Origin: Squalus acanthias
Lineage: Eukaryota
Length of the DNA stretch: 64,000 bases
Assembly: GCA_030390025.1 (NCBI GenBank)
Contig: CM059432.1
Coordinates: forward strand, 54,996,001 to 55,060,000
Direction: 5' to 3'
Below the pieces are notes generated by a model. The model was given only the letters and a program-made list of their open reading frames with translations. It did no database searches and was not told the origin of the DNA. Shown one piece after another: positions 1 through 64,000 of this stretch (positions within the stretch are counted from its first letter, which is position 1; each line of letters begins with the position of its first letter). A program made the position numbers and the translations under genes.

Positions 1-2074
1 TAGATGAAAGCTGGGATTTTCCCTCAAACTCGGGTTTGATAATTAGGGTACAGCGAGACTTGGTGGATTGTAGACCAGGAATTTGCATACTTAGAAGTGC
101 TTGCGGGTAGGCCAGCTGCCTTTTTTCCATTACATAATGTGGAGTGCCAACACCCAAAGTGTAGCAGCACTGTGGATGCTGAGGAATGCATTATCGATTC
201 GTAGAGTTTTGTTCTGATACTAGAGGTTATGAAAAGATAAGCAACTCTTGTATCACTTTGGATCCAATTCAGGAATTGTGCAAAGTAAGAAAGAGATTCA
301 CAATGAAAGAACTACACCTGAAGTGTTGGCTTGTCTGTTCTCTCTAAAGGTGCTGACTGACCTGTGTGTTTCCAGCATTTTCTATTTTTGTTTTAGAAAA
401 CAGGTTAATTTTCTTGTATAAATATTATTTAAGATCGCAACAATTTCTGCTTCAAGACATCCATTTCTGCTTCTCTACTAGTTTGCCACAAGGCTGGCTT
501 CCACAGACTGGATGAAGAGATTTCCAGTGTTCAGTTACAAGCTCAAACATGATTGTCTGTTGAACGATGACAGGGAGGAAGCCCTTAATTGTTAACCTGG
601 ACAGTGAGAACTCAGGGCTAGAATTAAGCAGAGCAATCTGTCACTGATCCTAAAAGCTATATTTTTTTCACCAGAACAGTATAATTCTTTCTTATAACTG
701 TAGTAAATGACTTCCAATAATGCACTATAAGGGTGGACACCTCGGGGGAGTGCAGTCTATAGCGCATCCACGGCACTGTGGGGCAAAATGACTGCACAGG
801 GGAGCACAGCAAAGTGTAGAAGTGCAATGGTCATAGGAGATTTGATGGGGGGATAGACAGGCGGTTCTGCAATCGCCGACGTGAGTCCCGCATTGTGTGT
901 TGCCTTCCTGGTGCCAGGGTAAAGGACATCACTGAGAGGGTGCAGAACATTTTGAGAGGGGAAAAGGGAATAGCCAGAAGTCGTGGTCCATGTGGGAACC
1001 AATGACATAGGAAGGAAAAGGGTTGAGGTCTTGCAATCAGAGTTTCAGGAGCTCGGGAGGAAATTAAAAAGCAGGACCTCAAAGGTAGTAATCTCTGGAT
1101 TATTCCCAGTGCCATGTGCTAGTGAGTATAGAAATAATAGGATAAAACAAGTTAATGTGTGGCTGGAGAAATGCTGCAGGTTGGAGGACTTCAGATTCCT
1201 GGGGCATTGGGACCACTTCTGGGGCAGGAGGGGCCTGTTCAAGGTGGACGGGTTGCACCTCAAGAGAGCTGGGACCAATGTCCTCGCAGGAAGGTTAATT
1301 AGTACTGTGGGGGAGGGTTTAAACTAATTTGACAGGGGGACAGCACCACGAAAAAACATTAGAAAGGAGGAACAAGGTGCACAGAGGGCTGGGAGAGACA
1401 AATAGCACTAAAGTAAAGAATAGTTAAGAAATAGGAGGGATCAGACGGGGGGCAAATGCGAGGCAGTCTAAGATGGGTTTGGAGTCCATGTCCGTAAATG
1501 CACGTAGCATGGTGAATAAGGTTGGTGAGCTGCAGGCACAAGTCGCCACATGGGACTATGATATAGTGGCAATATCAGAGACCTGGCTCAAAGAAGGGGT
1601 GGATTGGGAACGTAATATTCCTGGCTACAAGGTATTCAGGAAAGATAGGGAAGGAAAGAAAGGAGTGGGGTGGCAGTATTGATCAAATAAACTATTATAG
1701 CACTGGCAAGGGATGATGTAGTTGAGGGGTCAAAGATAGAATTTATTTGGTTACAATTAAGGAACAATAGAGCAGCTATTATGCTACTGAGTGTATACTA
1801 TAGGCCACCAAATAGTGGGAAGGAGATAGGGGAGCAAATTTGCTGTAGTGTAGTATTAATTGGGGTCTTCAATTATTCTAATATAGAGTGGGATAATAAC
1901 TAAAGGGCAAAGAGGGGGAGGAATTCCTGAAATGTGTACAAGAGAACTTTCTTGATCAGTATGTTTCCAGCCCAATAAGGAAGGAAGCAGTGCTGCATCT
2001 AGTTCTGGGGTATGAAATGAGTCAAGTGGAGCATGTTTCAGTGGGGGAGCATTTTGGGGGACAGTGAACATAAT

Positions 2075-2824
2075 GGCCCGTATTTTCCGATCCCTACGGG
2101 TGTGTACGAGGTGTACCCGTAGGGGCCTCGCAAGTGCCGGTTTCAGGCATGCGAAGCGCATGTGCTGAAAACTGGCACTTCCGATCTGTCAAGAATCCTC
2201 TGGAGAAGGGCCTCTGCGGGGGGAGAGTTCCGCTTTCTGCACAACCTCTGCCCGCTGAAAACCTTTAAAAATCTTACGCCTGGTAAAAGCAGCGTAAGTA
2301 AGGCCTGCTTTCACCAGCCTAAGAGTTCAAAAAAGTAAAAAAAATAAAAAAAATTTCACTCATTTATAATTAAAAAATACTTTTAAAAAAGGTAAGTTTA
2401 TTTTTAGCCCCGTAAAAAACTTTAATTATTTTTTTCAAAAAATTTAATTTTTGTTTAAAATATTTAATTTAATGTAATTTTAACTAATTTTAAATATGTG
2501 ATGGTTTTTAAAGTTTTTATTTAATGTTTTAGTGTGTTTTTTGAGTGATCCCCATTCATACTTTTGACAGGTCTTAAGCGGAGAAACCTGTCAAAAGTGT
2601 GAAGGGGGATTCCCTTCTTTGATTGGTTTCCCATGGCCCACGTGATCCCAGGGACGCTTGCGAACCGCCTGCGCCCCTGGGATACCTGGGCTTCTGTGCG
2701 CGGGCACCAGGAGAGGCCCAAGAGCGGAAGTGTCGGGACCTACGGAGCCAGCAGGTAAGTTCGTAGGTTTTTCCAGATCGGAGGCATCCGCACGCAGGAA
2801 GCCTCCGATCGGAAAATCCGGCCC
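2075..2824. mobile_element. Non-autonomous DNA transposon (PIF/Harbinger-type MITE) inserted in CR1
   Basis: 18-bp imperfect TIRs GGCCCGTATTTTCCGATC / GATCGGAAAATCCGGCCC; 3-bp TSD AAT (2072-2074, 2825-2827); AT-rich core; CR1 ORF2 resumes after it. Confidence 0.85.
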
Positions 2825-3193
2825 AATATCAGGTTTAGAATAGTTATGGTAAAGGAACAATCAAATGTAGAAATACTTAACTGGAGTAGGGCTAACTTCA
2901 GTGAGTTGAAAAGGGATTGGAATCAAACATTGGTAGACAAAACAGTAATTGAACAATGGGAGGCATTAAAAGAGGAGGTGGCTCGGGTACCGAATGGACA
3001 CATTTTCATGAGGGGACAAGAAAAGGCATCCAAAGCTAGAGCACGCTGGATGACTAAAGATATAGAGATTAAAATGAGACAGAAAAAGGAGGCTTATGAC
3101 AATTGTAAAGTTGACAATACAGTAGAGAACCAAGCTGAATATAGACAGTACAGAGGAGATCTGAAACAGGGAATAAGAAGGGCAAAAAGAGAG

Positions 3194-4671
3194 TGTAGGG
3201 TGTTTTTGCATGCCCCGTGTTTCTATGACTCTCCCTTGAGTCGACCCGTGCATTAAAAACTCCCCGGGTTGGGTTGTTTCCCTTGGATGGCAGGAGCTTT
3301 TGCCAATAGTCCCTGCTCAGCCCGTCGATTAGCGGGTAATCCCACAGAGAGAGAGAGACCAAGGCCAGGTAGGTCTTCTCCTATGCCCGATGTGCAGCGT
3401 CCCCAGCGGGATTACTGTGTAACCCGGCCGTGACCGGATGCCACCCGGTTGGTCTTCCGAATTATACCACAAGCCCCACAACCCCCAAGTTCGGACCCAA
3501 GGAGTTACTATGGATAGATTATAATTGACTCAAACGAAACGAAACGATTCAGGTTGGTCAAAGATCGATTCCTTTTATTACACTCACAAACGACGACCCC
3601 TACTCCTCTCGCTTACGGCAGAACGAGTAGGTGACCGTGGACACTAGCTTATAACCTTAGACTAAAATACCCACCCTGTTGGTTACGCCGAACCAACCCC
3701 TTCCCAGAATCTAAGCCTAGATAATGGAAAAACCCTTCTAACTAAACCCCTCTCCCAGTTTGGTCAGAACCCACACTTGGAAGCCTCCTCACACACATAC
3801 ACGTGTTAGCCTGCGTATTGGACACTTGCAGTTCCTCAGCAGCCAAACACGCGGGCGGTCCTGGGGATTTCTAGAGGTGTATGCTGGATATAATTACCAG
3901 CCCTTGTCGTTGATTCATGCGGTCCCGGGTCCGTTCGACTCCAGAGACAAAACCGTGCCTAACAGAGGCATGCGATGAGGCCTCGAGAGTTACGTTCAGA
4001 CGGTACGGCGAGGCGCTCACTTCGGGGGTTCCTGGAGAGTTGACGGACGCGTAGCTACGCGGAGAACCCCGTTCCAGATGGTAGAGAAAAGTAAGGGCTG
4101 AATCCCCAAAGTTCAGCATATTTATACCCCGTATAATACACAAAACTGGCTGGGCGATTCCTGGTTACCATGGTCGCAGAGACGCTAGTTGGTCTTCCTG
4201 GTGATGTCTTTGTCCCGGATTGGTCATCTTGATGAAAACAATGGTAGGCCATTACTGTAGATGAGAAGTTCTCGAAGTGCTAACTGTTTGTTAAGTTCTT
4301 GACTGCTCCTTCATTGAAAGAGTCCAGAGGTATTACTTTTGGCCTGCAAACCTCATTGTCCATCCAGACATCCCGGCTCCATGGACAAAAGGTGTTTTTC
4401 CACAAATCACACAAGTTCGAATATGAAAAGGCCCCTGCCTTTCATGACGTCAGCGTTGAGACTGGTCCCATGGCAACCCAAAAGACAGACAGTTCCTGCT
4501 ATCTTCACAGAAACCAAAAGTCAGTCCTTTTTAAAGTCCAAAAGTCCAAACTCCATTTTGAAATGCAGCCCAAGTGCATCTCCATTTTAAAAGGGTACAT
4601 ATCCATTTTAAAAGTCCAAAAATCCTTCAGGCACATGCGCCCACTGATGTTGGCACCGGCCAAATCCTACA
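3194..4671 (-). mobile_element. Solo LTR (1478 bp) inserted in CR1
   Basis: TGTAGG...CCTACA termini; 4-bp TSD AGAG (3190-3193, 4672-4675); TATAAAT (~4120) and AATAAA (~3575) on the minus strand; short tandem repeats at 4530-4620. Confidence 0.8.
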
Positions 4672-6765
4672 AGAGTATGAGAATAGATTAGCGGGTGACA
4701 TAAAAGGGAACCCAAAACTCTTGTATAAACATTAAAATAGTAAAATGATAGTCAAAGGAAAGGTGGGGCTGATTAGGGACCAAAAAGGAGATATTCTTGT
4801 GGAGGTTGAGGGCATAGCTGTGGTACTAAATTAGTACTTTGCATGGGTCTTCACTAGAGAAGAGGATGCTGCCAATGTAACGGTAAAGGAGGAGGCAGTA
4901 GTGATATTGGATAGGATAAAAATTGATGAAGAGGATGTACTTAAAAGGTTGGCAGTCCTTAAAGTAGAGAAGTCACCCGGTCCAAATGGGATGCATCCTA
5001 GGTTACTGAGGGAAGTAAAGGTTGAAATTGCGGAGGCTCTGGCCACAATCTTCCAATCCTCCTTAGATATGGGGTTGGTGCCAGAGGACTGGAGGATTGC
5101 AAATGTTACACGCCTGTTTAAAAAAAAAAGGGGAGAGGGATAAACCCAGCAACTACAGGCCAGTCAGCCTAACGGTGGTGGAGAAACTTTGTGACAATAA
5201 TCCGGGACAAAATTAATTGGTACTTAGAAATGTATGGGTTAATAAATGAAAGTCAGCATGGACTTGTTAAAGGCAAATCGTGTTTAACTAACTTGATTGA
5301 GTTCTTTGATGAAGTAATGGAGAGGTTTGATGAGGGCAGTGTGGTTGATGTGTATATAGACTTTCAAAAGGTGTTTGACAAATTACCACATAATAGACTT
5401 GTTAGCAAAATTAAAGCCCGTGGGATTAAAGGGACAGTGACAGCATGGATTCAAAATTGGCTAAGGGATAGAAAGCAGAGAGCAGTGGTAAACGGTTGTT
5501 TTTCAGACTAGAGGAAAGCATACCAGGGGTCGGTATTAGGACCACTGCTCTTTTTGATACATATTAATTACCTGGACTTGGGTATACAGAGCATAATTTC
5601 AAAGTTTGAAGATGACACAAAGCTCTGAAATGTAATAAACAGTGAGGATAGTAATAGACTTCAGGAGAACATAGACAGACTGGTGAAATGGGTGCACACA
5701 CATGGCAGATGAAAGTTAACGCTGTGAAGTGATGCATTTTGGTAGGAAGAATGAGGAGAGGCAATATAAACTAAATGGTTCAATTTTAAAAGGGGTACAG
5801 GAACAGAGAGACCTGGGGGTGTATGTATGCAAATCTTTAAAGGTGGTAGGACAAGTTGAGAAGGCTGTTAAAAAAGCATATGGGATCCTTGACGTTACTA
5901 ATAGAGGAATAGAGTACAAAAGCAAGGAAGTTATGCTAAACCTTTATAAAACACTGGTTAGGCCCCAATTGGAGTATTGTGTTCAATTCTGGACAATACC
6001 TTAGGAAGGATGTCAAGGCCTTGGAGTGGGTGCAGAAGAAATTGACTAGAATGGTACCAGGGATGAGGGACTGCAGTTATGTGGAGAGACTGGAGAAGCT
6101 GGTGTTGTTCTCCTTACAGCAGAGGAGATTTGAACGCGGTGTTCAAAATCGTGAATGGTTTTGATAGAGTAAGTAAGGATAAACTGTTTCCAGTGTCAGA
6201 AGGGTCGGTAATCAGAGGACACAGATTTAAGATGATTGGCAAAAGAACCAGAGGCGACATGAGGAAACCTTTTTTGCGCAGTGAATTGTGATCTGGAATG
6301 CAGATTCAATAGTAACTTTTAAAAGGGAATTGGCTAAATACTGAAAAAAAATGACAGGGCTATGGAGAAAGAGCCGGGGAGTGGGACTAATTGGATAGCT
6401 CTACCACAGAGCCGGCACAGGCACTATGGGCTGAATGGCCTCCATCTGTGCTGTATCATTCTATGATTATTATCCTTCCACCTTAAAAGTATATTTAAAA
6501 GTAGCATTCTCATAGGAAAATTTATATTTAATAATATAAATCGTGCATAAGATTGCTTTAAGAAACAACTTAGGATAGACTGTACCTTTTCTAATTTCAA
6601 GATTTTTGGTTCAATCCAGCAAGCTATATGAAGAAGTATGATTATTCTCAGTAAAGATGTAAATGTATGTAGTTAACTTGAAAGCCACTACTTATGACAA
6701 TTGGGTTTCCTTCCTTTTTATATAGAATATTATTTAATCATGAAGAATTCTTCCATTGAGCCAAG

Positions 6766-6890
6766 GTGTCAGCCTTGGCTCAGTGGTAGCACTCTCGCCT
6801 CTGAGTCAGGTCGTGGGTTCAGAGACCCATTTCAGAGACTTGAGCACATAATCTAGGCTGGCACTTCAGTGCAGTACTGAGAGAGACACA
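6766..6890 (+). mobile_element. tRNA-derived SINE head (Deu-domain/SacSINE1-like family), truncated
   Basis: TGGCTCAGTGGTAGC A-box and GGGTTC B-box-like sequence; similar to the full copy at 53443-53917. Confidence 0.75.
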
Positions 6891-6894
6891 CACT

Positions 6895-7095
6895 ATCCTG
6901 ACTTGGACTTTTATCACCCTGGCTTCATCATTGCTGTGTCAAAATTCTGGAACCCCTTGCCTAGCAGCACTGTGGGAGTAACTTCACTACACGGACTGCA
7001 GCGGTTCAAGATGGCCCACCATCACCTTCTCAAGGGCAATTAGGGATGGCAATAAATGCTGTCCTTACTAGTGACGCCCACATCCTGAGAATTAT
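6895..7095 (+). mobile_element. 3' end fragment of the LINE family found at 13232-16470
   Basis: Matches 16255-16450 (CAGCACTGTGGGAGT...GGGCAATTAGGGATGG...GCCCACATCC). Confidence 0.8.
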
Positions 7096-9766
7096 TTTTT
7101 TGGTTTACAGCCATTTCTGTCTGAATTAACAACATAAGTCGATTATGTTTTTTTAAAAAATGGTCATGGTTTGTCATTTGGAAACATTTGTGGATTCACT
7201 AATTTGAAACTGTGGGCGTGAATTTACGAAGAGTTTTCCTCCTGTCCACTGTTTACGCTGTTAGGGTTTTCTGCTGTAGTTTCGGTGGACTGAAGAGCAA
7301 GTGTGTAAATTTACCCCCAGTACAAATGTGCTTGGAGATTCCTGCATTAATAAATTTGCAAGTAGGACAGCCACCAGTGGGCAGCAAAGTTCACTATTGT
7401 TTTTCCAAACCTAGAATTACCTCAAAATGAGTTACGCCTGCTTTTGCCCTTTAAAAAAAATCTGCGGAAGGAATTCCACTCAGCTTTGGGTTTGCTTATT
7501 TGCATTCCCATTGGTGCAAAACCCGTGTAAAACAAGTGTAAGCAGCTAAACTACCTGAAAACTTAAGTGCAGCTTTTGAAAAGACAGTTCAGCCTGCTCT
7601 CTATGGTGGACTGGGTGACAAACAGTTGAAAGAGGAACAGTGCTTGGCGATTCTGTTTCACTCTCTAATAATTTCACTGCATGTCTTAGCAATATTTTTA
7701 TTATACTTGTACAGAAAAATATAACTACGCAGATACCATCTGGACCCAGAGGGCAGCAGTGCATAGCACCAAGCCAGAGAAGAAGAAGCAAAGAACTTCA
7801 CTGATTTAGACCGCCAAGCCCTTCTCAAGGAAATCGAAGGCAGGAAGCACAGACTTCAGGGTGTGAGTGCCACCAAGCCTCCCAGAAATGTCAGTGTGCT
7901 GCCTGGAGGAAAGTGGCACTGGCAGGACAAATTGGGACACCATGCTTGCCAAAGGCAGGCCACTGAAAGGGCCTGAATAGTATCATCGAATAGTACAGCA
8001 CAGAAGGAGGCCATTCAGCCCATCGAGTCTGTGCCGACTCTTTCAAAGAGAAATCTAGTTAGTCCCACTTGCTGCTCTTTTCCCCATACCCCTGCAATTT
8101 TTTCTCCTTCAAGTATTTATCCAGTTCTCTTTTGAAGGCTGCTATTGCCTCTGTATCCACCACCCTATCAGGCAGTGCATTTCAAATTCTAACCACTCTG
8201 TGTAATGTCACCTCTGGTTCTATTTTCTTTTTACTTTCCAACGGCTCATCAAACCCTTTGCTTTCTGAAGTAGTATTCATCAATCCCATTATGCCTTTGG
8301 TAGGTTATAGAGCAAGAGAAGGAACTGGGGTTATAGCTGATAAATCATTGAAGGATTACGAATGGTGCGCTGAGATCATTTGGAAGGGCAAATAAGGTTT
8401 TAGGTTGCATTGCTAGGACAGTACAACATAATACCAAGAATACTATACTTAGGCTGTGCACGACCTTAATCCCGAGTGGGTAATGCTCACCCATTTTTAG
8501 CTTCCACCCTCCTTTCGCGCAGATCCACCCCAGCAACGGGGGCAGGGGCACATGATGAGGAGGAGCTGGGGAGTTTGTCTATCAAATTCAGTATGACGAT
8601 AATGATGAGGAAGAAAACAATGAGGATCAGCCCACCCACCAACTGCAGCTGCTTTATCTTGCCCTTTTCCCTCTGCCCCAACCCCCATTTGTGGTAGTTG
8701 TTATAAAAAGTAAAAGTTTACTGCACAGAAAGTGGCTATTCAGCCCATGTGTCTGTGCTGGCTCTTTGCTGGAGTAATCCAAAAGTAATCCTTGTGCCCT
8801 GCTCTCTCTCCCCCATGCCTTTTATCTTCCTCTGTTTTAAATGTTTATTTATTCTGCCCTTGAAGATGCAATGGTATCTGCCTCAGCTATTCCCTCTGGC
8901 AAAGCATTCCATGCTTTGAAAACTCTGCTGAAAGAAACTTGCTTCCTCTTTCCCAGGCACCGGCTAAGAGACTTTAATTCAGGGGGAATTATATAGTGGT
9001 AGTGAGGATGTGACACTGTGAGCCACTTTGAAGTGGCCAACATCAATCCCAGGCTGCTATATCCTGTCCTCAGCCCATGCAAACCTGTTCCAGCCCACCC
9101 CAAACCCCAATGCATTCTTTTGCCCTCATACTGTTTCCTGACCGGTATCATTCCCCCAATCAGCTTCTGCTGCTTTTTTCACACTCCTTACCTTTTCAGC
9201 TAGTTTTCAGCACTATGCAGGCCTTGAAAACAAAGAACAGGTTGGGGTAGGGACTACATACACAGGGGGTCCAACAGTCTTGAGATGAGAGAAAAACCAG
9301 ATTAACATCATGGGTGCAGACCCTGCCAGCACTGTGTTCGAAAGAAGGGTCTCCACTCCAAACATCAATCTGCCTCCCCTCTCCCCAGACACTGACAGAC
9401 TCCCCACACATCACAAGCACTCCTTGCTGTGAAGAATTTGGAGGATACAGCTAAAGTCAAAGTTCAGACCAGAGGGCTGCAGAGTGCCAGAGATAAGATA
9501 CCATTCCTGAAACCTGTAGTGAGTTTGAGACCAGAGGGCTGCAGAGTACCTAGCATTTGCATTTTTCTTTTCTTTTTCTTTTACAGAATGACTAGTGTGC
9601 ATGGGTTGGAACATTAACTGAGGGAGAAATGGTGAACTATTGTAGCTGGCGAAAATGAGTTGATATTTTTTCCCAATGATCTGATTAATGTATGGTTTCA
9701 CATGGTTATATTAGAGGCTTACTGCAATATTACGATCATACAATAATATAGGCACACAAACACAAG

Positions 9767-10654
9767 GGGGGAAAAATTCAGTATCGCCCCGTTTGGGGCG
9801 CAATTATCGGCCGGGCGCAAAGATTAGCACCTGCGCTAATTATCGCCTCTGACTGCAAACTTGACTTTTATCGCCCCTGGAGCTGATTGGAGCGCTAAAT
9901 CAGGCGCTTCACATCTGTCTTAAGGCGCAAAGGCCGAGGAGCGAGGCGCTAACTCAGAGTGCTGGTGAAGCTCGTGTGATGTCAGTCAGCAATGGAACAC
10001 AGACACAATGGCGCTGGCCAGTTCTTAAAGGGGAGGGTTGACTTGCTTTCCATCCACATCCTGCCCATTGCAGCCTTGAATCTCGGCCTGGAGAGACCTG
10101 TACATCAAATCTGCTGGAAAGAACAATGGAGAGTACCAGGGAAAGAGCTCAGAGTGCAACCCCCACAGTCTCTTCTAAATCGATACAAGGAAGGGCAAAT
10201 CAAAATGAACCTGCAAAGTGCTGCTCAGTACCCAAAACTCCTTCACACAGCGTTGAATCTCTCCAGAAGTCCCTCTCTCTCTCTCTCTCTCTCTCAGAAT
10301 GCGTGGTTCAAAAATGTCACCAACAAAAAAAGGCAGGAAGCAGTCACCTTTAAATAGTGCTCCCCCAGTCCCTTCCTGACTGCAAAACGCTCCCCTCAAC
10401 CTGTCGTTGCTAGCGGCAGGCGGTAAGGCAGGGGGCACCACTCAATATCCACACCGGGGCGTTGCGCACTCGAATGACGTCACGATCTGACGGCGCAGGA
10501 GATTGTGGCGGTAGTGTTTAGCGCCGCCGCAAAATGTCTAGTTAATTTCGCGAGTGGCACAAACATCGCCGCGCCCGGGTGCTAGTTGCTTTGCGCCCCA
10601 TTAGCGCCCTCTTAAGGCGCTAACGGGAGGCACAACCAACTGAATTTTCCCCCC
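9767..10654. mobile_element. Harbinger-type non-autonomous transposon, copy 1
   Basis: TIRs GGGGGAAAAATTCAGT / ACTGAATTTTCCCCCC; probable TSD AAG; colinear with the copy at 52068-52961. Confidence 0.85.
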
Positions 10655-10839
10655 AAGGTTTTTAATAGCATACATATGGATCTTCTTAAATATGCTTCAC
10701 CTTGATGGTCAGGGTGTCACCTGTATACTTATAAGGGGGTGATTTTTAACTTTGTGCGATAGTGTAAAATGGGTGATTGCGAATTGGCAGCCCGTTTTAC
10801 ATCTCTGCAGATTTTTATTTTTTATTAAAGTCAAAGCTT

Positions 10840-11690
10840 TGAGTGATTTGTGTACCTGGACACCCAGATCCCTTTGCTCCCCCACAATTCCTAGTCTCTC
10901 GCCATTAAGAAAATATTCCGATTTGTCTTTCTTGGATCCAAAATGGATAACCTTACACTACCCCACACTGAATTTCATCTGCCACAGTTTTTCCCACTCA
11001 CTTAATCCGTCTATGTCTCTTTGTAACTCCTGCTCTCATCTACATAACTTACTGTGTCTCCGAACATAGTGTCATCTGCAAACTTGAATATGCAACTCTC
11101 TATTCCTTCATCTACGTCATTGATACATATGGTGGAAGGCTGAGGCCCCAGTACAGTTCCCTGGGGAACACCACATCCTGCCAATCAGAGTATGTTCCCT
11201 TTATCCCTACTTTTTGTCTCCTACCTCCCAACCAATTGCAAACAAGGTTACCTTCAATTTAATGGGCTTTTATTTTTGCTAATAATTTCTTGTGCAGAAC
11301 CTTATCAAATGCCTTCTGGAAGTCCATATAGATAACATCCATAGACATTCCCTTATCCGCTATGCTAGTGACCACACAAAAAATTCAACTAGATTAGTCA
11401 GATATGACCTACCCTTCACAAATCCATGCTGAATCTCTTTGATCAGCTCGTACTTGTTCAAATTATCAGTCACTCTGTCCCTGGTGATAGGTTCTACTAA
11501 CTTCTCCACAACTGATGTTAAACTGACAGGTCTGTAGTTTCCTGGTTTCCCTCTCCCTCCTTTCTTAAATAATGGAGTGACATTTGCAATTTTCCAATCC
11601 AAAGGCAAAATTCCTGAATCTAGAGAGCTTTGGAAAATTATGACAATGCATCTGAAATTACCCCACCTGTTTCCTTTAATACCCTAAAAG
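10840..11690 (-). mobile_element. CR1 LINE RT fragment
   Basis: ORF 11360-11608 DWKIANVTPLFKKGGRGKPGNYRPVSLTS...QHGFVKGRS. Confidence 0.85.
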
Positions 11691-12329
11691 CTTTGAAATT
11701 ATACTGTGGGTTAATTGCAAATGAGTGCTTAATGTATTTGTATATAATCCATCACTTTGCTTCTCTAGCAGAGGCATTAACTCATTTAGAATAAACGAGA
11801 AAGAAAGAAAAGGGGTAATTGAGAGAGAAAGTGAGAGAGTAACAAAGATATAAGACAAGAGTAACAGAAAGAGCGAGGGATACATCTCTCCCATTAAAAC
11901 TATGGTTTAGATAGGGTCACATCCAGACAAAAATTGGTGAATGAGTTATGTCGACCTTCTCGGAATAAAACTGGGAATCTCTGTCTTGAGTGTTACTTTG
12001 TTCACCACAAGACAAAGCAATAAATGGATTAGGGAAAATCGATAAATGGAAGTAGCTTGTACCATTTTGCATGTACATTTCTGGATTTTCCAGGGTTACA
12101 TGTCCTGGGCACTTCCCCTGCCCACCGAATAGCAGCTTAGTCCTTCAGTGCTTGACTTCAATGGAAAGGAAAATCGGGTAAGGTGTATAACAGGCGGCCG
12201 TTCTGATAGCGCCCGTTTTACGCCCCTACAGAAGTTGAAAATTCCAGCGATTGACTCCTTGCTGGGGTCGAGTTCCACAGCTGCTGGGTGCTCTCCACCA
12301 TCTCACCAAATGGCCATCCTTCATATGTA

Positions 12330-12645
12330 AGCCTAGACAGTAAATATTAGCAGGCTATTCAAATGCAGGAAACATCATAGCCAAGCGTGACCCTGTCCTC
12401 AACTGATGTCCACAAACACACTTCCAGCAAGGTTTTCTGCATAGTGATCAGGCGTGAGAACCCTGGCCATTTTTTTTTTCTCTCACCAGCTCTAGCTGAA
12501 GGGAACTGAGGCCAACTAAAGTGCCTCCAATACCTCTTCAGCTGAAATTAACTAATTCAGCACAGACTGGGGATTTAACCTGGGACCCTCTAGGTCTGTA
12601 TGTTTCAGTTACTTTCTGTCTTAATTAGCTGAGATACCAAGGGAG
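12330..12645 (-). mobile_element. Old tRNA-derived SINE-like remnant
   Basis: Minus strand reads ...TCTCAGCTAATT...CCCAGGTTAAATCCCCAGTCTGTGCTGAATTAG..., with a B-box-like GGTTAAATCC; degenerate. Confidence 0.45.
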
Positions 12646-13231
12646 CAACAGCATTATGTTAGCTGTGGAATCCCACTTTTAAATTTTGTGTAGCACGTGT
12701 ATTATTTTAATTCTGTGTGTCTTCCGGCATCATAATGCATGCATATGATATTTAAATCACTTCCTAAACAAAGCAATAATTTTGTTTTAAAAATATGTTT
12801 TATTCCACTTTAATACAATCATAGAATTGTAAGAACAATCAAATATATCATGGCTACATTTTGTGATTTAGGAATCCCTATGCAGAGCTTTGCATGAACC
12901 TGGAAGTTAGCATGCCTAATTCACAGCCTGCATGATTTTCTGCTCATTCATTTTAATGGCCAGAAAGTTCTGTGGGCCCACGGTTCAGGTACACTGACCT
13001 TCATGTCTGAATTCCCGATATGCACATCTGTCACGTAAAGCTTTGCACCAGGAGTGTTAAAGCATAAAACTTCCTTCATAATTCATGTGTCAAAACATTC
13101 TTCAGTCACTACTGTTAAACCTTGTAGAATGAGGAAAACACTCACATTTTTGTTTATGATTAAAAAAATAACAATTCCAAAAACTAAATTTTTGAATAAT
13201 TAATGAATTCCTTCTTAAAGGACATTCACGA

Positions 13232-16200
13232 GGACTTTGGCTGAAAGGTATGATTCTGTGAGTATGACTATGTCAGGCTGTTGCTTGACTAGTCTGTGGG
13301 ACAGCTCTCCCAATTTTGGCACAAGTCCCCAGATGTTGGTGAGGAGGACTTTGCAGGGTCAACTGGGCTGGGTGTGCCGTTGTCATGTCTGTAGCCGGTG
13401 TCGAGGTCGATGCCAGGTGGTCTGTCCAGTTTTATTCTTGTTATTTGTAGTGGTTTGTTACAACTGAGTGGCTTGCTAGGCCATTTCAGAGGGCAGTGAA
13501 GAGTCAACCACATTGCTGTGGGTCTGGAGTCAGATTTCCTTCCCTAAAGGACATTAGTGAACCAGATGGGTTTTTATGACAATCCGATAGTTTCATGGTT
13601 ACCATTACTGATACTAGCTTTTTTTAAATTCCAGATTTATTTAATTAACTGTATTTAAATTGGTGGGATTTGAACTCACATTTCCAGATCATTAGTCCAA
13701 GCCGCTGGATTACTAGCCCAGTAACATTACCACTATGCTACCTTCCCTGGGTATGTCCTGTCCCACCGGCAGGATAGACCCACCAAGGGTGGCGGCACAG
13801 TGGTATACAGACAGAAAGGAGTGGCCCTAGGAATCCTCAACATTGACTCTGGAACCCATGAAGTCTCATGGCTTCAGGCCAAGCATGGGCAAAGAAAACT
13901 CCTTTTGATTACTATCTACCGCCCTCCCTCAGCTGATGAATCCGTACTCCTCCACGTTGAACACCACTTGGAAGAAGCACTGAGAATAGCAAGGGCACAG
14001 AATGTACTCTGGGTGGGGGACTTCAATGTTCATCACCAAGAGTGACTCGTTAGCACCACTACTGACCAAGCTGGCTGATTCCTGAAGAACATAGCTGCCA
14101 GTCTAGGCCTGCGACAGGTGGTGAGAGAACCAACACGAGGGAAAAACCTACTTGACCTCGTCCTCACCAATCTATCTGTCGCAGATGCATCTGTCCATGA
14201 CAGCATTGGTAGCAGCGACTACCACACAGTCATTGTGGAGACGAAGTCCCGTCTTCACACTGAGGACACCCTCCATCGTGTTGTGTGGCACTACCACCAT
14301 GCTAAATGGGATAGATTCAGAACAGATCTAGCAGCTCAAAACTGGGCATCCATGAGGCACTGTGGGCCATCAGCAGCAGAATATATTCCACCACAATCTG
14401 TAACCTCATGGCCCGGCATATCCCTCATTCTACCATTACCATCAAGCCAGGGGACCAACCCTGGTTCAGTAAGGAGTGCAGAAGAGCATGCCAGGAGCAG
14501 CACCAGGCGTACCTAAAAATGAGATGCCAACCTGGGGAAGCAGCAATACAGGACTACTTGCATGCTAAAAAGCAGAAGCAGCATGCTATAGACAGGGCTA
14601 AGAGATCCCACAATCAACGGATCAGATCAAAGCTCTGCAGTCCTGCCACATCCAGTCATGAATGGTGGTGGACCATTAAACTACTAATGGGAGGAGGAGG
14701 CTCCATGAATATTCCCATCCTCAATGATGGTGGAGCCCAACACGTGAGTGCAAAAGACAAGGCTGAAGCGTTTGCAACCATCTTCAGCCAGAATTGCCGA
14801 GTGGCTGATCCATATCGGCCTCCTCCTGAGGTCCCCACCATCACAGAAGCCAGTCTTCAGCCAATTCGATTCACTCCACGTGATATCAAGAAACGGCTGA
14901 GCGCACTGGATACAGCAAAGGCTATGGCCCCTGACAACATCCCGGCTATCGTGCTGAAGACTTGTGCTCCAGAACTCGCCACGCCTCTAGCCAAGCTGTT
15001 CCAGTACAGCTACAACACTGGCATCTATCCGACAATGTGGAAAACTGCCCAGGTATGTCCTGTCCACAAAAAGCAGGACAAATCCAACCCAGCTAATTAC
15101 CGCCCCATCAGTCTACTCTCAATCATCAGCAAAGTGATGGAAGGTGTCATCGACAGTGCTATCAAGTGGCACTTACCAATAACCTGCTCACTGATGCCCA
15201 GTTTGGGTTCCGCCAAGACCACTTGGTTCCCGACCTCATTATAGCCTTGGTCCAGACATGGACAAAGGAGCTGAATTCCAGAGGTGAGGTGAGAGTGACT
15301 GCCCTTGACATCAAGGCAGCATTTAACCAAGTGTGGCATCAAGGAGCCCTAGTAAAACTGAAGTCAATGGGAATCGGGGGGAAAACTCTCCACTGGCTGG
15401 AGTCATACCTAGCACAAAGGAAGACGGTTGTGGTGGTTGGAGGTCAATCATCACAGCCCAGGACATCGCTGCAGGAGTTCCTCAGGGCAGTGTCCTAGGC
15501 CCAACCAACTTCAGCTGCTTCATCAATGACCTTCCCTCCAACATAAGGTCAGAAATGGGGATGTTCACTGATGACTGCAGTGTTCAGTGCCATTCACAAC
15601 TCCTCAGAAAATGAAGCAGTCCATGCCCGCATGCAACAAGAGCTGGATGACGTTCGGGCTTGGGCTGATAAGTGACAGGTAACATTTGTGCCACACAAGT
15701 GCCAGGCAATGACTATCTCCAACAAGCGAGAGTCTAACCACCTCTCCTTGACATTCAATGGCATTACCATCGTTGAATCCCCCACCATCAACATCCTGGG
15801 GGTCACCATTGACCAGAAACTTAACTGGACCAGCCACATAAACACTGTGGCAACAAGAGCTGGTCAGAGGCTAGGTATTCTGCGGCGAGTGTCTCACCTT
15901 CTGACTTCCCAAAGCCTTTCCACCATCTACAAGGCACAAGTAAGGAGTGTGATGGAATACTCTCCACTTGCCTGGATGAGTGCAGCTCCAACAACACTCA
16001 AGAAGCTCGACACCATCCAGGACAAAGCAGCCTGCTTGATTGGCAGCTCATCCATCACCTTAAACATTCACTCCCTCCACCACCGGCGTACCGTGGCTGC
16101 AGTGTGTACCATCTACAAGATGCACTGCAGCAACTCGCCAAGGCTTCTTCGGCAGCACCTCCCAAACCCACGACCTCTTCCACCTAGAAGGACAAGGGCA

Positions 16201-16470
16201 GTAGGCGCACGGGAACACCACCACCTCCAAGTTCCCCTCCAAGTCACACACCATCCTGACTTGGAAATATATCGCCGTTCCTTCATTGTTGCTGGGTCAA
16301 AATCCTGGAACTCTCTCCCTAACAGCACTGTGGGAGTACCTTCACCACATGGACTGCAGCGGTTCAAGAAGGCGGCTCACCACCACCTTCTCAAGGGCAA
16401 TTAAGGATGGGCAATAAATTCTGGCCTTGCCAGTGATGCCCACATCCCATAAACGAATATTAAAAAAAAA
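13232..16470 (+). mobile_element. Non-LTR retrotransposon (APE endonuclease + RT, CR1/L2-related group), essentially full-length, with an inverted 5' segment (13232-~13743 on the minus strand)
   Basis: Sense part: PGYVLSHRQDRPTKGGG (13745), VGDFNVHH, NYRPISLLS, PQGSVLGP, YKAQVRSVMEY, A-rich tail at ~16460. Antisense part encodes the preceding VPKLGELSHRLVKQQPDIVILTESYL plus the 5' UTR. Confidence 0.88.
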
Positions 16471-16837
16471 TGCCATTAAATAACATCTAAAACTGTCTTC
16501 ACAAATTATCTGATTATCATAAATTCCTCAAATATTTTGTTTTGCAGCCAAATTTCCTTTGAATCCAGATGCTGTTTTAGGCTCGAAGAAGCTTTGAGCT
16601 GTCACAAACACTTCATTTATTCTGTTTGATACAAAATATACCCATGAACTAAGTAGTAAGATAAGCTTATGTATATTAAAAATGCAGGTGCTTATTCAGA
16701 AATATTGGGGTTGAGTATAGGGGCTTTACTATGGATCTGGTCAAGCTATACCTGACCTAAGAAAACTCAAATCTGACAATGCGGAGAAGATTTATTCTGG
16801 TAGGTATTTGTAGTGAAATCGTAAACACTTTAATGTA

Positions 16838-17237
16838 CAGGAAACTCTTTATTAACCGGCACCGACAGGACCGGCGTGGTGCCGGTTTATCGAAAGTACC
16901 GGATAACGGAGAGTTATATCTACCGAGGCTATTTTTAACAAAGAAAAATAAATAAATCAAGAAATGTGCAGTATACTTCCGACAGCGCCAGGAGGCCGAG
17001 TAGTGGCACTTTTGAAAACTACCCCTACTGACTAAATCGGCGTTCGCGGACTCGGACTCGGGATCGGCAACATTGCCGGTTATTTGAGAGGAGTTTTCGG
17101 AGTACTCGGTGTTCGCGGAGACTAGACTGCGACTCGGCAACATTGCCGGTTATTTGAGAGGAGTTTTCGGAGGATGATTTTTGCCGGTTAAGCGAGAATT
17201 CCGGATATTTGGGTGCCGGATAAACAAAAGTTTCCTG
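16838..17237. mobile_element. Tc1/mariner (pogo/Tigger-like) MITE, 400 bp
   Basis: ~26-bp imperfect TIRs CAGGAAACTCTTTATTAACCGGCACC / GGTGCCGGATAAACAAAAGTTTCCTG; TA TSD on both sides; internal tandem duplication (17040-17170). Confidence 0.85.
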
Positions 17238-18269
17238 TACTTGCATTTACAATTTCACTACAACTAGTGAACTGCGTACATTTGCCCCATGCATGTCTGA
17301 AATGGGAAAATGTTTAATTCTGCAGCACTGGCATCCTTCAAGTTGATGAACAAAAAAACCTCACCAAAATAAAAACAGTGGAAAATAGCATTCTAATAGT
17401 TAGGTGGTTTCTAGTTGCAATTACAGTGTAGATACCACCAAAATAGCTTTTAACATCCTGGATGCACACACAGTATGTTGATTGTATGCTAAAGGACCTG
17501 CATTAAAACTGCCCAAATACATTTGACAAGACAAACCTTTGATTGCATAAATCTGGACTAGATTAAAACCCAAGTTCCAAAGATAAAGGACAGTGTGCTA
17601 ATTTACAATGCAACTCAGTCCCTCTGCAATGTAATTTTCTACTTTCTTAGATGATAAATTGCCACTGACTTTTCAATAATTGCTTTAATCAGATTAACTA
17701 GCTGGAAATTAAATCCTTGATCCCTATAAATCACTGTGCGGCTATATCACCTGTGAACATTGCAGAAAGATCCGGAAAGAAAGGATTTATGGAGCATGAA
17801 GTCAAACTCTTCATGGAGGAGGTGTTGAGGAGGCAGATCTTCATCTCTGCAATTACAGTGAATCCATCAAGCTCCAGAATTTGTAGAGAGGAATAGATCG
17901 CTGAGTAGTTGAACACAATCTCTTGCAATAAAAGAACCTTGAAGAATATCCGAAAGTAGTTGAATGTGTGGTGTATTACAGCAGGGATTGAAAAAGAAAT
18001 GTGCCTTGTTAATTGGGAATCAATACTGTGTAATAATTTAGAAGCTCCTCGAAGGAATATGTGCATAACCATGTACATATGAACATACAAAAATGACAGG
18101 CAGGAAAAGACCAGCTGATCCATCAAGCTTGCCCCACAATCCTGATGCCTGGAGCATCATGACCAGACACTTCGTACTCCCCCCACCCCCTGAGAAAATC
18201 AGTTATAGCTACACAAACAGCAAAAGTGAATGTACAGCCAGCGAGGAGTAGGAGCAGAATTAGACAAAG

Positions 18270-18425
18270 TAAAGAAAGAAAAGCTTGCATTTATATAGCG
18301 CCTTTAATGACCTCAAGATGTCCCAAAGTGCTTTACAGCCAATGAAGTACTTTTGAAGTGTAGTCACTGTTGTAATGTAGGAAATGTGGCAGCCAATTTG
18401 CGCACAGCAAGCTCCCACAAATAGC
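18270..18425 (-). mobile_element. 3' tail of a Deu-domain SINE
   Basis: Reverse complement of the 3' end of the SINE at 53760-53917. Confidence 0.8.
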
Positions 18426-18536
18426 ACTACTATGTAGTGCTTCCTTTTGTTTCCAAAAATGATTATTTGTTTTTAAATTTACTTCATTCTTCAGTAATTC
18501 TTTTTTCCCTCATTTAAGTATGCATTGGTGTGTTTA

Positions 18537-18948
18537 AGTGTGAGCTTGGCTTATTTGAAAGCACTCATGCCTCTTAGCCACAAGGTTGTGAGTTCAAGTC
18601 CCACTACAGGGATTTAAGCACATAATCTAAGATGACACTTCAATCCAGTACTGAGGGAATGCTGCATGATCAGAGGTGCCGACCTTCAGATGAAATTTCA
18701 GATCAGATGCATTTTCAGGAGGATGTAATAGATTCCATGGCACTATTTGAAGAATGGATTGGTTCTCCACCCACACCACCAAAAACAAATCAACTTGATC
18801 TTATTACTTTTTGTGGAACCTCATGTGAGCAAATTGGCTGCTGTATTTGCCTATATTAGAACAGTGACAACACTTCAAAAGATATATAATTGACTGTGAA
18901 GTACTTTGGGACATCCTGAGGTTGAGGAAGGTGCCATATAAATACAAG
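18537..18948 (+). mobile_element. Deu-domain SINE, older diverged copy
   Basis: tRNA head (GTTCAAGTCCCAC), Deu-like core, 3' tail split by the following transposon (AAATACAAG|...|AAGTTCTTTC). Confidence 0.75.
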
Positions 18949-20976
18949 GGGGTGAAATTCAACAGCGCTAAAAAATGGGCGCGGGAACCACGATGCACGA
19001 TATGCCCGCGCCCATTCAAGGAGCGCAGGCAGCACGTCAACTTCGGGCTGCCTGTTAATTATAATGATTGCAGCGCACAGCCTAGCACTGAATGCACTGC
19101 TCACAGGTTGTGCGCTCAGCAGGGGCCCGAAGTTCCCGAGGTTCAAGCGAGGCTAGCTTTAGTTAAAGCAGTCTGCACCTCTTAAAGGTGAGCTGCCTTC
19201 TGCTGATGAAAAATGGTAAAAGTGCTTCAGCACTAACACAAATGGCTCAGGGAAAGTGCACCCAGGGTCTCAGACTCAGCACTTGAGCTTTGTGCAGGGG
19301 TCAACACTGGAAGAGAGGTCCTCTACCCACAAGAGACCCTCCAGAAAGAAGGATGTGGGACCAGATCGCCGAGGCAGTCACTGCTAGCAATGTCGCCCCC
19401 CAGGACTTGGCTCCAGTGCCCAAAGAAGTTTCATGACCTCAGACCAGTGGTCAAGGTCAGTGAATGCATCTTCAAAAGCCGTCTCCTACCAATTGCATCT
19501 CTAGTCTCATACAATGCTCAATCCACAACCCCCACCCTACCCCCCCATAACTCACCTACCAACAATCTGTACCAAACACGAGGCACACCTCACATTCCTA
19601 GCTTCACCTCACCCCCTTGGAGGAGACGGTGCTGGCCATTCTTGGTAGGGCCATGGCTGAGCCCTTGGCCAGCGGCGTGGCTGAAAGAATACAAGATGCT
19701 GATATCTTCATACGTTATCTTCCTCCTCACATCCCACTTCCGCCTCATCCCACAATCTCTTCTGATTTACAAGCTGCACATGGTGTAAGCATGCACCTCT
19801 TGCTTTACCGTCCTCCCCTCACCACAACCCTACCCTTGTGCCTTCCTTATTTCAGACACCCAAGAAATCCAGCCTGCCCAGCCAGTGGTTGACCAAGAAG
19901 AGGGAGAGAAGAGTGAAGAAGAAAAAGAAACACTGTCACTTGATTTCACACTCCCAGCCACTAGCTCGTCGAGGTCGCCCTGTAAGGCCATCTGCAGTCT
20001 CACCCACTGAAAGTCAGCAGCCTTCCACCCAGCCATGCTGCAGCCACTGGGGTAGCACAGCGTAAGAGTACTCGGATAGGCAAAGGCACACGCAAGGCAC
20101 TCAGTAAGGGAATGCACAAGGGTGATTAGTTGATTTTTTTTGATATAATATTGGATGCATATATGGATAAAGCTGGATTGGAAAGTTTGCTTTGTGGTGG
20201 CTTTTATTTCAGCATTGTGGCCAAGACGCTGTGATGGTCAGTAACAGGGAAGGTAAGGTGTGGGACAAATGTTGAAAGGGAAATTGGTGTTGTGTTCACT
20301 AGTACCGCAGGCGGATGATTCGATCCTGGATATCCCGGCCAGAAAGGGACTGTCTGGGTTGCCTCCTTCCTTCCAGTTCCTCCTCTTCTGCTTCCTCCTC
20401 TGCTGCTTCTTTCTCCTCCTCTTCCCTCTGTGAGCAGCTTGTCCCCTTTGCTGCCTCTGCTCCATTTCCATGTCATGCTGCAGCCCAAGGGGGATTGCAA
20501 CTAGAGCCCCCAGAACTGGGAGCAAGTGATGTTCTCAGAGGCCTTCCTTTAAGCCTTGCAAACATCCAGCAGCACTCCCTTCACACTTTAACAACTTTTT
20601 AAATTTCTTACACCAAGCCACTACTCCAATAAAATGTAAAGAAACCAGTACAAAAGCAAAAATCTAAATTTACCTGAAAGTTGCGTGTGTCCCTTTAAGA
20701 AGAGCTGCTAGGGAGTCAGTCATACAGCTGCAGGCACTGCTTTTAAGAGAGCATAAAAAAGAAGCGGCGACATCAAAAATATCAGATTGTGCGTCAATTC
20801 AACGTTGCACGCTGATTGACGTCACAACCTGACTCATTTCTATATCTGGAGTGAGCACAGGCAATGGCAGCGCTGCCGACCTGCCCAAAATGGCGGCCGC
20901 TGCATTCCGTGCTGGAAGTGGCAGAAGTGAAGTGGCCGCCATTAAGTCATCCAAACCGGCCATGAATTTCACGGCC
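18949..20976. mobile_element. Harbinger deletion derivative with a Myb/SANT-like gene remnant
   Basis: TIRs GGGGTGAAATTCA / TGAATTTCACGGCC; TSD AAG; frameshifted WDQIAEAV...RTWLQCPKKFHDL at ~19355-19445. Confidence 0.75.
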
Positions 20977-23900
20977 AAGTTCTTTCTTTATTGAACCATA
21001 AGCATAACAAAATGAACTCAAGAAAACAATAAAGTTTTTTGAGAAATTAAATTATACAGTAATTATATGAAATGTTATAATTGATTATTTTCATGAATAT
21101 ATATGCTACTGATCTTTTCAAATGCACTGCTGTTTGGTTGCCTGTTACTTGTAACTGCTTGTTGTTGCTGGTAGATCGCAAGGCAACACAGTTGGTATAT
21201 CTGTTTAAACATTTGTAGGAATCAGTGTTTGCTTAACACTGGTGGTAGCTATTCTAAATACTTGTGTTCTGTTCACTTCCATTATTCCTATCACCTGATT
21301 GTGTTTATTGAGTCAAGATTTAAAGTGAAAGGTGAAAAGTGCAGCTGCCAGGCACATGGGTGCACTCAAGAAGGAGCTTAGTCCCTGGATTTCTGATAAT
21401 TTGAGTGAAAAGTAGCAGAAGTTCTTTCTTTTGATTTTGCAGGGAGTAGATGGCTATGACATCAGATTAGTGGATATTTTTTTCTGATTACTTGAAATAG
21501 GTAACCATGTTCCAATACTTTTTTAAATTGTGGAGTCAATGAGGTGGCCCTATGTCTTGCACTTTTGTTTTTTGTAATATTCTGGCACAGTGTCAGGCGC
21601 TGTGCTTTATCGCCACGGTCCTTCTTTAAAAAGGTGGTTAGCACTGTGCTGTTTTCACCGTCTCGGAATCATAATTTATTCTGTGTCAGATCCCTCTGGA
21701 TGCCTTTCAATCATTGAGGCATAGCTGAACATACAATCCATTTTCTGTGATTCTAAACAACAGCAAGCAGGAATCAATGAACCAGCTGTTACTGGCCATG
21801 ATATTTAAAGCAAATAGTTACAGTCTTTTTACTGAATATCCTCTCTCCAGTAGCATTAATTCTCAGGGATGAATTTCCGCGGGGGGTTCTCCCACTCACC
21901 CATTGTTAGTTCAACAGAAGAGCTGCGGAAACCCCAGAAAAATGGTGTACATGGAAACATGGGGTTCCTGTGGCTCTTCTGCCAAAGTTACAGTGGCAGA
22001 GCAGGAGAACCCCATGGAAATACACCCCTCATTACTTTGAGGCCACAAAGGGTAGGTATGTTTCATGAGCATTTTTGAAACAAAGTGGCTGATTTTCATA
22101 TATGGCTTTCATCAGGCAGGTAATCGTGGGGCATCCACTCCACCTGCTTGATGATGTCATTGGGAGGCCCAATCAATTTTTGTGGCAAGACCCCATTTAA
22201 ATACAACAGGCAAGCTACCAGCGCTAATAATGCTATTAATTGACAGCTTGTCATTTGGGAGGCTGGGAAATCCGTTGTGCCTGTCGCCACTTGAAGGCAG
22301 CCTACAGCCCTTATAGGGGAGGTACACTTTTCAGCGGTGTTCTGTGGATAATGCATTACTGAGGCATGATGGATAAAAGGAAAATTTTAGATAATTTAGT
22401 TAAGCTAAAGGAGGAGAAAAGGCCAGGGACTAATGTGATACATCCTAGAATTCTTTGGCAGATAAGGGAGGAAATTGCAGAGGTTCTAGATGACATTTAT
22501 GGTACTGACATATTGTAAACTTCCCTGATGGGAGTAAGCACATTGTAGCAATTACAATTCTCTTTTATTCCTTTGTTCTAGAAGGTCTGGAAATAAAAGC
22601 AGTTACCACAGCAATAAGAGCATTACTTTGGACATAACAGTGGCACCAAGGATAAAGGACAGTGCATTGTTAAAAAGATTGAATATTGGACATCTTTGTT
22701 ACTTAGGTAGTGATCTATCTTGTCACTGAACTTTCTTTATCATGTTGGCATTAGTTGGAAAAATCAGAAAGCATCGAATGGAGTCAAGCTTGAATGAGTA
22801 TGTAGGAAGACTTAATTTTTATGTAGAAAATTTTACTTATTTTGGTTCCGATGTCATCAACAAATGCAACAGCGATGATTGATGTGTTACGGTATTTGCT
22901 TGCCTGATGTGGACTTCCTATAGATCTGGTCTGTGACAATAGACCAGTTTTCAGTCATACGGTTTTTCTCAATTTTTGAATAAGAATAGTGTGTCTCATA
23001 TTAGCATGCGGACACCCGCAGTTAAAGGGGAAATTGAGAGGGTTATATGTACATTCAAAACTTCTCTAAAGAAGGTGTTACAAGATTCTGCAACATGCAT
23101 CAGAAATTAGCTGTATTTCTTTTGAGTTGTCATACGATGCCTCAGTATTACACCTGCTGCATTATTCATTGGAAGGAAGTTATGTACTTGTTTTGATATT
23201 TTTAAACCTGACTTGGAAACGTCTATGTCGAGAAGAAAACTTTGTAATGCTGGATCACCAATTTTGAAGCAATATCGCGTGGGGGAAAGAGTATTGGGCC
23301 ATAATTCGCTATAGCTGGGCATCTAACGGTGTCTGCCGTTAGTTAAACTTGCCCTTGCATATTTAGCTTCTTTAATTTTTTTGCGTGGCAAGCTGCTGAA
23401 AGTGTGAACTGATAATGTTGCAGCGAGGGAAACCGGGCATCTGGGACCTGAGTGAACAGGGCAAGCAACTGTGTATCTCCTTAACCTATTAGGTTGAAGG
23501 ATTGTGAAATTAACAGCACACGGACTGAGAAGAAAGTGGGTGAATTCAATGCCAAATCAGGTACAAAAAGAAAAATAAAGAGAGGGAAAAAAAGATTGGA
23601 TTAGGAGAGAGAGAAAAGAGTCAACAAGGAAAAGTAAAAAAAAATTTAAATTTGACATTTTTAAGATCTGCAACAATTAAAATCTGAAGGAATGAGACTC
23701 CTCACTTGCAATAGCTAATTTACAGTGCCAGAGAGGTTGACTGGCAGTAATTAACACTTATCACGTTGTTGAAAGGGAACTTCTATTCTTAGGCAGTCCC
23801 TCGGAACCGAGGATGACTTGCTTCCACATTAAAAATGAGTTCTCAGGTGACTAATGAGTCCAATGTGGGACCTACAGTCTCTGTCACAGGTGGGGCAGAC

Positions 23901-25560
23901 AGTGGTTGAGGGGGTGGGTGGTTGGGGTGCTTGGGTTGACGTGCGCTCCTTGCGCTTGGCTCCACTTGCTCCCAGAGAAGGGACTCGAGCTGTTCGGCAC
24001 CTTCCTCTACTTTGTGCCGTCTTCAGCCAGGGATTCCCAGGAGTCGGTGGGGATGTTGCACTTTTTCAAGGAGTCTTTGAGGGTGTCCTTGAAGTGTTTC
24101 CTCTGCCCACCTGGGGCTCTCTTGCCGTGTCGGAGCTCCGAGTAGAGCACTTGTTTTGGGAGTCTCGTATCGGGCATGTGGACGATGTGACCCATCCATC
24201 GGAGCTGATCGAGCGTGGTCAAAGCTTCGATGCTGGGGATGTTGGCCTGAGCGAGAACACTGATGTTGGTGGGCCTATCCTGCCAATGGATTTGCAGGAT
24301 CTTGCGGAGGCAGCATTGGTGGTACCTCTCCAGTGCTTTGAGATGCCTGCTGTACATGGTCCATGTGTCTGAGGCATACAGGAGGGCGGGTATCACTACT
24401 GCTCTGTAGACCATGAGCTTGGTGCCGGGTTTGAGGTCCTGGTCTTCAAACACTCTCTTCCTCAGGCAACCGAAGGCTGCACTGGCACACTGAAGGCGGT
24501 GTTGGACTTCGTGATCGACGTCTCCCCTTGTTGACAGTAGGCTCCCGAGGTATGGAAAGTGGTCCACGTTGTCCAAGGCCTTGTCATGGATTTTGATAAT
24601 CGGGGGGCAGTACTGTGTGGCGGGGGCAGGTTGGTAGAGGCCCTTTGTCTTATGGATATTAAGTGTAAGGCCCATGCTCTTGTACGCTTCAGTGAAGGTG
24701 TTGACGATGGTTTGGAGTTCGGCCTCCGAGTGTGCGCAGACACAAGCACCGTCTGCATACTGTAATTCGACGACAAAGGATGGAACGACCTTGGATCTGG
24801 ACTGGAAGTGATGGAGGTTGAACAGTTTCCCATTTGTTCTGTAAATTAGCTCCACTCCAGCGGGGAGCTTACTGAGGGTGAGATGGAGCATTGCAGCAAG
24901 GAAGATCGAGAAGAGCATTGGTGTGATGACACAGCCTTGCTTGACCCCGGTCCGTACGTGAATTGGGTCTGTGGTGGAACCATTGGTCAGGATCACGGCT
25001 TGCATGTTGTCGTGAAGCAGGTGGAGGATGGTGACAAACTTTTGAGGGCAGCCAAATTTGAGGAGGACACTCCATAATTCCTCGCGGTTGACAGTGTCGA
25101 AGGCCTTTGTGAGGTCAAAGAAGGCCATGTACAGCGGTTGGTGCTGTTCCCTGCATTTCTCTTGTAACTGATGCGCGGTGAAGATCATGTCCATTGTGCC
25201 CCTTAGTGGACGGAATCCGCATTGCGACTCTGGGAGGAGCTCTTCAGCCACTGGGAGAAGGCGATTGAGGAGGATTCTTGCGATGACTTTCCCTGTGGCA
25301 GACAGCAGGGAAACTCCTCTGTAATTACTGCAATCGGACTTGTCAACTTTCTTGAAGATGGTCACAATTACGGCATCTCTAAGATCCCCTGGCATGCTCT
25401 CCTCCTTCCAGATAAGAGAAATTAGTTCATGAATTCGCGCCAGTAGTGCTTTAGTGCCTCGGCAGGGATTCCATCTGCTCCTGAGGCCTTGTTGTTCATC
25501 AGTTGTCGGATGGTCTTTTCAACCTCATGCCGGGCTGGGGTTGTGCTGAGGTGGTGGCGG

Positions 25561-26243
25561 TGAAGTGGAGTATTTGAAATAAACACTCGACACCAGGTCT
25601 GCGTTCGAAAATTCAAGCAGTCTTTATTCGCACGGCTGGGGAGACAACCTGCTATCTGTCTAGCCAGGCTTCTCTCCAATGATACAAAGTTTTAAGCAGT
25701 CTTTTATACAAAATTTTGGTACATAATTAGCCTCATGCACGATCCATCTTAACAATTTGATTGGGTTTTGCCCCGCGTGCACATTTACTGATTGGTTGCC
25801 TGTGCCGCGTTACATTAAGGTACCGCCTTTATTACCGGAAAAGTATATGTCCGTTATCACCGCAAGCTGTTGTTGCACCTATGACCTTTGTTTATGCCAG
25901 ATGGGGTCTCACCAACATTGTACTTCTGACTCATTGTCCTGCTTTCCTGCCTCTCTAGGCCTTTTTACTTCCAACTCATTGTTCTACTTTCCTGCAAGAA
26001 CAGAACTTACATCCTCTAGGCCTCTTATGGTTCAACGTCTGACTATTTGCAATTGTCTCCAAGTGACACAGCTTGCAGTTGTTAATCATTCTAACACTAC
26101 TGCAAAATTAATATGTTATTCTTAGGTTATCTCAACTGCCAGTTAAGCAACTTAGAAAAAGCTTACTACTGCAAAGGCCTATTAGCTCATTCGATTCCCA
26201 TTCGTAACCCGTAATTATAGTAGAGCTCGAAAGCCCCACTTCA
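25561..26243 (-). repeat. ERV 3' LTR (683 bp)
   Basis: 8-bp terminal inverted repeat. On the minus strand: two CCAAT boxes (~25760, ~25793), TATAAAAG (~25701-25708), AATAAA (25623-25628). Confidence 0.93.
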
Positions 26244-26255
26244 GTCCCCCCTTTT
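26244..26255 (-). promoter_or_regulatory. Polypurine tract of the ERV
   Basis: Minus strand AAAAGGGGGGAC directly abuts the TGAAG start of the 3' LTR. Confidence 0.9.
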
Positions 26256-26476
26256 GGTACTTGCACAATAGTTCAAGTAAACCACCCAACCCACACACTT
26301 CCTTTTCCCATTACAGCTTGAGTGATCAGCTCAATTTGGTCATAGGAGGCGTGTGACTTCAGGTGTGGCAAATTGTGAGAATTATTGTTATTTCATCCTT
26401 CCCCTGCCATTAATTAAAAGCCTACCACTACAAGAGCCCATTAATCTATTTGTTTCCTATGCTTATTCTTAGTAAC

Positions 26477-28492
26477 TCAGATCATTCCAGAGTGCATGAA
26501 TTTTTCCTGTTCCTTAACTAAAGCTTTTGCCTTTCTCTTCCTCTGTACTCTTTTACATCCCGCACATGCCATTATGAGCAACATTATTACCAATATAAGT
26601 TGCACGATTACCAATACATGTGAGATTATACGAATCCATGGATGTATATCAACATTCAGTCCCCAATCCCCTACACGTTCCCACCATTGAGTGTCTTTCA
26701 GGGTTTCTTCGATGTCCTTTGAATGCTGTATGGAATCTTCCAAGATCTCATGATAATGTCGTATGCTCTTCTCAGTGTCCTTTTTCAATTGAGTCAGGTG
26801 CTCTTCGAGACGTGGAATGTCTTGCCAACTCGATGTCACATATTGTTCCATTTCATCATCCCATCTCTGGTTGCTGAAGGTGAAGTTCTCGACGTGTTCC
26901 TCTTTTCGTGGGAATAGGTGATGATGACCTAGCTTGGCCACAGGTTTAGGCATAAAACAAAAGTCAGGTCGTGGGATTGCACATTCAGTACCACCATGAT
27001 CGTACTTATTTTCATTGGTTGATATACAGTATGTCCCATTACCCCGGGCTGCCACCTTGGTTCCTCTATGACTGAGGGGACTAATTTCCAACGTGCAATT
27101 AACCGTCTCAGTGAACCCGCACGTCGTGCATTGCCCTCCCTCCATGGGGTGTGCACATACTACCACATCTAAATATTGAGTGCAACCTTCGATTTGCACC
27201 CCCTGGAATGTGTCACTTTGTTTTACCGCATAAGGGGCGTATCGTGGAATTTTACCCGGATTGACCTTGTATTTCGCCTATATTCTGTACTGCCCACAAA
27301 GGTTCGGCCTCCGAGACCTCTATTTGTGGAATAGCTAAAATCATACCTATCAGTTTCAGTTTTTAGTAATGCAATTACTTGGAGATAGGAACACTTGTGT
27401 TGTCTTCCGCACATCGCAGAGGGCAATACCGTCGCGTGTCCATTTGGACAACTGATCATTACTTATCCAATCGGGTATCTTACCCTGTTTCATCTGGTTT
27501 ACATTATGTTGGATATTCCCTAGTAACCATGTGCCGTACATTGCACATACGAGTTCTTTATGTGTTACTTGGGTTAGATCATTCAGTCGTGCACTTATTT
27601 TATTAATGGTTTAGGCATGAGGCTCTAGGATCTCCTCGACCTGTAGCATCTGTCTAGCGATTTCTTCCCCTGTTCCTGATTACCGGGAAGTCAGATCGTT
27701 ACCCTTCTTCAGCAGGGTCCTTAAGCGTTGAGCTATGTCTTGGACTTCTTGGTCTATACTGCTTATGTCAAAGGTGTTAACAGTTGCCACCCCCACCGCA
27801 TACCCTGCTCCTGCCATTTCTAGTATCCCCCTCTTTTTCCTATTTAATTGCCCTTGTGGTCCTATTAATTGTTTCTTTAATAAATTCTCCCATAATCCCG
27901 TCGTGTGTTTATCACATTGCTCGGGTAAGGCTATCCCGCTGATATTAAGGGCAATTTTAATCGTTCGGTGGGACATTCCAAAATATCCCACCTTTCTGGT
28001 TTGTTTCACAGCCAGACCTCCTCGGGCTCCCTCCCATATTTCGGGACATGGCAGAGGGGGCGGCGGGGTTGGCTTCTGTCCCTTTCTTATTTAATACCTT
28101 CCATTTGATTTACTACATGTAACGGTGTCCTCGTCCGCGCCCCGGCGTTGTCGTGGGGGCGCTGTGTCTAGGCATTCAATGGACACTGCATCTATTCGTC
28201 GTGTCCTACTTATGATGCCTCTATTTCCGTGCCAAGTAACATATCCCGTGGAATTCCATTTTAGTAACACAGTAAATCCCACACTCCCCGTTCCCTCCGG
28301 CAAATGGTGGAAGACCTCCGTCCCATCTGTAAGCTTGCCGCCGTCTGCGTAGCTCACTTGGAGTTCAGTTCCGGTTTTTACGTAACGGTGTCCTTTATGG
28401 TCATACTCCTCAATGTTTGGTGCGTAATATAGGGACTTGTTTCCGCTTGTGACAGCGAGGGTTGTAAGAATAATCTATCGGATATTTGCCAT
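26477..28492 (-). pseudogene. env: env-like class I fusion glycoprotein resembling paramyxo/pneumovirus F (~670 codons; several stops, compensating frameshifts)
   Basis: ORF pieces starting at 28357, 28009, 27541 and 27199 share the frame of ATG 28492. Signal-like MANIR*IILTTLAVTSG; furin sites RQRR (28142-28153) and RKKR (27830-27841); fusion peptide GILEMAGAGYAVGVATVN; heptad repeat; GKIPDWISNDQL; Cys-rich region; second helix; TM IISHVLVIVQLILVIMLLIMAC; basic tail. Confidence 0.85.
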
Positions 28493-28512
28493 GTTGATCG
28501 TTGACCTGTGGA

Positions 28513-29413
28513 TTAAAGCATACTCTGGTCGTCACCAGGGGTTATTATTTCTTCTTGTACTATCTCTTCCCTTTCCAACTGGTCCCGCTGAGATCGGTCA
28601 ATGATCCAGCGAACCCACATCCACCAGAAGAGGAGTAGGGTACATCCTACTCCTGCGACTATGGCTATTTGGACGCTGGCCTTTCCCCATACATCAGCCC
28701 AAGTCCTGTTGTCCTCCAATACTATCTCTGCCATTGCTCCATAGGTGTCTCTGAAACAACATAGTTAAGACATACCAGACATATTGAATAGCCTCCCTTG
28801 CATCTAATACAACATCATGTAACATTGACAACTCACTCGGAACCAACACCAATCCGTTAATTGGAGCAGGGAATGGGATGGGGCACTTTGCACTCCCCTC
28901 ATTGGGTGGCATTGGTTTCTCTTTTGCCTTTAATTGAATGGCTTCTTTGGACTGATCAGGAACGATTTTTAATTTGAGGACCATCATGGGAGAAATTTCT
29001 GCTTACACACATATACTCCTGTGTGATTACTTGACCAGAAATTTGTCCAACAGCAACCTGTCCCATCAATTAGCGGGGTAGCTACGATTCCTCTTGCCTT
29101 CCTCAATTCAGGTTATTTGTGGTCTCACCCAGTGCAAACCGGAGTTCTAGGATCGTCCCGTCTTATTTGAGCATTTTAAACAAATCCTTTGCCCCTCATA
29201 CACCCTCTGCTCCGTTACCTTCACCATCCAATTATGACATGTTATAGTTTGATTTTTAATTGTTACATTCATCTCATTTACAACAGAAAACCCTGTATCC
29301 AGTGAGGTTATGGTTCCATTGGTGCTGTTTCCGAGCTGCTGTGATTCCTGATTTAGTTCAATCCCATCCACTACGAGCATCAAAGCGCTCAATGCGTACA
29401 GGAGTTTCCCCAT
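28513..29413 (-). pseudogene. Accessory type I membrane glycoprotein with a putative Ig-like domain (~300 codons, frameshifted)
   Basis: Signal peptide MGKLLYALSALMLVVDG; NST/NGT/NVT/NQT sequons; VYEGQRICLKC ... NHTGVYVC ... VLKLKIV across frames; Pro-rich stalk; TM IAIVAGVGCTLLLFWWMWV; acidic tail; stop 20 nt before the env ATG. Confidence 0.65.
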
Positions 29414-29899
29414 CCTGGAGCTGGTAATCTTGCACCATCAACACTCATCTGGCCCCCTGCTTAAAAGAAAAACAGACAATCCATTGCAGCTTTCCTAAGA
29501 GCCAAATGGGTTAATTCGTCAATCCACTCAAATTTAAAACTTAGAAATTTAACAATGCCCAAAATGTTTACAAAACCCACATCTGCTTGTGGAGTTAAAA
29601 ACAGAGTTCACAGCTGCTTGTGAAAAGAGTTAACTTTCTTTTGCATTTCAAAAGAAGACAAACACAGACATCAATCACTGTCAGGTTTGGTCATACAACT
29701 TCACAGCTTTCAAGTAAATCTTTACTTTTGCAAAGCCTTGTACCTTTAAAATGAGATATCCTAAACATTCTGTGAAGCAACTCCACACAATAGCATTTCC
29801 TTTTTTCTTTTTTTTCCTTTTTGGTCCCCCATACTTGCAATTAGTCAAAAATTTCCAAAAATTGTTGATGTGTTTTTGACACATATCCGGAACTAGTAG

Positions 29900-32800
29900 G
29901 ATAGCAAAATACTGCGGATGCTGGAAAATTGAAACAACAACAGAAAACGCTGGAAAAACTCAGCAGGCCAGGCAACATCAGTGGAGAGAGAAACAGAGTT
30001 AATGTTTCAGGTCAAAACCCTTCGTCAGAACTGAGAAAAAAGCAGGAAATGAAACAGATAAAAAAGGAAGGGGGAGGCTGGGGGGAGGAATAAAAGAACA
30101 AAAGGGGTGGTCTATGGTAAGTAGAGACATTAAGAGATGCTCAAGGCAAGACGGGATGGTAATGGGACAGGTTGAGAAACAAAAGGTGGCTCAGAAGTGT
30201 GAAGTGTGAAATGCTGGCAGAATGAGAGACAGCTGCCTTGGGGGAGAGAGAGAAAAAAAGGGAAAAGGCACAAACCAAAAGGGTGGATAAAATGTATATA
30301 TATACATATATGTGGTAGGGGCCGAGGTTATGATCTGAAACTGTTGAACTCGATATTGAGTCCGGAAGGCTGTAAAATGCCTAATCGGAAGATGAGATGT
30401 TGTTCCTCGAGCTTACGCTGAGCTTCCGTGGAACAATGCACGAGGCCGAGGACGGTGAGGTCTCAATGGGCGTGGAGAGGTGAATTAAAATGACAAGCGA
30501 CCGGAAGCTCGGGGTCACCCTTACGGACTGAACGGAGGTGTTCCGCAAAGCCGTCACCCAATCTGCGTTTGGTCTCCCCAATGTAGAGGAGACCACATCA
30601 TGAGCAGCGAATACAGTATACTAGATTGCAAGAAGTACAAGTAAATTGCTGTTTCACCTGGAAGGGGTGTTTGGGGCCCTGGAGAGTGGGAAGGGGGGAT
30701 GTATAAGGGCATGTGTTGCATCTCCTGCGCTTGCACGGGAAGGTGCCGGGCGAGGGGGAAGGGGTGCTGGGGGTGATAGAGGAGTGGACTAGGGTGTCTC
30801 GGAGGGAGCGGTCCCTACGGAATGCAGAAAGGGGAGGTGAGGGGAAGATACATTTGGTGGTGGGATCACGTTGGAGGTGGCGGAAATGGCGGAGGATGAT
30901 CCGTTGAATGTGGAGGCTGGTGGGATGAAAGGTGAGGACAAGGGTAACTCTATCGTCGTTCCGGGAGGGAGGGGCCGGGGTGAGGGCAGAAGTGCGGGAG
31001 ATAGAACAGACACGGTCGAGGGCCGTGTCGACCACGGTAGAGGGGAATCCTCGGTTGAGGAAAAAGGAAGACATGTCGGAAGCACTGGTATGGAAGGTGG
31101 CATCGTCGGAGCAGATGCGGCGGAGATGGAGAAACTGGGAGAAGGGAATAGAGTCCTTACAGGAGGCGGGGTGGGAGGAAGTGTAGTCCAGGTAGCTGTG
31201 GGAGTCAGTGGGCTTGTAGTGAATGTTGGTCAATAACCTATCCCCAGAGATGGAGATGGAGAAGTCGAGGAAGGGAAGGGAAGAGTCAAAGATGGACCAT
31301 GTGAAGGTGAGGGAAGGGTGGAAATTGGAGGCAAAGTGAATGAAATTGTCTAGTTCAGGGCGAGAGCAGGAAACGGCACCGATACAGTCGTCAATGTACC
31401 GGAAAAAGAGGTGAGGGAGGGGACCCGAGTAGGACTGGAACAAAGAGTGTTCCACATATCCCACGAAAAGGCAGGCATAGCTAGGACCCATGCGGGTACC
31501 CATAGCAACACCTTTGATTTGGAGGAAGTGAGTGGAGTCAAAGGAGAAGTTGTTCAATGTGAGAACAAGTTCAGCCAGGCGGAGGAGGGTGGCGGTGGAT
31601 GGGGACTGGTTGGGCCTCTGTTCAAGGAAGAAGCGGAGCGCCCTCAGGCCATCCTGGTGGGGGATGGAAGTGTAGAGGGATTGTACGTCCATGGTGAAAA
31701 GGAGGCGGTTGGGGCCAGGAAACTGGAAACTGTTAAAGTGGCGGAGGGCGTCAGAGGAATTGCGGATGTAGGTGGGAAGAGACTGGACAAGGGGAGAAAA
31801 AATAGAGTCGAGATAGGAAGAGATAAGTTCCGTGGGGCAAGAACAGGCTGAAACGATGGGTCTACCAGGGCAGTCCTGTTTGTGGATCTTGGGAAGGAGG
31901 TAGAAGCGGGCTGTGCGGGGTTGGGGAACTATGAGGTTGGCGGCCGTGGGGGGAAGATCTCCAGAGGAGATGAGGTCAGTGACAGTCTTGGAAACGGTGG
32001 CTTGATGTTCGGTAGTGGGGTCATGGTCCAGGTGGAGGTAGGAGGAGGTGTCGGAGAGTTGGCGTTCAACGTCCGCTAGGTAGAGGTCGATTCGCCAAAC
32101 AACAACAGCGCCACCCTTGTCAGCAGGTTTAATGACAATGTCGGGGTTGGATTGGAGAGAATGGAGTGCTGCAAGTTCAGAGGGAGGTAGGTTGGAGTGA
32201 GTGAGGGGAGCAGAGAAATTGAGATGGCCGATGTCATGGTGGCAGTTAGCAATGAAAAGATCTAGAGAGGGTAAAAGGCCAGAGGGAGGGGTCCAGGTGG
32301 AACGAGAATTCTGAAAGCGGGAGAAAGGGTCAGCCGTGCGGGGGAAGACTCCTGGCCAAAGAAGTGGGCACGGAGACGAAGGCGGCGGAAAAAGAGCTCA
32401 GCATCGTGCCGAGCTCGAAATTCGTTGAGGTGGGGGCGTAAGGGGATGAAGCTCAGGCCTTTGCTGAGGACTGATCATTCAGGGTCAGAGAGGGGAAGGT
32501 CAGAGGGGATAGTGAAAACGCGGCAAGGGGTGAGATTGGGAGAAGGGGGGTCAGAGGAAAGTGAAGGGGAAGAAGGTTCCGGAGGGGCGTTAGTGTCCAA
32601 GAGTTGTTGAAGCTTGCGATCCTTGACATCGGAAAGGAAGAAGAAAAGTTTTTGTTGAAGCGTCGGATGAGTCTAAGGATGAAATGGAACTGTGGACCCG
32701 GACAGCTTTGAGATAGAGTGCGTCGGTGCTGCTGAAGAGAGAGGTCGAGAGTGTTCATGTGGCGCCGCATGGCGTTGAGCGTGGATCTCAAGATGCGGCG

Positions 32801-32928
32801 AGAGCAGTAGTTCGAGGAACGATGAATATCTTGGAGATATTTGTAATCCTGGGTGGATCCGAAACACGAAGGGTGGAAGTTTAGTTGGAATCCACGTGGG
32901 ATAAGTCGGAACCGGAGACAGTTGCTGA
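29900..32928 (-). mobile_element. Penelope-like element (RT + GIY-YIG endonuclease), 5'-truncated, inserted in the ERV
   Basis: ORF 30598-31692 with DVQSLYTSIP, GVAMGTRMGP, FRYIDD. GIY-YIG LVYCIRCS..LLYIGET follows. Direct repeat GGAACTAGTAG at 29889-29899 and 32929-32939. Confidence 0.93.
29997..30032 (-). ncRNA. Minimal hammerhead ribozyme motif (degenerate) in the Penelope terminal repeat
   Basis: AGTT-CTGACGA-AGG(GTTTTGA)CCT-GAAAC-ATT-AACT; the stem III palindrome is mutated (ACGT to ACAT). Confidence 0.65.
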
Positions 32929-33447
32929 GGAACTAGTAGCTTCCACACAAATTTACACCAACCAGAATTTCACCGTGGCCACAATAAAAGTCTGATTTTA
33001 ATAGGTTAATTAACCTCATAACTCCAATTCAATCCAGATCACTTTCTTAAACTAACCAATATCACTTGAAAAAGAAAGGAAGAAGCCACAGCCACATTAA
33101 CAAAGAAACAATGATCCATGCCTTATAAACATTCAAATTCATTTTCCTCCAGGCACATTGGCAATTGTAACTTCAAGGCTGAAGCTTATCTTTTGTAAAA
33201 CAATTAGCAAACTTAAAACAGCACACGCTTGTCCATCGTTCAAGACATGTCTTCAAAGGGTTAAACAGCTTTTAGCTCTTTGTACAGAAAAGTGGGTGGA
33301 GCTGAAACAAACACACCAGACACTTTCTTTCAAAGACAGAAAACTACCACACTTTTAACACACACTTTCACACAAACTGAGATTTCAACATTCTTTTCTG
33401 ATCCTTTCACTCAGCAAACCTTGTGTTTTACTTGTTTTGGACAGAAA

Positions 33448-33804
33448 CTAATAGCTTCGTGTCGGTAAAACTTTAATTTTTCCCTTATTCCTTTTCTTAA
33501 ATTGCCTCCACAACTTATTCTCCCAGTCATATCTCACTTGCGGTTGCAGCATGCAGTTCCATCCGTCCCCTTTATTTCCCTTTGGGATTACCCGCACCTC
33601 TCCTGATTTATCCTCTCCTGCTGCGCCCCACAAACAATCATTATGCCAGTCCACTATCGCATTGTGGGCCAGCCTCCAATCAGAGCCTAGCACCCCATGC
33701 CCTTCCTTATCCCAATTCATAAGAACATATTCCCACTTTGATTCTAGTCCCCCTACCTTAACTTTTAAAGGTCTTGATACCACCCCTGCCTTTTGGTTGC
33801 CCAT
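33448..33804 (-). pseudogene. pro: C-terminal half of a retroviral aspartic protease
   Basis: GHGVLGSDW matches the ILGRD-type motif of retropepsins; the catalytic D[TS]G half is absent; fused to gag sequence at ~33800. Confidence 0.65.
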
Positions 33805-34826
33805 CGTACTAGGTCATCATATGTTTGCATTGTGACCAGACCGGTTTTTAATATGGCTTGGTGAGCGCTACTTAGTCCCTCTTTATACATCTTTTGAAAG
33901 GCTAGGTTGTTCTTGTCGGGTTGTACCATGCCTGAACGGGCCAGAAAACTGGTCCATTTTCGTTCTCCATAGTCGAGTGCGGACTCCTTTATTTTGAGTG
34001 AACCCCATTATTATTCCCTAGTTTATGGGTACTACTCCCATAACTCGTGTAACCTTGCCTCTGAACAGGTCGTAACTTGCCTCTTGTTGGGCAACTGTGG
34101 GTGCCACTTCATCGCACCATATTCCGTCCCTGAAATTTTGGGACCATTTGTCCCCACATAGCCTCGCTCATTTTTGCTCTGACTAATCCTGCAACATCAC
34201 GATTGTGAAAGTTGTGGCATATTCGCATTTCCTTCATTTTTTGCCAAAATGCCCCATTACTCTGTCTGGGTTTTAAATCAGGTAGTATTTGCAGTAATTT
34301 TAATTTATCACTCGGTGAGAATGACACATAAGTTGTTTTAATCTGTTGAGCGCCTGCAAGGGTGCCTCCGACATCCGCAGCTCCAGGTATGAACTCTACC
34401 TTAATGGGGGCTGCTGGCATTTGTTTCCCATAAGGGGGTGGTCCGTCCCACCCATGGTCTCTGTCGTAATCAGCTGCCTTTCTACCTAAGTCTCCCCAAT
34501 TTACATCGTCGTCGTCCTGTCCCTTTTTCTTATTTGATACCGGAGGGGCAGTAGCCATTACCGGCATCCGTGTTCACTTTGCACACCCGTCCTTAGTCCA
34601 ACGTCGAGTACGTCTACTCAATTCATAATACGCGCGAGTAACTAAAACGAGGGCTTTTTCCTCTTTTTGTCTCTTTTCCGACTCCCACCATTTCCTTTGA
34701 TCGGCGGGTGGGTCGTCGGGTTTCCAATTTGACTTAATCATGTTTTCAATTAGTTTCTGATTCTTGTCTGCTAGGTACCGCGTCAAGGACCCCTCCGGTC
34801 CCTACTTGAGTTTTTCCACTTCCCAT
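33795..34826 (-). pseudogene. gag: gag (MA, late domain, CA; NC missing), frameshifted
   Basis: Located after the PBS; possible myristoylation start GCC-ATG-GGA (MGSGKT); ATAPP and GPPPY motifs; CA-like YVSFSPSDKLKLLQILPDL...FWQKM and TYDDLVRWAT. Confidence 0.72.
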
Positions 34827-35122
34827 GGCTATTCGTTGTCAACGGTACGTCTCTTACTTACTCCCACAGAGTGAGACCGTTAATTGCAACTTATACCAAT
34901 TATTAATCGCAACGTTACACAGACACTTCGACATAACCGATCGTAATCGTTTCACTTGGGAACTACTGCAGACTAGTTGAAGTTTCGGCCAGACTTGCAG
35001 ATTCGGATACCTGGGGTGGCTGACACAGGACGACTTCCACTCTGTCCTTACTAAGTGTGGTAATTTCAAACGTACTCACACGGTGGCTTGGTTTTGTCCG
35101 CCTGTGTCCTCCGTCCGTAGGT

Positions 35123-35140
35123 ATCCTGCCGACTATGCCA
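35123..35140 (-). promoter_or_regulatory. Primer binding site, tRNA-Ser
   Basis: TGGCATAGTCGGCAGGAT, 2 nt from the LTR end; 17/18 match to the complement of the vertebrate tRNA-Ser 3' end as I recall it (TGGCGTAGTCGGCAGGAT). Confidence 0.85.
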
Positions 35141-35142
35141 AC

Positions 35143-35605
35143 TGAAGTGGAGTATTTGAAATAAACACACGACACCAGGTCCCTGCATTTCTCTTGTAAT
35201 TGACGCGCGGTGAAGATCATGTCCATTGTGCCCCTTAGTGGGCGGAATCCGCATTGCGACTCTGGGAGGAGCTCTTCAGCCACTGGGAGAAGGCGACTGA
35301 GGAGGATTCTTGCGATGACTTTCCCTGTGGCAGACAGCAGGGAAACTCCTCTGTAATTACCGCAATCGGACTTGTCACCTTTCTTGAAGATGGTCACAAT
35401 TACGGCGTCTCTGAGATCCCCTGGCATGCTCTCCTCCTTCCAGATAAGAGAAATTAGTTCATGAATTCGCACCAGTAGTGCTTCTCTGCCATGCTTTAGT
35501 GCCTCGGCAGGGATTCCATCTGCTCCTGAGGCCTTGTTGTTCTTCAGTTGTCGGATGGCCTTTTCAACCTCATGCCGGGCTGGGGTTGTGCTGAGGTGGT
35601 GGCGG
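35143..35605 (-). repeat. Duplicated segment: 39-bp LTR end (35143-35181) plus a copy of the 3' RTE flank (35181-35605, equivalent to 25149-25560)
   Basis: Direct comparison shows about 11 substitutions and a 13-bp indel between the two flank copies. Confidence 0.92.
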
Positions 35606-37061
35606 TGAAGTGGAGTATTTGAAAAAACACTCGACACCAGGTCTGCGTTCGAAGATTCAAGCAGTCTTTATTCGCACCGCTGGGGAGACAACCTGCTATC
35701 TGTCTAGCCAGGCTTCTCTCCAATGATACAAAGTTTTAAACAGTCTTCTATACAAAATTTTGGTACATAATTAGCCTCATGCACGATCCATCTTAACAAT
35801 TTGATTGGGTTTTGCCCCGCGTGCACATTTACTGATTGGTTGCCTATGCCGCGTTACATTAAGGTACTGCCTTTATTACCGGAAAAGTATATGTCCGTTA
35901 TCACCGCAAGCTGTTGTTGCACCTATGACCATTGTTTATGCCAGATGGGGTCTCACCAACATTGCTGTAGGATAGGGTGTATATGTATGATTTAGTAAAA
36001 CATTTTTGTATAACTATAATATGTGAAATTGTATGTTAAAAGCCCAAAAGCCTGTATAAAATGGCGAATGGCTGAGAGAAAAGCAGGATGGGAAATTATG
36101 CCAACCTGACTGAAACTCGCTCTGTTTTCAATTACTGAAGTAATGGAATGTAATGCTAAGTTTATGGGGACTATCAGGAACGTGGTATTCAGTAATGTGA
36201 TAGAAAAGAGATAAGAGTTGGATAGAGAGAGATAAGAGAAGCACCTCTCAGTGATACTACTATAAAATGGACAGATTGTTTAGACAACATCTTGGGAAAT
36301 GGTTTTTGGAAAGAGAACATCTAAAGAAAAAGGACCCTTTGATATGCACAAAGCGAGTCCGAGTGGGATCAACAAGGTCATAAAACATGTACTAGGTGTC
36401 GGATAGCTGTTTGCAGTCACGTAGGCAAAGGGAAAAAAGTGTATAAAGATACGGATATTGAACACTGAAGGCAGCGCGAACCCAGAATCAGAGTTGAAGG
36501 AACTTCAGTCAAGCGAAAGCAGCAAGAGGATAAAGAGACCGCGCCACAGTCGCTCGGAAGGAACGCCGAGGCTTAAACGAGCAAGACTGTGACTATCTCC
36601 TTGTTAAGTATTACTTCTTTGTACTCGATGTTTAATGCTTAATAAACCTGTTTTACTTGTACACAATATACCTGTACCCAGAGTGGTTTGTGTAGTCACG
36701 GACAAATTATTATAAGAACTTTTGGAAGCTACATTGCACTTCTGACTCATTGTCCTGCTTTCCTGCCTCTCTAGGCCATTTTACTTCCAACTCATTGTTC
36801 TACTTTCCTGCCAGAACATAACTTACATCCTCTAGGCCTCTTATCATTCAACGTCCGACTATTTGCAATTGTCTCCAAAGTGACACAGCTTGCAGTCGTT
36901 AATCATTCTAACACTACTGCAAAATTAATATGTTATTCTTAGGTTATCTCAACTGCCAGTTCAGCAACTTAGAAAAAGCTTACTACTGTAAAGCCCTATT
37001 AGCTCATTCGATTCCCATTCTTAACCCTTTAATTATAGTAGAGTTCGAAAGCCCCACTTCA
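35606..37061 (-). repeat. ERV 5' LTR, interrupted by a foreign solo LTR
   Basis: 35606-35965 plus 36738-37061 is colinear with 25561-26243, with a few percent divergence. Confidence 0.93.
35966..36733 (+). mobile_element. Solo LTR (768 bp) of a different family
   Basis: TGTAG...CTACA termini; TSD TTGC (35962-35965, 36734-36737); TATAAAA at 36261; AATAAA at 36641. Confidence 0.88.
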
Positions 37062-40000
37062 GCAGGTTGCATGCTGCGGGATGGAGTTGAGGACACTCAC
37101 ATCGAAGACAGAGTCTCGGTTAAGGAGATCTTCGAAGTGCTCCTTCCAGCGGGCACTGACTGCCTCCCTGTCCCTGATGAGTACCTCACTGTTCTTGGCC
37201 CGCAGTGGGGTAGGACCTTGGGTGCTTGGGCCGTAGGTAGTCTTGACTGCGCTAAAGAATCCACGCATGTCGTGGTTGTCAGCTAGCTGCTGGATCTCCT
37301 GCGCTTTCTCCACCCACCATCTGTTCTTTAGGTCACGAGTTTTTTGTTGGACCTCAGCCTTCAGGCGTCTGTAGAGCTGTTTTCTTGCTCTCGAGTTGTG
37401 TTGCTGTTTCCACATCAGGAATGCCTTGCGCTTGCGGCTTATTAGCTCCTGGATCTCCTGGTCGTTCTCGTCGAACCAGCCTTGGTGTTTTCTGGTCGAA
37501 TGACCGAGCGTCTCTTCACAGGTGCTGATTATGGAGGCCTTGAGTGCAGACCAGACGCTGTGGACACTCTTGTGTCTCTACATCACTGGGAGTCGTCATG
37601 TTGGTTGTGAGGCACAGGCTGAATAGGCCTTTCTTAGCGGGGTCTTTGAGTGCTCCAGCGTTGATTTTCCTGTGGCATTGTTTCTGTTGTCGCCGCTGTT
37701 TTGGGGCTACATTGATGGAGATGACAGAGTGGATTAGGCGGTGGTCTGTCCAGCAGTCATCCGCTCCTGTCATGGCGCGGGTGATGCGGACATCCTTGCA
37801 GTCCCTCGCTAGGACGATGACGTAGTCCAGCAGATGCCAATGCTTGGAGCGAGGGTGTTGCCATGAAGCCTTGTACTTGTCTCTCTGACGGAACAAGGTG
37901 TTGGTTATGACAAGACCATGTTCTAAGCATTTCGTCAGGAGAAGGGTACCGTTGGAGTTGGCTTTCCCTACCCCCTCTCTGCCGATCACACCTCCCCAGA
38001 GGTCTGTGTCCTTTCAAACTCTGGCGTTAAAGTCGCCAAGGAGGATCAGCTTGTCACCCGTTGGGACTCGGACAGGGATTGTTCAAGGCTGGAGTGGAAT
38101 TCCTCTTTGGTCTCGTCTGTGGCTTCCAGTGTTGGTGCGTACGCACTGATGACCGTAGCGCACTGGTTCCGGGCTAGGGTGAGCCGAAGAGTCATGAGGC
38201 GCTCGTTTATACCGCAAGGGGAGTCTCTGAGACGCCCAACTAGTTCATTTTTATGGCGAAGCCTACCCCATGGAGGTGGCATTTTTCTTCAGGTTTGCCT
38301 TTCCAGAAGAAGGTGTAGCCACCGCCTTGCTCCTTGAGTTGGCCTTCCCCTGCCCGCCGGGTCTCACTTAGGGCGGCGATGTCAATGTCGAAACGTCTGA
38401 GCTCCCGGGCAATGATAGCAGTACGGCGTTCCGGTCTGTCACTGTTGGGGTTGTCCATGAGGGTCCTGACATTCCAGGACCCAAACTTCATTTTAAAGGG
38501 TGGAAGATGTCTGTGCGTGAATTCTTTTAACGTGGGGTGGCCATTGCACACCAGCTACCACACAGGCTTGACAGAGCAAGGTCTTGGTCCAATGGCAAGG
38601 GGATCCAAGACGATTGGAGACCAGGCTCTGCTACAACGGCCTAGCACACACACAAACATACTCCTACTGTCCTCCTCCCTCCTTCCCGCAGGTCTGCTCT
38701 GCTTGGGTTTCGTAGGATGCATTGTGGTCCTCACGACCTCGCTGTTGGCCCGTGCCGCACCTTCCCTGGGCCCCGACCCCGCTGCTGGTCCACACTGCGC
38801 CACTCCTGGGCCTTGACCTCGCTGCTGGGCTCGTCCTCGCTCCTGGGTCCCGGCCTCGGACATGAATGATGTTGTCTCTCACAAGATCAAATTAGCACTG
38901 ATATTCTGGTGAAGATTAGTCGGGGGGAGGTTAGTGGAGCCCCATCAGTTTTTTGTATTTGTGCCTGTATTTGTATCTGTATTCCTGGCCCTGAGCTCCA
39001 CTCGCACTCCCTGGCCCCGAGCTTAAAGGGTACTTAGACTGAAATGGACAAGACTTAACTTCTGTGGCGAGTTTAGTTTAGTTCGTACCTACCGCGCAAA
39101 TACAGCAACTTCATGCCATTTAATGCACTTCAATGGTGAGGCAGACAGTGAGATGCCGGTTTCACGAAGCTAATGGCGGAGTGGCGCATCTCGAACAGCA
39201 ACTGTTGGATTTCCGCCCTCACCTGAAGTTGCTGTAGCATTTGCACGTAAATAACGGTCAGCGCCAGTAGCCTCACTGTTATTTTGACAGCAAATTATGA
39301 CCCAATATGTTTTGATTACTGTGGGAATGTGAAAAAGTGGTGTGTTAGTGTTATTGATAAGAGGATTGGAGCTGTTTTTAGTTTTGGTGAATGGTTTGCT
39401 GTGGAAGCATCATTAGGATCAATTACGAGAACTGCAGTGATCTACCTTTGATGTACCAAATGTTAACATTGCTTGTCACCTCAATGCCTGTTCCACCTAA
39501 AGAAGTAGTTATTACAGCTCCTCAGAAAGGTTCAGCTGTTTTGCTTATTCCCATGTGTAATGAACCAACCACCTCCCAGGACGTTGCTTGTGCTCCTGAT
39601 TCTGATGTGAACTCTCCAGGACGATCTCTGAAGAAAGTTCTGCACCCTGACTGCTGAAACCGAAGCTGAGAAGTTACCATCTACTGCCCTTATTATAGAT
39701 GCTAGCTTACCCATTATCAATCATAGCCAAAGATATTAACAAAGGTCAAGGAAACCTCCAAATCATTTGGACTTGGAGATAGTTATGAGTGTAGTGATTT
39801 TCATTATGGTTCTAATGTTGGCATAACCCATCTTTCCCACGTACTACGTCATTGTAAGATATAGTCCCTGAATTTCTTAATTTTTTTTTGTTGTTAACCA
39901 GGCTCATACTTGGAGGTAATTATTTTCTCCTTGTTATTTTGAAGGGGAAACTGATAGGTATGGTACTTGCATATTGTTAACTGAACACTAGATGGCCCCA

Positions 40001-41959
40001 AATGGGAGGAAGCACATTGCAGCAAATGCACTTCTCTTGTATTCTTTGATGGGAATGTTCTAGCGGGTCTGGAAATAAAAGCAGTTAGTTATTCCCACAG
40101 TAATAAGAGTGTTACTTCGGATGTAACACTAGAAGCTGTATTTCAGGGTTCTATTGAGTGTGGATGTATGCTGGAGAGTGACCAGTGTAGTACCCATTTT
40201 TTAAAGGGAAGACAGAGCTAAGCTGGGTAATTACAGACCATCTCTGGTAGGGCAAATGTTAGAGTCTATAATTAAGGATGAAATTACCACATATCTAGAT
40301 AAAGAAAAAATAGTTAAAAGTATCCAGCACAGATTTCAAAAGGGATAATCATGCTTGATAAACCTCAGAATTATTTGAGAAGGTAACGGATGTGGTAGAT
40401 GGGGGAAATGCAGTGGATGTGATTTTGTGGAATTTAGGAAATTGTTTGACCAGGTACCATACAGGGAGATTACTAGAGAAGATTAAGGGTTATGGAATTA
40501 GGGGGAGGATAGCAAACTAGATTAAAAATTGGTTGGAAGGGAGAAAATATAGTAAGAGTTGTGGGCAGAGTGCTTGGAAGTGAATAGTGGTGTTCCTCAA
40601 GTTTCAGTTCTGGGTCCACTTCTGTTGACTGTATAGCAATGATTTGGATATACGTGGTGTCAAAATTTGCAGCTGATACCAAAATAGGAGATATACTTAA
40701 TTATTTAGAAGACCAAAGGAAACTACAAAGAGGATATTGATAAGCTGGGGGAATGAGCTAAAAAGTGGCAAATGGAATTCAGTATCAATAGGTGATACAT
40801 TTTGGTTAAAAAATAACAGCAGTTATTATACTCTGAATAGACTTCTTTCATTAGAACAAATCAGATTATGGGCCAATATGATAGATGTGTTTAAATTATG
40901 TAAGGATGGGACAAGGAAGATAGAAACAGACTGTTTCCAGTAGTTGGGGGCTTAAGAACAAAGGGTGATAGATACGAGATTAAATGTGAGATATTTAGAA
41001 CAGAGGTCAGGAGAAACTTCTTTACACCAGCGTTGTCCAATATGTTAGCCACATGTGGCTAATTGGGAATTCAGATGTGAATCATTGTATTTTTGATTGG
41101 TAAATAAAAAATGAGTAAGAGATACCGTTGTTGGGCATGTGATCTAAATACTCATATTTGTAAAGTGTGTGCATTTGCACTTTAACCTTTTTGTACGTTT
41201 GTTGGAAAATGGTAAGATGAAAAACAGAATGTGCAAGTGTTTTTTGATCGTAGTGTGTATTTTACTTTCTTGGTTAATTCTTATTGGTTATCTGCTAAAA
41301 TGTTGTGTAACACGGGTGAAAACAGCGGACTTCAGCAAGATGCAAAAAACACCAGTAACATTGTCTGGAGATGAGAGCTGTCATTATGGTCAGCTCAACT
41401 AATCGGAATAATCTCTCCAAGCCAGCAGAAGAAAGCTAGGCCAACAAATAACAAGCAGATCCAACAGAGCACATCATGACAAAGAGCATTCTGGATGGAG
41501 AGCAGGGTCTGTGTGAGTCAACATTCTCAGCAATCACTTTGATGAAGTCAAAGTACCACTCGCAAATACTGGATAAAAGCCTAGTAGCTGCACTGAGCTG
41601 TGTTGTCTGAAATAAATTCACACCAGAGCACAAGTGAGCATGTGCAGGTGGCCAGGAAATGGCTCAGCAGAGGCCTAGTACGTTGTGCAACAGGCTCCTG
41701 CGCCATAAACATTTTCAGGGTAATTAATGGGCATTTAGCCCAACTTTTCGCCAGCACATCATTTGAATGAGGACTTGAAAGTTGCGGTGGATCATCTGTC
41801 TATTTGGAACTTGACAAATCGCAAGTTCGGGATTTAGCGCATGCAGAAATCCCACACTTGCAGTCAATTTCAAAGGCGTGAAGCGAGTATGCCGTCATAC
41901 CGACCGCGAATTCAGGGGCAATGTGTCCAGGACTGCTTTCTAGATCATTATATTTCGGT

Positions 41960-42035
41960 AAGTGTCAGCTTGCCTTAGTGGTCAGCACTCTTGCCTCTGA
42001 GTCAGAAGATTGTGGGTTTCAAGCTCCACTCCAGA
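41960..42035 (+). mobile_element. SINE tRNA head fragment
   Basis: GTGTCAGC...CTCTGAGTCAGAAGATTGTGGGTTTCAAG, same family as 53443. Confidence 0.7.
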
Positions 42036-42699
42036 CCAGCAAAATGGATAAATATTTAAAAAGGAAAAATTTAAAAGTGTATGGGAAATGGGACTAAGCA
42101 AATAACTCTTTCAGAAATCTGGCTGTGTCAGGCAGTGGGCGGAATGGCCTGTTATATAAAATTCTATGATTCAGATTCCACATTCTAAAACCAGATTGCA
42201 AAGTAGGATATCCTTGGCACCAAATGGCTGTAGAGATGACAGAGGTTCGTATGAACAGAACAAATGAATCCGGCATGACTACAATGATAAATGTATTTTT
42301 AGTAGTATTTATCTACCTTTCCCTTAAGATACAATGGTTTCTGCCTCAACTGTTCCCTATGGCAAAGCATTCCATGCTTCAATAAGTGTGCAAAGAAATG
42401 TCTTCCAACCAATCTCCTCACTCTCTTAGTGACAACTTTAATTGATGGTTCATTGTTACTGACTATCCAACCAGAGGAAATAGTCTTTCTCTCTTCATGG
42501 TATCAAAACTCTGCACAATTTTTAAAAACTGTATTAACTCTACTCTGTTTTCTCCGTTTCAGAGTGTGGTACAACTCCAATCTAAATTGAGAACAATGAC
42601 CTGCACATAAATAGCTATGAAACAATATTTAGTTATAATGTAACAAAATAGCAGCACATTTCAATAAATCTGCCCTTTTTTAAATTGTGTTTTGTTTTG

Positions 42700-43455
42700 A
42701 CAGTACCCGGGACGATTTCAAAACTAGTCAAAAACACAACAGGAACAGGAGAAATGTTTTAGCAAAGTGCTGCTCAAGAGAGTACAGCCTGTAAAAGTTG
42801 GGCGACGTTTTCACAAATGAAAACCAGATTTTGTTGCTTTAGTTTTTCTCATGAGTCACGTAATGTGTAATACGATCGGGACATATCATCTGTTGGTATT
42901 CGCCCAAAGCATTACCTGGGGCTCCAGCGGAATCTGTGTTCATCCCCACTGTAAACAAATGCAAGGAGAGCAGGCAGATGATGAAAACACGTGCTAGAGG
43001 AGAGCCTGCAGGCTGGGGACTTCCTTTTACGTTTTACATTTTTGTGGTCTGATTGCAGCCCGTGGATAAAATCCTCTACTTAAAACTTCCAAAGATCCAG
43101 ACACTTTGCTTACTGCAGTTTGTAATCCGAGAGAGTCAGACAGCACCGGTTGGCGAGACACTCTCAATTCTAGTTTGCTAGCTTTTCCAATACCTACTGG
43201 GACCAGCGGATATTTGAATCTTAGCGTTACATCTCTTTTCATTGATATACTTTATTTTTTTAATAGCTTCGGAAGCAACCCCAAGAACGTGTTATATCTG
43301 AGCTCTGAAATACTAGTTTCGCAATTGTTGATACTTATTCAAAGTTCTACCATGAAAGAGACAAAGAAAAATTAAAGAAACAGAATAGTTTTACTAGTTT
43401 TTCTGGAACGATCAGATTTTTTCCTTTTTTTATGAGCCTCTTCTTCGCCGCCAAA
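42700..43455 (+). promoter_or_regulatory. COLEC12: Putative COLEC12 promoter and 5' UTR
   Basis: Repeat-free sequence with retained CpGs directly upstream of the start codon; TGAGTCA (42852), CACGTG (42988), GGGGACTTCC (43015). The TSS cannot be determined from sequence. Confidence 0.5.
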
Positions 43456-43462
43456 ATGAAAG
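43456..43462 (+). CDS. COLEC12: Collectin-12 (CL-P1/SRCL scavenger receptor) coding exon 1 (M-K-phase 1)
   Basis: GCCGCCAAA-ATGAAAG|GTAGGT; splices in frame to exon 2 to give MKDD... Confidence 0.8.
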
Positions 43463-44800
43463 GTAGGTTCAAACTTAGAGCGCAATTTTACTTTGGGAAA
43501 CTCATCCTGTTCGTTTGCAAATTTAATGTGAGAAATCTGTTATGTTTCGATGAGTGCTTTGTTCGTTTAAAAATAATTTTAAAACCACAAATGCAAAATC
43601 AGCAAAGTTTAGAAGACGTTAAATATTAAGTTACTCTCGTTACCTGATTAGTTTTGCCAACACTGACAAGTTGTTTATATGACACTTATATCTGGCATAA
43701 AGGAGTCTTATTTTTTTAAATATTAATTTATTCTATTTAATGTCGTGGTGAACTTTCCCCACTATTCCCCAATGTGTCGGATTTCGATGCTGATTTGCTG
43801 TTTTTATGTGTGAGGGGGATGGAGAGCAGAATGTGTAAATTCTTATTCATAAATGTTCCGAAACTTTTCCTAATGAATAATGATGGATTACCTTTCGCAA
43901 TCTGGCATCTCCACATCCATCCAGTCGTGTTGTTTACTCTACATTCTGAAAGCAGGAATTTTGACCTCGAGTTTTGCAATGTCCTTTAATTTGCTTTAAA
44001 AAAAAACATCTGGTAGTAATTATGTGCCAGCGGCACTAGAACTGAGTTAAAGTTATTTGGCTGCTTAGAGTGGCTTCCAAATCTCTCTTTAGTAAATGCA
44101 GTATCCAGACTTTACAAAGGAAAAAAGTCTTGTTGAGCTACAGTTCAAGAGTCCCTATGGAAAAATGGTCCTGGCTCCTTCGTGAACTTGTGCATGACCC
44201 ACTCCTATTTTAATTCACTCGCTTACCTGCGCATTGGCCAAGTGTTTGCGGGTCCTAATTGGTCTTACTTATTCAGCAAAAGTAATATTTTGTTTCTCCA
44301 AGATTTCTATCATAGATCTGTATTGTCTTAATTTACAAACCCAGCAGTATTTAGACTGGGGGTTGCAATGCAAGCACGCTGTTCTCTGTAAAACGACGTT
44401 CGAAGACTGTTGCTGCCACGGTTGACAGTGGCATCACTCTAAACAAACTCGACAGCGTCAGTAAATTACAGCGATGCCACTTTTGCAAAACGAGTTCTGG
44501 TTCTGATTGACTGAGAAACAGAGGAGCCCACATTGCCAGCGTGAAAAGTGAGCTTTTTACAAATGGTGTGTTTGGGGGTGGGGGGGGGGGGGGGGGTGCT
44601 TGCATACGAGGAAGCAATCCCTTCTTGACGCTTAGTCAATTTGAACTGCTGTTATGGTCGTGTGCTAAAGCAATGTACCAAGGAACTAGCTTGAAATGCT
44701 AGAAATAGAAAAAGATCTAGAAGTTCAAGACTGGTATAGCTGATGTCTAACTCGAGTCTCTTTTGCCTGATCTATTTCATCCCAAAGAAAAGAGTTTCAA

Positions 44801-46661
44801 GGGGTTAGAAATTCATTATAGCCCAGGAATGGGCGATATCATTAGAAAAGTTTGAGAATTAACGCCAGGCGCTAATGCTTTAGACTGCACGCAAAATTCA
44901 TTCTCCCTGCTCAAAGAAATGATTGGAGCGCTAATCAAGTCTTAAAGGCCGAGCTCATTGGTATTACACTAAAGGGGTGGACCAATATCAGGTGCAGTCT
45001 AATCGCAACTCATCATTGCCACAGGCTTTTCCCAGTACTTAACTGGGAGGTTCATTGCTACTGCAGCACCTCATAACTCAACTCGCCAAGGCTTCTTCAG
45101 CAGCACCTCGCAAACCCGCGACCTCTTCCACCTAGAAGGACAAGAGCAGCAGGCACATGGGAACATCACCAGCCTCCAAGTTCCCCTCCAAGTCACACAC
45201 CATCCTGACTTGGAAATATATCGCCGTTCCTTCATCGTCACTGGGTCAAAATCCTGAACTCCCTCTCTAACAGCACTGTGGGAGTATCTTCACCACACGG
45301 ACTGCAGTGGTTCAAGAAGGCGGCTCACCACCACCTTCTCAAGGGCAATTAGGGATGGGCAATAAATGCTGGCCTTGCCAGCAATGCCCACATCCCATGA
45401 ACGAATAAAAACAAATTCTCAGCATTGCTGGCTGTGCAGCTGCCTCAGCAAGGAGAAGCACAACAAGGAGAAGGAGCCGGAGGACTGAAGCAGGTGTGCT
45501 CCTGGCAGATCCACCTCAGTCGGGTGGTCAGGGTGATTAAATGCTTCAACAAATGCTACATACCACTATCTGTACTACAAGCTTCACACACTGCCCAAAG
45601 CACCACACCCCCAGCACTCACCCACAATAATCTCTACCTACCAACACTCATACCCACATCTCACACCTTTCACACAATGACAGCTATTCAACTATGGCAG
45701 GCACAATGGTCATTAGTTATTAGAATGAATGTGATATGTGTGATAAATTTATTAATGGAGTTTGCAATATTTTGTGGTGTCTCTCATTTCACTTTTGCAC
45801 CTAGGAGGACGCTGTGATATGGCATGACACAGGGATGGTATGATGGGGATGTGGTGAGCAAAAGGGATCTGGGGTTTAAGTCATCCTGGTGTGAGGCTGG
45901 AGGTCTGTTTGGAGGAGGTAGCAGAGTTCTGTGACCACCACCTTGGTGATGTGGAGCCGTCTAATACACTGCTCCTCGCTTAATTGAAGGTAGGAGAAGT
46001 GCTGTCAGAGTACCCTCGGAGGGTATGGCCTCCTGGTGTGAGCCTCATCTCTGTGCACATGTTCCCATATTTCTCGCTTCCTACGCTCCCTCCGCCGTAG
46101 ATCCTGGAGGTCGAGGTGACATGCCAGTACAGCCCCCATTAATGTTGCCAAGTGCAGTAGTTTGAATTTTTGAACAATAAATGTAGCTACTTTGTAGTTG
46201 CCAGAAGACTGCTGATACAAAGGAAGCTTGAAATTACTCATAGGAACTGTTCTAGTGGGTGAAACTGACAACAAACCACTGAAACTAACCTGCCCTAACA
46301 GCTGGGAGTGATTAATGCTGATGCCTTTAAATAACATCGCTGGTGCCCGCTTCCTGGAGCTGCACGCCAGCTCTCCCTTTCACTGTCTGGTCGAGGCGCT
46401 AAGGTAAGTGGCAACAATGAATTTTCCAGATTGGACGGCCAGTGAGTGTTGCACGCTCATTGACGTCACGATCTGCCTGGTGTTGAAGTCCCCGGAGGTA
46501 CCTCGTAGCGGCGGCGCAATGTGGGGGGGGGGGGGCGGTGGGGGGGGGAAGATTTGCCGTGCGTTGCTGGATTTGCCTTGCCCTGGAGCTACTGCATCAG
46601 CGCCCCGTTACTGCCATCTGCTCACACTAACAAGAAGCGCTAAGGTACTGAATTTTCCCCC
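44801..46661. mobile_element. Harbinger-type deletion derivative containing a LINE 3' fragment (~45075-45412)
   Basis: TIRs GGGGTTAGAAATTCA / TGAATTTTCCCCC; probable TSD CAA; transposase N-terminal remnant RRPYPPRV on the minus strand; nested fragment matches 16130-16460. Confidence 0.72.
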
Positions 46662-47486
46662 CAAAATGTGTTCATCATATGGATAAAGAGCTGGAATTTC
46701 CAATAGACCATAAATTAACATCATTCTGTTTCTCCAGCATTCATCTTCCTTTTATCTCCTCAAAATGTGCTAACATTTGTCTTCTTGGTAAACTTATCTC
46801 TGGTTTGAACTAATGGAAGGAGGTTGCCATCAGGGACCAGAACCAGGTGTGACAGTTGGTGCATCCTTCAAACCTAATTGTGGACAAGCTCTTATAATCC
46901 ATAATTCAGAATCAAACTCATGAGCATTTAGGAATGCATGGGATAATCGAGGGCAGCAAGCATGGGTTTGTTAGAGGCACGTTATGTTTGACAAACTTAA
47001 TTGAGTTTGTTTATTTTAAGAGTGACTGTATAGATAAAGGGAATATTAAGTAGATGTAGTGTAAATGGATTCTCAGAACGTGTTCAATAAGGTGCCTGAT
47101 AGGCTTGTTGCAAAAATTTAGGCATGGTGAAATGCAACAGCAATGAGCAGACAAGAAAAGAAGAGTTAGGGTTATGAATTGTTACTTGGATTGGAGAAAG
47201 GATAGAATTGGTGTACCCCAGGGTCAATGCAGGGTCCACTTTTGTTCTTGATATAAATAGATGATTGGGACTTGGCAATTCACTGCAGAGTCTGCCATAT
47301 CTATTTCTTTGATGACTTCAGAGGGACTATTCCATTGGAACAACACAGATTGAGATATACTTTGCCATTTTGATTGGTACAAAGGAAATTTAATGGATAT
47401 AATTATGAATGTTTTTTGCCTTATCACACCCTATTGTTCAAATCTAATGCCTGATTAATGATATAGGTAATCATCAACCATGGCTG

Positions 47487-48041
47487 TAACAGGTTGAGGC
47501 TAAATGAAGTATGAAATGCACTGGCAGAATGAAGGACAGCTGCCAGCTCGAGGAACAGCACCTCATCTTTCGTTTAGGCACCCTACAGCCTTCTGGACTC
47601 AACATCGAGTTCAACAATTTCAGATCATAACCTCGGCCCCTATCACATTTATATTTTATTTTTCATCCACCCTTTTGTTTGGTCCCCCCCCTTTTTTTTC
47701 CTCCCAGAAGCTGGCAGCTGTCCCTCATTCTGCCAGTGCATTTCACACTTCATTTAGCCTCAACCTGTTACATCAACACCTCCTCTTGCCGTGATTATCT
47801 CTTAACATTTCTCAATGTCTCTTAATCTCTCCTTTTGTTCTTTCATCCCCTCCCCCTTTTCCCAGCTTTAACTTGCTTTAAATCTATTTCATTTCCTGCT
47901 TTTTTCCAGTTCTGACGAAAGGTCTTCGACCTGAAACGTTAACTCTGTTTCTCTCTCCACGGATGCTGCCTGGCCTGCTGAGTTTTTCCAGCGTTTTCTG
48001 TTGTTATTTCGGATTTCCAGCATCCGCAGTATTTTGCTATC
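47487..48041 (+). mobile_element. Penelope 3' fragment with an inverted 5' segment and hammerhead
   Basis: 47550-48041 is homologous to the reverse complement of 29900-30410; 47487-47548 is an inverted copy of 47709-47771. Confidence 0.85.
47908..47944 (+). ncRNA. Minimal type I hammerhead ribozyme motif
   Basis: AGTT-CTGACGA-A-AGGTC(TTC)GACCT-GAAAC-GTT-AACT: intact core, stem II, palindromic stem III, 4-bp stem I. Confidence 0.75.
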
Positions 48042-49194
48042 GTATTAAGTTTAACTAACTTGGGAGGGAGGGTAAACTTGAGGTTTGGCCGACTTGGCAG
48101 GGAGGGGGATTGAGCTGGGAACTGGGGAAGGCCGACATACCTAGTCGGAAAGTCGAGCCAAGAACTGCACATAGTTGCAGGCTGAACCCGGAGGAAAAAG
48201 ACGGGTGACCGAGGTTCCTGGGTTTGAAATGGAAGCGGTCCTCCAAAGCTGTGTTAGTTGACCTCAAAATGATTGGGTGGAGGGAGCGTTATAATCACAC
48301 CCTGACCGCCTTTTGGCTCAGCCACTAGTAGAAACCCATCACCATGTTTCAGTTTCCAATTCAAGCTACTGAGGAATCCACATCCACCTGTAGGGTTTCT
48401 GTTTGCACAATATGGAGTGCAAACTCTCTCTAGGGACATATCCCATTTATGTAAGTCCAGAGAGCTTAGGTGCAGGTTGTCAGAGCTGAAGTTTAAATAT
48501 CACCAAATGTGCACAGGGGCACTGCTAAAGCTGTGTAGCTTACCAGAGCAGCTTACTTGTAAACTTCCCTCTCATTGTCCATTAAGGATCACCCTGCCAT
48601 GAGGGCTTTGGTCTGCAGGATTACCTGGAGCCGATAGGGAAGAATCCTAACACCCAAAGATAGGTCTACGCCTCCAGGTTCCATTAGCAAGCTAGGCTGG
48701 CTGGTTGATTATCAAGAGTGTCCTGGAATACTGCGGACATTCTTGGCATACTGCGGACATTCCTGGCTTAGATATTGGATTACCAGTCTACTATAGAGGG
48801 TTGATATGCTTCTGAATTTACATCACCACGTGTGTCATCTTGGAGCCACCTCGACCCCAAAGAGAGCCCACCTACCTCCCCACCAAGGAGGATAGTCACT
48901 AGTTGATCATTAGGCATTGACATTGCGTGTTTGAGTCCGCTCGAGTTGGACAGCAGATACTAGGAGCTCCTCACAAGTGGCAAGATGAGCAGCACTGTGT
49001 GAGTGCATTACCACTATCCTTACCACAGAATGGACGCACACTATACCACATTGAATGATGGTTTCACTAGTGGAAAAAGCGGGCCTTCAGCAGCAGCTGT
49101 TTGCTTTTCCGCAACATAATCATGGTAGACACTGATCCCTGAATATGTGAGCACGTGTTCTCTCTCCTGGCCTCTTCCAGGAGCTTTGAACCTT

Positions 49195-51400
49195 AACATA
49201 AGAACATAAGAAGCAGGAGTAGGCTATACCGGTCTCTCGAGCCTGCTCTGTCATTCAATAAGATGATGGCTGATCTTCAACCTCAACTCAATTTCCCGCC
49301 CGATCCCCATATCCTTTGATAACCCTAGAATCCAAAAATCTATCTATCTCAGCTTTGAGTATACTCAATGATTCAGCATCCACAGCCCTTTGGGGTAGAG
49401 AATTCCAAAGATTCACAACCCTCTGAGTGAAGAAATTCCTGTCCATCTCAGTCTTAAATGGCTGACCCCTTATCCCAAGACTATGCCCCCTAGCTCTAGA
49501 CTCTCTAGCCAGGGGAAACAACTTCTCGGCATCTACCCTGTCAACCCCCCTCAGAATCCTTTATGTTTCAATGAGATCACCTCTCATTCTTCTAAACTCC
49601 AGAGAGTATAGGCCCAATCTACTCAATCTCTCCTCATAGGACAACCCTCTCATCCCAGGAATCAATCTAGTGAACCTTCGTTGCACTGCCTCTAAGCAAG
49701 TATATCCTTCCCCAGATAAGGAGACCAAAACTGTGCACAGTACTCTAGGTGTGGTCTCACCAAAGCCCTGTACAATTGTAGCCAGACTTCCTTACTCTTG
49801 TACTCCAACCCTCTTGCAATAAAGGCCAACATGCCATTTGCCTTCCTGATTGCTTGCTGTACCTGCATGCTAACTCTCTGTGTTTCCTGGACGAGGACAC
49901 CTAAATCTCTCTGAACACCAACATTTGATACTTTCTCACCATTTGAAAAATATTCTGTTTTTCTATTCTTCCTACCAAAGTGAATAACCTCACATTTCCG
50001 CACATTATACTCCATCTGCCACCTTATTGCCCACTCACTTAGCCTGTCTATATCCCTTTGCCAGCTCTTTGTATCCTCCTGAGAGCATACTTTCCCACCT
50101 AGCTTTGTATCATCAGCTAACTAGGATACATTGCACTCGGTCCCTTCATCTGTAAATATCTGATGCCCAAGCACTGATCCTTGCGGCACCCCACTAGTTA
50201 CAGCCTGCCAACCGGAAAATGACCCGTTTATCCCTACTCTCCGTGTTCATAAAACCATGTTGACGCTGCCTAATCATATTATGATTTTCTAAGTGCCCTG
50301 TTACCACGTCCTTAATAATCGATTCCAGCATTTGCCCGACGACTGATGTCAGGCTAACTGCTTTCTCTCTCCCTCCTTTCTTGAATAGCAGGGTTACATT
50401 TTCTACCTTCCAATCTGTGGGGATCGTTCCAGAATTTAGGGTATTTTGGAAGATCACAACTAATACGCCCACTATCTCTGCAGCCACCTCTTTTAGAACT
50501 CTAGGATGCAGGCCATCAAGTCCAGGGGATTTGTCAGCTTTTAGTCCCATTAGTTTCTCAAGGACTTTTTCTCTACAGATATTAATTACTTTAAGTTCTT
50601 CACTCCCGTTAGCCCCTTGGTTCCCCACTATTTTTGTTGTGCTATTTGTGCCTTCTACTGTGAAGACAGATACAAAATATTTGTTTAAAGTCTCTGCCAT
50701 TTCCTTATTCCCCATTGTAATTTCTCCTGTCTCAGCCTCTAAGGGACCAATGCTTACTTTTGTTACTCTCTTCCTTTTTACATACTTGTAGAAGTTCTTA
50801 CAATTTTTTTTATGTTTCTTGCTAGTTTACTCTCATTCTATTTTCTCCCTTTTTATCAATTTTTTGGTCATTCTTTGCTAGTTTCTAAAGTTCTCCCAAT
50901 CATCAGGCTTACTACTATTCTTTGCAACATTATAAGCCTCCTCTTTTAATCTAATACTATCCTTAACTTCTTTAGTTGGCTACGGATGGATCATTTTTCC
51001 TGTGGAGTTTTTATTTTTCAGTGGAATGTATTTTCATTGAGAATTTTGGAATATTTCTATAAAAGTTTGCCACTGCTTATCATACCCTTTAATCTAATTT
51101 CTCACCTCTCATACCTACATAATTGGCTTTATTTAAGTTTAAGACTCTAGTTTTGGACTTAAGTATTTGACTCTCAAACCCAATGTGAAATTCCATCATA
51201 TTTTGATCACTCTTCCCCAGAGGATCCTTTACTATGAGATTACTAATTAACCCTGTCTCATTACACAATACAAGATCTAAAATAGCCTGTTCCCTGGTTG
51301 GTTCCATGACGTATTGTTCTAGGAAACTCGAATACATTCCATGAACTCGTTCTCCAGACTACCTTTGCCAATTTGATTTGCCCAGTCTATATGAAGATTA
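49195..51400 (-). mobile_element. CR1 LINE, 5'-truncated
   Basis: (TTCTTATG)n tail at ~49195-49212; ORF2 fragments [45 protein letters not shown]. Confidence 0.92.
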
Positions 51401-52067
51401 ACAGATTGTCCTTGTGGGAGCCAAAGAAAGATAACAGATCCTGGCTCCATAATCACAAGATAATAAATGAAGGTCAAAGTGATTCAGGAGACACATCTTC
51501 TAATGAAACTCTTAAGGCCCTGTGACAATTATTATAACGAGGAGCTATTTGTATACTATACTGTTATATTTTCAACAATTCATTTTGAGACCAAGCCTGG
51601 AAATTACTTTCAGTGATATTAGGGGACTAGCACTTATAGCATGCGTATGACATTTCTTTGGCCACTGATTTAACAGAAGTGTTAATCTGTTTAAAATAAG
51701 AACATAAGAAATAGGAGCAGGATTAGGACATTTGGCCCCTCGAGCCTGCTCCGCCATTCAATAAGATCATGGCTGATCTGATCTTGGCCTCAACTCCACT
51801 TTCCCGGCCGCTCCCCATAACCCTTGACTCCCCTGTAGCTCAAAAATCTGTCTGTCTCCGCCTTGAATATATTCAATGACTCCGCCTCCACAGCTCTCTG
51901 GGGTAAAGAAGTCCAAAGATTCATGACTCTCTGAGAGAAGAAATTCCTCCTCATCTCCGTTTTAAATGGGCAACCCCTTATTCTGAAACTATGCCCCCTA
52001 GTTCTAGATTCCCCCACGAGGGGAAACATCTTCCCTGCATCTTCCCTGTCAAGCCTTAGAATCTTAT

Positions 52068-52961
52068 GGGGGAGAAATTCAGTATCGCCCCATTTGGGGC
52101 GCAATTATCGGCCGGGCGCAAAGATTAGCGCCTGGCGCTAATTATCGCCACCGACTGCAAACTTGACTTTTATCGCCCCTGGAGGTGATTGCAGCGCTAT
52201 ATCAGGCGCTTCACACCTGTCTTAAGGCGCAAAGGCCGAGGAGCGAGGCGCTACCTCAGAGCGCTGGCGAAGCTCATGTAATGTCAGTCAGCAATGGAAC
52301 ACACACACAATGGCACGGGCCAGTTCTTAAAGGGGATGGTTAATCTTGCTTTCCATCCACATCCTGCTCATTGCAGCCTTGAATCTCGGCCTGGAGAGAC
52401 TTGCACATCAAATGTGCTGGAAAGAACAATGGAGAGTACCAGGCAAAGAGCTCAGAGTGCAGCCCCCACAGTCTCTGCTAAATCGATACAAGGAATGGCA
52501 AATCAAAATGAACCTGCAAAGTGCTGCTCAGTACCCAAAACTCCTTCACACAACGTTGAATCTCTCCAGAAGTCTCTCCCTCTCTCTCTCAGAATGCGTA
52601 GTTCAAAAATGGCACCAACAATAAAAGGCAGGAAGCGGTCACCTTTAAATAGCGCTCCCCCTTTCCCTTCATGACTGCAGAACGCTCCCCTCAACCTGTC
52701 GTTGCTAGCGTCAGGCGGTAAGGCAGGGGGCGCCACTCAATATCCGCTCCGGGGCGATACCGGGGCGTTGCACACTCGAGTGACGTCATGATCTGCCGGC
52801 GCAGGAGATCGTGGCGGTAGTGTTTAGCGCCTGCCGCAAAATGTCTAGTTAATTTCGCGAGCGGCGCAAACTTCGCCGCGCCTGGGCGCTAGATGCTTTG
52901 CGCCCCATTAGCGCCCTCTTAAGGCGCTAATGGGAGGCGCAACCAACTGAATTTTTCCCCC
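52068..52961. mobile_element. Harbinger-type non-autonomous transposon, copy 2
   Basis: TIRs GGGGGAGAAATTCAGT / ACTGAATTTTTCCCCC; TSD TAT; colinear with 9767-10654. Confidence 0.88.
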
Positions 52962-53442
52962 TATATGTTTCAATAAGGTCACCTCTCATTCTTCTAAACT
53001 CCAATGAGTATCGGCCCAAGCTGCTCAACCTTTCTTCATAAGACAACCCCTTTATCTCAGGAATTAATCTAGTGAACCTTCTCTGAACTGCCTCCAATGC
53101 AAGTATATCCCTCCTTAAATAAGGAGACCAAAACTGCATGCAGTACTCCAGATGTGGCCTCACCAGCGCCCTGTACAGTTGTAGCAAGACTTCCCTACTT
53201 TTATACTCCATCCCCCTTGCAATAAGGGCCAACATTCCATTTGCCTTCCTAATTACTTGCTGTACCTGCATGCTAACATGTTTGTGTTTCCATGTATGAG
53301 GACCCCCAGATCCCTCTGTATCGCAGCATTTTGTAGTCTCTCTCCATTTAAATAATAATTTGCTTTTTTATTCTTCCTACCAAAGTGGATAACCTCACAT
53401 TTTCCCACATTATACTACATCTGCCAAATTTTTGCCTACTCA

Positions 53443-53917
53443 GTGTCAGCTGTGGCTCAGTTGGTAGCACACTCGCCTCTGAGTCAGAAGGTTGTGGGTT
53501 TAAGTCCCACTCTAGGGACTTGAGCACATAAAGCTAGGCTGACACTCCAGTGCAATGCTGAGGGAGTGCTGCACTGTTGAAGGTGCCGTCTTTTGGATGA
53601 GACGTTAAACCGAGGCCCCGTCTGCTCTCCCAGGTGGATGTAAAAGATCCCATGGCACTATTTCGAAGAAGAGCAGGGGAGTTATCCCCGGTGTCCTGGT
53701 CAATATTTATCCCTCAACCAACATAACAAAAACAGATTATCTGGTCATTATCACATTGCTGTTTGTGGGAGCTTGCTGCGCGCAAATTGGCTGCTGCGTT
53801 TCCCACATTACAACAGTGACTACACTTCAAAAAGTACTTCATTGGTTGTAAAACACTTTGCGACGTCCGGTGGTTGTGAAAGGCACTATATAAATGCAAG
53901 TCTTTCTTTTTCTTTCA
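53443..53917 (+). mobile_element. Full-length tRNA-derived Deu-domain SINE (SacSINE1-like)
   Basis: A/B boxes; core GCCGTCTTTTGGATGAGACGTTAAACCGAGG...AAAGATCCCATGGCAC; (TTTC)n tail; TSD ACTCA. Confidence 0.85.
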
Positions 53918-54223
53918 CTCACTTAACCTATCTATATCCCTTTGCAGACTCTTTGGCCGCGATTTTATTAATGGAGGCAGGTTGAGGGCGGGCCCGCTGC
54001 TTGGCTGCTTTCGGACCCACTACCGGATGCTGCCGCCCAGCAGTTACGATTTTACCTTGATTGGCCTCGTTACGGCCGACGTGCGGGTCCCTCCAGGCAA
54101 TTGCTTGGAGCATGTCAGATTCTCGCCTCTGATGATGCGTTGTTTGAGTAAAAATTTAAAGGGGCCATGTCCCCTTTGCAAAAGCATTAGGTTTTTTCTC
54201 TTAAAGGTGCTGGCTGCTGCAGG

Positions 54224-54463
54224 AATGGCAGCCCCAAAAACTAAGGCTGCACGTAGGTTCAATGAGGGCTCCTTCCATGCTCTTGTGGAGGGAGTTAGAG
54301 GACGTCAGGAGCTCCTCTTCCCTGGAAACGGAAGGAGGAAGCCTCCTCAGCAAATCAAGGCAGCTTGACTGCAAATTGCTGAGGAGGTGAGTTCGAGGTC
54401 TGTGTGCAGATGCACCTAGGTTCAGTGTCGATAAAGGTTTAATGATCTACTAAGATCACCTAA
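54224..54463 (+). pseudogene. Harbinger Myb/SANT-like DNA-binding protein, first exon with stops
   Basis: MAAPKTKAARRFNEGSFHALVEGV...AA*LQIAEEV...*VQCR*RFNDL. Confidence 0.8.
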
Positions 54464-54670
54464 AGTGTGGCCTCTGTGTTCTGGGAAATGGAAGTTCAAG
54501 AGTGAGGGCTCAGGGCGAATTCCATGTAGAATGTTGGTGGTGATACTGAGCGCAAACCACCGTTTATTGGACAGATGATGCCTGGGGTTTTGAGAATATC
54601 GGACTTATATTCATCTCCATGTGCCAGCCACCTGTGGTTGAAGCGTAAGCTTACGCGAATCTGGCATGGA

Positions 54671-55877
54671 TCAGTGCATCCCTTGCCTGACGGCCAGCAA
54701 TGTGGTCGCCTGCTGCTGGATTGGCCACATCCGGCCCCGCAAGGTGCCGCTCCCCATACTCCTCTTCATCCTCCTCCCGTTTGCCTCCTCATCCTCATCC
54801 TCTTCCTCTGAGGAGGCTGTGTGCTGAGCCACTTGTTCATCTGGCAGCACTAAGCCGCGCTGCTGTGCGATGTTGTGCAGGGCACAGCAGACCACGCTGA
54901 TTCTGGACACCCTGGCTGGTGTATACTTGCAAGGCTGCTCCAGATCTGTCGAGGCATCGGAAGCGCATTTTGAGCAAGCCGATGGTTTGCTCGATGATGC
55001 TTCTGGTGGATATGTAACTCACATTGTAGCGCTCCTCAGCATCGTTTGATGGCCTCCTCATCTGTGTCATAAGTCACTTTTTCATGGGATAGCCCTTGTC
55101 GCCAAGAAGTCATCCGGAAAGTTGGTTTGGCGGATGGAAGAGCTGAGGCACAGTAGACTGGTGCAGGATGGAGGTGTCATGGCAACTGCCAGGGTACTTT
55201 GCGCAGACATGCATGATGATCTTCCTGTGGTTACACACCAGCTGGACGTTCAGGGAGTGGAAGCCCTTGCGGTTGACAAATACAGCTGGGTTGTGATAGG
55301 GGGCCCTAATGGCTACATGTGTGCAGTCGATGACGCCCTGCACCATTGGCAAGCCTGTCATATTAGCAAGGCCAACCGCACGCGCCATCACACTTGGGCC
55401 ATCCGTGTAGAAGTCGATGTAATTGTGCGCCTTTGCAAAGAGGGCATCGGTGACCTGCGTGATGCAGGTGTGTGCGGCCGACTGGGAGATGCCACTGATG
55501 TCTGCAAAGATGTTGAGTGCGGTGGTGACTTTGACAGCAACTGGTAAGGAGTGTCCACACGCTCCTCTGGGCACCAGGTGTTGGTGCAGCATTGTGCAGA
55601 TGTCAGCGACTATGTCTCTCGAAAGTCTCAGCCTCCTTTGGCACTGCTGCTCAGTCATGCCGAGGAAGCTGATCCTCTGCCTGTAAATCCTGTGTTGGGG
55701 GTATCTCCTGTGGCGAGGTGCAGGCCTGCGCTGAGGCCCTCTGCACTGTGCATCATCAGGTGGGTGAGGAGGAGGTTGACGCTCCTGGTGCTGCTGTTGT
55801 GGCTGGTTGTGGTGCTGCTGTGGCTGCTCTTCCTCCGAATCTGATGACCAGGATGAGGGGATATAAATGGTTCCCAT
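54671..55877 (-). pseudogene. Harbinger (HARBI1-family) DDE transposase, disrupted
   Basis: [64 protein letters not shown]. Confidence 0.92.
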
Positions 55878-57679
55878 CCCGTTGCTATAGATTTCATTTG
55901 AGACAAGAAGCTTGCAAGCGCACAGTTGAAGTGGCCTGAAATTATTCCAATCAGGTCACACTGCAGATGGCTGTCAGCTTGAACAGTCACAAGGTCAGTA
56001 GATTTGAAAAATCTTATCCCAAACCTCCAACAACAAAGTTGTTGCATTTCAATGTCAGCCATGTTACAGGAGCGCTTTTAAAGTGCTGCAGCAATGACTA
56101 CAAATCATGTCTTCCAGCAACTCGTCTCCTTGCAGCTGGCCTGTTTCTGACAAGATGGGAAACAGGAGCCAGAAGCATGAAAATGGGAAACCACTGTAAA
56201 AATAGGATTTGCAAAGCAGTTAACAGGCTGTTAACTACCAGTTCCACCGGTTCCAGTTGGGTCAGTTTAGGAGCGGCTGACCCGACACTCACGAAAATCG
56301 TGTGGGGGCGGGATGGAGGCGGCTTGGCAGTCTGAAGCCATTTTTTCCCATTTTCGCTGCCCACCCGCCTCCAAACCCGCCTCCTCAGGGCTATTAAAAT
56401 TGAGCCCTTTGTGCCCTCCTCACAACTTGCTTTCCCACCTATCTTTGTATCATCAGCAAATTTGGCTACAGTACACTCGGTCCCTTCATCTAAGTCATTC
56501 ATATAGATTGTAAATAGTTGAGGCCCCAGCACTGATCCCTATGGCACCCCACTAGTTACAGTTTGCCAACTTGAAAATGACCCATTTATCCCGACTCTCT
56601 GTTTTCTGTTAGTTAGCCAATCCTCTATCCATGTTAATATATTACCCCCAACCCCGTGAGCTCTTATCTTGTGCAGTAACCTTTTATGTGGCACCTTATC
56701 GAATGCCTTCTGGAAATCCAAATACAATACATCTAATGGTTCCCCTTTATCCACCCTGCTCGCTACATCCTCAAAGAACTTTAGTAAATTTGTTAAACAC
56801 GATTTCTCTTTCATAAAACCATGTTGACTCTGCTTGATTGTATTTTCTAAATGTCCTGCTATTACTTCCTTAATAATGGATTCCAGTATTTTCCCAATGA
56901 CAGATGTTAGGCTAACTGGCCTATAGTTTCCTGCTTTCTGTTTCCCTCCTTTCTTGAATAGGGGTGTTACATTTGCATTTTCCAATCCGCTGGGACCTCT
57001 CCAGAATCCAGGGAATTTTGGTAGATTACAACCAATGCATCCACTATCTCTGCAGCCACTTCTTTTAAGACCCTAGGATGCAGGGGACTTGTCAGCCTTC
57101 AGTCCCATTAGTTTGCCTAGTACTTTTTCTCCAGTGACAGTGATTGTTTTAAGTTGCTCCCTCCCTATAGCCCCTTGATTATCAATTATTATTGGGATGC
57201 TTTTAGTGTCTTCTACCGTGAAGACCGATACAAAATATTTGTTCAAAGTCTCTGCCATTTCCCTGTTTCCCATTATTAATTCCCCAGTCTCATCCTCTAA
57301 GGGACCAACGTTTACTTTAGCTACTCTCCTGCTTTTTATATACCTGTAGAAGCTTTTACTGTCTGTTTTTAGATTTTTTGCTAGTTTACACTCATAATCT
57401 ATCTTCTCCCTCTTTATTATTTTTTTAGTCATCCTTTGCTGGTTTCTAAAAATTTCCCAATCCTCTGGCCTACCACTAATCTTCGCAACATTTTATGCAT
57501 TTTCTTTCAATTTGATACCATCCTTAACTTCCTTAGTTAGCCACCTGTTAACTCATGCGTTAAAATAACAGACAAAAGAATGTTTAACAAACAAGTTTGT
57601 TTGTCCATTAATACTACCAACAGTGATTTCTAAGCTGAAAGTAGTATAGCAAGAAACAACGTGTCCTCTCATTGTCTCA

Positions 57680-58960
57680 ATCACTGATCACTTCCTTGTA
57701 TCCCTCACCAGCCACATCCCCCTACTGCGTTCCAGCCCCATTTATGCTCCCTGAAAAAAATTCTTGGCCAAGTAACTTACACTGCTCTTTTAAACTTCCA
57801 ACATTCTAGCCTTTGGCCCTCCATTCGCCACAATACTTCTGCAGCTGTTCATTTGCTCAACGACTCGCTCACCTCTACCTTTGATGTGCTTGTATCCAGT
57901 GAAACCTTTACTCTGTCCTAGCCTGATTGTTCCCCCTGGTCTGACCCCCATTTTGCTTCCTCAAGCCTAAGGGGCGCAGACCCGAGTGTCTTTAACACAC
58001 AACTGATTTAACTATCCATCACCAATCTGGTTAGACCACATCGAGCACTAGTGGGCCTTCCTGTCCTCTATCAAACAGCTTACTACTCCAGGATCATCCT
58101 GAAAAGCAAATATAATTCCAGCTTCTTTTCTGCACTACCAACACTCTCCTTCAACCTCTCTCCCCTGCTCCCTCCACCCTCGGCTCCAACAAAGTGCAAG
58201 GAGCTTATGGACTTCTTTGTCACTGAGAGTAAGACGATCCATTCAGCTGCGTCTGCCGCAACCCCCCTTCCCTTTGCCCACCAAGCCAAACCTCCCATAA
58301 GGTATCTCCTGCCCTAACCCTGAACCCGTGTCATTTTCTAATTTCTCTCCTATCTCATTCCATTCCCTCTCCAAGCTCATCTTGTCCATGAAACCCACCT
58401 CCTGCTGTCTTGACCCCATTCCCACTAAACTGCTGACCACCCAGCTTCCCTACATGGTCCCCATATTCACTCTACTCAGGTACTGTCCCCCTGTCTTTCA
58501 AAACCACTGTCATCAGCCCCTCCTTAAAAAAAACACCCTCAACCCTTGCGAACTTCTGCCCCACCTCCAACCTCCCCTTCCTCTTCAAAGTTCTTGAATG
58601 TGTTGCTACCACTGAAATCCATGCTCATCTTTCCTACAACTTCATGCTTGAATCTCTCCAATCAGGTTTCTGTTTCTGCCTCTGCAACAGCCCTGAAATA
58701 GTCCGAATCAAAGTCACAAATGACATCCTCTGACAGTGATCGTGGTACGCAATCCCTCCTCATTCTTCTTGACCTCTCTTCAGCCTTTGACATGGATGGC
58801 CACGCCATCCTCCGCCAATGCCTCTCCTCCGTTGTCCTACTCAGTGGAACTAGTCTTGCTTGGTTCCACTTTTACCTATTCAACCATAGCCATAGCATCT
58901 CCAGCAATGGCTGCCCCATTACCTCTGTAATCCCCCAAGGATCTATCCTTGGCCCCTACT
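57680..58960 (+). mobile_element. L2-clade LINE fragment, decayed
   Basis: SCCLDPIPTKLL, SLLILLDLSSAFD, IPQGSILGP. Confidence 0.8.
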
Positions 58961-59353
58961 AAAGAAACTTGGGCTTTCAACCTTGAAAACAGCGATTGAA
59001 AGATGATCTCATAGCATTTATGACATAATAAATAGTATAGAAAAGGCAAAAATGGAACACTGCTTCAAATTAAGTCAAAACAATGGGAGACTAACAAGAA
59101 GAATGGAACTGATATATATATGTAACATATATTGCAAGTGAAAAGTCAAAGTCCATTAATTTAAGATGTAAAGGGGATATGGGTGGAGCTCACAACTTTG
59201 CCGAATAAAGGATGCACAGAACTTGAAGCAGTTGATTATTCCCTTTAATAGTTTCATGTGGAGTGTAGGAGCCCAGTCTTTGCTTTTTTCTGTCTGTATT
59301 TGTTAATACCATGCTCCATTTTGTTGTATTGATTGAACTATTTGTTCTAGCAG

Positions 59354-59404
59354 ACGACTACAGTGAAGAAGAGGAGGTGCATTCAATGGGTTACAAGAGG
59401 TTTG
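59354..59404 (+). CDS. COLEC12: Collectin-12 coding exon 2 (51 nt): (D)DYSEEEEVHSMGYKRF(G)
   Basis: TTTGTTCTAGCAG| acceptor and |GTGAGT donor; the peptide matches the mammalian N-terminus as I recall it (MKDDFAEEEEVQSFGYKRFG), including the YKRF endocytosis motif. Confidence 0.9.
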
Positions 59405-60178
59405 GTGAGTACTGATTACCAACAAGGTTTGCAAAACTAATCACTTACAGACAGATTTGTTAAATGAATAAAGGCGCCACAGTATGTACAGAAAAAACAT
59501 TTAATTTGGCATTAACAGAACTGATTTTTTGAGGTGAGGATCATGTAATAAAGACCTCTCTACTGGAATACATCTAGTGCATTTTCCTGAGCATTATATT
59601 GGGTGTATCTGGAGAAGAGGGGATAGAGCTGATTGTAATTTAAGGAACATCACAGGAGAATACCTTTGGGAATGGTTCTGGGAATGGATTTGCTGAATCC
59701 TCTTCAAATCAAGTTTATAAAAGGTTTGTATTTCTAAGCAATATTAGAACGATGAACCTTACTGTCTAAATATATTTCAGAATTCAATATACCTCACATA
59801 AGTGGACAGTTCTTCTTGAAGTTAAGATTCTACTTTTACTATTCAATTATCTCCCTGGAAACATGTTCTGTTAAGGAGACATTGATTTTCTGGAAAAGTA
59901 TCTTTCCACGTGTTTATACACAAGGGACAGCATAATAATAAGATTGGTGCAATGTGCTATTGTGTCTACTGCTGCAAACTTCTTATTTTCAATAGTTCTA
60001 ATAAAATCTATGGTAATAATATAACAACCGCAGTGAAAAAGTTAATACAGAGGCTGATACTAAGTTTGACGTCGTGTCACAGTGGAGATTTAGGAGCATC
60101 CTAGTTTTCGCTATTCCAGGAGTGTGAGTTCGCCAAAAGTACCCTACCATTGGAAGTCTTATATACCTATTGTACATT

Positions 60179-60931
60179 GGCCCGGAATTTGCAGTCAGCG
60201 GCGAAGCGACGGCGTTCGCTGCTTACCTCGAAGAAAGCTGCCCACAAAGATCTCGCGATCTCTGTGACGAAAACTTTAGCTTTGTTGACCTTAATTTGAT
60301 TATAGCACTGTCAAAAAGAGATCCCCAGCATACATTAACAGTGATGTCATCAAGCTGTCTAAGCAGCCAATCGCATTGAAGAATTCTTTCAGCCAGCAAA
60401 CCAGGAAATAAAAAGCACTGATTATCATTCACTTTTAAAAAATTTTAGAGAGTGAAATAAAGATTGGGACATACACATGGGGTTAAGGTAGAAGCTGAAA
60501 TAGCATAAACAACTTAAAAAAAAGTTTTGATTATTTTAAAAATCTAGTAATTTTTATCATAATGGAGAAATTTGACATTCCACAAATATAAAATTAGTTT
60601 TCAGGGCCAGAAAGGTTGTTCAGCAGTCAATACGCTGTTAAAACCCCAGTTACACCTATTTCAACAAGGCTTAACTTTTTATGGGGTGTTTAACAGTAAT
60701 ATTAGAGTGAAAAGGGGAAGTTTTTGTCAGTTCATGTGATTTCACTGATTGCCGGCTATGGGGAGCTCCAAAACGCAGCCTGTGGCGGAGCAGGGAATGA
60801 CTGATGGCAACTTCTGGATTCCCGCGTTTATCTGCGCATGCACTAAATCCTGAAGTTACAATCAGTTTCAGAGGGGTAATGATGGCGAACACTGACAGTT
60901 TCACAGTCATTACCACCACAAAATCCGGGCC
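60179..60931. mobile_element. Harbinger-type MITE
   Basis: TIRs GGCCCGGAATTTG / CAAAATCCGGGCC; TSD ATT. Confidence 0.83.
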
Positions 60932-61849
60932 ATTATGTCATAGGTTAGGATTGGTAAACAAAGCCATGTGGTAAATTCTCATTTTTAACATTCCTGGCAC
61001 AGACCTTTATGCAATTTTAGTTAACTTAAAATGAATGGATAGGAAATCAGGCATGTGTGTTCAAATTCATGATATTTGCTGGGAGTGCTGAACATAAAAT
61101 TTACCCCCTCTAATTAATACCTGCTAAATGAACAATCTGTTTCTACAACATTTTATTCACTTATCTGGCGAATTCACATGTCAGGAGTTCACAGTGAAAT
61201 ACTAATAATTTAAGTTGCAGTTTCCTTGGGTGGTTTTAGTTGTGTATTTTTTGAAGATTGTCCAAGCATGCAACAATGAATGGTAGAATGTAAATGTTTC
61301 AGGGAAGAAATGCTGATTAAGAAGGCCTTTGGTATGCTCAGACAATGCCTCACTGCTTTTGCAGCTGCCTCATGTATCTCTGAAAAGATGGTCAAATAGT
61401 GACGGTGTACTACATGATGCACAACGTAGCCATTAATAGATGGATCACCGAGGATCAGCAGGCACCAGGGCCAAGGGAGGACAAAGAACGGCAACAACAT
61501 CTGCCTATTGAAAAATAAGGATAACTAGTAGCATGAGGACAGCAGCAACTGATCTCTGATCTGCTGCACTGCATTTGTCTAGTGATGTTGTCCCATCTGC
61601 TTGGCTGATGTTGCCCTGCACCTTACCAGTAACACATTCACATGGCCATTTGCTGATATACCTTGGTGTTTACAGAACAGGCAATGTGATGTTATAATTA
61701 GTGGCAACATTTATTTACTGTAATGTAAAAGGCCTAAATGTCTCTGTGCCTTTAACAGATCACATGTACAGAACTGTGATGTGAGAAAAGGTGTATTTAT
61801 GTGCAAAGATGAAAATTGATGCCACAAAGTGAAAGGGTGAAGTGTTTTA

Positions 61850-62356
61850 TGGTGGTGGCCTTCTCCTCGAACTGCTACAGTCCTCATAGTGATGGTGTCG
61901 GTAGGGAATTCCAGGATTTTTACCCAGTGACGATGAAGGAACAGTGGTATATCTCCAAAGTTAGTGTGACTTTGAGGGGTATTTGCATATAATGATGTTC
62001 CCATGAAGTTGTTACTCTTGGCCTTCCTGGCTTCAGAGGTCATGGGACTGCAAGGTGCTGTTGAAATAAGCTTTGCGAGTTGCTGCAGTGCATCCTGTAG
62101 ATAGTGTGAACTGCAGCCACAATGCACCAGTGATGGATATTGAGTGCAGCGACATGGCATCGATCAAACGGACCACTTTGTCCTATACAGTGCCGTGGTT
62201 CTTGATGCGGAGATGCCGGTGTTGGACTGGGGTGGACAAAAGTGAGAAGTCGCACAACACCAGGTTATAGTCCAACAGTTTTATTTGAAATCACAAGCTT
62301 TCGGAGCTGCTGCTCCTTCGTCTTGAGTGTTACTGCAGCTGCACCCATCCAGGCAA
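61850..62356 (-). mobile_element. Diverged 3' fragment of the 13232-16470 LINE family
   Basis: LNIHHWCIVAAVHTIYRMHCSN matches the C-terminus of ORF 15688-16404. Confidence 0.75.
62206..62320 (-). mobile_element. 115-bp Penelope-type terminal fragment with a truncated hammerhead
   Basis: TSD TCTTGA (62200-62205, 62321-62326); minus strand GACGA-A-GGAGC(AGCA)GCTCC-GAAAGCTT. Confidence 0.65.
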
Positions 62357-64000
62357 AATGCATTGTTCTGTATAAGCTGCTAAAATCCTTCCTGCAGATC
62401 GGTCTGCACTCTTGCTTCTAATTAAAGCCAGTTCTCACTAATTCCTGCATTTTGTCACCCAAGGTTCCCATAGCTGCAGTGTGAGCATCAATCTGAGATG
62501 CATACACTATGCTTATGGTCTCATTGATTGAAGTTGCTGCAGCGTGTCCCACTGCATTTGAAACTTGCCAGATTTCAGTTGCTGAAAGGCTGGAGAAGTC
62601 TTCCTCAAATGTCATTTTGTTCATTATGCTTCAGATATTATACACAGACTGATTCAGAGTGCCTGGACCTTGGTATACACAGGTCCCCTTTGAGCCAAAT
62701 TAAGTGGGCGCACCAAACACATGGCTCAGCATCCTCTGCTTAAAGTGGTCAACTGAGAGACTACCAGGTAGGCATGCCTGTAGAGGGTTTAGAGATGTTG
62801 GACTTCCATTCAGCATCTTCAAGTCTTTCTAAAGACTCCTCCAGTGACACTGCCTCTTCAATAATTCCTAATTCTTATGTTCTTATGTTCTTATAATGCT
62901 GTTTCCTTCAAAGAGTGTACCCCATCATACTTTCCAATCCCATGGTGATTCTGTGCTGCCAATCTGTACAGAAAAGAAACACTCTTCCTGCTGCTCTTCC
63001 TCTTGCTCCTGTATGGCATCAGTGACTGCACTTGTGAGGAAAGTATATGGAACAATGGAGAGCATGAAAATATTACTATGCAGTCATGCTAGTCATTGTG
63101 AAACAAATTTCTTCTTTATTGGCTGGATGCAGTGATACTTGCTTCAGATGTAGTATTCTAAGCACATGGTATGTATGCAGGCATGCAAAAAAAATTCCGA
63201 GGATGTGGACTGCCCAGCTAAAGCCAACTTACTTAATAAAAGGGTCTTTCAGCCAATAAACTTTACTAGATGGACTTCCCAGGATAGCAAGATCTTCTTT
63301 CAGAACTGTCCTTTTCTTGATTTTTCTTTTACAAATATGAATTTACAATAACGGATAGTTTGTGTTTTCCATGGATGTGGAGGTCTACACAATTTGGAAG
63401 CAATTTGCACATTAATTTCAACTGTCACACCATATTTGCATGACATCTTGATGGCAGCAGGACACTTACTTCAGAAGCAGCTTGCCATTGATGGCAATAC
63501 AATGCATATTTGACCTTTCATTTATGTATTACTATTGTCTTACTTTTGTACTTTTGCACAAATTGTTCAACATCTTACTGACCTCATCCATAATCCAGGC
63601 CAGTTAAGGACACAACCTTCATCCTGTCATGCTGACATATGGTCTTGTTGGTGTTAGCACTCACTCAGCCACCTCTTATCTGTCAAGTACATGGCTGGGA
63701 GTTTCCTCGAAGATACTCCTGCTCCACCACCGCAACTTCACCCAAAGTTTGGCTGAAACCCTGTTTACACATAAATGGGGGTTTCTGTCGCACTTCTGGT
63801 GAAGTTACCGTGGTGGAGCAGGAGGAATTCCGAAGAAATATCTACAGTTTTGGACAGAGACCAGCCTGTGAAGAGTTTTTCTTGTGTGCAGTTGAAACAT
63901 ATTCGTCCAGAATAGAGATGTCTGCAGCTGGCTTAACGTTGTCAGGTGTTACATAAACCAATTCAGAAGTGTGAAACCGGTAATATCAGAGCTAAATTGC

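Follow-up and report, generated by a model that had tools for sequence, protein, structure and literature searches.

Paramyxoviruses and pneumoviruses pair a fusion protein (F) with a separate attachment protein (G, H or HN). Recombinant, non-autonomous endogenous retroviruses (ERVs) are mosaics of two lineages that have lost pol, exist in few copies and have their junctions at short identities. Lokiretroviruses, as described by Wang and Han (PMC7947760), share with the shark elements described here an F-related Env (signal peptide, furin site, fusion peptide, coiled coil and transmembrane [TM] segment) and a dual RNase H in pol, and none of three chondrichthyan genomes was positive for them; the one loki Env compared (n = 1) has no long N-terminal domain, whereas the shark Envs have one. 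Foamy virus Env likewise combines an F-like fusion fold and a receptor-binding domain (RBD) in one polyprotein, although the RBD is a new fold and not an N-terminal Ig domain, as described in PMC11468914. Snakehead retrovirus has short accessory ORFs, a likeness to the shark elements (PMC12193657).

The window analyzed here is a 64,000-nucleotide stretch of the Squalus acanthias genome. It contains an endogenous retrovirus on the minus strand that is defective and pol-less, with paired LTRs, primer binding site (PBS), polypurine tract (PPT) and target duplication all found. The ends of the provirus belong to one retroviral lineage (B) and its interior (about 33800-28775) to another (A). We propose, with a probability of roughly 0.9, that the locus is a recombinant of these two lineages, formed via template switching, copied a few times with enzymes supplied in trans and decayed afterwards.

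Structure of the provirus

The following features were assigned.

25561..26243, minus strand: 3' LTR
26244..26256, minus strand: PPT
26477..28492, minus strand: lineage-B env of the F-like family, with its own N-terminal region of ~140 residues and basic sites at 28153 and 27841
28513..28734, minus strand: lineage-B small ORF, 73 codons, open in the window
28768..28778, minus strand: right A-to-B recombination junction (~28773), common to six loci
28774..29413, minus strand: 5' part of ORF-X, being the first ~220 codons (~640 nt) of a lineage-A env
about 29900..32928, minus strand: Penelope-like retroelement (reverse transcriptase, RT), a later insertion into lineage-A non-coding sequence
33448..33800, minus strand: C-terminal remnant of a lineage-A protease, beginning at the left B-to-A junction and matching L036-L038 and proteins P0076 and P0079
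33792..34826, minus strand: 5' part of lineage-B gag, broken and truncated at the left junction
35123..35140, minus strand: PBS complementary to tRNA-Ser
35143..35605, minus strand: repeat of the RTE-like LINE sequence lying beyond the 3' LTR (~420 bp) and of the final 39 nt of the LTR
35606..37061, minus strand: 5' LTR (lineage B), containing a 766-bp insert at 35965-36730

Much of this framework had been recognized in a sequence-only reading of the locus and was confirmed: the paired LTRs differ at 20 of 645 aligned positions, the proposed serine PBS is complementary to a genomic tRNA-Ser, and the PPT is present. Gag and a partial protease are both there, the former broken and the latter a remnant only, and a stretch described as ~1 kb of non-coding sequence is indeed non-coding but is interrupted by the ~3-kb Penelope-like element, in which we recognized by eye what we take to be a GIY-YIG-type endonuclease motif. 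The 766-bp LTR insert was absent from every other fetched locus, and the flank duplication at 35143..35605 is probably a templated rearrangement that followed insertion. The provirus integrated in an RTE-like LINE and is flanked by a 4-bp target duplication with one mismatch. Among the six copies with both flanks read, this duplication measures 4 bp in two and 5 bp in four; 4 bp is the length given for Class I ERVs (gamma/epsilon, ERV1) in PMC4299795.

The two parents of ORF-X

Upstream of env, the earlier reading had placed ORF-X, a single frame said to run from a signal peptide through an Ig-like domain to a TM segment. The 20-nt gap that it noted before the env ATG is real, but the single frame is not: reading from the ORF-X start, the window's frame ends after 88 codons, and the TM is part of the separate 73-codon ORF (28734-28513, minus strand). 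ORF-X is not one gene; it is the front stub of a lineage-A env adjoining a lineage-B small membrane-protein ORF. The stub (28774..29413) encodes a signal, a glycosylated stretch with sequons, a probable Ig-like domain and the first F2-type strands. An Ig-like domain is plausible for the 5' part, on weak matches, and it is not joined to the TM in one frame.

The same division is seen in genomic copies, for which 40 stretches were fetched from ranked search lists of more than 100 candidates. In 33 of the 40 scored matches to ORF-X (146 candidates), only the 5' part was matched, ending at or before the junction, and just six matches crossed it. At L012 the 5' part runs on in one 556-codon open stretch into a furin site, fusion peptide and heptads, and 17 of the 29 other loci aligned at the junction also run on into the env-A core. 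The F-fold match itself starts at residue 193 of env-A, within the part that the window retains. All five aligned junction copies have 17-nt and 2-nt frameshifting deletions in common, both missing from the 25 other aligned rows (at the first site, one row shows an 18-nt gap). Read from the ORF-X ATG, the frames of the junction copies extend 88, 34, 46 and 34 codons, the fifth copy having no start. Openness in other copies was the test that the earlier reading had set for ORF-X, and an open frame was found in none of the five junction copies examined. Since the copies examined were a sample taken from ranked lists, an uncommon junction copy with an open frame may exist elsewhere in the genome or in another individual.

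The 3' half of ORF-X has its own context in lineage B. The small ORF encodes one hydrophobic segment from residue 23 and then an acidic tail. It lies directly 3' of integrase in pol-bearing lineage-B copies: pol 3' sequence precedes it in six of seven non-junction lineage-B loci, and at L022 the preceding ORF carries integrase domains. Acceptor-like splice sites precede both this ORF and env. Across 636 codons of the small ORF we counted one break where 4.5-8.9 would be expected (P 0.06-0.001), a count that is weak because three disrupted loci (L023, L024 and L026) were left out. On this analysis the small ORF fairly likely encoded a genuine accessory protein of the membrane. By size and place, Vpu and the pneumovirus SH protein would be its analogues.

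Env fold and lineage placement

The window env is broken by four internal stops and then by frameshifts. The signal, furin-like sites, heptads, Cys-rich part and TM attributed to it earlier were found, in a gene that is not intact. Its proposed likeness to F was upheld at the level of the family: env-A and env-B are homologous, and the env-A model matches human parainfluenza virus 3 F (Foldseek E 2.9e-8), WEHV1 Env (Foldseek E 2.3e-4) and foamy virus Env (PDB 8rm0; VIA Z 8.0, rmsd 5.6, 220 aligned). An Env family profile also reaches two PF00523-matching proteins; similarity to PF00523, the lokiretrovirus criterion, is in this way indirect, by profile reach and fold. Scanned directly against Pfam, pieces of env-A and env-B did not match PF00523, and Pfam and PDB sequence searches with env pieces gave no significant family (best F match, E 0.45). 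A CD44 match of one env piece (E~1) was treated as chance. A standard gamma-type SU/TM Env does not fit these genes: the fold is F-like, no immunosuppressive-domain Pfam match rose above the cut-off (GP41 only at E 0.069), and no CX6CC motif was seen in the window env translation.

The N-terminal head of env-A is probably an Ig-like domain, in cis with the fusion core. The Ig-like stretch (residues ~55-147, pLDDT below 50) matches Ig clusters of the Atlas at 0.79-0.81, which is lead level only, and an Atlas search with residues 18-200 gave no usable match. Ig_3 was found in three of six aligned heads and not in env-A itself, and 19 of 26 weak PDB matches of head stretches, picked by eye, were to Ig-family structures. 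Relatives carry the Ig-like head in cis, and we infer that it binds a receptor; P0023, P0030 and P0045 are among the relatives that are naturally open. The shark genes share the fusion-core fold with paramyxovirus and pneumovirus F and differ in having the candidate binding domain fused to it. The env-B head is left without a fold assignment because its model (N-terminal half of the window env) stays under pLDDT 50 throughout residues 1-167 and matched nothing in Foldseek at E<=0.001.

The earlier reading had likened the element to the lokiretroviruses; that label is supported neither by the RT motif nor by the RT tree nor, for lineage B, by the RNase H type. The window itself has no retroviral RT, and lineage-A pol was taken from L041. 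The pol at L048 was rejected for this role; it lies in the opposite orientation to the L048 env and belongs to a neighboring A-like element. The loki RT motif is present in neither parent lineage. In the RT tree (LG+G4, 43 of 82 rows after long and redundant rows were dropped, with no foamy RT included), the loki-motif RT P0112, whose loki identity is a by-eye motif match, falls outside a 100/98 clade containing A and B, so neither shark parent groups with loki-motif RTs. Lineage-B RT lies beside, not inside, a 99/97 clade of gamma/epsilon-like rows, with deep nodes loose, and an NYNRIN-like annotation is attached to relatives of the A-like RT (label only). RT identity between the two lineages is about 40-48%. 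For RNase H, lineage A has its highest score against the foamy enzyme, whereas the lineage-B thumb/tether/RNase H region scores far higher against MLV than against foamy virus (147 versus 44 bits, and 66 versus 17 bits in a second comparison); an RNase H of the foamy/loki group is therefore found in lineage A only, that of lineage B being MLV-like.

One further relative is the IMG/VR contig L056/L094, which we take to resemble snakehead retrovirus. The L056 RT shares a loosely resolved clade with lineage B (92/96), and the L056 Env scores 23 bits against the Env family profile and has an N-terminal stretch that is Ig-like in appearance. The L094 Env differs in being much longer, at about 1100 residues, and the small ORF had no tblastn match in L056/L094.

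Origin of the mosaic

On the proposed history, the shark genome was invaded by two retroviral lineages whose F-like env genes are homologous. Lineage A has a single env ORF with the probable Ig-like head in cis, and the layout of lineage B is gag, pol, small membrane-protein ORF, env. Their RNAs, if co-packaged, could have undergone template switches at short shared words during reverse transcription; the left (B-to-A) junction falls on such a short B/A identity. In this way a piece of a pol-less A derivative, comprising the protease remnant, non-coding DNA and the env-A 5' end, would have taken the place of the final part of B gag and almost the whole of B pol, before a switch back to lineage B immediately 5' of the small ORF. 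Enzymes acting in trans would then have copied the mosaic a few times before it decayed. The 5' halves vary among junction copies, L016 and L020 retaining lineage-B pol pieces, and the history therefore requires more than one exchange. Like known recombinant, non-autonomous ERVs, the shark element is a low-copy mosaic with no pol and short-identity junctions; it differs in that its parents are far apart in RT and that two env-derived segments stand in tandem.

We consider it very unlikely that the mosaic profited from the env-A stub as a source of a secreted, receptor-binding Ig-like fragment, a soluble cofactor or decoy in the manner of FeLIX or Refrex-1 that favored these recombinants. The deletion common to junction copies does close the frame shortly after the Ig-like stretch, and in internally deleted relatives a signal-plus-Ig frame of ~225 codons is preserved, with 3 breaks among 1633 codons versus 24 in 2179 in full A copies, a count that is biased because this well-preserved group was picked by similarity to that very region. 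Over the signal-plus-Ig stretch, however, 7 breaks were counted in 590 codons of the junction copies, and their pN/pS over the ORF-X 5' stretch (0.47) is that of the decay baseline; since broken copies also give 0.28-0.49, pN/pS cannot tell selection from decay. Just as improbable is a recombinant ancestor expressing three products, a secreted Ig-like env-A fragment, a Vpu/SH-like membrane protein and an F-like Env. If true, it would mean two-component entry or receptor blocking, with a soluble and not an anchored partner, in a non-loki shark retrovirus.

Slightly less probable again is an origin without template switching, in which proviruses already inserted in the chromosomes exchanged sequence by ectopic recombination or gene conversion and the resulting mosaic was never mobile as such. 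The window's 5' end carries a post-insertion rearrangement, the flank duplication, and two junction loci on contig C19 resemble a local duplication. The six junction loci are nevertheless spread over five different contigs, and the three copies with both LTRs fetched (the window, L016 and L018) have different flanks, each with its own target duplication, so that separate integrations fit; target duplications are distinct for three of the six junction copies so far.

The least credible reading makes ORF-X a separate membrane-anchored attachment protein, or a captured immunomodulator, working with the F-like Env: a signal peptide, sequons and a probable Ig-like stretch do precede a TM frame ending 20 nt before env, in a layout common to six loci, but none of the junction copies examined has ORF-X open, two common frameshifts and a stop at the junction lie between its 5' part and the TM, each half has its own parent in which it is part of another gene, and the 5' part ends in F2-type strands while relatives have the Ig-like head in cis. 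Because ORF-X is composite and not open in these copies, the attachment-plus-fusion cassette proposed earlier falls away; no separate open attachment gene is present, and the two halves come from different genes.

We found no description of the shark lineages A and B in the literature searched (mostly non-subscription papers, without Repbase). A retrovirus with separate attachment and fusion genes is not supported at this shark locus. Instead, we find an F-like Env on two non-loki RT lineages in one cartilaginous fish, and, together with foamy virus and fish retrovirus Env, this supports the view that the F-like fold is widespread among basal retroviruses, usually with its own N-terminal head. 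Lineage B adds, between its pol and its F-like env, a small protein that is a candidate membrane accessory, and the junctions document recombination between deep retroviral lineages that are only about 40-48% identical in RT.

A broken mosaic provirus

The sequence-only reading had described an endogenous retrovirus with two neighboring glycoprotein genes, ORF-X (a supposed separate Ig-like membrane gene for attachment) and an F-like env. Its account of the LTRs, serine primer site and PPT was borne out: the LTR pair has 20 mismatches over 645 aligned positions, the primer site matches genomic tRNA-Ser(AGA) genes, and the PPT lies directly before the 3' LTR.

Features of the mosaic provirus
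37061 to 25561, minus strand: provirus, with LTRs, primer site and PPT
28734-28513, minus strand: small ORF of 73 codons with its own ATG, read from sequence as the source of the ORF-X TM

The gag, partial protease, ~1 kb of non-coding sequence and env that it listed are likewise present, but all three coding regions are broken, the protease surviving as a remnant, and the non-coding stretch is divided by a Penelope-like element of ~3 kb. The window provirus lacks pol, and its 5' end carries a 766-bp insert and a duplicated 3' flank. The insert, which is AT-rich and lies in the 5' LTR (35965-36730), had no match among the fetched loci or in the rest of the window. The insertion site, marked by a 4-bp target duplication, lies in a near-complete RTE-like LINE, which the provirus splits into 24007-25560 and 37062-38550; the RT half of the LINE holds a 503-codon open stretch. 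Among the target duplications flanking these LTRs (window, L016, L018, L022, L031 and L034), two are 4 bp long and the other four 5 bp, so elements with these LTRs could have been moved by two integrases. Elsewhere in the genome, tRNA-Ser-matching sites form a large tandem array on contig C889 of G000, where many are spaced ~1.7 kb apart.

Origin of ORF-X

On comparison with its relatives, ORF-X reads not as one gene with a TM but as two things: the 5' part of env-A, the envelope gene of one retroviral parent (lineage A), and the separate small ORF of the other parent (lineage B), which gives the TM. The genome was searched with the ORF-X region, and of the best 40 of 146 candidates, which were scored, 33 matched the 5' part alone, with matches that stop at or before ~28773, the right A-to-B junction. 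At one locus (L012) this part runs on in a single 556-codon open stretch with a furin site, fusion peptide, heptads and Cys-rich region. Among 29 other loci aligned at the junction, 17 run on into the env-A core, 7 jump to distal env-A through a ~1-kb deletion, 1 has an interruption and the remaining 4 have the window's junction. Env-A is homologous to the window's env-B (identity 21-27%), and the ORF-X cut point aligns with a strand within env-B's F2-like part.

The junction itself was spanned by 6 of the best 40 of 93 candidates scored. Five aligned copies have 17-nt and 2-nt frameshifting deletions in common and a stop at the junction; frames from the ORF-X ATG reach 88, 34, 46 and 34 codons, and the fifth copy has no start. 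An open ORF-X was thus found in none of the sampled junction-type copies. On the left, B gag meets the A protease remnant at another junction, a short word that both share, so the window is B-A-B. The sequences show the segment parentage, the junctions and the common breaks. The two-glycoprotein cassette is a recombination artefact, carried by a provirus that is now dead; the halves of ORF-X come from different parents.

From general retrovirology, the mosaic would have arisen by co-packaging and template switching, and would then have been copied a few times by helper enzymes. Three of the six junction copies have distinct flanks and target duplications, which favors separate integrations. 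Further mosaics in the same genome (L030-L035, L008, L009, L013-L015) have env-A with a ~1-kb internal deletion, and some switch to env-B mid-gene; several retain a signal-plus-Ig frame of ~225 codons in which breaks are few, in a sample biased toward that region.

The small ORF was open in 8 of 12 aligned loci (73 codons in five, 66 in three); 1 was frameshifted near its end, 2 had an in-frame deletion and 1 was interrupted. Pol's 3' end precedes it in 6/7 lineage-B loci without the junction, and in L022 an upstream ORF with integrase domains overlaps its start. Frame and hydrophobicity are kept in two divergent variants, and selection tests were weak. From sequence, this candidate gene probably encoded an accessory membrane protein. 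The 73- and 66-codon variants (window 28513-28734; L021, L022, L025) are ~55% identical, each open and hydrophobic. In two copies (L023, L024) the ORF is mostly lost through an in-frame deletion between direct repeats. Candidate splice-acceptor-like, pyrimidine-rich sites can be read upstream of the small ORF (~28745-28755) and env (~28500-28515).

Envelope fold and lineage

The proposed F-like Env stands for env-A by structure and for the window's env by homology, because a model of the window env's own N-half found no structural match. An env-A model (natural stretch, 39-sequence alignment, mean pLDDT 58.8) matched paramyxovirus F by Foldseek (hPIV3 F, E 2.9e-8; 91 chains at E<=0.001). By VIA, it matched NDV F (Z 8.8, rmsd 20.5, 259 aligned), PIV5 F (Z 8.4, 7.0, 246) and foamy Env (Z 8.0, 5.6, 220), values near the tool's stated background yet above unrelated rows and in accord with Foldseek. 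WEHV1 Env also matches the model in fold, and PMC11468914 relates foamy Env to F. An env family profile built without two PF00523-matching proteins gives them scores of 62 and 54 bits. Sharks and skates supply the best named env relatives, which makes a cartilaginous fish the probable host.

The VIA matches begin near residue 190. A putative Ig-like head is suggested, in a stretch where the model's pLDDT is <50, and shark and frog relatives have Ig-like-type heads fused to the core. Varied N-terminal heads are fused to an env-A/env-B-type core in P0019, P0023, P0028, P0030, P0045 and P0048 (sharks, a skate, frogs), several being long open annotated genes, e.g., P0023 (Chiloscyllium), labelled Ig-like. 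In an IMG/VR contig that resembles fish retroviruses (L094:5632-9033), Env scores against the family, and its N-terminal stretch looks Ig-like.

Since the window lacks RT, the lineages were classified through relatives' RT, which did not uphold the suggested lokiretrovirus affinity. PMC7947760 assigns lokiretroviruses three genes, with smc as an optional fourth, and reports these viruses in 0/3 chondrichthyan genomes; its supplement shows a distinct RT motif, which we found in P0112 and P0117 and in neither A nor B. In a 43-row tree, A and B share a clade with 100/98 support from which loki-motif RT is excluded. B groups with contig L056 and gamma/epsilon-like rows, in an order that is not resolved, and A lies beside amphibian and coelacanth NYNRIN-labelled rows. 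B pol is MLV-like in thumb, tether and RNase H; A RNase H is foamy-like. Because the tree is without named foamy or epsilon references, A and B are placed as "not loki" and no further.

Searched literature held nothing pertinent on shark ERVs with an F-like or two-env layout. The element is not described in the available text of 10.1101/2021.11.23.469661 (gamma-type Env only), 10.1101/2023.10.26.564294, PMC13709493, PMC12583693, PMC4299795, PMC12193657 or PMC11521997.

The parents most likely entered cells by a single Env, whose N-terminal head would bind the cell and whose F-like core would fuse. The viruses behind the mosaic are of a modestly new kind: they join an F-like, probably Ig-headed Env to non-loki RT lineages, one of which has a candidate small membrane accessory gene.

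What the first reader, a model, noticed from the sequence alone, without database searches (positions are those of the whole stretch)
28513..29413. ORF-X: candidate captured Ig-superfamily membrane gene in a retrovirus
Across frameshifts the ORF reads VYEGQRICLKC (B-strand Cys), a Trp ~10-20 aa later, NHTGVYVC (D-x-G-x-Y-x-C-like F strand) and VLKLKIV (G strand). These are followed by a Pro-rich stalk, a TM helix and an acidic tail. The Ig assignment is pattern-based inference from a damaged copy.
Basis: inference. Interest (0 to 1): 0.7.

Follow-up and report, generated by a model that had tools for sequence, protein, structure and literature searches.

The report
Shortened second envelope gene in retrovirus
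A broken gene in a dead retrovirus copy, probably from a shark, encodes a membrane protein that is likely a shortened second version of the virus's own envelope gene, with a possibly antibody-like tip but no fusion machinery, rather than a gene taken from the host; it would bind a cell receptor without fusing membranes.

Summary
ORF-X is real. It lies on the minus strand of a decayed provirus that lacks pol, 20 nt before a full envelope gene. Indels seen in other copies mark five breaks and fix a frame path that is the only one of 243 with at most one stop, so the pieces join. The B-strand Cys and G-x-Y-x-C remain, but no Pfam Ig family and no host donor was found. The 'Pro-rich stalk' and the ~55 residues after it line up, at exact spacing, with the end of the surface subunit of this virus family's own F-type Env (CP-x8-GL…NxSG). 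Pairwise p is about 0.001 for one of six targets; profile tests were not significant. A transmembrane helix stands where Env has its furin site and fusion peptide. Best reading: an env-derived, fusion-dead, membrane-anchored surface-subunit protein beside the real Env, which probably bound a receptor (interference or attachment). Fold, expression and function are untested; a dead recombination leftover is the main rival.

The parts
28513..29413 (-). ORF-X, broken in this copy (five breaks, one in-register stop at 28767); roughly 300-310 codons
29354..29413 (-). likely signal peptide, followed by four N-glycosylation sequons (residues 29, 32, 49, 54)
   Evidence: hydropathy KD19 1.44 and sequon scan; no signal-peptide predictor run
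28965..29227 (-). head domain, possibly Ig-like: A'/B-strand motif with CxxC (29203-29171) and G-x-Y-x-C motif (from 29028)
   Evidence: weak
28690..28930 (-). Pro-rich linker plus a segment collinear with the C-terminal part of the Env surface subunit (CP-x8-GL, NxSG 34 residues after the Cys, then Cys and an amphipathic helix)
28612..28668 (-). transmembrane helix, at the position where Env has its furin site and fusion peptide
   Evidence: KD19 2.08; position
28516..28611 (-). short acidic cytoplasmic tail
   Evidence: sequence
29457..29477 (-). candidate splice acceptor for ORF-X (T-rich pyrimidine tract, AG ending 29457), 44 nt before the ATG
   Evidence: no spliced read seen
28506..28526 (-). 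weak candidate splice acceptor for env, overlapping the ORF-X stop
   Evidence: pyrimidine fraction 0.53
26477..28492 (-). full env, decayed: 671 codons, RKKR site, long Cys-rich ectodomain, TM; member of a shark F-like Env family
25561..26243 (-). 3' LTR (TG...CA), preceded by a polypurine tract at 26255-26246
35606..37061 (-). 5' LTR with a ~770-nt insert; 21 of 682 aligned bases differ from the 3' LTR; 4-bp target duplication with one mismatch inside an RTE-type LINE (LINE label recalled)
35123..35140 (-). primer-binding-site-like 18-mer (tRNA-Ser match recalled, not tested)
33770..34900 (-). broken gag-like region (label from position and recall; no Pfam hit); no pol seen between it and ORF-X
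29890..32700 (-). inserted Penelope-like retroelement (RT plus GIY-YIG-like motif; ends approximate; label recalled), unrelated to ORF-X
   Evidence: RVT_1 E 1.1e-5

Best explanation
ORF-X is a broken membrane-protein gene directly upstream of env, and it is likely a shortened second envelope gene: signal peptide, a possibly Ig-like head, Pro-rich linker and the end of the surface subunit, then a membrane anchor in place of the cleavage site and fusion core, so that it would bind a cell receptor without fusing membranes. Shown: one ORF, the membrane layout, the tandem position before a full env, the same arrangement in other copies. Inferred (about 70%): descent from an env of the same F-type family, by duplication or by recombination between two subfamilies, with loss of the fusion subunit. 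Inferred (weaker): translation from its own spliced RNA through the acceptor at 29457, display on the infected cell, and binding of the receptor that its parent Env used. The most likely use is receptor interference (occupying the receptor of a related envelope), as truncated Envs such as Refrex-1 do; an attachment role on virions is the alternative.
For: Single ORF: (1 of 243 paths). Env likeness: local score 57 against the Chiloscyllium Env P0014, reached by 0 of 500 shuffles, 4 of 4000 shuffles and 1 of 402 six-frame control windows; about p 0.006 after correcting for six targets. The same ungapped register is the best BLOSUM45 local match of the C-terminal half to P0005 (p 0.056). Global alignment to the window's own Env surface subunit p 0.008. 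Cys-Pro, Gly-Leu at +10 and NxSG at +34 keep the spacing of all five Envs printed that hold the whole block (three distinct types), across a break placed independently. A conserved-column scan picks this block as best at widths 40, 50 and 60. The head shares VY.G..IC..C and Y.C motifs with shark Env heads. Contigs bridge the head-to-anchor break at 28786 in runs X1 and X7, and X7 contigs bridge the ORF-X stop and the env start; the three listed contigs over the TM region have no gaps (tables 4 and 8). A-rich coding strand like gag and env (0.31 vs 0.34 and 0.33). Earlier AI notes report Ig-headed F-type Envs in this genome (leads only).
Against: Profile tests are not significant for the stalk block: HMMs matched only residues 32-58; hhalign E 0.044 and 0.57; averaged profile p 0.066; block scan reached by 12 of 150 shuffles at best and 27, 30 and 86 of 150 at other widths. 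Five of six pairwise targets gave no significant match at this block. Global p for P0005 was 0.13, and UNC-89 scored as well as Env (p 0.004, though it was picked by the ORF-X search). The in-register last segment adds only 5 points (52 to 57). No DNA similarity between ORF-X and env. The stop at 28767 lies before the TM, and one search does not show whether other copies share it. One X1 contig shares the 28960 lesion, so some copies spread while broken. No evidence of expression, selection, fold or binding.
Confidence: 0.45

Rival explanations
1. Env-derived but never useful: a recombinant kept the 5' half of one subfamily's env in front of another subfamily's env, and the anchor and tail are drifted or chance sequence carried along in a non-autonomous element.
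For: Summed contig depth falls roughly tenfold left of 28790 in both DNA-type runs and contigs leave at 28787 (depth is no copy number), so most relatives of the head seem to continue differently. The element lacks pol. One in-register stop precedes the TM.
Against: Env likeness appears to run on past 28787 to the end of the surface subunit, and the last segment ends in a clean TM, acidic tail and stop 20 nt before env. The arrangement is found in two organisms without gaps in the TM region.
Confidence: 0.27
2. A captured host Ig-superfamily membrane gene: a host receptor mRNA recombined into the virus and served as an immune decoy or adhesion protein.
For: Type I layout. The top hits of two unbiased searches are Ig proteins (UNC-89 E 1.2e-6 summed over repeats; LRFN5 E 0.028; its Ig domain is recalled). 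An I-set profile ranks ORF-X first of 426 six-frame windows and above 300 shuffles (7.2 vs 5.5 bits). AT-rich non-coding DNA lies upstream.
Against: No donor found. The best single UNC-89 domain scores 9.4 bits, and an unrelated repeat ORF scored almost as high overall (39 vs 45 bits). The profile was built from the hit itself. The Trp and G strand are out of register, and the PDB hit is lost with in-register pieces. No Pfam Ig hit. The stalk resembles Env.
Confidence: 0.13
3. A virus-native accessory glycoprotein of unrelated origin; both the Ig-like and the Env-like motifs are chance or convergence.
For: Every single similarity is weak and many comparisons were made. A third, out-of-order likeness (residues 32-58 to the Env fusion-peptide region, HMM E 0.002) shows how easily such matches arise.
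Against: Several anchors fall in the right order and at exact spacing.
Confidence: 0.15

Closest known systems
Lokiretrovirus Env (Wang & Han, PMC7947760; parts 1-3 of 4 of the main text read, supplement searched by keyword)
   Same: The downstream env has an RxKR site, helical regions and a TM, and its relative P0005 leans to F-type families in the Atlas (PF12259, PF00523; scores 0.91-0.92, low recognition).
   Different: That paper reports gag, pol, env and sometimes smc, no second env-like ORF in the parts read, and a supplement row lists 3 Chondrichthyes genomes with 0 hits.
Truncated ERV envelopes acting by receptor competition: Refrex-1 (PMC9245640, abstract and opening read), FeLIX (PMC11019853, search listing only)
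   Same: Signal peptide plus surface-subunit part without the fusion subunit; predicted to bind a receptor without fusing.
   Different: Those are soluble, gamma-type, host-domesticated single loci. ORF-X has a membrane anchor, belongs to an F-type family and sits inside multi-copy elements next to a full env.
Foamy virus Env and paramyxo-/pneumovirus F (PMC11468914, passages read)
   Same: F-type core with nested domains built from both subunits; domain II has an Ig-superfamily fold; a separate receptor-binding domain lies in the N-terminal subunit.
   Different: Foamy Env is one protein. The paramyxovirus split into an attachment protein plus F (recalled) uses an unrelated attachment protein, whereas ORF-X would be an Env paralogue.
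Ig I-set domains (UNC-89 of Trichinella, LRFN5/SALM5)
   Same: A'/B-strand V-x-E-G-Q-x-x-x-L-x-C and F-strand G-x-Y-x-C-x-x-x-N patterns.
   Different: No in-register C-strand Trp, His for the Asp of D-x-G-x-Y-x-C, no Pfam hit, no close relative.

Membership tests
Ig superfamily (V/I/C2-set) | B-strand Cys with A' V-x-x-G motif | tested here: met
   motif at 29203-29171; a similar motif occurs in shark Env heads
Ig superfamily (V/I/C2-set) | C-strand Trp 10-15 residues after the Cys | tested here: not met
   the Trp is out of register and differs in most other-copy depth; a few codons are missing at this break in this copy
Ig superfamily (V/I/C2-set) | F-strand D-x-G-x-Y-x-C, 55-75 residues after the first Cys | tested here: inconclusive
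   G, Y and C present in register at about 56 positions, His for Asp; 0.0 bits on its own
Ig superfamily (V/I/C2-set) | match to a curated Ig profile | tested here: not met
   no Pfam Ig family in any single frame or piece; single frames of a broken gene lower sensitivity
Ig superfamily (V/I/C2-set) | beta-sandwich fold | not testable with these tools
   no intact ORF-X protein in the collections; ORF-X was not folded
captured host gene | a host donor closer than any viral relative | tested here: not met
   the N-terminal 239-codon frame was searched exhaustively, the TM-tail segment was not; no host genome held
shark F-type Env family (P0001, P0005-P0016, window env) | surface-subunit block CP-x8-GL...[ND][IV]SG | tested here: inconclusive
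   present at exact spacing; pairwise p about 0.001 for 1 of 6 targets; profile tests not significant
shark F-type Env family (P0001, P0005-P0016, window env) | furin site, fusion peptide, heptad repeats and Cys-rich fusion core | tested here: not met
   absent from ORF-X, which ends about 60 residues after the surface-subunit segment
lokiretroviruses (the element) | RT groups as sister to other retroviruses; tether plus RNase H | not testable with these tools
   no pol in this copy; no related locus fetched
lokiretroviruses (the element) | Env similar to PF00523 with RxKR site | tested here: inconclusive
   RKKR present; no Pfam hit; Atlas lead only; model unusable, pLDDT 33

The most novel reading that the evidence does not exclude
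A lineage of cartilaginous-fish retroviruses evolved a two-glycoprotein entry system by env duplication. One copy kept the F-type fusion machine. The other kept an Ig-like receptor-binding head, lost the fusion subunit and gained a membrane anchor where the fusion peptide had been, becoming a dedicated attachment protein. That is the paramyxovirus division of labour, reinvented in a retrovirus.
Probability: 0.15. Interest if true: 0.82.

Novelty: new variant of a known kind. Interest (0 to 1): 0.5.

Why it matters
If ORF-X worked, it is a virus-encoded, membrane-anchored receptor-binding protein made from env and kept beside a full env. I found no such layout in print: searches returned no paper, and the listings showed none on it (titles and abstract starts only; passages of three of those papers read). 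It would show how attachment can be split from fusion in F-type fusogens, and that ERV subfamilies may block each other's receptors. It also warns that Ig-like motifs in these shark elements need not mean host-gene capture. If it is a leftover, it is one more recombinant in a genome rich in such ERVs.

Tried and rejected
Homologue searches for ORF-X: none at near lengths; only two repeat-inflated hits among representatives; none in JGI metagenomes. Env relatives gave no locus in viral or metagenome contigs, so no gene layout of a relative could be read. Pfam: no Ig or Env family (the env reference was in the wrong frame and was redone). PDB by sequence: nothing for env or Env heads; in-register ORF-X pieces gave no Ig hit. 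Folding of Env P0005 (pLDDT 33) and of its head (pLDDT 45) was too poor; Foldseek gave no match and VIA-align a best Z of 3.5 among mixed beta-sandwiches, so whether Env heads are Ig-like is inconclusive. Atlas on the Env head: no usable hit. No RNA holder on record was listed; the two runs guessed to be RNA show only contigs and no splice joint, which says nothing on expression. Look-ups of earlier findings by place, words or sequence found no look-alike, so ORF-X is not shown to belong to the Ig-headed Env family of the earlier notes. ORF 33813-33451 does not match the integrase tail in P0014. No complex prediction was sent. bioRxiv supplements were closed, and those of 10.1101/2023.10.26.564294 might list F-type elements with extra ORFs.

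Full report
Setting. The finding lies in a decayed LTR element on the minus strand. The 5' LTR starts at 37061 and the 3' LTR spans 26243-25561, both TG...CA; they differ at 21 of 682 aligned bases. A 4-bp target duplication with one mismatch places the insertion inside an RTE-type LINE (LINE label recalled). Inside are a primer-site-like 18-mer, a broken gag-like region, no visible pol, an inserted Penelope-like element (RVT_1), ORF-X, and 20 nt after its stop a 671-codon env. The env belongs to a family of 13 proteins, 12 of them named from sharks. It has an RKKR site and a long Cys-rich ectodomain, and a relative leans to F-type fusogens in the Atlas (a lead only). No host genome is held.

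Observation. ORF-X runs 29413 to 28513 and holds all quoted motifs. Twenty of 24 listed runs, from 10 studies, hold part of it; I laid 4 of them. Other copies carry extra letters at five places. The implied frame path is the only one of 243 with at most one stop, so the pieces are one ORF: signal-like start, four sequons, head, Pro-rich linker, TM and acidic tail. Two of the five indels rest on minority or single-run evidence, and I dropped a sixth seen in one contig. In this register the Trp and VLKLKIV are out of frame. The Trp codon also differs in most other-copy depth.

Ig test. No Pfam Ig family scored. The exhaustive search gave two hits: UNC-89 (E 1.2e-6, summed over repeats, best domain 9.4 bits) and an unrelated repeat ORF that scored nearly as well. 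The PDB top hit, LRFN5 at E 0.028, was lost with in-register pieces. An I-set profile from 32 UNC-89 segments gave the X-at-break read 7.2 bits, against a best of 5.5 among 300 shuffles, and ranked the ORF-X window first of 426. This test is circular for the B-strand motif but not for G-x-Y-x-C-x-x-x-N. I put an Ig-like head at about even odds. No donor gene was found.

Env test. After the head, ORF-X reads KPMPP...CPIPFPAPINGLVL...NMSGM..C..YGAMAEIVLED. The Envs read, for example, PTMTPEILPCPSLGPGPVGGLVL...NISGI...C...YAMMGKEVIER (P0014) and KPTPPPPLPCPEIWEGARGGLAV...NISGI (window env). The Cys-to-NxSG distance is 34 in ORF-X and in all five Envs printed that hold the whole block (three distinct types), across the break at 28786. 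Statistics are mixed. For: P0014 score 57, reached by 4 of 4000 shuffles and 1 of 402 real control windows; window env global p 0.008. Against: five of six pairwise targets not significant at this block; HMM, hhalign and averaged-profile tests not significant; block scan reached by 12 of 150 shuffles at best. The head motif also has a counterpart in Env heads (E 0.045). Folding could not decide whether those heads are Ig-like. Where Env has its furin site and fusion peptide, ORF-X has its TM helix, and it then ends. I put env descent at about 70%.

Copies. Contigs bridge head to anchor in runs X1 and X7, and ORF-X stop to env start in X7, so the tandem layout is not a one-off. Summed depth falls about tenfold left of 28790 and contigs leave at 28787, a hint that most relatives of the head continue differently. 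What they continue with is left open. Earlier AI notes describe abundant Ig-headed F-type Envs in this genome, but no sequence link to them was found.

Mechanism. Shown: anatomy and position. Inferred: a spliced RNA through the acceptor at 29457 gives a glycosylated type I protein that reaches the cell surface and binds the receptor of its parent Env. It cannot fuse, because F-type cores are built from both subunits (PMC11468914, passages) and the fusion subunit is missing. Precedent favours receptor interference (Refrex-1, PMC9245640, abstract); an attachment role beside the fusogen is the bolder reading. This copy is dead. The stop at 28767 might be shared by other copies, which would mean a secreted or dead product.

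Known systems. Lokiretroviruses have F-like Env but, in the parts read, no second env-like ORF, and 0 of 3 cartilaginous-fish genomes were positive (PMC7947760). Membership cannot be tested without pol. Other papers seen as passages: 10.1101/2023.10.26.564294, PMC12440569, 10.1101/2024.03.25.586437 (69), PMC10536682, PMC10072453; none of the passages described this layout.

Verdict. Observation partly confirmed; host capture not supported. Best reading: a fusion-dead, membrane-anchored env paralogue (0.45). Rivals: dead env leftover (0.27), unrelated accessory protein (0.15), captured host gene (0.13). New variant of a known kind; interest 0.5.

Noticed in passing
window 35140-37061: After the full 5' LTR come about 420 nt copied from the LINE sequence that follows the 3' LTR (11 of 410 bases differ), then the last ~40 nt of the LTR again, then the primer site. 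It looks like a template switch between a solo-LTR allele and the provirus.
   Followed up: partly
window 29422-29472: The block holding the candidate acceptor shows a depth spike, and many contigs leave on both sides in all four runs: it seems shared by subfamilies with different downstream sequence, like a slot with changing cargo.
   Followed up: no
window 29243-29320: ORF-X residues 32-58 resemble the fusion-peptide region of shark Envs (HMM E 0.002, above all 1000 shuffles for one profile), out of order; unexplained, perhaps compositional.
   Followed up: partly
window 33451-33813: Open 120-codon frame after gag, Trp-rich, with no Pfam family and no match to an integrase tail.
   Followed up: partly
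protein P0014 (Chiloscyllium): The gene model joins what looks like an integrase C-terminal tail (recalled motif) directly to env, suggesting that this relative has no ORF-X between pol and env.
   Followed up: no
proteins P0005, P0020, P0022-P0024: A Mustelus Env cluster has open 699-722 aa members, some on ~9-kb contigs: a young family with a Cys-rich head unlike that of the window's env.
   Followed up: partly
window 35966-36737: About 770-nt insert in the 5' LTR only, not identified.
   Followed up: no
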